DNA of 64,000 nt, taken from contig CM106586.1 of assembly GCA_048013815.1 (NCBI GenBank), positions 18,104,001-18,168,000 of the forward strand, in the 5' to 3' direction. The notes below the pieces were generated by a model that ran no database searches, was not told the origin of the DNA, and worked only from the letters and a program-made list of their open reading frames with translations. Source of the DNA: Setoptus koraiensis (Eukaryota > Animalia > Arthropoda). Below are positions 1 to 64,000 of this stretch, one piece after another. Both the position numbers and the translations under genes were made by a program. Within the stretch, counting starts at the first letter, position 1, and the number at the start of each line of letters is the position of its first letter.

Positions 1-1032
1 TGCTGTTGGCGTTGCTGTTGCATGCCGCCGTTAGTTGCAACACTTAGATAAATATATCCATCTATAAATATCTGTATCTGTCCATTTATGCGCCTGGCGT
101 GTGGGCCCACGGTTTTATATTGGAGTTGGCGCCAAACTGCGCTGTCCGAATTGTGCCGGCTCGACGAGCCACTCACCTGGGGCGACTATCATATGCTCGT
201 AGTCACTTGTTTGGATTATCGCCAGCCATCTAACTTGGCGGATCTGGCCCGAGATCTAAGTGGCTCGGTGGCTGGCCCCCTCCCCCCCGGTTTGGACGGG
301 CGAGATTTTCGCGCCACTCGCACCGGATTAAGATTGCTGTGGGCGTGTTGCATTATTTATCTACTTGCACTTATTTTTATTTATTTATTTATTTGAATAT
401 ACTTGGCCACGAGCACGACTCGTCAAATGCCAGATTAGCCATTTTGGGGCCAGTATTTGTATAGCGCATGCTACACAAAAACGCCAGCTTGCGTGAGGCC
501 CCGCCGGTGACTGCCGGCTGATAATTGATTGAGCAAACTAAAAATCGATCACGGCCACAGGCCAAAATTCAGGTGCAACATGTACGCATGACGTTTCAAT
601 ATTGTTGCAAATATCCGATGTGGGGCCCCGCGTTGAGCCAAGGCTGTTGGATCTGGTGGTTGGACTTGAGCTCTGGAAACGGCCTCACTGGCGCCGCCTG
701 ACGCTAATAACGGATGTGTCATGCGAAATGCAAATCAGCTGCTGCTTTTGGGGCCGGCCCGAAAGCCGTGCCCCATGTGCTGCCGAGTCGGTGGTGGGGC
801 CCCAAAAGTGAGCAGTCTATCGTAAGCTCATCGAATCATCATTCTTGCATTATCACTTCATCATAACAACGGATGAGCGCGTCACTTTCAGACGACACAC
901 ACACACCCATAGAGATTATGCCATATGTGAGGTGTTTGGATGGGGCCCAATCGACTTGGCAGCGCCGCCAAGTGATCAGCTGCTGATGAGATGCTGTCAT
1001 GGGCTATCGTCGGAGTGTCAAAATAGGCTGCA

Positions 1033-1090
1033 CATAGTGAGGCCGCTCATGGTGAGGCCGCTCATGGTGAGGCCGCTCATAGTGAGGCCG
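1033..1090. repeat. 15-bp tandem array (GTGAGGCCGCTCATR), about 3.8 copies
   Basis: Read directly. Confidence 0.9.
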
Positions 1091-1515
1091 TCGTTGACTG
1101 GCCATCGCTGCTGGCCGCATTATGCAAATAGAGGCCAGCGAGAGGGGATAAAAAATGTAGCGGGCGGCCGCTATATGCTATGCAATGACACTATCATGCT
1201 GTCACACTATCATGCTGTCATGTATACTAAATGCATACGCTCAACTTGTGCCGACACGAGCCAATCGAGCGCCACCGCGCGGGCATAATTGTCGGCCCAC
1301 ATCGGCGGGCCCCAATCATCGTGTTGTGCCCCGGCCAAACAACAATAGTTTGATAATACCCTGCCAATGGGGCCCATCGGCTGGCTAGTGCTTATGACGA
1401 CGATGCTACATGATCTGTCATTGGTTATGTATGGCAAGTATTGCATAATAGTGGCACTACTTTTGTGTATTATGTATGTAATACACACATACATAATAAG
1501 CGAGAGAGAGAGACT

Positions 1516-1547
1516 AGAATTTTATCCCCAAAAGGGGATAAAATTCT
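1516..1547. repeat. Perfect 14-bp inverted repeat with 4-nt loop
   Basis: AGAATTTTATCCCC-AAAA-GGGGATAAAATTCT. Confidence 0.95.
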
Positions 1548-4500
1548 TTTTGGGCCCCAGTCAAGTTAGCGGTTGCTAGGTGTTTATTGTGGCGGGCAAC
1601 CTTGAGAAACCGGCAGCAACCGGCAGTGAGCCAGTCAGCTAGCCAACAGTGGCACTTATCATGCCAACTAACGGCAACTTTCCGCTTCTCCATTAACCCC
1701 TTCCGTTTGGCTCTATCTCTCTGTGGGCTGTTGCCCCCCCCCCCGTTTTTTGGGCTGCCTGGCGCGGGTATCTTGCTTGCCGCGCTGTCATGGTTACGCA
1801 ATGTCATTACTTCTCGATTAAGCTAAACGTCGCCGGCTAAGCGAGCCGGCTTGGCGAGTTGTTGCCAAGATCGGTCGCCCCCTCCCCCGTTCGTTTCCAA
1901 TTGGGAATTGCGCGACACTTGCTACGCCAGCTCGCCAGCCTCACCAACGAGCTTTTGGCAAGGCGCGTCGCGCAAACGGATAAGTAGCGACTTGCAACTG
2001 AGCTGGCTATAACCAAATTACGCTTATCCGCCGTCGCCGCCGCCGTCGTCGTCGTCTCGACAACAACATTCGCGGCGACAACGACGTTCGCGGCGACAAC
2101 GGCATTCGCGGCAACAACAAATGCCGACACACAATCTAGGAAATCTTTTCCCATTTTCTCGGCACGCGCGCACACGTACAAGTAGACGAGTAGTTTATTC
2201 AATATACGACGCGAGGAATATTCAGCGCCTATTCCTTGGGCGCCCTCAATATTCACTCATGAATGAATATCCGTGAATAATTACAATCATACGTACGCAG
2301 CCATCAGTGAGCTCGGTGATCTTGTCCCGTCGCGCGCGGACCCCATTGCGTATTGTGTCCGACCATGAGTAGTCCAGTTGCATAAGTAGGCATGCTTTTA
2401 GCTAAATGGCCCCAGCCATGATGAATGCGGCCCACAGCAGGTTCGAATAGCCAATTTACGGGCTAGCTCGGGGCGCCCGTAAATATTATCCCAAGAGGGC
2501 GCACAATGTAATCACGTAATCCGTCCAGTTGGCGCACTTGCTGGCCCCATTTGGTAATTGAAATCATTGCTCGTTGTTGCATAATACATGTACATACCCG
2601 GCTCATTTGTGAGCCGGGCCAAACCATTTCGGTGCTCATCAGTGTATTTATGTCAGTTATGGCTCCGTCAACGAATGTCAACCAACACCATTTTCAACAA
2701 ACACAATCTATTTTTCGGCATGCATTTCCAGATATGATATTCTCGTGTTGTCTTGAGATTTGTTGACTTAGAGAGTGTCATCAAACGCCGGCGTGAAAAT
2801 GAATTCTTGTGAAAACGTCAACCAACAACCAATCGCATGACCATTGCGAAATATGCACCCCAAAGCCACCGAAAATACCGCAAATCAGCGCGCGACGATT
2901 GGCGTCAACGCAACTGGGGCTGCGATTAATTTTTTCAATCTAATCTCGGCGTCGGTCTCACCCACAATCTGCCAGACAGTGTACGGGGGGGGGGCGCAGT
3001 GTGAAAATTAATTTGCCCCCATTGACTGTTTTCTGACTGGTGCCGGTGCGTTCGCAGATCTGCCAACCAAATCAATGTTTGGGCGGCTTCGAATTTCGAG
3101 CTTCGAGCTTCGAAAGCGGCTTCTTGGCGTACAAAAGAGAGATTGTGATTCGGTTATCAATTCGGTTACCAGCAGCCAACAATAGCCTGCCACCGCTTAC
3201 ATAATCAATCAGCGCCCCAATGTGATTCGGGCGCATCAAGCGAGAGGGCGGCGTCGTTTGAATTGTGGCGCCTCAATATACGATTCAATATACCGATAAT
3301 AATACTATTGCGCAACTGTCCGACACTTGTGCTGTCACCGGCGCCAGCCAATGCCGGTGTATTTGTATAACCCGGCATGGGCACAACACAAAATGGGCAC
3401 ACACAAATGTGACACGAAATGGGGTATAATACGGCAGTATAATGTAAAATGGGGCCGCCCACACAATATATTGATTATATTGATTCGTTTGTCATAATAT
3501 CTGTATAATATCCTTGACAGGCGGTTTCGCAGTCGCGCCAGACTCAATTACAACAGCATGTAATGGCCGGTGCTTGCGGCCTCAATATTTTTTATCCCCT
3601 TAATCTAGTGGCAGTTATTTCGCCGGCCGAGTGGCCGAGGCTGCCGGCCAACAGCGACTTGTCTCAATGTCCGGCCCAGTTGCATCTAATGGAGATAAAT
3701 ATATCTCTATCGTGAGGGCGGACATAGAAGGCATTTCAAGTGGTCAATCCATTCAAGTGGTAAGCCCGGCTGAGATATGTGGGGGCGGCAATGTGCTTGT
3801 GTGCATAGCCAACATTTGTTTATGAATTGTCCGTGGCCATTGTTCCGGTTTCGCTGGTCGGCGGCCGGTGGCCGGTCGAATCGGAGACGCCGGGCCGGCC
3901 AAGAGATAGCGGCCAATGGCGAGCTCGTTAGTTTGCTCGGGGACTTTGCTCGTGCAGCGAGCTAAAATAATGCTCGTGTCACGAGCAGAAAAACATCAAG
4001 TTGTTGTTGATGTCACACACACACACACTCTATGGCCCATAGACTCTAAGGCTTATAGTATGGGTCATAATGGGCGGCCATTGGGCAAAAGTGTGGCCAT
4101 TAACTGTGATCTTTATGGAGCGGACAGCGGACAATCGGCTCGGAATTGATCCGAAATCCGGAACAATTGTAGCCTGATTTGCTGTGTAGTTGATGTTGTC
4201 GCTGCCAGACAGCCCTAAAAGGTGCCGCGTTACGTTACGTGAGAGCCCGTGCCAACTCACTCGCCCGGCGAGTTAATTAACTAAATTTGGGGCCCCTTGT
4301 TCTCGTGCTGGCCGCGTGCGCCATGTTGAGCGGGGTCCAGTTGCTAGCGACTTGAGCCTGGGCTGCGATCGGTGCGACTCACAACGCGACAGCCAGCGAC
4401 TGTCCACACCAATAACTTTGTCAATTCAATTTGTAGGCGCCCCAGACAGTCTTGCCAAGATCAGCTGTTGCTTGGTGTGACTAATATCAGGCGAGTTGCT

Positions 4501-4624
4501 CGTGTGTGACAATGCTCGCAGGGCTGACAGGGCGCCAGAGTTGCCAACATCAATTTGCGCCAACAGTGCGCCAACGGAGCTAGGTGCCGGCTCTTGTTCT
4601 GGCAGCGAGCAACGCGCACACACC

Positions 4625-4628
<4 letters not shown>

Positions 4629-4696
<68 letters not shown>
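4629..4696. repeat. (CA)34 microsatellite
   Basis: Read directly. Confidence 0.97.
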
Positions 4697-4698
<2 letters not shown>

Positions 4699-5467
4699 TA
4701 GATATACAATGACAAGTCTATATAAATATAAATATATTTATGTACGGCCGGCCTGGTTGGCTGCGATCCGGAATTGAATTATTATTTATACAGACACACA
4801 AACAAAATTTTTTCAATATTTATATATTTATTTATTCCACTCACACACGCCATGTGTTATGTGATACTATGGGCGCTATATCCATTTCATTGTGCGCTCG
4901 CTTATAGCGGCGGCATTTTCGCGCGTTTCAGCGCGGCTCGCTGGGGCCCCCCAACTGAAAAGCGCCGTTGTAAGCGTGCTATTATATCTATATCTACATC
5001 TATATCTTTGTCTAATGTGTATTGTCTATGTCGCACAATGGGGCCGGGCATTGTGTCTTTGTGCTGGCTCATTAAGTTGAAAAAGAGCCGATGATTGTCA
5101 ATGGGTGCCGATGGCATGGCAAAATCTATTATTGTTTAACGCACGACAACGACACCACTGACAACCGCACTTATTCCTCCCTCGCAGGCCCTTCATCGAG
5201 ACTACCAACTGTTACCGCTAATCCCTCACTCTATTTCCCGTCTCCCATCAAGCATGTTCTGATGGGAGAGCGACGAGGGGAAATGACGACGATAATTTTG
5301 TCTCCCATTTCATTTCTCATTTATTGCAAGCGGCGCGTTAGCGGCCCACATGACAGCGGCCACGCAACTGTCACAGTGGCGGCCACCCTTGTCGCAACAA
5401 TCAACAATACCTCCCACGAGGGGAGCGTCCAGGGCAACCAGGAAGCGGACAACAAAGAGCGCCACAT

Positions 5468-5533
5468 ATATACGCGACATATACGCGACATATACGCGAC
5501 ATATACGCGACGTATACGCGATATATACGCGAT
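5468..5533. repeat. 11-bp tandem array (ATATACGCGAC), 6 copies
   Basis: Read directly. Confidence 0.93.
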
Positions 5534-7312
5534 ACAAGAGGGAGATATATATGCGGAGATATGTGGAGAGAGAGAGAGAGGTTGCGTCCTCTCAACGAAG
5601 AATAACAGCCTAATTCGTTCAATTTTTTCGGTGCCTCAGTGGCGTTCCGTGAGCGAGTTGCGTTGATTCGAATCGCCGAGTGGAGTGTCGCGCCGGCGAG
5701 CTCGCCAAGATAATTGTGATGGGCCAGCGTGCGGCTCATAACTGACTCGCTGACTCGCTGCGCCGGCCGCAACTGCAACTCGGCCGCCTTACACGCCACA
5801 AACTAACGGCAACGGTAACAGTGAGATGTCAAGCAACGGGGGCCAGCAGCGAGCGCACTTTGGTCAAGATAATTTGTGGGCCCCCTAGTGAAGGCGGCCA
5901 GAATTGGGGCCACGCACGCACACAGCAAAGCGGGCGGCGGGCGGCGGGCAAAAGTGAGGGCGCAACAAACGGGGCCCGTGCTGGCAGCGGCCTAATGCTG
6001 TGACTACTGTGTATCAGAGGGAAATATGTATGTTATTGAATTATTGAATTGGTTTTATATCATCGCTAACAGCGTGAGCAGCAGTGAAAAATCAACAACA
6101 ACAAGTTGACATTCCTCTGCGAGCTGCCAGCTGCAAATGCTCGAGCGAGCCAGCCAGCGTTCGTTTAATTTGAAAATAATAGAGGCTTAGCCGAAATTTC
6201 GTGAATGGTCATCGTGGTGAGTGGTTAAAATATCATCATCATCTTGCCATAGCGGCCCAATCTTCCAATCCATCTAGTCGCCAGTGGGCCAGCAATGAAT
6301 TGAATGGCCCACTGGCAAGGCCCATTTGTACAATACACACACGCACACTTTTCGTTATAAAGTGCACAATCAAATTTCTGAGTGACATAATCACCAGGAT
6401 CGCGCTGTCGCGCGCCCTCTCTGGTTTCATGGGGCCCCTGCCAAGGGTGCGCCTATTAAACGGCAATTCTAGCCATTTCGGCCACTAGCTCGGCTAGTCG
6501 GCTAGCTCATTAGGAAGTGAGCGCGCGCGCTTCTTGTCGGCCCCACCAACGACTCAGCCGGCCAATTTCTCCAGCTCTCGATGCGCATCGCCCAAATATT
6601 GTCGCCACTGTCGCTCCATAAACTCTTCCGGTTCGATTCGGCCGCCCGAGCGACACCCAACACACAAGCCGGCCTATCTTTTCTCCGGCCAACTTGAGAC
6701 CTAATCTAGTCTGGGCTTTAAATGTCAGCCAGCTGACGAGAAATTTTTTTTTTCCCGACGCACCTAATTCCAAGCTCGAGGCGCCACATGAATAGCGCCA
6801 CATCCGGTTTGATTAATAGCCTTGGCTGCGAGTGGAAAGCATCGAAAATCGATAACAACTAGCTGCCAATGGCTCGCAAGAAAACAGTCCCAAGTAGCGG
6901 GTGGCGAAGCAAGTCCAAAGCGAGCCAAGATAGCAAAAACGATTCCAGATGGTCGCTGGTTTGGGGGGGGCCCCGCTTAAGAGCGCCAATTCATTTCCAT
7001 GTTGGCGCTTATTTCCATGTTGCTGCTGCATAGAAATGAATTGTCGCAAACAAATTAATATGAAACGGTTCTGAAATAACGAGCTGGGGCCAGATTGAGC
7101 AACAACGAGAAAAAAAGTTGTGACTCCAGGATCAATAACCGGCTGACAATATAATTAATTTTCAGTGTAAAAATAGCCACCAATCACACGGCTGTTCGAC
7201 TTAAAAATACCAATTCTTGGGCGCTGTTTCGTTTGGGGGCGCACTGGGCCGGCAGCCCGAAAACTGAGCTCGGGCATAGTTTGCTGACCGGCTTGGCGCA
7301 CTGCCGGCATGG

Positions 7313-7408
7313 CGGGAAAAATTTCGGGCCGGCAAACGGGAAAAATTTCGGGCCGGCAAACGGGAGAAATTTCGGGCCGGCAAGCGAGAAAAATTTCGGG
7401 CCGGCAAG
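7313..7408. repeat. 24-bp minisatellite (CGGGAAAAATTTCGGGCCGGCAAR), 4 copies
   Basis: Units start at 7313, 7337, 7361, 7385. Confidence 0.95.
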
Positions 7409-9979
7409 CGGGGCCTGCTCGGGCCATCTTGGCTCTACGGATACCTAGACAGTGCTGTGTGGTGCGCAATCGGCACGAGTGCCGCAAGTGCAGAAATACC
7501 CGAAGCTGGCAAATATGAAAATTGACTGGTTAGCCTGGCGGCGAGCGGCTGACGGGCCGGCTTGCGGGTCTAATCATCATCAATCATGCACGACAATCAA
7601 GCAATGTTGACCTCAAGTGCACGGACAAGAGCCACTTGCAGCAAGCGGGCGCAGTTTATTTATCGCGTGAACGTAACGGGTTGCACGGTTTGTTTTAGTC
7701 GCCGGGGCCGCTCCCTTTACCCGCCAGCAAGCTTGTTCTCGCTGGGTCGTCACATAAGGGAGCGCGGAGTTGAAATTGCAAATTTCGCGTCGGAGCTTGC
7801 AAATTTTCGCGCCGGCCGCGGCTTGTCGTTGCACTTTATACAACAGCGAGCATGTGATTGTCGCGCGAGGCGATTATTGTTCGTCGTCTTGTTGGTCTTG
7901 TTCGTCTCAGACTCGGTTATCTAGCTATTTTCGGCTGGCATGGACAGGGCGGCCTCGAGAGTCGCCACATCCGCGGATATATAAATAAAATATTGCTATT
8001 ATCAAGCGGGGCCTGCATGCTGTGCGGCGCCGACACGTCGAGGCGCGCCGAGACGCGCCGAGCGGCAAAGCGGTGACCGTGGGCCGGCGAAACATGGCGA
8101 CGAGATAGCGAACGAGAGAGGGAGAGGGAGCGAGAGGGTTGTGGGAGTGATACAAACATTTGCAGCAAGTGGAAATTGATTCGAGTGACTTTTCTGTCTG
8201 CCATCATCAGCTTGCCGCGAGCTCATCAATCATCGCACTAGACAACGCATCATCTGGCCCGATGGCCGAGCCGAGGCGCGCCTCAGCGAGTTGCGTAATG
8301 TTGTTGGCGCCGTTGTTGGCGCCGCTGAGTGAGTTAATGCATCACTGGCGCCCCATAATACATCATTAGGTGTTACCGCTATCAGGTGGCCGGCTAAGCG
8401 CCTCTCAATTTCTGTGTTCGCCAGTAAACAACTTTCTGGGCCGGCGCCCCACAATGGTTAACTTGTTAATCTCTTTTGTTTTGCTGCAACTCAATCACAA
8501 GTGTGCCTCTAAAATCCTCATACGATGCCAGCCTGCTCGGCCGGCTCGCCGATCCGCACTTGTTCGCCCCAGCAGCCCAATATATCACACACACACGGAA
8601 TATATTATTACTATATATATCGCATATATATATCCGATATATATATCGGATAATGTATATATATACACATTATCCGAGGACGGAAATAGTGCGCCAACTC
8701 GCGAGGAATCGGCCGGAATCGTGTGCGCGCTATGGGCCGCTATGGGCCGCTATGGGCCCAAAGTGTTGTTGGCCGTCGTCGACAGTGACATTAATCAAGT
8801 GGGCCGGCCGAGCCACAGTGCGATTGTTTGAGCGTATAAATCTGTCTATTTGCTTATATTTATATTCTAATCCGCTCGCCCGCCACGATCCATCCATCTA
8901 TCGACAGCAGCGACAACAACAACAACGATATCGCCAAATCCTCGCACCCTCACATCCTGTTCGCTGGACAGGCTACAACGGGATCAGTGTATAAGTGTAT
9001 AAGTGTGTTTCTGTAGGCCCGTCCGGGCCGGACTAGATTAGATTAGGCCGGCCCGCTGGCCGGATAGATTGCATTGGTGTGTCGCTCACTGGGCTCACTA
9101 GTGAACTAGCGAGTCACTAGTGACTAGATTAAACGCAATCACAACACGACGACTAAACGACGCGACGAGACGCGCCAGCGGATACACGCAATTTGACAAT
9201 TGCCGCCATGCTCGATGTCACTGTTCATGTACGACGTAACAGCCACAATTGGCCAGGCGTCTTGCCAATCGATCAAACATAAATTAGATTGAGGCTCGCT
9301 ATGGGTCGCCCGTTGTCTTGCCAGCTCACTCTAGGGCCCAGAGTGAGCTGGGGCCAGCCAATCATTGCGCGCGACAGTGACGATTGGCTCGCCAAACGTG
9401 TCTTGCCGGCGTCTTGTCGTGGGCCGCGCCAGCAACAACAACAGCCCGCTCTTAATAGGCTCGCTGGCATCCGAAATTCGGATTCCGAATCGATGCCCGA
9501 TCTACACCAAATTGGATGACGCAACCGCGTAGATTGGCCCGCCTGGCCATACATAAACGAAACGGGGCCCCCATGATCCATGGGCCATGAATGAGTAATA
9601 AGACTGCTGTGGCTGCTATTAGCTTGTATTGGTGTATGCAAACGATTCATCATCATCAATATGCTAATAATCTCAAGACGCGCACACACACACACACACA
9701 CACAATAGTACAATACAATAATGTCATTGGACCGCTGATTAGCAATAGTCATATCGATGCCCATTGTGGCGAGATAACCGATGGTTATCTCGACCCGTCT
9801 ACACACAGTTCGACAGCATCGGCATTTTCGCGGATTGGGGGCGAGTCGCAAATTCACAGTGTGACCCGTTGAGTCGCACGAGTCGAACCAACCATTCATG
9901 AGCAGTCGCCGTTGTTCGCCAAACCGGAAGCAGACCAAACACAGTCATACAGACCGCTGGCTGCTTGTTCCTGCCGCAA

Positions 9980-10059
9980 TCCAATTCTTCATTTCGGAGA
10001 CGCTTTCGAGGCCCGAAAAATCCAATTCTCCATTTCGGAGACGCTTTCGAGGCCCGAAA
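9980..10059. repeat. 41-bp tandem duplication, 2 copies
   Basis: TCCAATTCTYCATTTCGGAGACGCTTTCGAGGCCCGAAA at 9980 and 10021. Confidence 0.92.
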
Positions 10060-13000
10060 GTTGTTTCGTGTCCAAACATGCTAGCTGGCGAGCATGAGCC
10101 AAACCAGCATGAGCGGCCCATATAAATGCCCAACACCACGGCAGCGTCATTTGAATTATAAATTATTTATTATTCATTTATCATGGCTGCGTGACCGCGT
10201 GAACTTAACCGGGGCCCGCTTGTTATCTGCCATCTTGATTGGGGCGTAGGAGGCGGCACGAGGGCACAAGGGGCCCCCCTTGGCGTTGCACCGCTGATTG
10301 ACTCAATGGACTGTTGCAGTTATGAATTATAGAGGCGCTTAATTTAAAATAATTCACTAACAAGTGAACCAGTCACTCTTAAACTAATTAGCGGCATCTC
10401 GGGCGCTCCATCGGGCAACAGATGGAGCGGCTGTAATTGTGTTAATTTCTGGCTGCGATCGCAGCGAATGAGCGAAGGTTGCTTGGCCAACCAACCCAAC
10501 AAACCGAGCGCATGCGATGGGGGCGCCAATTTCATCAAAATTGTCTCGCGGCCGAGCGCTTGGTGGGCTTGGCAATATATTTACAATGCAAGTGTTACGG
10601 TTGCATTATGGCATGTTTATGTTATGCTGGCCCCACAAATAGTATTTATACGCACCGACTTGGCAGCTTGATTTGTATAATATGAGCGCAAGAGTTAGCG
10701 CGCTCCGAGCGAGTTGTTGGCAACTTGCCGGCACGAGATTCGCTTGGCTGGCTTAATTCACAGCAACGGGGCAAGTTGGGGCCCCAACTTGCTCGCTTCC
10801 ACTCATTTGCATTGTGTCGAGCATTGCGACGGCCAGATAACGGGCCACTGGAGCGGGCCCCCGGTTCATTGGCGTGCTGCACGCCGTGCAGTGTCAACGG
10901 CGACAGACAAACAATACAACACTGACTTGTGAGAGAACAGAGGGTTGCATTGCGTAATACAGTAAATACAGCGCGCGTAGCTCGTGCAAAATTGAGCCAA
11001 ATTTGCTATTGTGTGCCCCCGTGTCTTGCGCGTCTTGCAAGTTGCAACACACAAACTAATGTGTGCGTGTGCGCGTATCACGAGGCACGTTGTGCGCCAT
11101 TTCCGCCTCATTGAAGTCGCAACCTAGTGCGCACCTAGCGACCAATGGTGAGTGATTGATTTAGACGACGACGACGACGCCATCAGCAACAACGTGCCCC
11201 TCAAGTGCCACTTGTGCGATTGTTGTTGAGAGCGCTGGCCGGCCAAATTAATTTTGCGCCCCCTTTGTTTCGTCGCTGCAGTCAGTTTTCGTTGCTTGCA
11301 AGCATCTATGCAAACACCCATGCAAACATATACATCCAAACGTGTGTTGATATAGTATACGTTTCATGCACAATGCTGCACATTGTTATAATGGGCCCCA
11401 ACTGGCCGGCCGCGACATGTCCGACGATAGTTTGTTACGATGCATTATTATGCAGTAGCATCGTATGTGCGCAGTATGGCAATATTGCATAATGCTATTG
11501 CATAATAATGCCCTTGCTCGATGAGCATAAAGCAACCAAATTATTTATATCCGGCCGGCGTGTGCGTGCCCGACAAAATAAAGTCAGACTCAAATTTAAA
11601 TACACAAATGGCCGCACTGAATTACTGTATATCTGGCTGCCAGCATTATATATCTGGCGAGCTAGCCAGTATTTCGACTCGTTCGCTAAACAGTTAATGG
11701 CTGACAGCGGCAGCCAAGTGAGCAGGAAAATATGCAAAATAAAAGCAGCGCCAGCCTGCCGGCCGAACCACTGGCTAGCTTTTCTATCTGGCCACCAGAC
11801 ACCGTCTAGCGGACGAATAGCAAATTGTCCGGCGCCATCTCTGTGCTCGCAATGGCTCCGACCGTCCGAGTCCGACGTTCATTCGCCATCCATTCATGAC
11901 TATCGCCAAAACGGCAGGGGCCAAACATGCGATTCGCTCTCTCTCTCTCTCGCTCGATATATAATGCTGGCTAATGGCCCAAAGTCGCGTGAGGCCCCGC
12001 TCGACGCAAAAGAAATTTGATTGGGCCCAACAAGTCGGCCCACTACTTAGCGAAAGTCCGCCAATTCTGACACAGGCCCAGGTACGAGCTGCATGCCATA
12101 CGAGTCTGGCAAGGCCACTCTGCATAATAATATAATGACAATATTGACTGAAACAATAGCAAACATCAATGAGTTGTCAAGGCATGCGAGCTAGGCCACC
12201 ACTAACGGCAACGGGCATTTCTTGGAAACAGTACCACTGGTCGAGACATGCCAATTGGCCGTCGGAAATATCGCCCACTCGCTGGCTCGGCTGCAAACGC
12301 ACTGGTGACAGACTAGTGGATGAAAATATCCGACGAACGACACGAATTTCCAAGAAAAGAGAGAGCCATTGTTGCGCTGTCGAATTCAGTCAAAATTGAA
12401 TCGAGTGATGGATACGACAATTCAACAAACAAACAACAACAATATGATGACAAGCAGCCACTTATAATAGATCCAGCCCGATGACGGATGGCGATACTTT
12501 GGAGCTCGTATCAGTCCACCGCAATCAACTTTCGACTCTATTTGAGCCGCCAACTTTGCCGCTCGGCCGATCTATATCGAATAACAATCGATCTTATTAG
12601 GTAATGCCGATCCAATGTCAGTAAAGTCGCCGGTCAACGCTGCTCGGGCGACACTCGCAACACGGGCCACATACCTGGCCCGTGGCGGCAAACAATGGAC
12701 ACACACAGTTTCGACATGGACACGAAAATATGAAAAGAATTTTCATCTTTTCGCTCGATGAGAGTTTCAAGTTGCCGGCTGCCACTCCGGTCGCCGAATA
12801 GAGTGGGCCAAAGAGGTATTTGTGTGGCCAGAGTATAACGATGTGATCGTTACATTATGCCGCCAATGAAAAGTTTGTTGCAAATAAATCGATCGAAAAC
12901 TTCAGCTGAATTCTTTGTCAGAAAAACCCTTCTTTTTTTTCTTTGATACCGAGCGGAGTAAACGGAATTGTTGTCTCGTCTTGTAACAGCTTTTTGACTT

Positions 13001-14324
13001 GCCACGTGCGATAGTCGCACAACAGTAGCCAGTTGTGACAACGTCTGGCCAGATTCACCTGACTGACATAGACAGAGAGTAGTCGACAAATGGATACAAG
13101 CTGCGAGCGATAGTTCGCCCCGAGGCGTTGCTCGCAATAACTGATGTGAGTCGATTTTGCGACTATCACTCATATTATGTGGGCGAACAATGGATTTTCT
13201 CGCCAATTTTACAATCTTTCACACTGAAAAAGTGCGCCATTTTTCAGTTCCAACTTCGAACACACAGGCCACGCTGATTTCGAACAGACCAGACGTTCAG
13301 GCTGACTTGATTAATTGATTCGGAGTTCGCTACTTGTGATTGCATACTTAAGGGGCCCAGAAAAACTTTTTCACAGCAGACAGCTCAATGGGGCGACATG
13401 TTGCTCTCGAAAAAAGCCCAAGACAATTTCTTTGTGTCGGTGGTGTTGACTTTTCAGTCTCTCGAAATGCTCCGCTGCAGTCAGTTAAAAATATCCAAGT
13501 CACATTATTGTTGTGCACCCAATGCAAGAGTGATGAAGGTCTATTTTGGTTTCAACTTCCGTTCGTTTTCTTCGGGTCACGTGTGTCAGACGTGATCCGA
13601 AGAATCGTTCACTACTTTTTGCTGTCATCACGTAGGTCCTTTCGAGGGTCTACCGGCCTGATTTTTGCTCAATTTTGAGTTGTATTAAATTTCTCTTCGT
13701 TGTCGTTTGCATGAACGATGCAGGCCGCAAACCCGTTTCTATAAATAGATTTCTATATATGTCGCCAGCCATTACTTGTGTGTCATGTCTGCCTCTCTTG
13801 CATAATCAGCGGGCAGTCAACAATGGTAATTATTAGCATTATTGTTTGCATTGAGAGAGTAGGCACAAGTTTCAATAATTGCGCGCCCCTCGAAATTTCG
13901 ACGCTAATTTTGCCTTTGGTGAAATGAAAATGGCCTCAATAGGCCAGCAGAAAAAGTGCCTATGCCAGCAGTGTCAATAGGCCAAAAATAGGTGGCCAAT
14001 TATGTGTTCATGTTACCATCGATTTATCACACCAAATAGCAAAAGTAATAAAACAAGTTGATGCATAATTTTCGTTGCGTCCATTGTGTTGTTCCCTGCA
14101 AGCCAGCCAATTGTGTCTTGCCAATTGTGTCTTGCCATCCAGTCAGCTGGTCAGCTGGCGAGCTGGGACTTGGCAAACTGGCGCGAACACCATTAGTATG
14201 CTTGTTACGTATGCATGTAAACAATATTATTTGTTTGTTGTTATTTTATGATATTCAACCTATTATAATGTCTGTTTGCTCCAGTTACCCGACTCTCGTG
14301 TTAGTAACACCAGCAAAAGAAGTG

Positions 14325-14455
14325 TTAGTTGCTGTCGTTGTCGTTGCTGCTGTTGTTGTTGTTGAAGTTGCTGTTGTTGCTGTTGTTGTTGTTGCTGCTG
14401 CTGTTGCTGGTGTTGCTGTTGTCGCCGTCGTTGCTGTTGTTGCTGTTGTTGTTGG
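14325..14455. repeat. Degenerate (GTT/GCT)n trinucleotide tract
   Basis: Read directly; similar tracts at about 20520-20630, 51745-51845, 52160-52230, 56545-56660 and 57160-57300. Confidence 0.85.
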
Positions 14456-16221
14456 GCACCCAGCGATTTCTTCTCGTGCATTCGGCAAAAAGTTGCAAAG
14501 TTGAGATTGACTGGCACACACACACACATAATGATAAAATTTGTGGATGCTGCCCAAGCATCAATCATAAGTTTTTGTCGAGCGAACACATTGATGGATA
14601 CGAAATGGGGCCGCCAAAGGCAATATAACTGCGTGCGTGTGTGTGTTTGTCTTGGTGGATAATTTGCATAATTGCCCACCAGGCTATCACAAACAACAAC
14701 AACAGCATAGTGGATTTTATCTGTCATCACTACTGTTATAGTGGCACGTGTGTGTGTGTGTGTGTGTGCCATCATGAGCGACCCCATCTACTGGCGCCAG
14801 AGTGAAGTTCGAGGCTAGATATGGGGTCGGTGTTGCGAGCCTCAGTTGTGGGGATATTGTTGAATTGAATCAGTTTTCAGTGCAAAGGATTGTTGCGTTT
14901 GTCACAATTTGTGGGTCACGGCGAGCTCACTTGAGATAATCATATGATTAAATGGTTGCAGTGGCAACTTTGAATCGTACAATCGCGCTGGTCAGATTAT
15001 CCCGACTAAACTGCCAGTCAGGTTAATAATAATACTTAAGCCAGTGATTCGCAAACGGCACCAACCAACCACGCCACTCAGTGAGCAATTGCGCCAACAT
15101 GGTGACGGCACACGATGGATAAGCGAACCAGTGAAAATATAATGCAATTCCTCTGGCCAGCGAGCAGGTTTTGAGGCACCAAGTGACAGACGTGTCAGGC
15201 TGACTGTCAAGCCGGTCACAGGGCGCTGAGATTTGCCGAGATTTGCCAAGATTAACTGTTATTACGGCTAGTTTGGCCAGGTTTATCTCGATGGCGATGG
15301 ATATCTGAACATGATTGACATCGCTGATGGCACTGATAGGCCCAACATAAGTAATACAAGTGCAAACATTATGTAATAAATACGGCGACGTCTTTACTGT
15401 GTGATCACTGTTGGCCTGTCCTTGGTTATTGCTGGTGCGACAGCTGCTATCGTGTTGCTGCCGGCAAGCGTGCCCGATGCAACCAGCCGTTGTGCTGCTG
15501 GCGATCTGGCGCACCGTTTGACCTTGACGCTTCGCTTCGGCCACTGACCACTGGCCGGCATATATTCGGCTGGCCGTCATTGGCTCATTGCGATCGCCAG
15601 CCCAATAACGGCCGATTGGTTGGTCAAGGTTGCGACCGTTATGTAATGCTAATAATTCCGTACATAACAACAATGGGCTCACAAATCCGCATGCGATATA
15701 AACATTTATATATATATATCATCTCATCGTCGTCTCATGCGTCGTTTCTCAGATTTGATTGGACAGAATCGATCAATTTTAGCCGGCGGCGGCGCCAAGT
15801 TGTTCCAGCGCGCCTAATGATGACGCCACTACTGGCACTGCTCGCTCCACTGAACCAGCCAGCTAAACGGCCAGAGATCAAAACAATCACGGCTATTCCG
15901 ACCTAATGACTATTCAGATATAGCCAGCCAGCTAGCTTTTGTTTCGGTCCATTGTTCGCGAGTTGCTTGCCAGTGGGCCGACAATCGTCAATTAAGCTCT
16001 GTTTCGAGGCAACCGCTTTGCCGCTTGCGTTGCTGTTGGTGCCGTTGTTTTGGGGCCCCACCAGCGACTCAGACTTGACGCCACAATCATTCATTCTCGC
16101 CAGCCAATACTTAATGCATATCTGGCGGGCGTGCACGGCAACCGATTTAGATCTTGCAGACTGCAAGATATATCAAGTGTAGCGCACGATATGTGAAGTG
16201 GAAAAAGCGAGCGGCGAGTTG

Positions 16222-16453
16222 ATGGAGCAGATAAACGATGAGATAAGCCAATATAGAGGAGATGATTTTGTGCCGTTGTTGTTGCCGGCAAAATGTAGTT
16301 ACGTAATGCAACGCACAGCACCGCCAAGAATTCTTTGAGCATCTAGACTCTAGATTCTGGAGCCAGCCGGCCAGATATTTGCCGGCAGATAAGCCGGCTG
16401 CGAGCGGCCAAAAGAACGTGATAATGCACGATATGCAAACAAACATCTTATTT
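16222..16453 (+). CDS. Stacl: Putative first coding exon(s) of the Stac-like gene, with a frame discontinuity at about 16303-16338
   Basis: Frame A from ATG 16222 reads MEQINDEISQYRGDDFVPLLLPAKCSYVMQ and stops at 16336-16338. Frame B (16307-16453) reads QHRQEFFEHLDSRFWSQPARYLPADKPAASGQKNVIMHDMQTNILF and ends at a phase-0 GT donor in frame with the next exon. Confidence 0.55.
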
Positions 16454-19400
16454 GTATTTGTGCGATTGAAGGCACGAAAAATATTATTATCATGGTAATA
16501 GTGTTGTTATAACGGTCGCCCTCGTCTCTATAATCCATCACGGCGTTTAGTTTTCAAACCGAGCCCAAATGACATATATTGAATCAAATGAGATGCCGGC
16601 GACACAGTCGGACAATAAATCATTAATGCAAATCATCAATGCTAACCATGGTGCGCAAACCATTAGCTTGTGTCCTTCACATAATTTTTTTAGTGATTTT
16701 TCAGTTTGTCACTGCACTCTTCATATCGCGGCAACCCCTTCTACCCGAAACTCTTTATCTGACACTAATCGAGATCTTGTCCCCCCACCCCCATCTATGT
16801 ATCCGCACACACATCCGTGCCGATTAATTATACGCCCGCCGTTACAGTGACCGATTTTTCTCAGCAACTATCGCAGTTGCACGACAGATTTGGCCACGAA
16901 TTGCAAATGTTGGTGGAGAATTTCCGGAAGCGCAATGGCGAACTACGAAAAGAAAGGTAAGCTGCGCCATAATATCAAATGATTGATTGCTGCTCACAAC
17001 TCAAAACTACGCTTGACATTATATATAAATATAAATATAATTAATGAGCACAAATATCACACACAAACAACAAACAGATCGTCGTGCCCCAGTGGCCTGT
17101 TTCAAGTGTGGGAGCTGCTATTGCAACAAGTGGAGATAAACTCACAAATTCACGGTGATATTTCTAGGAATTTTAGTCAAAATTTAGGCACTGGCTTGAT
17201 AGAGAGAATATTCCACAAGAAGATACAATCTAGGAAAGTGTTTATGCATCGCGACCGCATAGAGACAATACTAAACAAGGCCGACGAGTTGCTAGTCAAG
17301 GTGAGCTAATTTACTGCACTGCGTGCATTATGCGTTATAAGCGCGTCATAAAAAAAATTATCATTACCTTGATATGATATATTCGTGTTCATTTGCATAA
17401 TAATAATGATAATCATAATTGCATCCATGGTTTGTTGTCATTGTGCGTCATTAATTTGCCCTGTCAAACCAAACTCTGACCTAATTACCGCTGACCCGTT
17501 TGCGTGGCCCATCTATGTCCAGTGTTATCAAGATTATAATGAGGCCTATCAAAAGGCGCTAACAAATCCCGCCCAATACCTAAGTGAATACATTGCGGCA
17601 CACAAGTGAGTATTGGCCCCCATTCAATGTATTGTTATCGTATGATTGATTTAATTATGTATAGCGATTGTCAATTAAAACTCTCTTGTCTTTTGTCTCA
17701 ACAGTGTCTATGTGCACCAACTTCATGCTACAAACGGCATGATACAAGCCTATCACACTCGTGCTTTACCGAAACTCCTCGAGGTGAGTAACTGACTGAT
17801 CATTTGGCCGCGCCTCGAGCGATGCGAATCCTCGCGCTATGCGAATCCTCGCGCTATGCGAATCCTCGCGCTATGCGAATCCTCGCGCTATTCAGATCCT
17901 CGAGCCATGCCAATTGTCGAGCCAGAAAGGCAGACGAGCTGTCACAATCTGAGCTCGCTCGCCGTCGCTGATTGTTGCTAATTATCATGCCTCGTCTGCT
18001 CTGTGTAATCGCATATCATCTTCTTGCGTCGTTAGGAACTCGAGGAGTGCTATCTAGAGACCAGCCAGTCTATTTCGAATTCCCTATCAGAATCTAGTGA
18101 ATTTTTCGCTGAAAAGGTGAGTGCTGTCGGTGTGCTCGCCATTGGTAATGCAAGCAAACAAACAATTGCGTGTGTCTCAGCGATCGCAACATTGACTGTA
18201 AAAACTCTGCTAAACAAACGAAGCGAACGTTGCCAATGTTATTCATTTGACCCTTTTTACAATTACGCAATTTCGCAATTCGCTTATGATGTGGTCTCAT
18301 CTTGCGCAGTCCAAGGAGGAGACCGTGGGCTACCAGACCATTGCAAACGCTTGCAAACAAGTGAACCACAAAAACGATCTCATCCAATACGTCAAGACAA
18401 TAGTTCAGTATTTAAATGAGGTGCATCCGTCTGGCGGCAACTCAATGTCGGCCAGCTCGTCGCTCATGGACAATCACCAGGCGGCCATGCAGGGCAAGGT
18501 CAAGTTGCACCAATTTCAGCAGCCCAGCCCTCAAAATTGTGAAAAGAACTCGCTCATCGACCCGATCAACCTGGTGAGTTGCCCAGCCTTCCAATGTGAA
18601 TGTTCCGAAACGTTCCGAAACATTCCGAAATGTTCCGAAATGTTCCGAAATGATCCGAAATATTCCGAAATGTTCCGAAATATTCCGAAATATTCCGAAA
18701 TGACCCGAAATGACCCGAAATATTCCGAAATATTCCGAAATGACCCGAAATATCCCGAACTCTATGATTCCGCTTCGAATAATGTCTAATGAGCTCTTCG
18801 ACGCCCCATATACCGCGTTATATATCCGCGCCACATTTCCACAGACTATCGTGCCCCTGTTCAACGACGAAATCGCCGAAGATCGCCAGTCGCCGCTGTC
18901 GCAACCGCCCGGCCTCGAGCAAGAGAGAGAAAATCTTGAGAAGAAAATCGAGAAATTAGAGGACGGCCTGGAGTCGCTGGTGAAAATTCAGGCGCGCTCT
19001 AGCGAGAGCAATCTGCACAACAAGGTGAACGAAATCCAGGAGGAGCTGAGCATGAAACGCTTCGATTTGTACGTGGCCAACATCCATTTGGCGGCCATAA
19101 GATCACAGCTGAGCTTATTTATGCGCCAAGAGAATCGTCATCTATTGCTAATGCAATCGCAGTCGCAATTGGCGGGCGCCATCGGCCAGTCCGGTCACCA
19201 GCATGCAAATGGGCGCAATTTGGTTGGCCAATACAACGATTTCTTCGCGGGCGTTGATTCGCGCAAATTGTCTAGCTCGAGCGCCGCGTCTAGCTACAAA
19301 AACAAATGGATAAAGGCGTTTAAATCGCTCAAGGACGCGCCCTCTAACAGCAACTCAAAGTCGAGCGGCGCCGGCGGTCAGCAAAGGTAAGCAAAGTTGG

Positions 19401-22400
19401 CAACAATGGCCAAATCATTAACCGTTATCGTTACTATTATGATTGTTATTATTATTCGGTGGTTGGTTAAACGAGGCGGCCAATTGACATGTCGGACATG
19501 GCGCCGGGGCTTTGTTGCCAAATATAGCAGCGGGGAGATTTCTTCGTTGTGACCGGCGCGTATCGTTGTGACCGCTGCGTATCGTTGCGACCGTTATGCC
19601 GTTATTGTGACAGTGCCGTCCAATATCGTGACATAATCGCGATATTGCGACACAATCGCGATATTGTGACATTGTTGTGCGCGCCTCTCACCACTGCCAA
19701 ACTCGAATTGCCATTGAGAACAACGAACGCCCCAGTACAAGTGCCACAACAGAACCACTTACGTAACCATGCGTCCGCTGCGTTACCTGTCCGCTACGTG
19801 TTCGCTTCGTCCAGCCGGCCGGCCGGCCGACTGGCTGTTTAGCGTAGGTGTAGCTGGATCATCGTGTCAGTGGGCACATCACATGTGTCCTCAGTTGGTG
19901 TCCAGCGCCAATGTTAGAATTGCGTGCTAACATAATAGAAACCCTGGTGCCTTCATCGTGCTATTCTGGGATTTGCTGGTCGTGCAAATGACCACTGACC
20001 ACTGTCCACTGTATTTGGTGCCCGCTGGAGTGCGTGGTCTCTTGTTATCTTTTAATCTCTCTCTCTCTCTCGCTGGCCAGAGCTCTCTCGCTGGCCAGAG
20101 CTCTCGAACGGCCGGCTCGTGATGCCGACCGGCTGGCCGGCTCAATGGCTCAAAGGGCCCACTGTCTGGCCGATGCACCGCCGGTTAGCCAACAATTGGC
20201 CCACTGGCCAGCTAAATGCCAAAAAGAACAAAAGAAGGGGCCCAGTTGGATGCGCCAAGGCGCAACAACTGCCCGCGCTCGGCCCCCCGTTCCATTTATC
20301 ATTGGGGCCCCGGCGTGCGTCGCCACTCCAACTGGCGCTGTGCTGTCTGGCCGTGTTTAGGCACAACAGTTATACATAACCTACTGCACTGACCTACGTG
20401 AGTTGCATAATCGTGGCGTGAGCGACACAAACAGAGAGAGTGCCCTTCTCGTTTATCTGCCCTTCATGTGTGCATGTGTTTCATTTAACTTCTATCCATG
20501 TCCAGTGAATAATGTCCGAATTGTCGTTGTTGCTGCTCTAGCTGTTGTTGTTGTTGTTGTGGTTGTTGTCGTTGTTGTTGTTGTTGGTGCTGGTGCTGCT
20601 GTCGTTGTTGCTGTTGTCATTGTTGTTCGATGATATATATGTGCTGCTATCTATGTGCTTGCCAGTTGCCACGACGATATGACGCAACACGGTTAGACTT
20701 GTCTAGACTGCTGGCTATGTGCACTGCTGTCGTCTCGGCATGACGCTTGCCTCTGGCCGCCCTCTTCAGGCAAACAAGCAAAACTGGATCGGAGCCGTTT
20801 AGCTGTAGTAGTGTCGTCTATCACTTGTGTTCTGTGATCGTTGCTGTTGTTGGTGTTGTTATTGCTCTGTACTATTATTATTATGTGTTTGTGTTGTTGT
20901 CCAATATCGCACCGATAAATAACTATATGCACGTAGTGGCTCTGGTCAGCCACTGGTATCAGACGGTCGCCAGAGGCGCCAGAGTCACTAGGGTCTGGCG
21001 CCACTCGTCAAGGTCTAGACTCGCTTGTTTGTTTTAGCTTGCCAGATCTGTCTCTGGGTGCCGCCCACGATCACGGGCCAGCACATTTGTTTGTTTACAT
21101 TTCGGCCAGCATGCGGCCGGTGTCTAGCGGTCAGTTCAGTTATGTTTGTCAGTTGCTTAAGCTGCACTTGGCAAACAACAACAAAAACCACACTTGGTCG
21201 CACTAGCTTAGCGGATTTGTTAGCACAAATCTTGGGATAACAACTGGCGCCGAGTGTGTAGTTATTATTGATTCGATTCTCTCGCCCGTGGCAACACACA
21301 CACACACACACGTTTTGTCGGCGAACAGGAAGCGGAGTGCGCGATGTGATTTAATTGAAACATTGTTTGCCAAAACAAAACTTGTGTGTTTGTTCTTCTG
21401 GCCACTAGAGTGGCGCCCTTTCATTATTATTATTATTGTTATTGTATTAATACTGTCGCGCATCCGAGTCTAGTGGATCTCTGCTCACAGTCCCTGATAA
21501 TTCCTGGCCTGTCCGCAATTAAATATCGGCCCGCATTCATCAGACACAGCCTCGCCATGATATACCAATGCACACTGACTGCACCCAAATGTCGGTGGAT
21601 CGGCGCTGTTTCACGCCATCGATCCCGCCAATAACAGGTCGGCATGCTATTTCTAGATTTTTTCTCTTGACAACTCACACTTGTTAGTTTAAACTGAAGA
21701 TCGATAAGAAATCTTTTGGTTGACAAAAAAAAAGTCCACCGGATTTGCCGCAAGATTTTCCATTTCCTCTAGCGGCTCCATGTCTCAGAGAGCTTTTGAC
21801 CTATCAAGTTTTCTCGGATTCTTATAAAACTTCTTATCGGAACAAATCTGATTTGATTAGAAAGTTTTTTCGTGCGCTATGCTCGCTGAAATTATGGAGC
21901 TCAGTGATTTTTTGATCTATAACAATATCTAGCGAAAAATAAACGAGAAAGAAAAAGGCTGAAATGAAATTTGCCCGTTACGTCTCGATGGTCGGATTTC
22001 GTGCAGTCTAAAGAGGATCGAGCTTGCAGCGAGTTTTTGTCACGATGATAACGACAAAACGAGTGAAAAAATGAAAAAGTCGAAAAAGGTTAGATGGTTT
22101 CGGAAGAAAAAAAAATTGATTTAGACCGTAAAAAGGCTATTTCTCGTGAGAAAAAAAAATGCCGATTTTGTTGATATTCGCTATGATCATAGTCAATATC
22201 ATCTTTCCGACTGGATGAATGGATCGTGCAAATGAGGCTTCAGTGTAAAGTTTTTGGGCGATATCTAATGAGTCATAAAATAGTGTTGATACAGTTACAA
22301 ACGCATATCTGGCCGAATGTCCGCAAGAGTTGTTTCACTGCTGCTACTGCCGCCAATTTGAACCGAAAGTTCACATATTAGCAAGTGGTTGTTTGCACCA

Positions 22401-25400
22401 CACGCCGTGTCGATATTGCCGGATGGGGGATAAGAGGAGAAAGTATCTGTTCCTTTTATGACTTCTTTTCTTTTATTTCTCGTCCATTCATTCCATTTAA
22501 TCTGACTGCATTTACTCTCAATGGTTCGCGGTTGTTGTTGGCGTCAGCAAAGTTTATCAAAGTCGTGGGCGGCCAAAGCAATAGAAAGTAAACACGCGAG
22601 CGAAATCTCGTCGGTATCCGATGATTTAAACCATTGAACTGGCGTCTCTATTGGGCGCTCGCAAATAAGATTCGCGACAGCTTTATTAAGGTGGTTTATC
22701 TGTTGTGTGTGTGTCACGTCAAATTAGGTTTGAAAGTCAGCCTGTTTCGGCGACCGCTTATCTAGCTGGCCGGCAGCCAGACGAGCGGATTGAGTGCATC
22801 TACTTTATTTTACTGTCACCAGTGGCACTGTTCTGGTAGAATTCAATTATTTGCACTCACTTAAGTCTTTTTATGACAAAGAACGGTAACGCACGAGAAA
22901 ACATACAACGCCAATTATAGCCGAGATAAAGTCAATTGAAATTAGCATAACAACAACAATTGAATAACAGCTGCTAGCACTTGTATGTAGCAAATCAGTG
23001 ATATATAATTACTTGGCCCGACACCGAAGCGTCTACCTATTTCGCTCATCAGTTTTAGTTTTATTCATCATCGTTATCACTGGTCGTCATAAACAGTGAC
23101 GTGGGTCGCCGAGGTGACAACGCTCGTTGCTAACGCGAGGTCGACAGTGTGCCCGCTGGATGGGCCCCATCACGAAAAAACTCTTTCCGTTGGACTGCTG
23201 CAGTTTCTATGCGCGTCGGGCTTCATTGATGAGTGCTGGACAGCGCAACGGCAGTATCAGTTCATTCGGCATATCCATTTCCCTGGCTATTGCACCGCGA
23301 AAAAAAAAACGCACGGGCGCTGCCGCGATTGTCCGATGACAACTGTTTATCCTCGCCGTGACGCAACCACATTCGTCATGGGCCCGATTTCGTCCTCGCC
23401 GAGCTCTGTCTCGAGGCTCTGTCGCCGGTGTAGCGGTGGCCACCTTTCGGATATTGCCGCAACGACATTTTTGTCAGCCAACGATGTGTGGGTAGAGATA
23501 GAGAAAAAAAAAGACGCATCATTTTTTATTCATACATTTTTTTTTCTTTTGCGCGCGCGCGCGCGCGCAAAAGAAAAAAAGAAAAACTTCACTCACAGAA
23601 ATTGCGTCACTCTTGTCAGTGGATACTTTGCAGTGCCGATTCGCCACTGTCAACTGGCCTCGCCAGAAATGAACTCACCTGGAAAAATGAATGGCCGTGG
23701 TTCGAAAGCTCGTTTCGCAGTTGCGAATGTGTGTATGTGTGCCAGTGACAGCAGCCGAGTATTATGAACGCGCTCCGGTGAACACTGTCAATGGATAGGC
23801 CAATGCTCACCCAATGGACGGGCCCCCCGAGTCTAACCCCAGATGGCGTATGTGTCTGGCGGTGGATGTCATCGGATAGTCTTGCTTGGCATCTTACACG
23901 ATGATGATGATGATGATTCGAAATGATGATTCAACAACTCACAATGATACGCGCGACACAATTGCGAATGCGAATTCAATGGAGCCGACGATCGATACGA
24001 GACCACGAGTGGCGACTCCAAAATGAAACTAAATAACGTGAAACTAAATAATATAAAAACGAGCTCGAACTCAACTAACAACGAGCCGAGAAATGATAAA
24101 AAGAAAACATGATGTCAAGATGAAACAATAATGACAACAATGAAATGCGCCCTCTTTCCACTTGATCTGTGTTTATCAACCTGTTTCGCCGGCGAGTCGG
24201 CCACTGGCCCTCATTTTTGGCGGCACGCACCCGCTGTGAGCTGTCTCACAGCCTGAGAGTCTCAGGGCTCACAGACGCGACACAGATGACAGCTCAACTT
24301 CCGTTTGCGCTCACAATATGTTATGTAATACCCAAAATAACTGTTTTTCGGCGCACACGACGCGATGCTATTTTTGTAGACGCACGCGATTCGAGCAAAA
24401 CACGCTCGTTACGCGAGCTGTCGGCGTAACGCGTGCTTTCCATTGTGACAACAAATAAAATATCGTCTATGCGTATTGGTTTGGTTTCCTCATTGGGCCG
24501 GCGAGTTTTTCGATCGATAGCAACCGATGCGATAAGAATGCAATTGCAAAATAAAATGACAAGCTTGTTCCATTTGGTCACCATTGCAGAGCGCTTGTTG
24601 TCGCTTATTTGCATGACTTGATACTTGACAACGCTAGCCAGCGCCGCCACTTGAGACGGTTGGCTGGCGAGCTCAAGATTAAACTGTCTACGCACGGTCG
24701 ACAACAACCGACCATCAATTGACGATGGGCCGCTGCACTCAATTGGCTAGACAATCAACAATGACAACAACAAGCAACACAACGGATCATCATGTCAATT
24801 TGTTTGTATTTAGAATATGGGGCCGGCAGTAACAATAAGTGATCGACACAATTCAATACAAGTGTGCTTGAGTAGCAAACTAAACTTGATACACCTAACT
24901 CGCCACGGTGCCACTTGTCATCACAAGTGGCAAGTAGTGCAAAAGCATGTAGTTTGCCGCTGACAGTTGAACGACAACAACAACAACAACAACAACTGCA
25001 CTGTCTCTATTTCACCCGATTTGAGTCGGCCCGATTGGGGCCCGATGAGCAGATCGTGATGGACGAGCGAGCAACTATGTTGGCCATTAGCTGGCCTAGA
25101 CATACGTTGGCATTGTCACATGTTCAATCGTTGTTGTCCATGGCTCACCGTAATTAAAATCGACAACTTGTAAAATCGACCTTGTCGTGTCGCACGTGCA
25201 ATAGTGGCCGGATATGCGCACCTAACATTGGGCCCAATTGATCGATTCAAATTCATTGAGCGATTCTCCAAATGGCTTGCCTAAACGTTAATTGATCATT
25301 TGGCGATTCGCGCGCGCAATTAATAAATGTATTAATTGATTTTTATTTAATTAAAAATTTCATTTAATTGTTGATACCTAATGATGAGTGAAATACCGGC

Positions 25401-28400
25401 TGATTCAGTGACTGCCTGTCAGTCCTCGGGTAACAGGGCAAGTGTCTGGTCAGAGTTTATTTGCATCGCGATCATGCTTGTTTGTCGCTCGCTCGAACAC
25501 AATTTTGGACACATTCTGACTGATGTCGCATACTTGCCGCTACTAATGAACTCAACCCCTCTTTTCGACGGCCCACAGGCAAGGTGATATAGATAGTTTG
25601 GATGGCAGCAACAAGATAAATTCGCTGTTCAAGACGGCTAACCAAATGCGACAGCAAAACATGAATAGTCAAAATCAATTTCAACAACAGGAAAATCAAC
25701 ACTTCTTTCAGGAGTACACATTTAAAAAGATAGCCGCCTGCGATGTTTGCCGCGAATTCCTCAGAGGTAAGCCAGCCATCGCCTTAATTGGCCTCACTAA
25801 TTAATTAGCTGACCAGCAAAACAGCTGTTCAGTTGATTAGCTAATAGACTAGCTAATCAACTAACAACTATCATCATTATAACTACTCGACTGACGCTTA
25901 ACCCGCAATTATTGACAATTAATAAATGTGCCCCTCCAATTGTCACCTAGGTCACCTGAGACAGGGTATGAAGTGCAAGCTGTGCAAAATGAGTTGTCAC
26001 GCCGATTGCCAGAACAAAGCACACGCAACAATTAAGTGCCAGGTAGGTGCCAGCGATTAACTAACAACTAATTGGAATAATTTGAGAGAGATAATAATCG
26101 ACAATTGTTCTGCTGTTGTTGGCCCCTTCCACTGACCACATATATGAAAAAAAAAAATTCTTTTGATTAGCAACCAAAAATGAAATTGTTGCGCCGACAA
26201 AAGTCCGCTTCGGAATTGGAGGTGGGCAATTCGGACGTTGAAGAAACAACAGAAAGTAAGTATACGCATGCGAGATATTAATGAAATAATAACCACATGA
26301 TGCCAGATAATTTATGACATTGCAATTATCATTGTTACGTCACGCCACATGAATGGTGAACAATAATTAGGGTCCTCAAGTTCCTCGCAGAAGCCGGACG
26401 GCATTTACCAGTTAATAAGACAGGCCCTGGAGGCGAAAAGAAACAACACTCTCAATACGGGTAAGCCACGGGTTGTGTCGGATATTCGCGATACCAGACC
26501 ATCGTCCGATGGCAATTGCATTGACATTGAATCTAATTGTACCCCTATCTTCATATAATGCCCATTGTATGCCCTGTGAGTCTAGGTCGCGATGAATCAA
26601 ATTTCTGTGAGTATCCCCATCTCTGTCGGGTCTTGCCATTCTCACCTGTTCATTTATCGCCGATCGCCTCTCAAATGGCCCCGACCGTTTTCGGCCGACG
26701 AACACGCTAACACCACCCACTAACATTTGCCCACTAACTCTGCCCCACCCCCCCACTAACACGTCCAATAACAATAATAACATGCCCTCCAACATACCCG
26801 CCACCATACCCGCCAACACCGCGTCGAGCAGCCAGCAACCAGTTCACCAATAGCCACTACCTCAATCCGGGCCAGGGCATGTACGGCGCGGGCAGCCACA
26901 CCCTCAACTTGAGCACCGGCAACTTGGCGCTGGCCAATCACAATGGCAAAAGTGTTAGCACTTCCGCTTTGGGAACCACCGGACTAACGGTAGACAGATG
27001 GGCGGTTGTGATGGATCTGTTGGCCCAGTCGCGTCAACAAAACAGCAGCGGTGGCTCGTCGGGCGGCGGGCCCGGCTCACAGGGCGCTCAGTCGGGCGGT
27101 GCGACGGGCGGCCCGGGCGCCAACCCAAACGGGCCCCTGTCCGACAATAACTCAACTAACAATGGCAACGCCGGCGGCGCGGGCAACAATCAACAGCAGA
27201 CGGTCACGAATCACGGCAGCGAGCATTTGGGCGACGGAAGCGGACAAAACAATCAAAAGCGTCACAGCAAACAATTGGACAAATTTAAATTGGCTGCCAA
27301 GTCTGTGACGAAACATCAGCGCCACTACAACACGTACACTAAACAACAGCAACCACAACAACAACAGCAACAACAACAACAACTGCAATCGTCGCAAACT
27401 CTCTCGGCGCCCGCCATGTCAAACCCGAACAGAAACGGCAATAATCAAACAGGAAACCAGCAACAAATGTCGGTGACGGTACAGCAGCACAACGGCGGCG
27501 CCGGCAGCAACCAGCCCGGCGCGCCCCCACCTGTTGTTGGCCAATATTCGCATCATCATCATTTGCAGCCAACGGGCAACGCGCTTGATCCGTATGCCGG
27601 CCATCATTTGCATCAGACGCAATCGTTGCCCCTGAGCGCGGTATCGCCACAAACTGACCCCAGTTCCGGTCTCAACATACCCAATTTAATGGTCAACACA
27701 ATGGTGATGGGCGGCGCGGGCGGCCAAAATCCGCAAGCCGGGCCCCCCGGTCCCGGCGTTCGGGTACAGGTGAGCCAGGGCGGATCGGGACCCATAGTGC
27801 CGCCCATGTCGAGATCCAGTCAGCAAGCTAACGCGCTCACTGGCTCCCAGTCGAATTTAACCGGCGCCGGACCGTACATGCTGTCCGTGAGCCAGCAACA
27901 GAACCAGGCCTCGTCCACCTCAGGTACTAGCAAATCTTTTGACACTTGTTCTGACCATTGGTCACTGCTTCGGTGCCAATTGGGCATCGGCGTACACTCG
28001 AGCTAATGAGTGACCCGGTAGAGTAGTCTTGGCTGCCCACTGGCTTGCCGCTTGATTGATTTCTCGTGAATGCTGCTACTGCTGCTGCCTCTGCCGCCCG
28101 GACGGCAAACTAAAAAATAACCGTTTGTTTTTAGTTTAATCAAATTTTTTTTTTTCAAAATTTAAATAATCTAACCATAACGATAGATATGACCTGAATT
28201 AACCTGAATTTTGCTATTCTACTCATTCACCTTATGTGTATGATTTTGTTTGCTCATACGCGCACAACTACATGCTATATGCTGTATTTCGAACGATACA
28301 ATTCACCTCATCACCATGACGACAACGCGATAATTGAATGCCAATCATTATTTATGCCACTATCGTGAATATTCAATGAATCAACTCACGCTCACGAATT

Positions 28401-30455
28401 ATTTATACGCTTCTCTATGTTTAAATACATGTCGTGTGTGTGTGTACGTGTGATTCTTGTTTGTTTGTTTGTTTGTTTGCGTCAACAGCACCGCATAGCC
28501 CCGAGCGACGAAAGTTCAGTTTGCGTATGAAAAGTTTCTCTTTAGACAGTCCAGAGAACCCCATTGGCCAGCAATCTGTTGGTATGCAACAACAGCAACA
28601 ACAACAGCACCAACAATCGCAACAGCAGCACCAACAATCGCAACAACAACAACAACAACAACATCATCAGCAGCTGCAAATGATGTATTCAAATGGCGAC
28701 AACAACAACCAGTTTAATTCTAACATGATGACCACTCACTTGAACAGTTTGCATATCAACGGCTCACAATATCATCAGCATTATCAGCCGTCAACAAGTG
28801 GCCCAAGCGGCCAAGCCAACGAGCTTACAACGGTACAAAATCAAATGATAAACTCTCATACGACCAACACTGGCTCTAATAATGCACACAGTATTGTTGT
28901 GCAACAACAATCTAATAAGGTCAATGTGACCTCGAATGCTCAAATCAATTGTACAAGCTCGTCGGGATCGTCATTGGGTCAAATGAGCCAACACAATGCA
29001 GCAATTCAAGATAGCGATTGTAAGTCACTACAACTACAACTACACTACCACTATCGCTACCTGTGCGCGTATATTTGTGATGATCGTTGTGAGATTGATT
29101 GCGGTTACTTAATTACTGGCGACAGAAACGCAACAAAGATTGGAATCAATTCATCATTGATCCATCGAAATCCAACCAAAATGGCCGTCGACAACAACTA
29201 CTACTGCAACACAATCGCTTCTCCGCTGGTTTGGGCAAAATAAATTGAGTTGATTGTATCAATTAGTCGATGGCTTCAAGAGGGCGAACACTTAATTTGC
29301 ATTGCCGCTTTATGTTTTGGTCTTGTTGTCTTGCAAATTGTAGTTAGTTGGCAGTAGTTGCCTGTAGCTGCTTATGTTGAACCCAAGTACACAAATTTAG
29401 TTTGACATGAGTCACCAGCTATATGAACAAACAAAAAATAGCATTATTACACAAGACAAGCATTGTCCACATAATAATATAACAATCTGACTGAATGACA
29501 AATTTAATTGATTGCTTTTCACGATCCATTCACACCTTATCATTCGCTAATTGTTAATCTTTCATCCCTTGCCATTCCATCCCAACATGGAACACAAACA
29601 ATACATAAACCGTTTTGTCAGACTATAATCTAAGTCTTGATATCGGTCATCATCATCAACCTGCCCATCAAATGCTGGATTTTGTCAATGTCGCCGATCA
29701 GCATTCGTCAGATTCGTCAACAGTAGTAGACCCCTTATCGAGCTCCGTATCATCACCCTGCCCATCGCCGGTAAGTACTATTGTTATTATACTTTTTTAC
29801 TTTACCTTGTATGTTTTATCAATCTGAAACAATACATTTTGTTCACACCGCTTTTTGATCTCCATTCCCACATGATTAATGAACCATGTATCAATCAATA
29901 CAAACACTAGCTACCCCAGCTGTCCTCGCATCGACTACTACCCCCCAACCTATATCTGGTGCTCTATGATTTCAGATCGAGACGCGGCGACGAGCTTGAT
30001 TTAACTTCTGGCCAGTTAATCACTGCCTTGGATACTAGCGACCGAGATTGGTGGAAGGGATGCTCGTCAGACGCTTCGAGGAGTGGCTTCTTTCCGGCCA
30101 ACTATGTCACCAAACTATACCCAAATGAGCGTCCGTTGCGCGTAGTTCAAACAATTCAAGTATCAAATGGCGAGACGTGCGAAAAATTGCTCAGAGACCA
30201 GGTAAATATCAATTAGATGCCCATTTGATATTTAACATTTTACTATTATTGTCTAGTAAACTGAAGTCACTGTTGAATCAATCACTTACGAGCTCCACCT
30301 TACTTTCTGTCTAATCATTCATTTTCCAGGTTGTTATTCATACAGGTGAGCATGTAGATGACGTAATAACAGTTAGAACAGGCATAGGAGAGACGCCCAA
30401 CAGATATATACAGTGCCCAGACAAATACCTACGTGAAGTTGATTCGGAGTTGTGA
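16222..30455 (+). CDS. Stacl: Stac-like (SH3 and cysteine-rich domain) gene, about 18 coding exons, about 1,400 aa: F-BAR-like region, coiled coil, C1, low-complexity linker, SH3-SH3
   Basis: Manual splicing from 16865 to 30455 gives one phase-consistent ORF with GT-AG introns. C1 domain HFFQEYTFKKIAACDVCREFLRGHLRQGMKCKLCKMSCHADC, canonical SH3 and a degenerate second SH3 give the STAC architecture. The 5' end is uncertain. Confidence 0.85.
16865..16956 (+). CDS. Stacl: Stac-like exon, F-BAR-like (QLSQLHDRFGHELQMLVENFRKRNGELRKER)
   Basis: tttttctcag acceptor, AG/gtaag donor, phase 0 to 2. Confidence 0.85.
17078..17300 (+). CDS. Stacl: Stac-like exon, F-BAR-like (SSCPSGLFQVWELLLQQVE...KADELLVK)
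   Basis: aacag acceptor, AAG/gtgagc donor, phase 2 to 0; WELLLQQV resembles the F-BAR helix motif. Confidence 0.9.
17523..17605 (+). CDS. Stacl: Stac-like exon (CYQDYNEAYQKALTNPAQYLSEYIAAH)
   Basis: tccag acceptor, gtgagt donor, phase 0 to 2. Confidence 0.9.
17705..17783 (+). CDS. Stacl: Stac-like exon (NVYVHQLHATNGMIQAYHTRALPKLLE)
   Basis: caacag acceptor, gtgagt donor; HNxYVxQL...Y...LP.LL resembles the Fes/Fer/FCHSD-type F-BAR motif. Confidence 0.9.
17822..17889. repeat. 17-bp intronic tandem array (ATGCGAATCCTCGCGCT), 4 copies
   Basis: Read directly; each unit contains GCGA-ATCC-TCGC. Confidence 0.95.
18036..18116 (+). CDS. Stacl: Stac-like exon (ELEECYLETSQSISNSLSESSEFFAEK)
   Basis: ttag acceptor, AAG/gtgagt donor, 81 nt, phase 0 to 0. 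Confidence 0.85.
18310..18573 (+). CDS. Stacl: Stac-like exon (SKEETVGYQTIANACKQV...DPINL)
   Basis: gcgcag acceptor, CTG/gtgagt donor, 264 nt. Confidence 0.85.
18601..18760. repeat. 10-bp intronic tandem array (TRWYCCGAAA-like), 16 copies
   Basis: tgttccgaaa / tattccgaaa / tgacccgaaa variants. Confidence 0.95.
18845..19386 (+). CDS. Stacl: Stac-like exon, coiled coil (TIVPLFNDE...KNKWIKAFKSLKD...GGQQR)
   Basis: ttccacag acceptor, AG/gtaagc donor; heptad coiled coil ERENLEKKIEKLEDGLESLVKIQ. Confidence 0.88.
23539..23580. repeat. Perfect 42-bp palindrome with (GC)9 core
   Basis: TTTTTTTCTTTT-(GC)9-AAAAGAAAAAAA. Confidence 0.95.
25579..25766 (+). CDS. Stacl: Stac-like exon, C1 domain N-half
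   Basis: cacag acceptor matches phase 2; HFFQEYTFKKIAACDVCREFLR; G/gtaagc donor. Confidence 0.92.
25951..26042 (+). CDS. Stacl: Stac-like exon, C1 domain C-half (GHLRQGMKCKLCKMSCHADCQNKAHATIKCQ)
   Basis: Completes the C1 zinc-ligand pattern; cctag acceptor, CAG/gtaggt donor. Confidence 0.93.
26171..26255 (+). CDS. Stacl: Stac-like exon (QPKMKLLRRQKSASELEVGNSDVEETTE)
   Basis: ttttgattag acceptor, gtaagt donor, phase 0 to 1. Confidence 0.85.
26371..26460 (+). CDS. Stacl: Stac-like exon (SSSSSQKPDGIYQLIRQALEAKRNNTLNT)
   Basis: ttag acceptor, G/gtaagc donor, phase 1 to 1. Confidence 0.8.
26586..26606 (+). CDS. Stacl: Candidate 21-nt symmetric microexon (GRDESNF)
   Basis: tctag acceptor and strong gtgagta donor; frame-preserving, phase 1 to 1. 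Confidence 0.55.
26832..27923 (+). CDS. Stacl: Stac-like exon, 364-codon N/Q/G/S-rich low-complexity region
   Basis: Open frame; GAG/CAG tandem acceptor (26829 or 26832); CAG/gtact donor, phase 1 to 1. Confidence 0.8.
28489..29019 (+). CDS. Stacl: Stac-like exon (APHSPERRKFSLRMKSFSLDSPE, then polyQ/N)
   Basis: (TTTG)n tract and caacag acceptor; gtaagt donor. Confidence 0.85.
29622..29770 (+). CDS. Stacl: Stac-like exon (YYNLSLDIG...SPCPSP)
   Basis: ttttgtcag acceptor, CCG/gtaagt donor, phase 1 to 0. Confidence 0.78.
29911..30201 (+). CDS. Stacl: Stac-like exon, SH3-1 and start of SH3-2
   Basis: YLVLYDFRSRRGDELDL...DRDWWKG...GFFPANYV is a canonical SH3; CAG/gtaaat donor. Confidence 0.93.
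30330..30455 (+). CDS. Stacl: Stac-like terminal exon, degenerate SH3-2 (VVIHTGEHVDD...CPDKYLREVDSEL, stop)
   Basis: ttttccag acceptor, TGA at 30453-30455. Confidence 0.88.
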   Translation, partial: VVIHTGEHVDDVITVRTGIGETPNRYIQCPDKYLREVDSEL

Positions 30456-30878
30456 TGTCATGTGATGTTATTATCGTTAACAGTGTAATGTAATTTACTG
30501 TTACGTAGTTTGAGATGCGAGCACTCAATTGTCGGTGTGTTCTTTGTTGACAATTATCGAGAGAAAGACAAAGACATGGGCACAGGTAGACAGTAATAAT
30601 GACTTTGTAAGAATCAAAATTGATCTTGTTGTTAGTCGTTTCAGATTGAATCGTGACAGGAACTAGCAATCCTTCACTTCGCACCACATTTGCTTTCCTC
30701 AATACATGGCGATAACGGTGTTACCGATTGTACCATCACACGCCGTTTGATAAAAAAACTGAGGATAAAATTGTAATATCCTCATATTGAGCACACTCAT
30801 TGTTAAATTAGGTTAGATATAATAAAATCGTCGAGCTTTCTTAGTTGAGCTCGGATTGTTGAAAACAAAACTACTTGG

Positions 30879-30884
30879 AATAAA
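30879..30884 (+). terminator. Candidate polyadenylation signal (AATAAA) of the Stac-like gene
   Basis: AATAAA about 425 nt after the stop codon. Confidence 0.4.
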
Positions 30885-31138
30885 TGAAACAAAAAAGAGA
30901 TCTACCTAGAACAAAACGTCTCACTGTCTTCAAAATTTTGTGCATCGCTATTTCCTTTTCTTTTCTGCCCCTATATAAATAGATCTCGATGAGAAACCGG
31001 TGGATTCTGTGATTAGTCCATTGAGTCATCAACAAGCACTATAACTCAATTTCCGCTGAGGCTGATCATGTGAGAATCGGCGCTATGTCACAATCTCCGT
31101 GTTAGTTCAATCAAACTCAATGCATATATTCTAATTGA

Positions 31139-31144
31139 TTTATT
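31139..31144 (-). terminator. Candidate polyadenylation signal (AATAAA) of PAN3
   Basis: TTTATT on + strand, 47 nt past the PAN3 stop. Confidence 0.5.
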
Positions 31145-31190
31145 ATTGAGTTGCTTCAGTTATAATGACACAAAAGAGAGCACTCGTCAG

Positions 31191-32708
31191 CTATTTTTGC
31201 AGATCGTTGAAAGCATTCTCAAAACATTTTTTGAGTTCGGCGAATGATACTACGAGTACGTGTTGTTCATCTCTGGATATTAAGCATATCTTTTCGGGGG
31301 ATCCAGAATCAAACTTCATGAGTGTAGATATAACGTGACCCATATCCAACCATGCTGAGCCATCCTCGTTAAGTTGATGAAATAAGTAATCGCGGAAAAG
31401 CTTCAACATATATCTGTCACCTGTTTCAGACCAATTGAGATCCATACGCAATTCAGGTCGTTCGTTGATCATCCCAAGCTTCACTAATACCCTAAGCAGT
31501 CTTCCATTCAAAACCTCTCTATCCAGATCCATCTGAATGCTATCGATTTTGTCATAGGCCAGATTGAGTTGAACGTAAAATCTTGCTCCTATCATTGGCA
31601 TAACATCGTTGATTGTTCGGTTCTGTTGTTTTATGGACAACAAAGTTACAATCAACGCTCTGAGGTCATTTGAGTAAGTTCTCGATACCAAATCAAGAGA
31701 TTGTTGACAATAATCTTTAGAGGCCGCACTTAAAGAGCTAGTGGCTAACGCTAGACACAATCTACCAAATGCAGCTAAATCATCTTGTTGGAGTTGTTGA
31801 TAGAACATTTTGCCGCTAGCCATCTGGATCGTTAGATCATGAGTAACAACGTCAAATAGGCCGCATGCGTTCAATCTTATCCTTGGGTATTGTGATGGCT
31901 GCAATTGTGATGGAGGACAATTTGGAACACTAGACGTCAATATGATTTTAGTTGGGTCAAATATCCTATAGGCTAGTCCGTGCGAGTGTATCAACCTGAG
32001 AGCAGAAGATATTTGTATTATATAATGCCACAATAAATTCTCTGGCAACAGCTTAGTTTTTAAAATAGCCTGCTGTTGACTGTATGGTCTATTTGCGGCT
32101 AATCTGTTTATGCCAACTGGTCCCGATGTTGGACTGGAATTAACAAAGTATTGTTGCATGAGTGTTGTCGCTTGCGGAAAATACGGATATACAAATACAA
32201 GAGAATTATCTCCAAAAGCTCTTGTGGTGAAAACTTGTAACAATTTTACAATATTTGCACATTGAATCTTTTTCCAAGCATCAATAGTATTTAGTAGAGA
32301 TTTTGAGTTAGCTGCATTGGGCTGGTATGAATGCACACGACGCATACAAACATATTGATTAGTCTCGATATTGGTGGCTCTATAAACGCTTTGTACAAAT
32401 CCAAATGTGTTAGATAGAATACTGTTATGGCCAGTCTGAAGCGGATATAAATAAGTATAATCTAGTACCCGTTCTGGTAATGATTCTAAGAGTTCGCTCT
32501 CTGTAGGCATGAGATTAGTATTGTTTGTGGTGGATGTCACATTCTGTCGTTGGAGTATTTCCTCTTTCAATTCGTTAGATTCTTCGCCCATGATGGTAGA
32601 TCCAGAATAGGTTACGGCTCCTGCCGAAGTTGGGTACGCCGAAGTATTTGGCTGTCCGGTGTAATACATTCTGTGTACGCCGTTGTATTCATCGCTGGAT
32701 TGTGACAT
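31191..32708 (-). CDS. PAN3: PAN2-PAN3 deadenylase subunit PAN3 (pseudokinase, coiled coil, C-terminal knob), intronless, 505 aa
   Basis: Motifs FTTRAFGDNSLVFVY, LLPENLLWHYIIQISSALRLIHSHGLA, GRLLRVLVKLGMINERPE, WSETGDRYMLKLFRDYLFHQ are diagnostic of PAN3. Confidence 0.97.
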   Translation of the reverse strand: MSQSSDEYNGVHRMYYTGQPNTSAYPTSAGAVTYSGSTIMGEESNELKEEILQRQNVTSTTNNTNLMPTESELLESLPERVLDYTYLYPLQTGHNSILSNTFGFVQSVYRATNIETNQYVCMRRVHSYQPNAANSKSLLNTIDAWKKIQCANIVKLLQVFTTRAFGDNSLVFVYPYFPQATTLMQQYFVNSSPTSGPVGINRLAANRPYSQQQAILKTKLLPENLLWHYIIQISSALRLIHSHGLAYRIFDPTKIILTSSVPNCPPSQLQPSQYPRIRLNACGLFDVVTHDLTIQMASGKMFYQQLQQDDLAAFGRLCLALATSSLSAASKDYCQQSLDLVSRTYSNDLRALIVTLLSIKQQNRTINDVMPMIGARFYVQLNLAYDKIDSIQMDLDREVLNGRLLRVLVKLGMINERPELRMDLNWSETGDRYMLKLFRDYLFHQLNEDGSAWLDMGHVISTLMKFDSGSPEKICLISRDEQHVLVVSFAELKKCFENAFNDLQK

Positions 32709-33272
32709 ATTACAATAATATTATATTATATATAATGATATATATTTATGTAATAACTGTGTATATACTGGATATATATATTTTTAAAAGGGCTCAGATG
32801 GCGTCATGTACGGGAGATGGACGTCTCGTTATAGAGCTGCCAATGGTAAAAAGAAAACACATATGCAATATGCATTGATACTGGTACACTGTGGTACCGA
32901 ACGTTCCAGTTTTTCCTTGCGCACAATGTGCGCATGCTCCCAATTCCCGTAGCGCCAAATACAATTGTTTTTTTGGAATTGTATTTGGCGCTGCAGCGAA
33001 CCGAGGCATGCGCAGATGACACGCAAGAAAAAACTAGAACGTCCGGGACTAACAGTGTCAGTACATAAACTGCTCATTCTATTTTCGCTATTCTTCTTTA
33101 CAACACTCGAGCTTCGACATTGACTGCTAAGACTTGTCTTACGTTACGCCATTTAAGCCGTTTTTACTTAGAATCACATCTATTCACATACATCCGTATA
33201 TATATATATATAAACATACATATATATATTTATATATGTTGATATATATATTTTTATACACACATACATAAT
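32709..33272. promoter_or_regulatory. Bidirectional promoter and 5' UTRs shared by PAN3 and Sirt1 (564 bp)
   Basis: Head-to-head genes; inverted TGCGCATGC/GCATGCGCA (NRF1/EWG-like) at 32929-32937 and 33006-33014; (TA)-rich blocks next to both ATGs. Confidence 0.7.
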
Positions 33273-35015
33273 ATGTCACAATCTAGCGATGAAGACGACG
33301 ATCATCCGGATGTAAACTGTCTCAGAGGAACCAATTGGAAACCCAACCCAGTTATAGGCTTAAACAATTGGGTGCCGAGGAGAATGTGTGACGGATCATC
33401 GCCGAGAGAAATTCTAAATCATATGCTCCCCAATACGCCTATACCCGAACATCTGGACGAGGTATTCTTGTGGCAAATTATATTTAATCTTTCAAACGAA
33501 CCACCTTGTAGAAAAAAACTACCTGATTATAATACATTGGCTGATGCTGTTGATCTTATAAAAAAATCAAAGAATATCATTGTACTAACTGGCGCAGGTG
33601 TCAGTACTTCATCGGGTATACCGGACTTTAGAAGCCGCGATGGAATTTACGCGCGCCTCCATCAAGATTTCCCCGATCTACCTGATCCCCAGGCTATGTT
33701 TGACATTAGCTATTTCAGGAAAGATCCGAGGCCCTTCTTTAAATTCTCAAAAGAAATCTACCCCGGCCAATTTCAGCCAGCCATTGGCCACTATTTTATT
33801 AAGTGTCTAGAGAAGCATGGAAAACTACTGAGAAATTACACTCAAAACATAGACACTCTTGAGCAGGTAGCTGGCATCCAACGAGTCATCAACTGCCACG
33901 GTTCATTTGCCTCGGCCACATGCACTAATTGCAAGTATCAGGTTGACGCTTCGGTAATCAAGCAAGATATTTTCGAGCAAAAGATACCAAAGTGCCCTAA
34001 ATGTCCAGTTGATTCTCCGCAGATAGCTGTCATGAAACCGGACATTGTGTTCTTTGGTGAAGGGCTCCCGGATACATTTCATGAAGCCATTGGCAAAGAT
34101 AAAGATGAGTGTGACTTACTCATAGTTATTGGTTCGTCTATGAAAGTTAGACCAGTAGCATTAATACCCAGCTCCATACCAGACAATATTCCGCAGATCT
34201 TAATCAACAGGGAGCCTCTAGGCCATCTAGTCTTCGATATTGAGTTGCTTGGAGATTGTGATGGTATCATCCAGGAGCTATGTCTAAAACTTGGGGAAGA
34301 TTGGACTGATATTTGTACCCCTGGCGCAGAACAACTTACTGAATTAACGGAACTGCCCAACGTTAACGAAACTGGCTCCATCATACCCCGAACAGACAAT
34401 ACTCAAGCGATGGAAACCGAAGATTTAGTATGCAAAGATTCATCTTCTGATCTACCAATATGCGACACTGTTGCCACGAGCGATGATCTTGGCGGTTGTA
34501 GTTCTCAAGTTGTAGAATCGACATCGAGTAACGTCAGGAAGTTAGAAGTTGACAGATTGATCTCTCAGGACTGTTCGAGTACTTCAGATACAAACGTCGC
34601 TTCGATGTTGGATAAGGAAGCTGACGGGTATGAGTCCGTGGTCGCTGAGATAGATAGTCCCGCGGCTGGTTCCGATCTGAGCTCTATCGACGCCTATGAT
34701 GACGTCGCCGCTATGTTACCCCCATCGTCATATCTCTACATAGCACCCAGCAGATGTATTTTCAAGGGTGCCGAGATCAATCTTCAAAGTTTAGAAAATT
34801 ACAAAAAGAAAGCCGCCCATGAAACTGCAACGGTTCCACAGGGTGGTCAACCTACCGTCTCCAAGCATATGGCATTATTAGCATCTGATTCTTCGAATTT
34901 CTCATCTGCCGGGTCATCAATTGGAAACTCTTCCTCTAATACATCCTCATCGCCTGATTGTTCGTCCATAGAAAGATCTCCAGCGAGTGAGCATTCTACT
35001 GATGTTAGAGTTTGA
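33273..35015 (+). CDS. Sirt1: NAD-dependent deacetylase sirtuin-1 (Sir2 class I), intronless, 580 aa
   Basis: GAGVSTSSGIPDFRS, TQNID, HGSF, CxxC...CxxC, KPDIVFFGE, GSSMKVRP, NREP; N-terminal helical domain (LWQII...EPP.RKK); C-terminal YLYIAPSRCIFKGAEI resembles the SIRT1 CTR/ESA segment. Confidence 0.97.
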   Translation: MSQSSDEDDDHPDVNCLRGTNWKPNPVIGLNNWVPRRMCDGSSPREILNHMLPNTPIPEHLDEVFLWQIIFNLSNEPPCRKKLPDYNTLADAVDLIKKSKNIIVLTGAGVSTSSGIPDFRSRDGIYARLHQDFPDLPDPQAMFDISYFRKDPRPFFKFSKEIYPGQFQPAIGHYFIKCLEKHGKLLRNYTQNIDTLEQVAGIQRVINCHGSFASATCTNCKYQVDASVIKQDIFEQKIPKCPKCPVDSPQIAVMKPDIVFFGEGLPDTFHEAIGKDKDECDLLIVIGSSMKVRPVALIPSSIPDNIPQILINREPLGHLVFDIELLGDCDGIIQELCLKLGEDWTDICTPGAEQLTELTELPNVNETGSIIPRTDNTQAMETEDLVCKDSSSDLPICDTVATSDDLGGCSSQVVESTSSNVRKLEVDRLISQDCSSTSDTNVASMLDKEADGYESVVAEIDSPAAGSDLSSIDAYDDVAAMLPPSSYLYIAPSRCIFKGAEINLQSLENYKKKAAHETATVPQGGQPTVSKHMALLASDSSNFSSAGSSIGNSSSNTSSSPDCSSIERSPASEHSTDVRV

Positions 35016-35465
35016 TCGCATTCAACTCACTAGTTTAATAGGAATCCACTAACATACTTAAGACACTGAATTAGCGCTAATATACGTGTTCGCAGGCAAT
35101 GCGATCCTGATAACACTTTCAGACTTCGGTTTGTGCGCCCAATATGTAAATTCTGATGAGGTTACGTTACCCTCCCGTTACGTTTTTTAGATACGAGAAG
35201 CAATTATACGGACTCAAGCAATGAAATGCCATCTTATATATATATTCTTCCTTCTACTGTAGAGCGAAAGTAGTATTATTATATTGATAATCTGGTGATT
35301 GATTCAAACGAAAGCAAGACCTCAAAGATATTGTACGATACATTATTCTTACAGCAACCATGTGAAAAAGCTATGACATAAAAACATGAAATTAAACAAC
35401 AACAATGTACATTAATCAACTTTTTTAACAAAATCAACCATTGCCTTTATAATGTTTTTTTTTGT

Positions 35466-37256
35466 TTATATCTCTTCAGCTTTGCTCGAAATTCTTTTCA
35501 CGATACTATCGTGCAATTTGTTACAATCGTCTTGGAGAGTCATGATTTCTCTGACATTCTTTGCCTCCAAGCCTGTGGCATAATCACCATTTTCTCTATT
35601 TTTTTCCTCAAGTTCATTCATGAGCTTGTCGTAAGTGAAATCAAGCTGTCCAACTAATTGTTTCAGTTCTGTTTTGATCGACTGTAGTTCAGTGATGCTA
35701 GTCCCTATATCGGATATCCTATTTTCTATGTCTAGCTTATCTTTTGCTAAGTTGCGAATAACCAACTCTTCCCGCTTGAACGAACTTATCTCTTCTTGAT
35801 ATCGTTTCATCTCTTGATCATATTTTGGTTTTAGTTGGTCTAATTTCTCCGCTTCCATCTCAAGTTTTCGCTTGGTACAAATTATCTCCATCAGCGATTT
35901 TTTGTCGATAGAGCTTGCGGATGTTTCCAGGAGACCGATTTGTTTGCTTAGTTTTGATTGCTTCTCTTGTACCTTGTGTATCTCGTCACCCAATTGCTTT
36001 AATTTTTCACTATTGTTTTTTTTAATTGAGATATTGTACTCTTCACAAAATTTTTCATATTGCTCCAGCTCCAGACAGCCTTGAGTTAGCGATGCAATGA
36101 ACTTGGAATCTTTCAGACTCTCTATAAGAACATTTCGTGCTTTCAAATCCTCTTTCAGGTCCTCTACTTGCTTGTTTAACGAGTCGATTGCCTCTTTTTC
36201 ATGTTTGACAGTTTTTGCCAGTTGTGTTAACTCTTTTTTGCTCAAATTCTTGGACATTGATTTGCCTTGGCTCTTGCTTGTTTTTATTTGTCGTATCTCT
36301 TTTTGTAGTTGTCGAAGTTTTATAATTTGATTTATATACATAAATTTTTTGTTCTCATTTGCCTTGCTTTCATCTTTGTAGACCTTAAGCTTAATTTCCA
36401 GAGAATCCAATTGTTCTTTCAGTTGATGGGTTTGCGATCTCACTTCTTTAACCCTACTGTCTAATCGATTTAGATTATTCTTGCCGGATGAGGATTGGTC
36501 CTTAGTTGTCGAATGAAAATATACTCTTTCTTTTAATTTTTCCCATTCACTGTTCAGTGCAGTCAATTTGTTCGTCCAAATCTGTCTCTCTTGGTCGGAA
36601 TTCTTTTTAAATTTAAGAGTCGCCTCTAGTCTCTTTTGTAAATCTTTTGTTTCATGTTGTAGCTCGTATATCCTGTTCAAGAGGGGTAAGCTTATATCGT
36701 TGTCACTTTGGTTAGATATGGATGATCTAGAGGAGGATCGACTCTGTTGCATTAATTGGGTTCGTTCATTATAAATTTGATAGCTGGCCGAATCTTCTGC
36801 ACGTTTTATCAAGTCCTGATCAAGTAACTCGTTCATTTGTTTCCATGTTTCGTGCCTAGAGACTTCTTTTTGCATAATATTTTGATCAATTCTTAGATTC
36901 GCTATTTCTTTCTCTATATTTTTTAATCTATTTTGTAACATTTCTACAACTTGAGTTTTATCCTGACCAGTGACCGATTTCTTTTGGTGTGATTTGTTTG
37001 TATATGAAGAGGAAAAGATACCAGTTTCTAGATTTGCAGAGTTGATAGTAGAAGGGAATCTCGTTGGTACATTTGTGGATACTCTTGGATGGCGATGCTG
37101 ACTTCGGCTACGACCATTCATTCCATTTGGTGTGTCAGAAGTTCGTCTTTGGTTATAAATTGGTTGGCTGGAGTTGCTGGTGGATGCAGAGGACCGATTT
37201 TGCGTGGATCCCGCCCATCTGGCCCAACTTGATTGAATAGTCTCGTTAGAAGTCAT
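35466..37256 (-). CDS. Uncharacterised intronless coiled-coil protein, 596 aa
   Basis: Long ATG-initiated ORF with non-repetitive DNA; S/N/R-rich N-terminus then E/K/L/Q heptads over about 480 aa; family not recognised. Confidence 0.85.
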   Translation of the reverse strand: MTSNETIQSSWARWAGSTQNRSSASTSNSSQPIYNQRRTSDTPNGMNGRSRSQHRHPRVSTNVPTRFPSTINSANLETGIFSSSYTNKSHQKKSVTGQDKTQVVEMLQNRLKNIEKEIANLRIDQNIMQKEVSRHETWKQMNELLDQDLIKRAEDSASYQIYNERTQLMQQSRSSSRSSISNQSDNDISLPLLNRIYELQHETKDLQKRLEATLKFKKNSDQERQIWTNKLTALNSEWEKLKERVYFHSTTKDQSSSGKNNLNRLDSRVKEVRSQTHQLKEQLDSLEIKLKVYKDESKANENKKFMYINQIIKLRQLQKEIRQIKTSKSQGKSMSKNLSKKELTQLAKTVKHEKEAIDSLNKQVEDLKEDLKARNVLIESLKDSKFIASLTQGCLELEQYEKFCEEYNISIKKNNSEKLKQLGDEIHKVQEKQSKLSKQIGLLETSASSIDKKSLMEIICTKRKLEMEAEKLDQLKPKYDQEMKRYQEEISSFKREELVIRNLAKDKLDIENRISDIGTSITELQSIKTELKQLVGQLDFTYDKLMNELEEKNRENGDYATGLEAKNVREIMTLQDDCNKLHDSIVKRISSKAEEI

Positions 37257-38713
37257 TGTCGTGAGTTACGTTTGTTCAATTGCGTTTTCGATTATTTAAA
37301 TATATTTCTGTATATGTTTGCCTAATTGTCATAGGGATCTCGTTGGGTGGCTTTTCCAAACTATTTACACAGGACACATTGCCATCAAAACAACTTCGAA
37401 GGAATTGGGATGTGAGAGGTGTTCATTTTGTTTTTATTCCTTTGTTTGTCGAACATGAGGCGTTATCAATTTTCTTGAGATTTACTGTTTAAGTTGATAA
37501 TTCATCCATGAGTGGATACTTTGTTCGGAGTGTGTAAAGGGACGATCAGGGCTCAATATCGCTCATCCAATCTTGTTTTGTTTCACGAGCTCATCATTCG
37601 CCCAAGTCAGCATATAACATTGGCCAGGCATTGTTATTGTGATGATGATCAACAGTAGTGTGTAGTTAGATTATAACTTCATCTGATAGATAAGATATCA
37701 CTTACACATAGATATGAATTTTTGTTTCATCTCATATTTCTCATCTTTTGTGCCTCTTATCACACGGAACAATTGCTACTAGAATTGGGCTCTGGTTTAT
37801 TGTCACCACAAGGCAATGAATAGAGATCAAACTTTGCTTCAAACAGATCAAATTTTGTTTTGTTTTGCATGAGAAAAAGGATGGATCTAGATAATGTCAG
37901 ACAATCAATTCGAATAATTATCAAATGTACCATTTAGAGAGTATACGCCAGTAATATCCAGTACAGGCGCATCATAGCGAAAGAAACACGATACGAGCTG
38001 GGGTTGGCAACTAGGTAACTATGACAACCATGTCAATGTAATCATTATGTAATTGCACCATAAAAATTGTTATATACCGGTCGAGCCATGAAAGTAGAAA
38101 ACGTTTAAAGGTAATCTCTAAATATTACCTGTACAGCAATAAACAAATGCTAAAAATAAATACACAAATACAACTGATACTTACTTGTGAGTAATACCTG
38201 TACAGATAACTCGCTAACTCTGTCACGGAGACCTCTTCTGGTCGATATGCTGTACAGTAGTATATAGTAGTCAGATAAAAGCCAGTCGTCACGAGCCCAG
38301 GCTGTTAATTTTCAACAAAACGTTTCGAGTAGCTGCAGATCCGAGTGGCTGCAAATAAACGCAAACAGAAACAACGAATGAAATGCAAATGTATTCATTA
38401 TGTGACGCTAGTTACATCAGACTGTCTAATTGTACAAAATAATAATCATTCAATCACTATGACAAATAGTTGTAATAATAATAAATCTAAAAGTTGCGCT
38501 CTTGTTATGCTTATAAGCTCATTGATAACCTGATTACCATTTTAATGATGAAATGAAATAACAATATTTCATCCGTTCGATTTGGTTCGTTCGTATCATA
38601 AAAAGGCAGGCTATCTTGTATTTGTTATGTTATTATTATTATTTAATATTATTATCTTTAATCTTTCTATCATCAGGTGACAAATGAAACGACAACGATT
38701 GAATATATTGAAT

Positions 38714-39336
38714 CTATTGGGTAGAGTCAATTTGCTGTTTTCCTTGCTCGGTCGATGCACCATCTCTTTTGATTGAACATTGACGCATAATTTGATTGAT
38801 CTCTTGTCTGGTCATATCTTGTGCTCTTGCTACATCAATCATGCTACCATCAACAACCATCAATTTGGCCTCAGATGGGATAATTGAGCGTAGCAACAAG
38901 TAGACGTTTGTTGAATCAGTGTTGCTATTCTGTTTGCCATTGTCATTAGTTGTTGTCTCATTAACTAGTTTGTCCAATCCACAATTCTTTCCAGCGATCA
39001 CAGCCATCTTTCTTGGGAAATCATCGGCATCAGGTGAGCTAACGATTTCTTTGTCGACCAATTTAATTGATCCGCATTTGGTGTTTGATTTCTCAATGCT
39101 TGGAATGAAGTTGATTTTAGACTCAACAATTGCCTCATAATCGCACAATTTCTCCTTCAATTGTTCCTTAGTCAATATCGCTGGGCACTTGTAATCGTCA
39201 GCAGTGTCTGGGCACTCAATTGATGAGGCGTTGACAAATGTGGCATTTAGAGTTGAGGCCGAGGCTAGATGATCAATGGAGTATGGACCCGAGAAGAACG
39301 ATAGTGCTCTCTTGTGATGGTGGGATGGATATGTGG
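38714..39336 (-). CDS. Terminal exon of an uncharacterised, possibly secreted Cys-containing protein (about 206 aa)
   Basis: Frame open from a tcatacag acceptor (TYPSHHHKRALSFF...ECPD...YKCPAILTKEQLKEKLCDYEAIVESKI...) to TAG at 38714; 5' exons unresolved. Confidence 0.6.
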
Positions 39337-39735
39337 CTGTATGATAACGGATAGATGAAGAAAAGACAGTTATGTATTATTATTAGTATGTTGTTTATCT
39401 GATATAAACACAAGCGTGTATAAGTAAATAGCAAATGCAATCTGGAGCGGCAGTTGAAGTGATGCAAGAGTGAGTGAACGACGTGAAAGATTATCTAATT
39501 GTTGCTTGTTTATGTGAACAATGAAATAGTGAGGGGCTGCCTTGTGATTTTGTTGACATATAACGGGAACATTAATTAATTAATAATTGCTACGGGTTAA
39601 TTACGGGTCTGGCTGGACTAAAGTGGCGAGGCATAGGACAATGATTGATAGTGGGGCAGAATCGGATCATAGTGCAGAGCATACATAATATCTTGACAAC
39701 GCAGCAACCAGAGTTCACAGTTTGTTTTTGGCTAT

Positions 39736-42432
39736 TCATGATGATGTACCTTTGTTTGGTCTGTAATAATCTGGTTTTGGGGCGAATGTTGGCGATTGCG
39801 GTGGCGGAGTGTAGTAGACAGGTAATGCGTTTGGGCGATAATTGTAAAGAGTGACAGGATTGACTGGCCCAAATGGATAAAATCCACGCTCTTCAACATT
39901 GTTATACCACACAGCATTGACTACATCGTGAACTTGCTTAGGTGGATTCCATTGTTTTAGATAACTGACCGGCAAATAGCCAGGCGGATAAGGAAAATCA
40001 GCCCATGCTTGCGTGAACTCTGGTTGCGTGTCAAGATTGTTGGTTGCTGGGGCCGATTTGTATTGATTGTATTGAGCTGGTTGTGGTGATGGTAGTGAGT
40101 ATGATGGTTGCGAGTAGCTCTCGCTACCAATTTGATCATCATCATCTAATGCATTTCTCTTGTATCTGTTGTTTTTACCTTGTTGAGGATACGATGGTTC
40201 TGGGTAGCTCGCTGGAGCTGAATAGCTTGCTGCTGGAGCGGAATAACTTGGTGCTGAGTAGCTTGGGGACGGGGCCGAGTAGCTAGATGGAGCCGAGTAA
40301 CTTGATGCTGAGTAGCTAGATGAGGCTGAGTAGCTTGGAGCTGAATAGCTCGACGGAGCCGAGTAGCTAGCTGGTGCAGAGTAACTGGCTGGTGCAGAGT
40401 AGCTGCTAGAGTAGTTTGCTGGTGCAGAGTAGCTTGCTGCTGGTGCCGAGTAACTGGATGGTGCCGAATAGCTGGCTGCTGGTGCGGAGTAACTGGCTGG
40501 TGCCGAGTAGCTGGCTGCTGGTGCGGAGTAACTGGCTGGTGCAGAGTAGCTGGCTGCTGGTGCAGAGTAACTGGCTGGTGCAGAGTAGCTGCTCGAGTAG
40601 TTGGCTGGAGCGGAGTATGATGGTGCGGAGTAGCTGGCTGGTGCAGAGTAACTGGCTGGTGCTGAGTACTCTGGTGCCGAGTAGCTAGCTGGTGCCGAGT
40701 AGCTGGCTGGTGCCGAGTAGCTGGCTGCTGGTGCAGAGTAGCTAGCTGGTGCAGAGTAGCTAGCTGGTGCAGAGTAGCTAGCTGGGGCAGAATAGCTGCT
40801 GGAGTAGTTGGCTGGTGCAGAGTAGCTTGGTGCCGAGTAGCTTGATGGGGCTGAGTATGATGGTGCGGAGTAGGAAGCTGGTGCAGAGTAGCTTGCTGCT
40901 GGTGCAGAATAACTGGCTGGTGCAGAGTAACTGGCCGGTGCTGAGTAACTCGCTGGTGCTGAGTAGCTGGCTGGTGCTGAGTAGCTGCTCGAGTAGTTGG
41001 CTGATGAAGAGTAGCTTGCTGCTGGTGCAGAGTAACTTGGTGCCGAGTAGCTTGATGGAGCTGAGTATGATGGTGCAGAGTAGCTTGCTGCTGGTGCAGA
41101 GTAACTGGTTGGCGCTGAGTAGCTACTGGAATAGTTTGCTGGGGCTGAGTACGATGGTGCCGAGTACGATGGTGCCGAGTAGGATGGAGCTGAGTAGCTC
41201 GGTGCTGGGGCCGAGTAGCTCGATGGAGCTGAGTAACTGCTCGAGTAGTTGGCTGGAGCCGAGTACGATGGTGCCGAGTACGATGGTGCCGAGTATGATG
41301 GTGCAGAGTAGCTCGGTGCCGAGTAGCTTGATGGAGCTGAATAGCTGCTTGAGTAGTTTGCTGGTGCAGAGTATGATGGAGCCGAGTACGATGGAGCAGA
41401 GTAGCTGCTCGAGTAGTTGGCCGGAGCTGAGTATGATGGTGCTGAGTACTCTGGGGCTGGGTAGCTGGCCGGTGCAGAGTAACTTGGTGCAGAGTAGCTT
41501 GGGGCCGAGTAGCTTGGTGCCGAGTAGCTTGGAGCTGGGGCCGAGTAGCTCGCTGGAGCGGTGTAGCTGCTTGAGTAGTTGGCTGGAGCAGAGTATGATG
41601 GAGCGGAGTATGATGGGGCTGAGTAGCTTGGTGCAGCCGGTGCAGAGTAACTTGCTGCTGGTGCAGAGTAGCTTGCTGGTGCGGAGTAGCTAGCTGGGGC
41701 CGAGTAGCTTGGTGCCGAGTAGCTCGGAGCTGAGTAGCTTGGAGCTGGGGCCGAGTAGCTCGATGGAGCCGAGTAGCTGCTTGAGTAGTTGGCTGGAGCA
41801 GAGTACGATGGGCTTGGTGAGCTATAACTTGGGCTCGATGAGTAACTTGGGGCCGAGTACGAAGGCGCTGGTGCAGCGTAACTCTCTTGGGCTGGGTAGC
41901 TGGCGGCTGGTGCAGAGTAGCTTGGAGCTGGTGCAGAGTACGATGGTGCCGAGTAGCTTGGTGCTGGTGCCGAGTAGCTGGCTGGTGCCGAGTAACTGGC
42001 TGCTGGTGCCGAGTAACTGGCTGGTGCCGAGTAACTGGCTGCTGGTGCCGAGTAACTGGCTGGTGCCGAGTAACTGGCTGGTGCAGAGTAGCTTGAAGCA
42101 GCTGGTGCAGAGTAGCTTGGTGCGGCTGGTGCAGAGTAGCTGGACGATGAATTGTAGCTAGCTGGTGCAGGTGCCGAGTAGCCTGGTGCTGGTGCATCAT
42201 AACTGTGGCTTCTAGCGGACGATGTTAGAGTTGTTTTTTGTTGTTCATTGTCTGTTGTGGTGCCAGTCGCTTGAGCTTGAGCTTGTGCCTGAGCTTGGGC
42301 TTGAGCTTGGGTGCTCGATGTCGATGATTTTGTGGATGTCGTTTGGTCAGTAATTGGGTTTGCTGACACCAACATGTGGCATGAGGCCACCAAAATGGCC
42401 AATACGATGGCGTTCAATTTGAAATTGGCCAT
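39736..42432 (-). CDS. Secreted Tyr-Ser-Ala-Pro repeat structural protein (vitelline-membrane/cuticle-like), intronless, 898 aa from ATG 42432
   Basis: Signal peptide MANFKLNAIVLAILVASCHMLVSA; about 680 aa of (A/S/P)xSYSAP repeats; RYKR furin-type site; unique Y/P-rich C-terminal domain. Confidence 0.92.
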   Translation of the reverse strand: MANFKLNAIVLAILVASCHMLVSANPITDQTTSTKSSTSSTQAQAQAQAQAQAQATGTTTDNEQQKTTLTSSARSHSYDAPAPGYSAPAPASYNSSSSYSAPAAPSYSAPAASSYSAPASYSAPASYSAPAASYSAPASYSAPAASYSAPASYSAPAPSYSAPSYSAPAPSYSAPAASYPAQESYAAPAPSYSAPSYSSSPSYSSPSPSYSAPANYSSSYSAPSSYSAPAPSYSAPSYSAPSYSAPASYSAPASYSAPAASYSAPAAPSYSAPSYSAPSYSAPANYSSSYTAPASYSAPAPSYSAPSYSAPSYSAPSYSAPASYPAPEYSAPSYSAPANYSSSYSAPSYSAPSYSAPANYSSSYSAPSSYSAPSYSAPSYSAPSYSAPSYSAPANYSSSYSAPSSYSAPAPSYSAPSYSAPSYSAPSYSAPANYSSSYSAPTSYSAPAASYSAPSYSAPSSYSAPSYSAPAASYSSSANYSSSYSAPASYSAPASYSAPASYSAPASYSAPAASYSAPASYSAPSYSAPSSYSAPSYSAPANYSSSYSAPASYSAPASYSAPASYSAPAASYSAPASYSAPASYSAPEYSAPASYSAPASYSAPSYSAPANYSSSYSAPASYSAPAASYSAPASYSAPAASYSAPASYSAPAASYSAPSSYSAPAASYSAPANYSSSYSAPASYSAPASYSAPSSYSAPSYSASSSYSASSYSAPSSYSAPSPSYSAPSYSAPAASYSAPASYPEPSYPQQGKNNRYKRNALDDDDQIGSESYSQPSYSLPSPQPAQYNQYKSAPATNNLDTQPEFTQAWADFPYPPGYLPVSYLKQWNPPKQVHDVVNAVWYNNVEERGFYPFGPVNPVTLYNYRPNALPVYYTPPPQSPTFAPKPDYYRPNKGTSS

Positions 42433-42617
42433 TGTTATGTTATTAATCAATTGTTTTACCAATGAAATCGATTGATTAATTTGTGTGTGTTAAAGTTTCA
42501 AAACTATCTGATCTGTTACCACTCTCTGGCTGGTGTGTCTGCTCTCTATTTCGTCTCGTGTGTCTCACTATGTCAAAATCAAGATGAACACTGATGAAAC
42601 AAACTAATTAAGCAACC

Positions 42618-42653
42618 AATGATATTCTCTGAGTGCTCACGCGTATATTTATA
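42618..42653 (-). promoter_or_regulatory. TATA box and Initiator-like element for the YSAP-repeat gene
   Basis: Minus-strand TATAAA at 42653-42648 and TCATT about 33 nt downstream, about 190 nt before the ATG; (GA)21 tract just upstream. Confidence 0.55.
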
Positions 42654-42735
42654 TGCGCCTTTGGACTTGCTGTCAGTCGAGATCAGATCTTGCCATCACG
42701 AAATGGCCAACAGAATCTTACAAATTTGTTAGCAA

Positions 42736-42737
<2 letters not shown>

Positions 42738-42779
<42 letters not shown>
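42738..42779. repeat. (AG)21 microsatellite
   Basis: Read directly. Confidence 0.96.
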
Positions 42780-42781
<2 letters not shown>

Positions 42782-45153
42782 TCGGAATAAGTAACAAGCG
42801 AAATGGACCACACTATAGGCTACTACAGTGACAACTGATTAAATAATTGACTTGAACCACACAACTAGTCGCTGGCTTGCCAAATTGTCAGCTAATTGAT
42901 TAGTCAGCTAGTCGCAATTGGAGCACGGCAGCATAAAACAAGCGTCAAGAGCAGCGAAAGCAGCAAAAGCAGCGAAAACAAAAACAAAACAAACTTGACA
43001 GGACCACCGGCTAATTAGGCTAGTTAGTTAGTGTCGACAGTTGTCAGTGGCTTGCTGACTTTGTGTATCCGTCTTATCATTATCATTATTAGTGTTATTA
43101 GTGGAGTAATTACATCAGTCAGCACTCAAGTACAAGTATAAATACGAGTGCAATTGGCAATAATATGATGACATGAAACTCGATGGTGTGAACATTATGA
43201 ATATCGCCACTAATCATTGTGATTAGTTGCGTTTGACAACTAATTGCTCAACAAACTTTGTTGTGTGTCAACAAGTTGCCGCTGCACCACCATGCGACGC
43301 CACTTGAAAATGATATTGCAACTCGCAAATCAAACGCTGCTGCTGCAACTGTGAATTTAAATTGTGGCGCCAACAAGTTGCAGCAATTGGACAATGGCAC
43401 AAATATTGACCAATTTTGCCACTTGGTTGGCAAAATCGAAGGCGTCGGTTGGCCGGTCGCTGCGACCAGTTTTTGCGAATTCGCACGAGCGGCCCAACTG
43501 GACACTGGACACTGGACAGGTGAACGAGGCCCATTGAACAAGCGGCGAGAAAGAGTGGCAAATTGTCAAACATAATAGCATATGTGTGCAGCTATCATCG
43601 TATTTGCAGCGGTGCACACTTGTCAGATTGTGACAGTGAGAGAGCGAGTGTGCAAATTACAGTTACACGAGCGACAAACACGCTGACGTTTGAGCTGTTG
43701 ACATTTGACGGACGCGTCTGACAGGTAGCAGCGCCCAGTATCAATTATCCGGCGTGCGAGTGGCCATTTGACCATTGTGACCACTTGACTGGTTCGCGCG
43801 GCCCGCTGCCGAGTGGACGCGGCCGTCCCGTGCAACTTGAAGCCAAGGTGCCCGCAAAGAGGCAAACTAACGGTTTTGAAAAGCGCTTCGAAGCGCTCAG
43901 AGGGGCGTGCGCGGGGCTGCCCAGCGACAATTGAGCGGACAATTGAGCGACACAACTGACACAAATGATTGACCACTCGTGAATGGCCAGGCATTTTGTG
44001 ACGATACCTGTGATGCTCGCCGTACTTGCGATGCCGGCCGGCCGGCCGGGGCGAGGGCACCCAATCATCGGTGCGGCGCCGACCGGCAACTGTCGACCGG
44101 CGACGGGCCGGTTGACTGACGACGGGCCAGTTGACTTCCGTCGGCGTGGTCACTGTCGGCGGTGGTTGTTGTCGCCAAGGGTGAACTTGCCAGCGTCATT
44201 GGGCCGTCCCGTCAAAGGTGCACCCATGACAATTGCTTATTATCTGCTGACTTGTGCGCCGCTGCTGCGGCTGTCATACGGTTGTGTCACAATGGCCCGG
44301 TGACAACAACCGCATGACGGCCGTTTGTCGCCGGCCGTGCGGACATAGGTCCGGACGGCAATGTCGCAGCGGTAACCATGGCGGCGCAGAGTGGCGCTTG
44401 ATTGAGCGATGAAGCATTCAGGGCGGCCATTTGAGCCATTCGGGCCGCTCGAGCCGCTTGAGCCATTCGAGCGCCCGAGCCGCCCGAAACTGGCGGCCGC
44501 TCTCGCCAACTGACTGGCCGAGTTACCCGATGATTGTTAGTGATGATGATTCTCTGTCACACCACGGCCGTGTCAGCGTCGCCCGAGCATCGAGCGTCCG
44601 ATGTGTTCAAGTGTCCGATCCGATCCGATTTCGAGCCCAATAATCACTGTTGTCAACTGTGCCCAACTGCCCAACAGCTGATCAACAATCGAGTGACCGC
44701 TCGCCCTGATTAGTGACACTGACCGGTCCAGTGCCGGCCCGTCAGGCGGCGGCGGCGGCCAATAACGCGCACCTATGCCACACGAACCTATAATTAGATC
44801 ACATCAAAGCGATCATTAATACGCGACAACGACACGAGAGCGCCATTGTATCATGACCAATGACCACTCATGGCCATGCGACGTGCTTAGCCACCATTAG
44901 CTGCTGCCGCCGCCGCCATTATTGCTATTATTAACCTTGTTCCGGCGCCTAATGATGCCGTGTCTAGCCACCGCGGTGCGCGGCTTGCATTTGGCCGAAT
45001 CGTTGTCGTTGTCGTCGTCGACCCTCGTCGCATTCTTGCCAACGATCTAACGATTCTTGCAAAATCATTCTACAATTATCATTATTGTTATTGTAGCGGG
45101 CCCAATACTTGCACTGGCCAGGGTGCACGGCCCACAATGCACACTGTTCGCGC

Positions 45154-45200
45154 TGCGCGGCGTTGGGTGCACGGTGCGCGGCGTTGGGTGCACGGTGCGC
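45154..45200. repeat. 21-bp tandem repeat, about 2.2 copies
   Basis: TGCGCGGCGTTGGGTGCACGG. Confidence 0.9.
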
Positions 45201-48200
45201 AAGGCGAGGTGCAAGATGCACAGGGTGCCGGCCGTGTGGTTGTTGGGGTGCGCAGGCGCGCGCGCTCACCTGTGTGACCATTAGGAATTTTCGCGCACCA
45301 TATATCACATGGAGCATACATTTGCGTCGTTATAACGACATCGCCGGTGCCGCTCACCGTTGGCCCGCTTTGAGCAGGCGCGACAGGTTGGTGCAGACAG
45401 GTCGGTGCAGGCGGCTCGGTGCAGGCGCACGGTGCAGCCGCAAAAGCAGCCGCACGGTGCAGGCAGACATGACGTGCCATTATGGTGATGGGCATGACGT
45501 AAACATGCCCATTAATAGCGGCATCGCGGCGCGATAATGGTTTTGCTTATAACTTGTGGCATCATTGCTGGCCGCTAATGATGCCACAAGTTATATCATC
45601 ATACAAGTTGCGTAGATGTATTGGGCATACAGACGACAACAAACAAACATTCCAGACAGCGTGCACGGCACCCAACACTCGACAGGTGAATTGTCTGCAC
45701 CATCGTGCACCGTCGTGCACCAATATGCACCGACGCCCGTCATCGGGCAGCGTCGGCTGGACAATTGAGCTTGGGAATGGCGGGTCGAAAGCTCACTGAC
45801 TCGATAATGATGATGACCATAGATCATAGCGCCAGCGAGCGATATGGATATCACCGACAGCGTGACTCATCGCTCGCTGGCAAGACGATTTTTAGCGGCA
45901 TTGGTCTGGCATGCGAGCGGCTTGCGTAATCTGCATACTAGGCACTGTTTGTGGCTGCTTCAATTTTGAATTTGTTTCCATTTTTGCTGATCTTGCTCAA
46001 TGGCTCAGCGCCGTCGGCTGAAAGTGGGCGAATAAGTCAAATGGCAACGACAAGATAATCGTGGCTCCCAATGTGTCGCCTGAGACAAATGCACCGCATT
46101 GAGATGTAGAGCCTGTTGAGTGGATAATACAGTGGATAATTCATTTACACACGACATGACAAATGGGCTGTTGATATGTGTCTGGCAAATGAACGCAAAT
46201 CAAATGTTGTTGTCGTTCATCGTCGTCGAAAGATGATCGTATCAGATTGGATTGCGATGTAGTCGCAATGTATCCATGTTGCGATGAGACGACGACCACT
46301 AAGTAGTGCCAATGACTCTTGTTTGTAATTGCTACAGTCTGTCTGTTTCCATTTGTATTCGTCGTTGTATGTTGGCCCATGTTGGCCGATATACGACGAC
46401 CATATACATGTAATATGGCTGCGGCGTTTGTGCCGGCTGCTTGTGGTAGCTGCAAGTGATAGGCTAAACTTGATGAAAAAATTTTCAAACATTTCAATTA
46501 ATTCGCTGCTGGCCGACATAATGCCTGGGATGCAAAAATGCTGCACACATTTTTGGATAATGTCACATTTTTACTGTCGGCCGGCCGGCTAATCAAGCAC
46601 GACAAGAATGCTACCTGAGAGTGGCCACTGAGATTCGAATGTGGCCACGATAGTATTCACAACAGCAACTACAACAGCAACAACAACAACGCCAGCAACA
46701 CCGGCACCAACAACCACCGCAACAACCGCCACAACAACCACCGCCACAACAACCGCGACATGTGCAAGTGCATTAAAGAGAGACTCACTCAATTAACAGA
46801 GATCTCAATCAATGGCGACCAATGGTCACTCATCCAGTTGCTCACAGTTGCGGCCGTGATGATCTAATGACCGTTATCCACGTCTGGTTGGCGTGCTTGG
46901 TCTGTACAAAAGCAGCAGCAGCAGCGAGTCTCTAAATTAGATTTATCCAGATATATCATTTGCCAGATTGTACAGTATATCGACGACGATTGTACTGACA
47001 GACGATCGATACGTTGTAGCAATACGTTGTAGACGCTGCTGCCCATAAGCCGCATGAGCCGCATAATGTGAGCAAATGGCGCGCGCGCTATCATTAAATA
47101 ATCTTAAATCATAAACAAGATTAATCATGATTAGAGAGAGCGATTAGAGGAATGAGAAATGATCGTGCCTCGTCCCTCTAATCTCTCGCTAATGTAATTA
47201 ACAGCGTAATCATTTAATAGCATAGCTTACAGCCTGACGGACAGGTTTGCACAGGTGAGCGCGCGCGATAGGACGATGATTGTTTCATCATGAGACTGAT
47301 TAGTTTTATCAGTCAGCGTTGGCTGGAGCTGTAGTTGCAGCTCACACACAGTCGGGCTATTTCGGATATATACTGGATATATATTATAATATATATGTAT
47401 TAGTATTTATCCACTTTATAGTATACATAGTGTACATAGCGAAGTAAACACTGTGATGGAATGCGTCGTCAAGTGTCACTTTTAATGTTTTTCCAGCGGA
47501 CCTGGCGCCCGGCCGGCAGATGGCGCTGGCCGGGCATCACCGGCCCAGTGTGTGCAATCGCGAATCGCAACTTGCAACTTGCAGTGGCCGGCCGGCCACT
47601 GTTACGCAACAACCACTGTAACAACAATGATCAGCTAAGTAAATGTTGTTGTTTGGCGGAGGTTATTACGCAAATTAGATAACAACAAGATTGCATAAGT
47701 TAAGTGAGGTAATTGATTTGGCTGGCTGGCTGGCTGGCTGGCCGGCGAGCGAGAGAGGCAGCGCATAATTAAGCGCTTGTGGTAGCCAGTTGTTGCTATA
47801 GGTTGCTGTTGGCTGTCGGCTGTTGGCCGGTGGTTGCTGCTCAGTGGTCGCCGTCGTGAACAGCATCTGAGATGAGCGAGCCACGATAAGCACAACAAAT
47901 AAACATTGGCTCGACTTGTTTTGGTTGGGTTGTTGTTGCTGCTGTTGTTGTTGTTGTGTCGAAACAAGCCACTTGTGACTAGCTGATTGAGCTGTGAGCG
48001 CACCGTGTGTCGCACGGAGGCGAGCAAAGTCGGCCACAGGTGAGACAGGTGATATAATCGCCGGGCTTGTGTGTTGTGAGGACAACTTTTGACTGCAGAC
48101 TCGACGGGCACAAGCTGTCAACTGTTGCCGGGCAACTGCGCCGACACTGCACCGCCGACTGCACCGCCGGCTGCACCGACAACCGCACCGACAACTGCAC

Positions 48201-48230
48201 CGACAGCCGCAACTGCGACCGCATCGATAG

Positions 48231-48284
48231 GCGACAGCCGCAACCGCTCCGATGGGCGACAGCCGCAACCGCTCCGATGGGCGA
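48231..48284. repeat. 25-bp tandem duplication at the end of a degenerate 12-bp array (from about 48140)
   Basis: GCGACAGCCGCAACCGCTCCGATGG twice. Confidence 0.88.
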
Positions 48285-48824
48285 TAGGCGCGCCAACAGC
48301 AACAAGTGCTCGAGTCGATCGGTATCGGTGCCGGCCGGCCGGCCGGCCGGCACAGTAGCGATCGCATAATTTAAATGCTGACGGTGCCGATAGTGGTAAT
48401 GGCGATGGTGGCGATTACATTATCCAGCCATTGCGTTGTCCAGCCATCGCGTTGTCCAGCCATTGCGCTGTCCAGCGCCGGCCATCGAGTGTGGCGCTTC
48501 GACGGCGAAACACTATGGAATTGGCGTGGAGACGCGCTGCAACTTGCGAGCGACTCATTCTGCTCTCTGCGGTGCCACTCTTGTCGCGGCGGTTGCTGCA
48601 CCGAGTGGCCGCACCGAGCGGCCGGCAGCGACGAGAATGCGCGCCTATTCATAAGGCCCGAGCGAGTGGAGGCGGCCGCGCGGTCAGTGGGCAGTGGCAG
48701 CTAATCAATTTAATAGAAATGTTGTTGATTATCTCTGATTAGCATCTCTGGCCGCATACGCACCACACATACGCCAAACCACCGCATACGGTTTGCGTAT
48801 GCAGCCCTGAGTACATCTCTATCA

Positions 48825-48874
48825 GGCTCTGTCGGGCTCTGTCGGGCTCTGTCGGGCTCTGTCGGGCTCTGCCG
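48825..48874. repeat. 10-bp tandem array (GGCTCTGTCG), 5 copies
   Basis: Read directly. Confidence 0.93.
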
Positions 48875-50563
48875 GGCAAACACGGCGACTTCATGACTTG
48901 TCTTATCTGGCAACCTCGTCGTTATGAATCTATCGACTGGCCGGCTGGCAAACAAGCGGCCAGCCACGGTCAACAGGTTGCTGCTGCCAGCAACTGAGCT
49001 CAACTGACACTCCGGCCAAACTGACACAAACGCAGCGACATACTAAACTGACAACTAACTAACTGGTCAGCAATGAGCAATTTGGCAGCACTTGCCGCCG
49101 ATTTGGTGCACAGTCGCATTCTAGCGCCATTTGTCCATTTGTCCGTGTGCCCATTTGCCCGTTCGCCCGTTCGCCCGTTTGTCCATCTTTCATTCGGCGT
49201 CTCATCTCGCCTCCAGATCTCGCCCTCATATCTGAATATCTGACCATCTCACTGTGTGACTATCGCACCATCTGACTCGGCTGGCTCGTAGCGCTTGTTG
49301 CGCCGGTTGCGCTTATTGCGGCCGCTCTCAACTGGCCGCTGTCGGCCCGTACCCGAGCCCAGCGTCGTGCCCAGCGTCGTGCCCTATTATCTGGCCGACG
49401 TGATCTCGGCCGCCGCCGTTGCATACTGTTCACCCGCTGGCTCGTTCACAGCGCTTGTGCGAGGGCGTCCCGCGGTCACTGCGGGCCCCGCCGACACCCC
49501 GCGCAGGTGGGCCTCTGCCGGGCGTCAGCTGGTCGCTGTGCCGGACAGTGGACGCTCGAGGCAGCGGCGCACAATCGGGCCAGCGGCGCACACTTGACTG
49601 AGCTGCGCCAGACGGCCCGATCCCGGGCGGCGGCCGGCCGGGCACCCGCCAACAGCCGCTCAGCGCTCGTATCCAATGGCCTCGGTCACACAGCCACTGG
49701 GCAACGATGTGACGCGCCGCGATGTGTCCGCGACCATCGAGACACACACGTCAAGCCAGAGATATAAATAATATCAATGATTTATTGCCACCGATGGCAT
49801 TGCGACTGAGGCATTTTAATTGCGAGTTATCGCAAATCTTTCTGTGTCTCGGTGTCGCAATCTACATATACACTCACATATTTACGATGCGATGTGTGAT
49901 TTGCGATGTGATGTGTGATTTGCGCCTTCCATGAGATGTCGCAACAACATGCTGCCAGCTCGTCGCCGAGATGTGTCGTCGTCTGTTGGCGCATACGTGA
50001 TGGCAGCCGAACTAAACCAGAAATAATTATTGAATTATCAAGCTATTATGTCATCATGTGATCGTAGGCACAAAGTAGGCGCAAAGTATTTGGCTACTGT
50101 CAGCGTTTAATTTTGCTGTTGTTGTTGCCAGTGGCAACGATATACCAATGGCAGCCAAATTGCGGCAAGGCTGACTTGTTGGAAGCGTCACTCATTAGCT
50201 AAATTGAGTCAGCTCATTGGTGCAGTTTTTGGGACAGCTCACAGTGAGTGTCGGTGATACAAACTGTTCGCTCGTATGCATATTGTAATCAATTAGGCGA
50301 CTAGTTTGCATGTAACCCATGCATCACTTTCGACATGCTAGATATATAATAGATATACAACTAGATATCCAGCTGGATATGCAAAATGGTTGGCATGAGC
50401 GGAGCGGCCAATTAGCGCCCTGTTTGTCACAACAAACGCGCTGTTACGCAACACGATCTGTTGGCACGATTGATTTGCGTTTGCGTTTGCTTTTGCTTTT
50501 GCGTTTCGACCCTTCGGGCACGCCACCGATCGCGACATCCATCTATCGGCGCTCGTTGGCAGC

Positions 50564-50661
50564 ACTGCCAACCGTCAACTATCGACTGTCGACTGTCAAC
50601 TGTCGACTGTCAACTATCGACTGTCAACTGTCAACTAACGACTGCCGACTGCCAACTGTCA
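50564..50661. repeat. 7-bp tandem array (ACTGTCR consensus), 14 copies
   Basis: Read directly. Confidence 0.9.
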
Positions 50662-52314
50662 ATGGCCGGACGTAGAAGCAGCAGTCGGCCGCTAGTGGCC
50701 AGTAGTCGTCAACTGTCAAACAGCAACAGCTGACTATGATAGTGTCAGTTAATAACGGTGCAATATCTGCCTTTTGGTCTGCAATCAGTCAGTGTTTCTG
50801 GTAGCTGGTGGCTCGCTCTCGTGTGGCTGCTCATGTATTATGTTTGTGGTGTTGGTACGTCATCTCATTGATCATTGGCGTGATTGATTGGCCGTTGGTC
50901 GTTATTGTGATTAATGTGAATTGTTGTTGTTTGCCTGATTATAGCACCACAACCACAATCACAATCATCAACGCTGGTGCCAGTGAACAGGACAAATGGA
51001 CCAACGAACGTGCCACTTGCTCGGCCACAACAACTGGCCATTGTGTTGGCGACGGCGCGCACAACAAGTTTGATTCAAGCCCAACTCGCGATCTAACCCG
51101 CGATCTGGCAACAACCGCAACAACAGCGACAACAACCACGCCAACGACAGCGCCAACAACAGCAACAACCACGCCAACGACTGCAGCGGCCAGTAGACAA
51201 TTTGCGACGGGCAAATGGATGAAATGGATAAAATGGCAAAACAAGCCGCGCGGTGGCAGACGCGGCAGAAGAATGGAAGCGGCAGCAAGTGGATTGATTT
51301 GATTTAACAAATCACAACAGTCAATGATCAACTTGTTGCCAATCTCGCCATGGCCGTCGTTGCTGGCGCTTGAGTGAGTTTATAGGCGATAAACTCGCAA
51401 GTGTATGCTCACCTGAGCCGCTCAGGTGACTTGCAAGTTGGACAAGTTGCCCTCGAGTGTGTCGATGCCGGCGTGAGCAGTTGTGCGTAACAAGGCTCAC
51501 ACACCGAGAGGCTCTCTCTCTGCGCACACAAACAGGGAGCACAAAGAGAAGCAACAACAAATTAGATACACCTAATAACTAACTAATCAGTGAGAATCAA
51601 TCAATCATAATCTAATCACAAATCTAACAGCTTCTTCTGCGCCTCGTTGGCTGCTCGTCGCTTCTCTCGGCTGGCTCCAATCGCTGGCTCGATAATTGCA
51701 AATCAACAATCGCCGGCCACTTGCATATTCACGGCGCGCATTGTTGTTGCTGCCGGCGCTGTTGTTGTTGTCGTTGTTGTTGCTGTTGCTGCTGTTGCTG
51801 CTGTTGTTGCTGTTGTTGCTACTGGTGTCGCTGTTGTTGCTGCTGGTGCGAGTGAGCGAGTGAGCCGGTGAGCCGGTGAGCCGCGGCCGAGATCGGATGG
51901 TCAGTCTGGCTGCACGCACATTCAAAAGAACAACAACAACAGCTGATTATTGTTATTAATTTGATAATCAAATGATCATCGACGGTTAGCCACTGGCCGG
52001 CAGCGCATTAGCGACTCGCAACGACAAAGCAGCGCAACCACCATGACCTGTGCCCATTGTGTGCCGCGTCCATCGCCAATCGCCAGATGATAACAATAAT
52101 TCCATGCTCAATCTTGGATGTTCAATGTTGTTTGCGCGATTCATCATTGCAAATGGCGTCGTTGTCGCTGTTGTTGTCGCTGTTGTTGTTGTCGCTGTCG
52201 CTGTTGTTGTTGTCGCTGCTGCTGCTGCTGGCACGAAAGTGCTCAATTGAAAAGTCACTCCAGTGCAATTGGCAGCGGCTCGTCACATTTGAGCACTGCG
52301 CCACCGGCACCAGC

Positions 52315-52367
52315 AGTGGTCAGCGGCCAGAGTGGTCGGCGGCCAGAGTGGTCAGCGGCCAGAGTGG
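52315..52367. repeat. 16-bp tandem array (AGTGGTCRGCGGCCAG), 3 copies plus partial
   Basis: Read directly. Confidence 0.9.
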
Positions 52368-52441
52368 CCAGAGCACAACAATTCGAGTGGCGATTGTTGC
52401 TGCAAACGGTGGCGGTTCATTCATTGTTGGCCCCGCTCATG

Positions 52442-52521
52442 CCGATAGCCGGTGCCCAGTGCGATAGCCGGTGCTCGATGCGATAGCCGGTGCTCAATGC
52501 GATGGCCGGTGCCCAATGCGA
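52442..52521. repeat. 19-bp tandem array (GCGATAGCCGGTGCYCAAT consensus), 4 copies
   Basis: Read directly. Confidence 0.9.
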
Positions 52522-53344
52522 GCAATTTAAACTTTGATTCTTTCGAATATCATCTGCTGGCAGCGGGCACACACAATAAATATTATATACGGTGCGTTCG
52601 GTGTTGTTGTTGGCCTGACAGCCAGAGGACAGAGGCCAAACGCCAACGAGCACGAGACGGCTCGACGGAGCCGAGCGGCAGGTAATTTTGTGACACATAC
52701 CAGAGCGCATGTTTGCGTGTCGCTAATGATGATCGGGCCTGGCCGGTGGCGCCGTTTGGCCCGTCATTATCGGACGTGGCCGGCAAAATGACGCGCCTCA
52801 CATACATTATACGTTATCATTATTGGTCCAGTTTGTTTATTATCATACGTTGAGTGGATGCGCCGGCGAGCGGGCGAGCGGCGCAAAGTGGCCACTGTCG
52901 AAAAAGCTATTTCAAGAATTGATTAGCGCGGCCAATTGAAATTCCGATTGAAACTGGCGAGTTGGTGCCAATATGAAGTTTGTTGTCGTGCCAGTTGTTG
53001 TGCCAGCATCGTCAGAGGGCATTCTCGTCGAGAATTTCGCGAGACGCTCGGCGCGAATTTGTCGCACTTGTCAGACGCACTTGCTACTAACAAGTTGTTA
53101 GAGACGGTCGCGCGGACACAATCGGCGCGCGGACACAATCGGCGCGACGGCGCAAGTGCTGTCAAGACGAGTCGGGCTCGTCGATGGGACCTCGCCCACC
53201 GCTCGCCAGCAAGCTCTTTCTTCGTGGCCAAATATCAGCAGCCAGCCTGGCAGATATTTGACTGGTATCAAGCACCGCAGCCTGACAATATCGCTTCGCT
53301 CGGCTTGGCCCGGCTCACCTGAGCAGGCGACGCCCTTGCCGGCT

Positions 53345-53409
53345 CTCACCTGAGCATCTCACCTGAGCATCTCACCTGAGCGTCTCACCTGAGCGTCTCA
53401 CCTGAGCAG
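53345..53409. repeat. 13-bp tandem array (CTCACCTGAGCRT), 5 copies, each with a CACCTG E-box
   Basis: Read directly; a sixth copy at 53314 and two CAGCTG follow the array. Confidence 0.93.
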
Positions 53410-55586
53410 CTGAGCAGCTGAGCAGTGTCAAGAGTGGGTGATCTGCAGTGTGCAGTGTGCAGACAGACGAGGCAACAATGTAAACTTTCGAGTGTCATTA
53501 TGATGTCAGTTGGGCGAGCGCAAGTGCGCCCGTCAGACTGCGACGGTCAGACTCTGACCGTCAGAGGCACCCAGTTGGGGCATTATCGCCGCTCGGGCCG
53601 CTCTGTTGGCGGCCAGATATGGGGCTGCTGCGATTATTTGCGCGTCACACGCTGCTATATCGACGCCGTACGCAACAAGTGATGGACGCTCACTTAAAAA
53701 TTGTTAGTAACAATCGCCGACAACAACCGACCGACTAGAGAGAGAGATCGCTCCAGTTGCCCGAGTCGCTCCTGTCAAGCGCATGCTTGTCGTTATCAAC
53801 TGGTCACCATCTTGTTGTTGTTCAGCGGTCGTCGTTATTGCATCATTGCTATTACTACTATCACCAATATTATTGCCATTATTATTACTATTATCATTAC
53901 TATCACCAGTATTGTTGTTATCGTCGTTGCGTAATCAAGTTGCGTGACACTTTGTGTGAGTGCGGTCAGCTTGTGGCTGGCGTGGCCCGGTCAGCTCACC
54001 TGTCTGGTGGTGGCGTTTGTCTGTGGTGTGGCCTGTTTATCATTTAATTGGGTGCGCACGCAACTCATCTGCCCGTCGATGTGGCAACAACCGAAATGCC
54101 GGTCACCGCAACAATGATTGGCCAATTGCCTCTATCCAAATCGATGCCACGCCATGCGATGCCATGCGATCACCTGTCCGCTGGCCCTCTGTTCACTGGG
54201 CCGGCACTCGCAATAGTTTGAATTCAACAGCAGCACCAATTTGACTTCAAATTCAAATTTAAATTCAAATTTAAATCATATTAAAAAAATAAAATATCCA
54301 AATTTACATTGTGAGATACATTTAACAATGGCAAGCAGCCATTGGTGGCGAACAATCGATCGCGTGGCACTCGCTATTGGCGGCCAACTGGCACCACCGA
54401 CGCTATTGGCGGCCAACTGGCACCACAACACTTGCCAACGCTGACACCAACAACAACAATAATTGTAATGCAATTAACCAATGACGTAATGACGTAATGA
54501 CGCAATGATGGAGCGATGCAACGATGATGGTGGTCATCAATTTGCCCACTGCTTGTGCCCGCTTAATTGGTCAGGCGCCAAATAAAAGCATGCAATCGAG
54601 CGGCGAGCGGGCCTTGCACTCAATGACCATGTGTGAGATTATAACGAGATTACATAACAGCGGCCACAACAATGCACAACAATAAATAATAATAATAATA
54701 ACAAGAAGCTCTAATTAATTGAGGCAACCACTCGGCCCGCAACACACGGCCACTGACAAAGTGTCAGTGGCTGTCTGACCCGAGGCCCGATTTGCGAGCA
54801 ACACTGTTGGCCAGAGAGAGAGAGAGAGATTATTTTCTCTGTCTTACTTAATTAGTTTAGCCAGGCAAAGGAATTGTTGGCTCCAGTTGAAACGTCCTCG
54901 CTGCCGCCCGTGAGCCGGCACCAGGCCGGCGCTAATCGGCACTCAGCTGAGATTTGGCGCTCAGCTTGTTTCGCTCGTTGCTGGCCGTTGAGCTGGCCCC
55001 AATTCCCGAACCTGGCCAACCTGGCCAAACTGGCCAAACCGGCATGCCGGCCAAGCTCCATGTGCCGGGCCGTTGCGTTGGCCGGCCGGCCGGCCGGCAC
55101 GCACGAAACAAATCAGCCTGGAATCGGGGATTATCGCCACCATTATTGCAATTTGCTCTATTTGTTAGTATGCCTATTATGTTAATTAAATCATATTAGC
55201 ACTTGTTGAAAAAAATTTCCCAAATTTCCCTCTCTCGTCTCATTTTGGCAGTCGGTGTGCGCTGTCAGTTGGCTGCTGGCTGCTGGGGCAAGTGGGCAGC
55301 GTTACCTGCAGCAGCAGCAGCCGCAGTGCGGTCAATTGCGGAGACGCGCGATGACGCAATAAGCAAGCGCTTATTTTTAAGTAGCTCGCTTGATACGCAA
55401 TCTAGTGCAAGCTCAGGTTGCAATTGGCTGCAACTCGGCCCAATGCGACAGCCACCGAGATGCTAATTCAATCAAGGCTTCTCTATCTAGTTGCTGTAAT
55501 ACTTGCTCTGTGCAACCATGAGAACGCAACAAATTCCTCGGCCGTCTTATTAGATTAATTCTTTACACTAATCACAACAACTCGTC

Positions 55587-55588
<2 letters not shown>

Positions 55589-55638
<50 letters not shown>
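55589..55638. repeat. (CA)25 microsatellite
   Basis: Read directly. Confidence 0.96.
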
Positions 55639-55641
<3 letters not shown>

Positions 55642-56103
55642 TAATGCAATAGCGCTATTCCAATCAAGCGGAGAACAACAGGTGAGTAGACAGGCGCAAG
55701 CAGACGGGCGGGCTCACGAGCGAGTCGGGCCGGACCGGAGCGCACAAGCGACAGGTAATGGCGAGCTATGTTACGCAGTCCATGTTACGTCGTCCATGTT
55801 ACGTCGTCTATGTAAGCCAGCCAGACGGACTCTTGACAAATTATCATTATTGTTGTTATTGTTATCCGCTGGTGATTATAGGCTGACCTCGGGCACGCAA
55901 GCTCATAGACATGGGCACATTGGTACTTTGACCTATATGGTCAGCTTATGAGCGAGCCAGCCAGGCGACCAGCCAACAATGGGTAACCTGATATAAACAC
56001 AATTGATCAATTGGGCCGATTGCAGCAAGCGACTGGGCATCAAATCTCAATGTAACGGCCACAAGATACAGGTAAGGTGAGACGCAGAATGCTGCACAGA
56101 TTA

Positions 56104-56135
<32 letters not shown>

Positions 56136-58112
56136 GGATAACAATTGGTCGAGATTGCTGGCTCTCTCTCTCTATTATTACCTGTGTGTCTGATAGTATC
56201 AACAGTTGCTGCTGTTAACCTATCGATTGTGTGTGCTAGCTGACAGCGGCTGGTTAGTAATGTGTCGAGACAGCTTGCACCACAAGCTGCACTGACACTT
56301 GACTGGCTGTTGCTGTTGCTGTTGCTGCTGCTGATGCACCATTGAATTGGTGCGTTGCATCATCATCGTTATTGTGGTGCGTTGCATCATCATCGTCATT
56401 GTGGTGCATGGTGAGGATTGTTGAAGCGACGATTGTTGTAAGTTGCTATTTTTAGTCATTTATAATGTTGGCATTATTGCCTAACAAGCAGCGCATTGGC
56501 TCCTCTTGTTGTTGTGGCTGCCACTCGGTGCCTATGAACTGCTCATGCAACAACGGCAACAACAACAACAGCAACAACGACAACAGCAACAACCATAACA
56601 GCAACGACGACAACAGCAACAACCATAACAGCAACAACCACAACAGCAACAACGACAACAATGAACACACCAACGAGGCCGATAATATGGCAAATTGTTC
56701 GTCTCAATGAACGATTATCATTATTACATAATGTTGCCGCTTCATTATGCTGCCTCGATAAGCTGGCTCGCAGTGCCGATATGACGACGAGTAACAATAT
56801 GCATAATCAATATCAATGGCCAACATGGCTGCCAACAGAGACGGGCCCATCTGCATAGACAGTCGTCGTTGACTTTTTGCTTGTTGGTCTTCGCACAACA
56901 CACAACACATTACATTATATATTATTATACATTATGCACCATGTATTATGCAACATGTATGATATTTTGCATAATAGTGGCGCTATGTAACATAATACAT
57001 AACAAGAAGACATATTTTGGGCACACAATTTTGTTGGCGCATCGCTAACAACAAAACTCACCATTATGGCTATATTAATATATACACTCACAATTGTCAG
57101 TGTGTAAGGCGGCCATAATATATGCTAAATAAGGCCAAGCACACATAATTGAATATCGGCATCATCATCATTGTTGCCGCTGCTGCTGCTGCCATCATCA
57201 TTATAATGGCCACAATCGTCATAATCGCCATAATCGCCATAATCGTCATAATCGTCGTGATCGTCATGATCGTCATGATCGTCATGATGGTCGTCGGTGT
57301 CGGCGTACTCGAGCGCCGGTTGCGCAACAACCGAGTACAATGACGTTGCTTGCTGTTGCCCTATGCCAGAGTGTGACCTAAATCAGTAAAGTATCGATTG
57401 GCCAATTCTGTTCGCCAGTCGTTGTTGTTACATGTTATAGGTCTCGGCCAGCTACGCTTCGCTTGCGACTCTCCAACTTACCTGTGCCACTTGCCACACT
57501 CACCTGTGCCACAGTCACAAGCGAGGGCACAGATGAGCTTGCCAACAACAGTGTGGAGCCAGCACACACACAATTAGAGATAAGCTGCTCTTCTTTGTGT
57601 TGAACGGGGCCATTCACAAGCTCACCTGTGCAGCGGCCTGTGGGAGCAGTGGTCGCCGAAATAGGAGGAGGAGGCGGACGCTAATGATGACTAATGATGC
57701 TCCCCGATATCGCTCTATAGATTGTTGCTATTGCAACCGAGTGTGTGTGTGTACTCACCTGGCGAGATGACTGTATTTTTTGTTGTTGTGGTGGTGGTTG
57801 GCCAAGGAATTAGCCGTACACACATAATTGAAACGCTAATCCCGAGCAGGCGGTTGGCGTATTACGTAACAGGACGCCGGCTCGCTACTGTTGCCGAAGC
57901 GGCAGCGACAACCACAGGCTCATTTGCATTTGTTGTTGTCGACACACACACACACACACAATACGCTTATATGCCAAGTATATATAATAAGCCAGATAAG
58001 TAGTAGCAGTGTACGCGCGTGCTGCTTACTGTGGCCGCTATACGGCCGCGATTATATAATAGCGTAATGGTGATCGATCACCATTGGCCGCTGCCATGGT
58101 TTTGTTGATTTT

Positions 58113-58145
<33 letters not shown>

Positions 58146-58896
58146 TTGAAGTTGTTGCCATTTGAGTGAGACGATGTGAGCCAGCGATAGAATGATCATT
58201 GATCATCATTATTTGGTTAATTTCACCTCAGCCGATGATTAATTGACTCACCCACTTGTTAAGAGCGCACACTGACAACAGGTAATACAGGTTCACGCTG
58301 GCCTGGCCGCCGGTTACCTGTGCGATGCAGGCGGCCCACAGGTGACTGGTGGACAGACAAATAATGTAAGTGTTGTTCATTGTTCACCGTGGGCTCTCAC
58401 GGGCAACTCTCACTGGGCCGCCAAATGCCAATTGTGTAATGGAGAGTCGGCTTGGCTTGGCTCTCCATTATCGATTATTATGTTTTTGGCAAAACGATCA
58501 CCATTGGCCAACGTTGGCCAATACTGGCCGGCCGCGTACAATTGCAAATCGTTGTATGCAAATGGCAATCGCCTGGCCAATGCATTCCGGTCAATCAATC
58601 GGCGTCCATTTAAATTGATTGATTTTGCTGGCTGGCGGATCGCCGGCGCTCGAGCCGCTTGTGCCGCTGGTGAGCCGGCAAATATGCTAAATATGGCCAG
58701 ATATGTGCAAATATGCCAATTTCTGGCCAGTATGCCGCCGCAGCCGCCGCCAGCAGCAGCCACGATGGCTGGCGAAACCAAAAACGTTCGGGCTCGCTCA
58801 TTAGCGATGGCCATTGCGAGCGTGGGAACAGAGCGCCACGTTTGCATTATTGTGCTGTACTGATCATCACCAGCGTACCAATACCACAAACGGCCA

Positions 58897-58987
58897 GCCG
58901 TTTGAACAAACTCGGATATTGTAGCCAGCCCTTCAGTGGCTCGAGTGGCCGGCAGCGCCGGTTGAACGAACTCGGATATTGTAACCA
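58897..58987. repeat. Two 31-bp direct repeats (28/31 identical) with 60-bp period
   Basis: GCCGKTTGAACRAACTCGGATATTGTARCCA at 58897 and 58957. Confidence 0.88.
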
Positions 58988-61900
58988 TGACAATCGGCGA
59001 ACGCACGCGCCCACGGGACAGGTAGCGCAGGTCACAGCAGCAGCAGCGGCGGCGGTCAGATGGGGCCTGGTTGCGCATTTACACGGTTACACATGTATCA
59101 ATATGAGTGAGCTGGCTAAATCGCGCCAGAGTGCGCTAATGACACCGTCATGTTGACAATTTTGAGATGGCGTGACACCCATTTCTGCGAGCGTCGCCGG
59201 CCAGATTGGTGCCTGTCAAGAATTGCGACAATCTGGGTCTAATTGAGTGTGACAAGCACACTCGCTCACATAAAGCGGCCATAAATTGAATTGCTACAAT
59301 TCAATTACGTCACCATGGGCATCACATGAGCCACATGAGCCATATTAGCCACATTAGACATACTGGCCACAACCACAACGACCATTCACGGCCATGATGC
59401 AATATGTGTGACATGACGCCCTAACTAGATGAAGTTGGACAGTGTCACAACAGAGCGAGACGGGCAGCAGCACAGGTGAGGACAGGGCGACAAGCGTGAG
59501 AATGGGACACCACGCGCTCGCTTCGGATCGGCTGCTTGTGGTTGCTTGTGGTGGTTGCTTGTGGTGGGTGTTTGTTGTTGGTGCCGGTTGAGCTGAATCG
59601 CAACAGTGACATGTGAGCATAAGTACAGGTGAGCTTTGCATGAGAATGAGCCGGCAGCCAAATCAATTGAGGTTGTCGGCCGCATCCACACACGTGCTTG
59701 CAGGCTTGACACAATTGAGGATTGACGCACTTGACGTGATGCGAACAGTGGTTTTTTGCTCTAGTTGCAACTAGTTGCCATCGCATGACATCATTCTGTC
59801 AAAATGATGATGATGACACATGCCATTTCATTTTTTTCCTCGTGTTGTTATTATCATGTTATCTTGTTTGTGCGGCGCATATTACCATGATGCCACAAAA
59901 AAGCGAGCGTCGATGCGATTGCGCCAGCAACCGGCCCGAAATGGACACACAAACAAATTAGATTAGTTTCGCCAAAGTGAACATGGTCAACACTCACGTA
60001 ATTGTCACTGTGTCTCGGCCCATTCATCAACAACAGTAGCAGCAACAACAACAACAGCGACAACAACGACAACCATCTAGGAGTGTTCCTGTGAGAGGTG
60101 ACAATTGATACACATCGTATGAGTGTGTGACAACAGGCACACACAATAAAGTGTCAATTACTACTTGCTCTCTCCATCACTCTCCATAATGCAATTTGAC
60201 AATGATGATGATGATACTTTGTCAACTATCTCACCGTCGGCCACATAAGCTATTGCCTGCCTCAACACACTGGCCACTTGAACTGGCCACTTGAACTGTG
60301 CGCTGGCTACCAGAGCCACTGGCTGGCTGAGCAGCGCCCCATCAAGGTACCAATGACCTACCCTTGGGGTAGCAATCAGCGAGTCACAAGGTGACTCAAT
60401 CAACAACCAACAAGGCCGCTCATGCATTCGAGCGGTCGGCGTTAGTCGGCCAGGTGAAGTCAAGTAGGCGATCAGCAAGAGACAATACAATGCCAGTGTG
60501 TGTGTGTGTGTGTGTCTCGATAAACGTGTGTATAAAAGAGTGGTGTTACTAGACTAATTACTGGCCCATTAGCCATGTGAGATGTGAGAATGGCTGCCGC
60601 TGCCGTTTCGGATTATACTCTCCATAGTGGCAATTGAACTGCAACAACAACTAGACAGCGGCGGTTGCAGTAGCGAGCAGTTGTAAATGCAAATCATTTG
60701 CCAGATGACAAGTTGACGGAGGTGATGGGAGTAATGTGTTGTTGCTGTTTGACATCTCAATTGTTGGTTGTCTCTCAATCATTTTGTCTCTCTCTCTCTC
60801 CCGCTCCCGCTCTCCGTCAGTCCATTGTTGCAAATGAGGTGGCCCTTTGTTTAAGTAGTGGTTGTTGTCGGCGGTGGTAGTGTTTTGCCGATGTTGAGGT
60901 GTAGCCGACATCAGTCAGTCAGTTCGTTATGACAACATTTCCAACAGCTAACTCATTGTGATGCCTGCACTAAACTAACCTACTAAAAACCAGCCAAACA
61001 ATGAAACATTTTGCTCCACGCTCCTACTCGTTACCTGCCCAACCTTCCAAACGGGAGAAACAGCTCGCCGGCTTGCTCAACAGCCACTGGCAAGGCTCGG
61101 TGGCTTGAGGCATGAAAGCACATGGCCGCTAGGTGCCTATAATCGTGATCTAGGTTCGTTTGATTCGAACAAGCAAACAAACATTACTACTGCTACTTAC
61201 ATCTGATTAGCGTCCAATATTGAGCCAACTCCAACAGCAACAATATTTGCCTACATATATAATTTAATTAATTCAATTCAGGATGGGCGCTTCCAAACAT
61301 AACAACAATCCTATATTGTTTGTTTGTTTGTTATACAATATGTTAGCAATTGCATGTATACAATAGCTGGAGTCTATCATTATGCATATAGGCAACTTGT
61401 ATAATCATCATCAAGCTGATAATCGAACAAGAATAGATTTATCGAGTTTGGGCGGCAACAATACAGGCGACTTAAATTTAAATAGTCACCAGACAACAAT
61501 GACTATGCCACTAAAGTCACTCTCTTTATCTCTTATCTGTCATGTAGTCAGCAACTAGATGTAGTAGTTTTCGACTTTTCGTTCAGTCCTGTCCGATTGT
61601 GTTGCAGTGTGTTTTGTTTAGTGTGAGTGTGTGTGTGTGTCTATTTGTGAGTAGAACACAACGCAACTCTAAATATTTGTCATCCTGTTTGAAAGTAATA
61701 ATAATAACAAATAATAAATAAATATTAATCATTAATAGTCACATTGATAATATCACATCACACAGGTAGTAGCAATGATAATGATGACTTTGCATATAAT
61801 TGACTGAGTGTGTGCAATACCAAAAAATGCTTGCTGTTGTTTCCTATGCTTGACATATTGAAGCTGTCTCACAATGGGACACTACAGACCACCGACTGAT

Positions 61901-64000
61901 TCGTATCTCCTTTTACTCGATGGTGGGCACACACAGATAAACTCGGTTCGATCAAATAGGATTGAGCCAACACCAATTATTCTGTAATCTCAATCATGCA
62001 CTGTTGAATGCAGCACCGGTCCTTTATTTGTTTGTTGTTGTTGCTGCCAGGAAATGGATAGCTCAATCGTATAGAGGTGACACACTCAATTAAACTGCTG
62101 GCAGATAGCGAGAGAGTTACCTTGATGACTTATAGGCTGACTTATTGCCGGTATGGGCCGTATGTTTGTTGTGTGGAACACAAAAAATCCTTGTTGTGTG
62201 AAATCCAGCGTGTATGTGAGAGGAGAGTATGTGAGAAAGACAAAAGCCCCCCCTGAAAACGCTAATTAAACTTGAGCCCTTAAAATTGTTGGCGCCGACC
62301 ACCAACTGGTCGGCAATTGCCATGCAGCCAATCAAGCGACACACAAAGACGAGTTTTGCAAGTTGTGTCCAGCTCGACATGTAGTGACATTCGTGTCTGT
62401 GTCGAGTGATAAATAGTGATAAATAATAATATTTCAGGTTATTATTTCCCACACAAACACACACACACACACGCATACGCTTGCACTCACACACTGTTTA
62501 CAACAAAGGAGAGACAATGAGTAACTTTTGTTGTGTGTATGTGATTATCCCGGATAATGATGTCATGATATCGCCAGTTACTGGATATTGGCAGAGCCCA
62601 TTTTTCTCGTGCTTGATCGGCCGGCGCTGCTGTTTCAATGGTCGTTGGCTTCATCGGTGTCTCTTGTGGCGCCTGTGTCAGTAGTAGTTGTATAATGGTC
62701 AATTTTTAATACCTAGATTCAATTGGTCTGAATAAATGTGTCCATTGTCGGTATAATCGGTATACGGCGGCCCCGTTCAGCTGATACGCAATTCGTTGGG
62801 CTAGCCGCGCGAGACGTGGCCCAGCACGCAGGCCAGCAGCATAGAGCGGCCAAATGTGTATACAATACAGTACAAATGCGAAGCGAGACACACACACACA
62901 CACACACACACACACGGCAGCGTGGATTTGGCCGGAGCAGTCGCTCAATTGTGCGCCGAAATGATCACCGAATTGCGGCCACAATTCGAACGACGGCCGT
63001 GCGCATGCTCAAGCAAATTATTTCTTGTGGGACACCCTGTACCAAGGCCGAGGCATGGCTGCGGTGCTGCTGCTGCAGTGTGGCTGTAGTATGTGGTTGT
63101 TGTTCGTATGCGCAAACAGGTAAGTTGATTATTGTGTGTGTGCGCAGAAGCATCGTCGTAATGAATCATGATCAAAAAATGAGCCAGCCAGCAGTGGCAT
63201 TGTTATTTACTATAAGCAATAAGTTGCGTTATAGTTTGCTGCTCACACTCGCACTTTAGTTCGATTTTCGGTGCCAGCTGGCGAGTCTCGTCTCCCATTG
63301 GTGAACACACAGCATAGCAACACACACACACACACACAAGTGGAATTGTCTCGCAGCACAGTGGTCGGCCATTTTATTGCTCCATTATAGTCACCATTTG
63401 ATCACAATTCGATCCGGTTAGATTAGATTCCACTCAATTCGATTCGATTCGATGCGAGCCCGCAGCCAGCGCGATCATTCCACGATCATCATTCCATGAG
63501 TAACTCGCTCAGAGGCGACAACACATCGAACGTTCACAGTTTTTAGATTATTTAGCTAGAGAGAATTAATTAATTAGAATTATTGTTAGCTCAGGCATTG
63601 CAGTATAGATTTGTATTTATTATTATCGCAACATCATCACAACGTCACAACGTAACCATCATCGCAGCACCATTTTAACTAGAAGAGCCCCAGTTATGGA
63701 TCGCATTCCATGAGACTACTCGCTGTTTCATCATACATTTATGCAGCCATCGAGTGCTTGTTGCGCCAACAACGCCAAACAAGAGAACACTCTCGAACCG
63801 ATTGACAACCAGCAACAGATTGATCGCCACAAACTGAACCAACTCAACCCACGGCCAACATTCACTGAACACACGCGCGTCGGACGACTCGACACACAAC
63901 ATGAACAGTCACACTATGACCTCAGAGTCGCACCAGCAGCATCATCATCCAAACTCACCTGTAGAACCACAATCAAAGACCACATCAAACAATGTGTCAC

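What the first reader, a model, noticed from the sequence alone, without database searches (positions are those of the whole stretch)
32688..33293. Unrelated divergent genes PAN3 and Sirt1 share a 25-nt start (both MSQSSDE), forming an inverted repeat around their promoter
Seen: PAN3 (-) starts TAAT-ATG-TCA-CAA-TCC-AGC-GAT-GAA (32712-32688) and Sirt1 (+) starts TAAT-ATG-TCA-CAA-TCT-AGC-GAT-GAA (33269-33293). That is 24/25 nt, including synonymous positions and 4 nt of UTR, and both are preceded by (TA)-rich blocks. Knowledge, from memory: vertebrate SIRT1 has an acidic SDEED segment just before WTPRPRIGP, matching SDEDDD...WKPNPVIG here, so the motif looks native to Sirt1. Inference: PAN3 acquired its start codon and N-terminus from its neighbour by inverted duplication or fold-back gene conversion. 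Possible consequences are shared N-terminal acetylation or CK2-type signals, co-regulated translation, or pairing between one mRNA's 5' end and promoter antisense RNA.
Basis: partly seen in the sequence, partly recalled or inferred. Interest (0 to 1): 0.8.

Follow-up and report, generated by a model that had tools for sequence, protein, structure and literature searches.

The report
PAN3 borrowed Sirt1's promoter and start
In this gall-mite genome the whole 564-bp spacer between two unrelated head-to-head genes is a decayed mirror-image duplication, so PAN3, which has lost its usual zinc-finger beginning, now most likely starts from a flipped copy of its neighbour Sirt1's upstream region, start codon and first 7-9 codons.

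Summary
The 25-mer occurs exactly twice in the window, at the two start codons (0 expected). It is the best-kept tip of a 620-nt diverged palindrome, 32681-33300. The arms are 286 and 324 nt, with 221 of 275 aligned positions identical around a 10-nt loop, and they fill the whole PAN3-Sirt1 spacer.

Both genes are intronless ORFs of an eriophyoid mite. The copy went from Sirt1 to PAN3:
- The acidic SDED cluster before WKP is native to mite Sirtuin-1s.
- A relative's Sirt1 (88% identical) starts MLQSSDEEDD behind an orthologous upstream arm.
- Many other eriophyoid PAN3s begin with a CCCH zinc finger. That finger is missing here and anywhere in the 64 kb.
- None of seven other eriophyoid PAN3 loci lies next to Sirt1.

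Best reading: a rearrangement truncated PAN3, and the junction carries a fold-back (inverted) copy of Sirt1's upstream region and first 9-10 codons. This produced a symmetric divergent spacer and a chimeric N-terminus. The event is old, about the age of a species split with dS 0.33-0.41.

Transposon, artefact and chance readings fail. First-stage notes list many similar cases in this genome, all unchecked.

The parts
31191..32708 (-). PAN3-like gene. It is a single intronless ORF of 505 aa with the pseudokinase and C-terminal Pan3 domains intact. The N-terminal CCCH zinc finger is absent.
   Evidence: ORF. Pfam PF18101 E=3e-54. 74-77% identical to Fragariocoptes setiger PAN3. No finger anywhere in the window. 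N-terminal alignment A2.
33273..35015 (+). Sirtuin-1 gene. It is a single intronless ORF of 580 aa with a very short N-terminus before the WKP motif.
   Evidence: ORF. Pfam PF02146 E=6e-65. 88% identical orthologue P0121. Alignment A3.
32681..32966 (-). PAN3-side arm of the palindrome (286 nt). It is the inverted copy of the Sirt1 upstream region, leader, ATG and about 9 codons.
   Evidence: 221/275 aligned positions identical to the other arm, score 186 versus -55 +/- 15 for shuffles. BLAST self-hits.
32967..32976 (.). 10-nt loop at the centre of symmetry.
   Evidence: Sequence. Fold.
32977..33300 (+). Sirt1-side arm (324 nt). It is the presumed original: Sirt1 upstream region, leader, ATG and about 9 codons.
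   Evidence: Orthologous to L001 46-275 at 85% identity. Arm alignment.
32879..33063 (.). Central hairpin-forming core. It has a perfect 16-bp stem (32951-32966 / 32977-32992) inside arms that are about 74% identical.
   Evidence: I1. BLAST 190 nt at 73.7%. Single-strand DNA fold -54.2 kcal/mol, z = -10.2.
32688..32712 (-).
33269..33293 (+).
32952..32959 (-). TTTGGCGC, E2F-consensus-like, mirrored at 32984-32991 (+) and identical in the relative. The reading as a factor site is from memory of the consensus and is untested.
   Evidence: TTGGCGCT occurs 9 times against 3.2 +/- 2.0 expected in the window.
32930..32937 (-). GCATGCGC, NRF1/Ewg-consensus-like, mirrored at 33006-33013 (+). It is not enriched in the window.
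32796..32804 (-). ACGCCATYT block, YY1/Pho-core-like, mirrored at 33146-33154 (+), inside a 23-nt island with 18/23 identical.
   Evidence: 5 occurrences against 1.4 +/- 1.0 expected..
32713..32790 (-). TA-rich leader on the PAN3 side, homologous to 33196-33268 on the Sirt1 side. The relative L001 lacks this segment.

Best explanation
The shared 25 nt are the best-preserved end of an old inverted duplication of about 300 nt. The Sirt1 upstream region, its AT-rich leader, its ATG in the context TAATATG and its first 9-10 codons were copied in reverse orientation directly beside the original, 10 nt apart. The copy was joined in frame to a PAN3 gene that had lost its own 5' end, including the CCCH zinc finger. 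The most economical route is a chromosome break next to the Sirt1 upstream region. The broken end folded back on itself and was extended by copying about 300 nt. It was then joined to a second break inside the 5' coding part of PAN3 (fold-back or templated-inversion repair at a rearrangement junction). The result is a symmetric divergent spacer built from two diverged copies of one upstream region. It gives two mRNAs with homologous (not complementary) leaders, and a chimeric PAN3 whose first 7 residues are Sirt1's. Shown here: the palindrome, its extent, the direction of copying, the loss of the finger and the lineage-specific adjacency. Inferred: the repair mechanism, that the PAN3-side arm acts as a promoter, and that the ATG at 32708 is the start used.
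For: 1. The palindrome spans the whole spacer and ends about 27 nt (nine codons) inside both ORFs.
2. Direction of copying: Sirt1's SSDEDDD...WKP aligns with the acidic cluster before WKP in other mite Sirtuin-1s. The 88%-identical orthologue starts MLQSSDEEDD. Its upstream 230 nt are 85% identical to the Sirt1-side arm.
3. PAN3's TAC AAC (Y, N) lines up with Sirt1's GAC GAC (D, D).
4. Many other eriophyoid PAN3s (P0002-P0013) begin with a CCCH finger in the same exon. The window has none within +/-30 kb.
5. Sirt1 is not the neighbour of PAN3 in any of 7 other eriophyoid loci.
6. The finger is also missing near PAN3 in three other eriophyoids, so its loss is tolerable.
7. The ATG at 32708 is the first in-frame ATG after a stop, with A at -3, and no ATG lies in the last ~95 nt of the PAN3-side leader.
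8. Age: 28 arm-specific changes on the PAN3 side against 8 and 13 on the two Sirt1 arms, and species dS of 0.33-0.41.
9. The 31-mers of the palindrome centre are all held by a run of a different sample and study.
Against: No transcript evidence was obtained. Promoter activity of the PAN3-side arm and use of its ATG therefore rest on sequence alone. Met14 of PAN3 is an alternative start. The relative's contig L001 runs 44 nt past the inner end of its Sirt1 arm without any sign of a left arm, so the palindrome may be absent or interrupted there, and the relative age of the duplication and the species split is unresolved. The fold-back mechanism is inferred from the geometry only. A two-step route gives the same end state: a whole-gene inverted Sirt1 duplicate followed by a deletion or fusion.
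Confidence: 0.75

Rival explanations
1. The duplication is real, but the copied ATG is a relic. PAN3 is transcribed from a start site downstream of 32708 and translated from Met14 (32669), so MSQSSDE is not part of the PAN3 protein.
For: Met14 is in frame. No RNA data were obtained. Several other eriophyoid PAN3 models start right at the FPTSAA motif, further in.
Against: The transcription start would have to fall within the 39 nt between the two ATGs. If 32708 is in the mRNA, it is the first AUG, in frame, with A at -3. All 7 copied codons are intact, although the rest of the arm has diverged by 20% or more.
Confidence: 0.12
2. The tips are kept alike by recurrent gene conversion between the arms, not by selection on the codons.
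For: The outer 32 nt differ at 3 sites (9%), the inner arm at 20-36% depending on the alignment. Both window arms share a TA-rich leader that the relative lacks.
Against: Only about 7 of the 25 sites are effectively neutral. With about 35% divergence, at most 1 change there has P of about 0.2, so codon constraint suffices. In the outer block the PAN3 arm is no closer to the window's Sirt1 arm than the relative's is (3 against 4 differences). Conversion tracts this short are unusual (general knowledge).
Confidence: 0.12
3. The 620-nt unit is a foldback or MITE-like transposon inserted between the genes, and both genes recruited start codons from its terminal inverted repeats.
For: The unit has terminal inverted repeats, AT-rich subterminal parts and a central hairpin.
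Against: There is no other copy or fragment in the 64 kb. The 20-mer core has only two chance hits in JGI metagenome contigs, one bacterial and one in an unrelated ORF. No target-site duplication is evident. The Sirt1-side arm sits at the orthologous place in a species with dS of about 0.4. Its end encodes the acidic cluster native to Sirtuin-1.
Confidence: 0.03
4. There was no duplication. Two unrelated upstream regions look alike because they carry the same factor sites in mirror order.
For: TTGGCGCT and ACGCCATYT are mildly enriched in the window.
Against: Collinear similarity runs over about 275 aligned nt, including non-motif sequence, the leader and the codons. 63 other window segments score at most -26 against 186. 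GCATGCGC is not enriched.
Confidence: 0.03
5. Assembly artefact, for example an unsplit long read folded into the assembly.
For: A first-stage note reports such an artefact elsewhere in this assembly (unchecked).
Against: The arms differ by substitutions and blocks, not by read-error noise. Both ORFs are intact. The centre's 31-mers are held in full by a run from another sample and study. The PAN3-side arm supplies the first ATG of the PAN3 ORF, whose upstream frame is closed by a stop.
Confidence: 0.02

Closest known systems
Chimeric genes made by partial duplication that recruits another gene's 5' end (for example Drosophila Sdic and jingwei; named from general knowledge, not checked here)
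   Same: A recipient gene acquires the promoter region, leader, start codon and first codons of an unrelated donor through a partial duplication. The donor stays intact.
   Different: Here the copy is inverted and lies directly against its template, so donor and recipient end up head to head on a palindromic spacer. The recipient is an old conserved single-copy-type gene that lost a domain, not a new gene.
Inverted duplications at inversion breakpoints (staggered-break model; Ranz et al. 2007, PMC1885836)
   Same: These are inverted copies of formerly unique sequence, a few hundred bp long (median 321 bp in D. yakuba; 286 and 324 nt here), created at a rearrangement junction.
   Different: In that model the two copies sit at opposite ends of the inverted segment. 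Here they are 10 nt apart, which fits fold-back or templated-inversion repair better.
Fold-back inversions and palindrome formation at DNA breaks (yeast and tumour genomes; general knowledge, related paper PMC8053094 listed, not read)
   Same: The geometry matches: a short spacer flanked by inverted copies that begin at the break.
   Different: Copying stopped after about 300 nt and the end was joined to another gene, so there was no chromosome-scale palindrome. The product was then fixed in the species and kept for a long time.
Bidirectional promoters of head-to-head gene pairs
   Same: The two start codons are 564 nt apart, on opposite strands, with shared motif content.
   Different: The symmetry here comes from duplication of one upstream region, not from one shared core. 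It extends into both coding regions.

Membership tests
5'-end / promoter-capture chimeric gene | A paralogous segment is shared by two otherwise unrelated genes. | tested here: met
   Arms 32681-32966 and 32977-33300, 221/275 identical, score far above all controls. Beyond codon 10 there is no similarity ('beyond': 6 of 30 positions identical).
5'-end / promoter-capture chimeric gene | The segment is native to the donor. | tested here: met
   The orthologous Sirt1 in L001 has the same upstream arm and starts MLQSSDEEDD. The acidic cluster before WKP is present in other mite Sirtuin-1s.
5'-end / promoter-capture chimeric gene | Orthologues of the recipient lack the segment. | tested here: met
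   31 eriophoid PAN3 homologues were read. None starts MSQSSDE. Many start with a CCCH finger.
5'-end / promoter-capture chimeric gene | The chimeric mRNA and protein are actually made from the captured start. | not testable with these tools
The exact proteins are not in the contig index.
Bidirectional promoter | Head-to-head genes lie less than 1 kb apart. | tested here: met
   ATGs at 32708 (-) and 33273 (+).
Bidirectional promoter | Transcription runs in both directions from the shared region. | not testable with these tools
   No RNA data were obtained.
Foldback / MITE transposon | Multiple copies in the genome. | tested here: not met
   No other copy in the 64 kb. The 20-mer has only chance hits in metagenome contigs. 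The rest of the genome was not searchable.
Foldback / MITE transposon | Target-site duplication at the ends. | tested here: not met
   The flanks just outside the 32-nt arms show no direct repeat.
Breakpoint inverted duplication by staggered breaks (Ranz 2007) | The two copies flank the inverted segment. | tested here: not met
   The copies are separated by 10 nt only.
PAN3 (PAN2-PAN3 deadenylase subunit) | Pseudokinase plus C-terminal Pan3 domain. | tested here: met
   PF18101 E=3e-54 and PF00069.
PAN3 (PAN2-PAN3 deadenylase subunit) | N-terminal CCCH zinc finger. | tested here: not met
   Absent from the ORF and from all six frames of the window. It is also absent near PAN3 in L008-L010.
Sirtuin-1 | SIR2 catalytic domain, with best matches to Sirtuin-1 proteins. 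| tested here: met
   PF02146 E=6e-65. The named hits are sirtuin-1.

The most novel reading that the evidence does not exclude
This locus is one instance of a genome-wide habit of this mite lineage. Rearrangement junctions are healed with a fold-back copy of the new neighbour's promoter, leader and start codon. This rescues 5'-truncated genes and leaves palindromic divergent promoters and chimeric N-termini. It would be a main way in which eriophyoid genomes scramble gene order and shrink without losing genes. First-stage notes on the same genome list many look-alike pairs: AP-4/E2F, URM1/C11orf54-like, RPL23A/NOC2L, TAF6/p47, PDPK1/PPIL2 and eIF1/YTHDF. All are unchecked, and I could not read those windows.
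Probability: 0.35. Interest if true: 0.8.

Novelty: new variant of a known kind. Interest (0 to 1): 0.58.

Why it matters
The locus shows, base by base, how an old conserved gene can survive losing its own promoter and first domain. It does so by taking an inverted copy of its new neighbour's upstream region and start codon. It also shows a way to create a symmetric divergent promoter and co-regulation of two unrelated genes, an mRNA deadenylase subunit and a deacetylase, in one step. Eriophyoid genomes are extremely compact and intron-poor: 84% of genes are intronless and the median intergenic distance is 538 bp in Aculops lycopersici (PMC7738191). They have almost no conserved gene order (bioRxiv 10.64898/2026.08.24.746826). 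If junction repair by promoter copying is common there, it would help explain how such scrambling is tolerated. For PAN3 itself, the locus is a natural experiment on whether the poly(A)-binding zinc finger is dispensable.

Tried and rejected
- **Read laying.** No transcript or read-level evidence was obtained.
- **Exact-protein look-ups.** Neither window protein is in the contig index.
- **Relative's PAN3.** A search with the first 150 aa of PAN3, meant to find fragmentary PAN3 of the close relative, returned nothing. Whether the relative has the PAN3-side arm stays open.
- **Metagenome scan.** A scan for the 20-mer core gave one GC-rich bacterial contig and one unrelated AT-rich contig where the match lies inside another ORF. 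Both are chance hits.
- **Upstream regions in other species.** Upstream regions of PAN3 and Sirt1 in other eriophyoids show no nucleotide similarity to the arms. They are too diverged to be informative.
- **Staggered-break inversion model.** Considered and rejected on geometry.
- **Transposon, convergence and artefact readings.** Rejected, as detailed under the rival explanations.
- **Factor-site readings.** The E2F-, NRF1- and YY1-like labels rest on my memory of the consensus sequences. Only two of the three motifs are mildly enriched in the window. A second inverted TTGGCGCT pair near 7000 is not a comparable promoter.
- **Larger palindromes in other eriophyoids.** A scan of about 110 kb of other eriophyoid loci found only 33-40-nt hairpins.
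Full report
**Observation**

With up to three mismatches allowed, these are the only two matches in the 64-kb window, and 100 dinucleotide-preserving shuffles gave none. The repeat finder extends the pair to 32 nt with 29 identical (I2).

Each copy contains the first ATG after an in-frame stop of a long uninterrupted ORF:
- 31191-32708 (-), 505 aa, with the Pan3 pseudokinase domain PF18101 at E = 3e-54.
- 33273-35015 (+), 580 aa, with the SIR2 domain PF02146 at E = 6e-65.

Both proteins begin MSQSSDE.

The similarity does not stop at the 25-mer. It runs inward through the whole spacer.
- The repeat finder reports a second inverted pair at the centre: 32894-32966 and 32977-33049, 75% complementary, 10 nt apart (I1).
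- I took the PAN3-side arm (32681-32966, read outward) and the Sirt1-side arm (32977-33300). A global alignment has 221 identical of 275 aligned positions and scores 186.
- Controls score far lower: -55 +/- 15 for 500 shuffles, -50 for the non-inverted orientation, and at most -26 for 63 other segments of the window in either orientation (earlier version).
- BLAST of the window against its own reverse strand recovers the centre (190 nt, 73.7%) and the outer parts (105 nt, 70.5%). It finds no other copy of the spacer anywhere in the window.
- The centre has a perfect 16-bp stem around a 10-nt loop. As single-stranded DNA it folds at -54.2 kcal/mol, against -22.8 +/- 3.1 for shuffles (z = -10.2).

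The object is therefore a 620-nt diverged palindrome. It fills the 564 nt between the two ATGs and reaches about 27 nt (nine codons) into each ORF.

**Organism and gene context**

The best named PAN3 match is from Fragariocoptes setiger (74-77% identity), followed by some thirty unnamed sequences from assemblies of sequencing runs that form one group with it. The window therefore comes from an eriophyoid (gall or rust) mite.

Intronless genes and spacers of about 0.5 kb are normal for this group. In Aculops lycopersici 84% of genes are intronless and the median intergenic distance is 538 bp (PMC7738191). Gene order is hardly conserved among eriophyoids (bioRxiv 10.64898/2026.08.24.746826).

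**Direction of copying**

Three lines of evidence say the sequence is native to Sirt1 and foreign to PAN3.

1. In an alignment with Sirtuin-1 of other mites and arachnids, the window's SSDEDDD-HPDVNC-LRGTNWKP lines up with the acidic cluster and the S-x-L-S stretch that precede the conserved WKP motif.
2. A close relative's Sirt1 (P0121, 88% identical, on the 5.2-kb contig L001) starts MLQSSDEEDD. The 230 nt upstream of and into its ORF are 85% identical to the window's Sirt1-side arm.
3. Many other eriophyoid PAN3 proteins (P0002-P0013) begin with a CCCH zinc finger encoded in the same single exon. Behind it come a low-complexity linker and the motif FPTSAA, which is where the window's protein becomes alignable, at residue 25.

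The window has no such finger. A tblastn with four finger sequences and a pattern scan of all six frames both find none.

PAN3's codons 8-9 (TAC AAC) sit opposite Sirt1's GAC GAC, so the copied piece ran to about codon 10. Beyond that the two genes show no similarity.

**Adjacency**

In F. setiger, PAN3 and Sirt1 are on different contigs with other neighbours. In six further eriophyoid PAN3 loci the upstream neighbour is never Sirt1, and tblastn with Sirt1 finds nothing within the flanks. Four of them share a downstream PAN3 - CRAL-TRIO - COX4 order that the window lacks. The PAN3-Sirt1 pairing is therefore a derived rearrangement in the window's lineage.

Three of these loci also lack the finger within 6 kb. 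Loss of the finger has therefore happened more than once and seems tolerable.

**Age**

Between the window and L001, Sirt1 has dS = 0.41 (Nei-Gojobori) or 0.33 at fourfold-degenerate sites, and dN = 0.06.

In the inner part of the arms, the three-way comparison gives these counts:

| Site pattern | Sites |
|---|---|
| All three identical | 116 |
| PAN3 arm alone differs | 28 |
| Relative's Sirt1 arm alone differs | 13 |
| Window's Sirt1 arm alone differs | 8 |

A MAFFT-based count gives 43, 10 and 13 for the last three rows.

The 13 against 8 does not separate the two orders of events. The 28 changes in 168 sites on the PAN3 arm equal about what a neutral lineage would collect since the split (dS/2). 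The duplication is therefore about as old as, or older than, the split.

Two facts pull the other way:
- Both window arms share a TA-rich leader that L001 lacks.
- L001 continues 44 nt past the inner end of its arm without any left arm.

I leave the order of duplication and species split open.

**Why the tip is the best-kept part**

The outer 32 nt differ at 3 sites, and the inner arm differs at 20-36% depending on the alignment. Only about 7 of the 25 positions are effectively free (4 leader bases and the synonymous sites). With about 35% divergence, at most one change there has a probability near 0.2. In contrast, zero changes at the roughly 18 replacement sites would be very unlikely if they were free (about 5e-4). 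Constraint on the codons, and perhaps on the start context, in both genes is enough. Gene conversion is not needed, though it is not excluded.

**Mechanism (inferred)**

Two inverted copies 10 nt apart are the signature of a fold-back. A broken end beside the Sirt1 upstream region anneals to itself and is extended along its own strand for about 300 nt. It is then joined to another broken end, here inside the 5' coding part of PAN3, in frame. Out-of-frame or promoterless products of a conserved gene like PAN3 would probably not persist, which explains why only an in-frame junction is seen.

Inverted duplications of similar size (median 321 bp) are common at Drosophila inversion breakpoints (PMC1885836). 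In the staggered-break model, however, the copies end up at opposite ends of the inversion, which does not fit here. A two-step route gives the same end state: a full inverted Sirt1 duplicate followed by a deletion that fused its first codons to PAN3.

**How it probably works now (inferred)**

Each arm keeps the same ordered blocks:
- TTTGGCGC at the centre, identical in both arms and in the relative.
- GCATGCGC.
- A block of about 20 nt, AAAAACTRGAACGTYCGG.
- ACGCCATYT.
- A TA-rich leader.
- TAATATG.

From memory, the first, second and fourth resemble the E2F, NRF1/Ewg and YY1/Pho consensus sites. I did not test binding. Only TTGGCGCT and ACGCCATYT are mildly enriched in the window.

If both arms are active, PAN3 and Sirt1 are driven by two diverged copies of one upstream region. 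Their mRNAs then start with homologous leaders and the same start context. Pairing would need read-through across the centre.

**Rivals**

- Transposon: unlikely. There are no other copies and no target-site duplication. The Sirt1 arm sits at the orthologous place in the relative, and its end encodes native Sirtuin-1 sequence.
- Chance or motif convergence: excluded by the controls.
- Assembly artefact: unlikely. Both ORFs are intact, the arms differ by substitutions, and all sampled 31-mers of the centre are held by a run from another sample and study.
- Relic start: this stays open. The copied ATG may be unused and PAN3 may start at Met14. I give this about 12%.

**Link to the rest of the scan**

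First-stage notes on the same genome describe many similar pairs: promoter, leader and start shared by unrelated divergent neighbours, plus a note calling it a repeated mechanism. These notes are unchecked and I could not read those windows. They do not support this locus. They do raise the chance that the process is general in this genome, which is the reading I give as the novel case.

**Verdict**

Expression-level claims are untested. This is a clear example of 5'-end capture by an adjacent inverted duplication. It is a new variant of a known kind, of moderate interest alone and of higher interest if it proves recurrent.

Noticed in passing
window 32890-33055 (runs X5-X7): Runs labelled organism C hold 53-74% of the 31-mers of 31800-34200. 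They are not listed as holders of the palindrome centre, while X1, X4 and X2 hold all of it. The centre may differ or be missing in that population, or their contigs may break there.
   Followed up: no
L001:1-44: In the relative, the 44 nt upstream of the conserved AATTGTATTTGGCGC have no match in the window and no inverted partner in L001. The cause may be a larger loop, a lost left arm, or the ancestral flank of Sirt1 before the duplication.
   Followed up: partly
L008, L009, L010 (PAN3 loci of other eriophyoids): PAN3 models there also lack the CCCH zinc finger, and no finger is found within 6 kb. F. setiger, L003 and L004 keep it in the same exon. The finger therefore seems to have been lost repeatedly in Eriophyoidea.
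   Followed up: partly
window 33273-33340: Sirt1 here and in the relative has only 21 residues before the WKP motif, where other mites have 90-190. The long N-terminal region of Sirtuin-1 has been almost entirely lost.
   Followed up: partly
window 45548-45595: A hairpin with a perfect 20-nt stem and a 10-nt loop, in a stretch without long ORFs. Its function is unknown.
   Followed up: no
window 6982-7009: A second inverted pair of TTGGCGCT, 12 nt apart, next to a direct repeat ATTTCCATGTTG. It is not obviously at a gene start.
   Followed up: partly
window 23539-23580; 14.3, 20.5, 28.6, 46.7, 51.8 and 56.5 kb: The other strong self-matches are a (GC)n microsatellite between A/T runs and CAA/CAG-type coding repeats. 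They are ordinary low-complexity sequence.
   Followed up: yes
window 33236-33271: A 12-codon upstream ORF in the Sirt1-side leader ends in the TAA of TAATATG, one base before the Sirt1 ATG. The PAN3-side leader has no ATG in its last ~95 nt. This matters only if the transcription start lies upstream of it.
   Followed up: no
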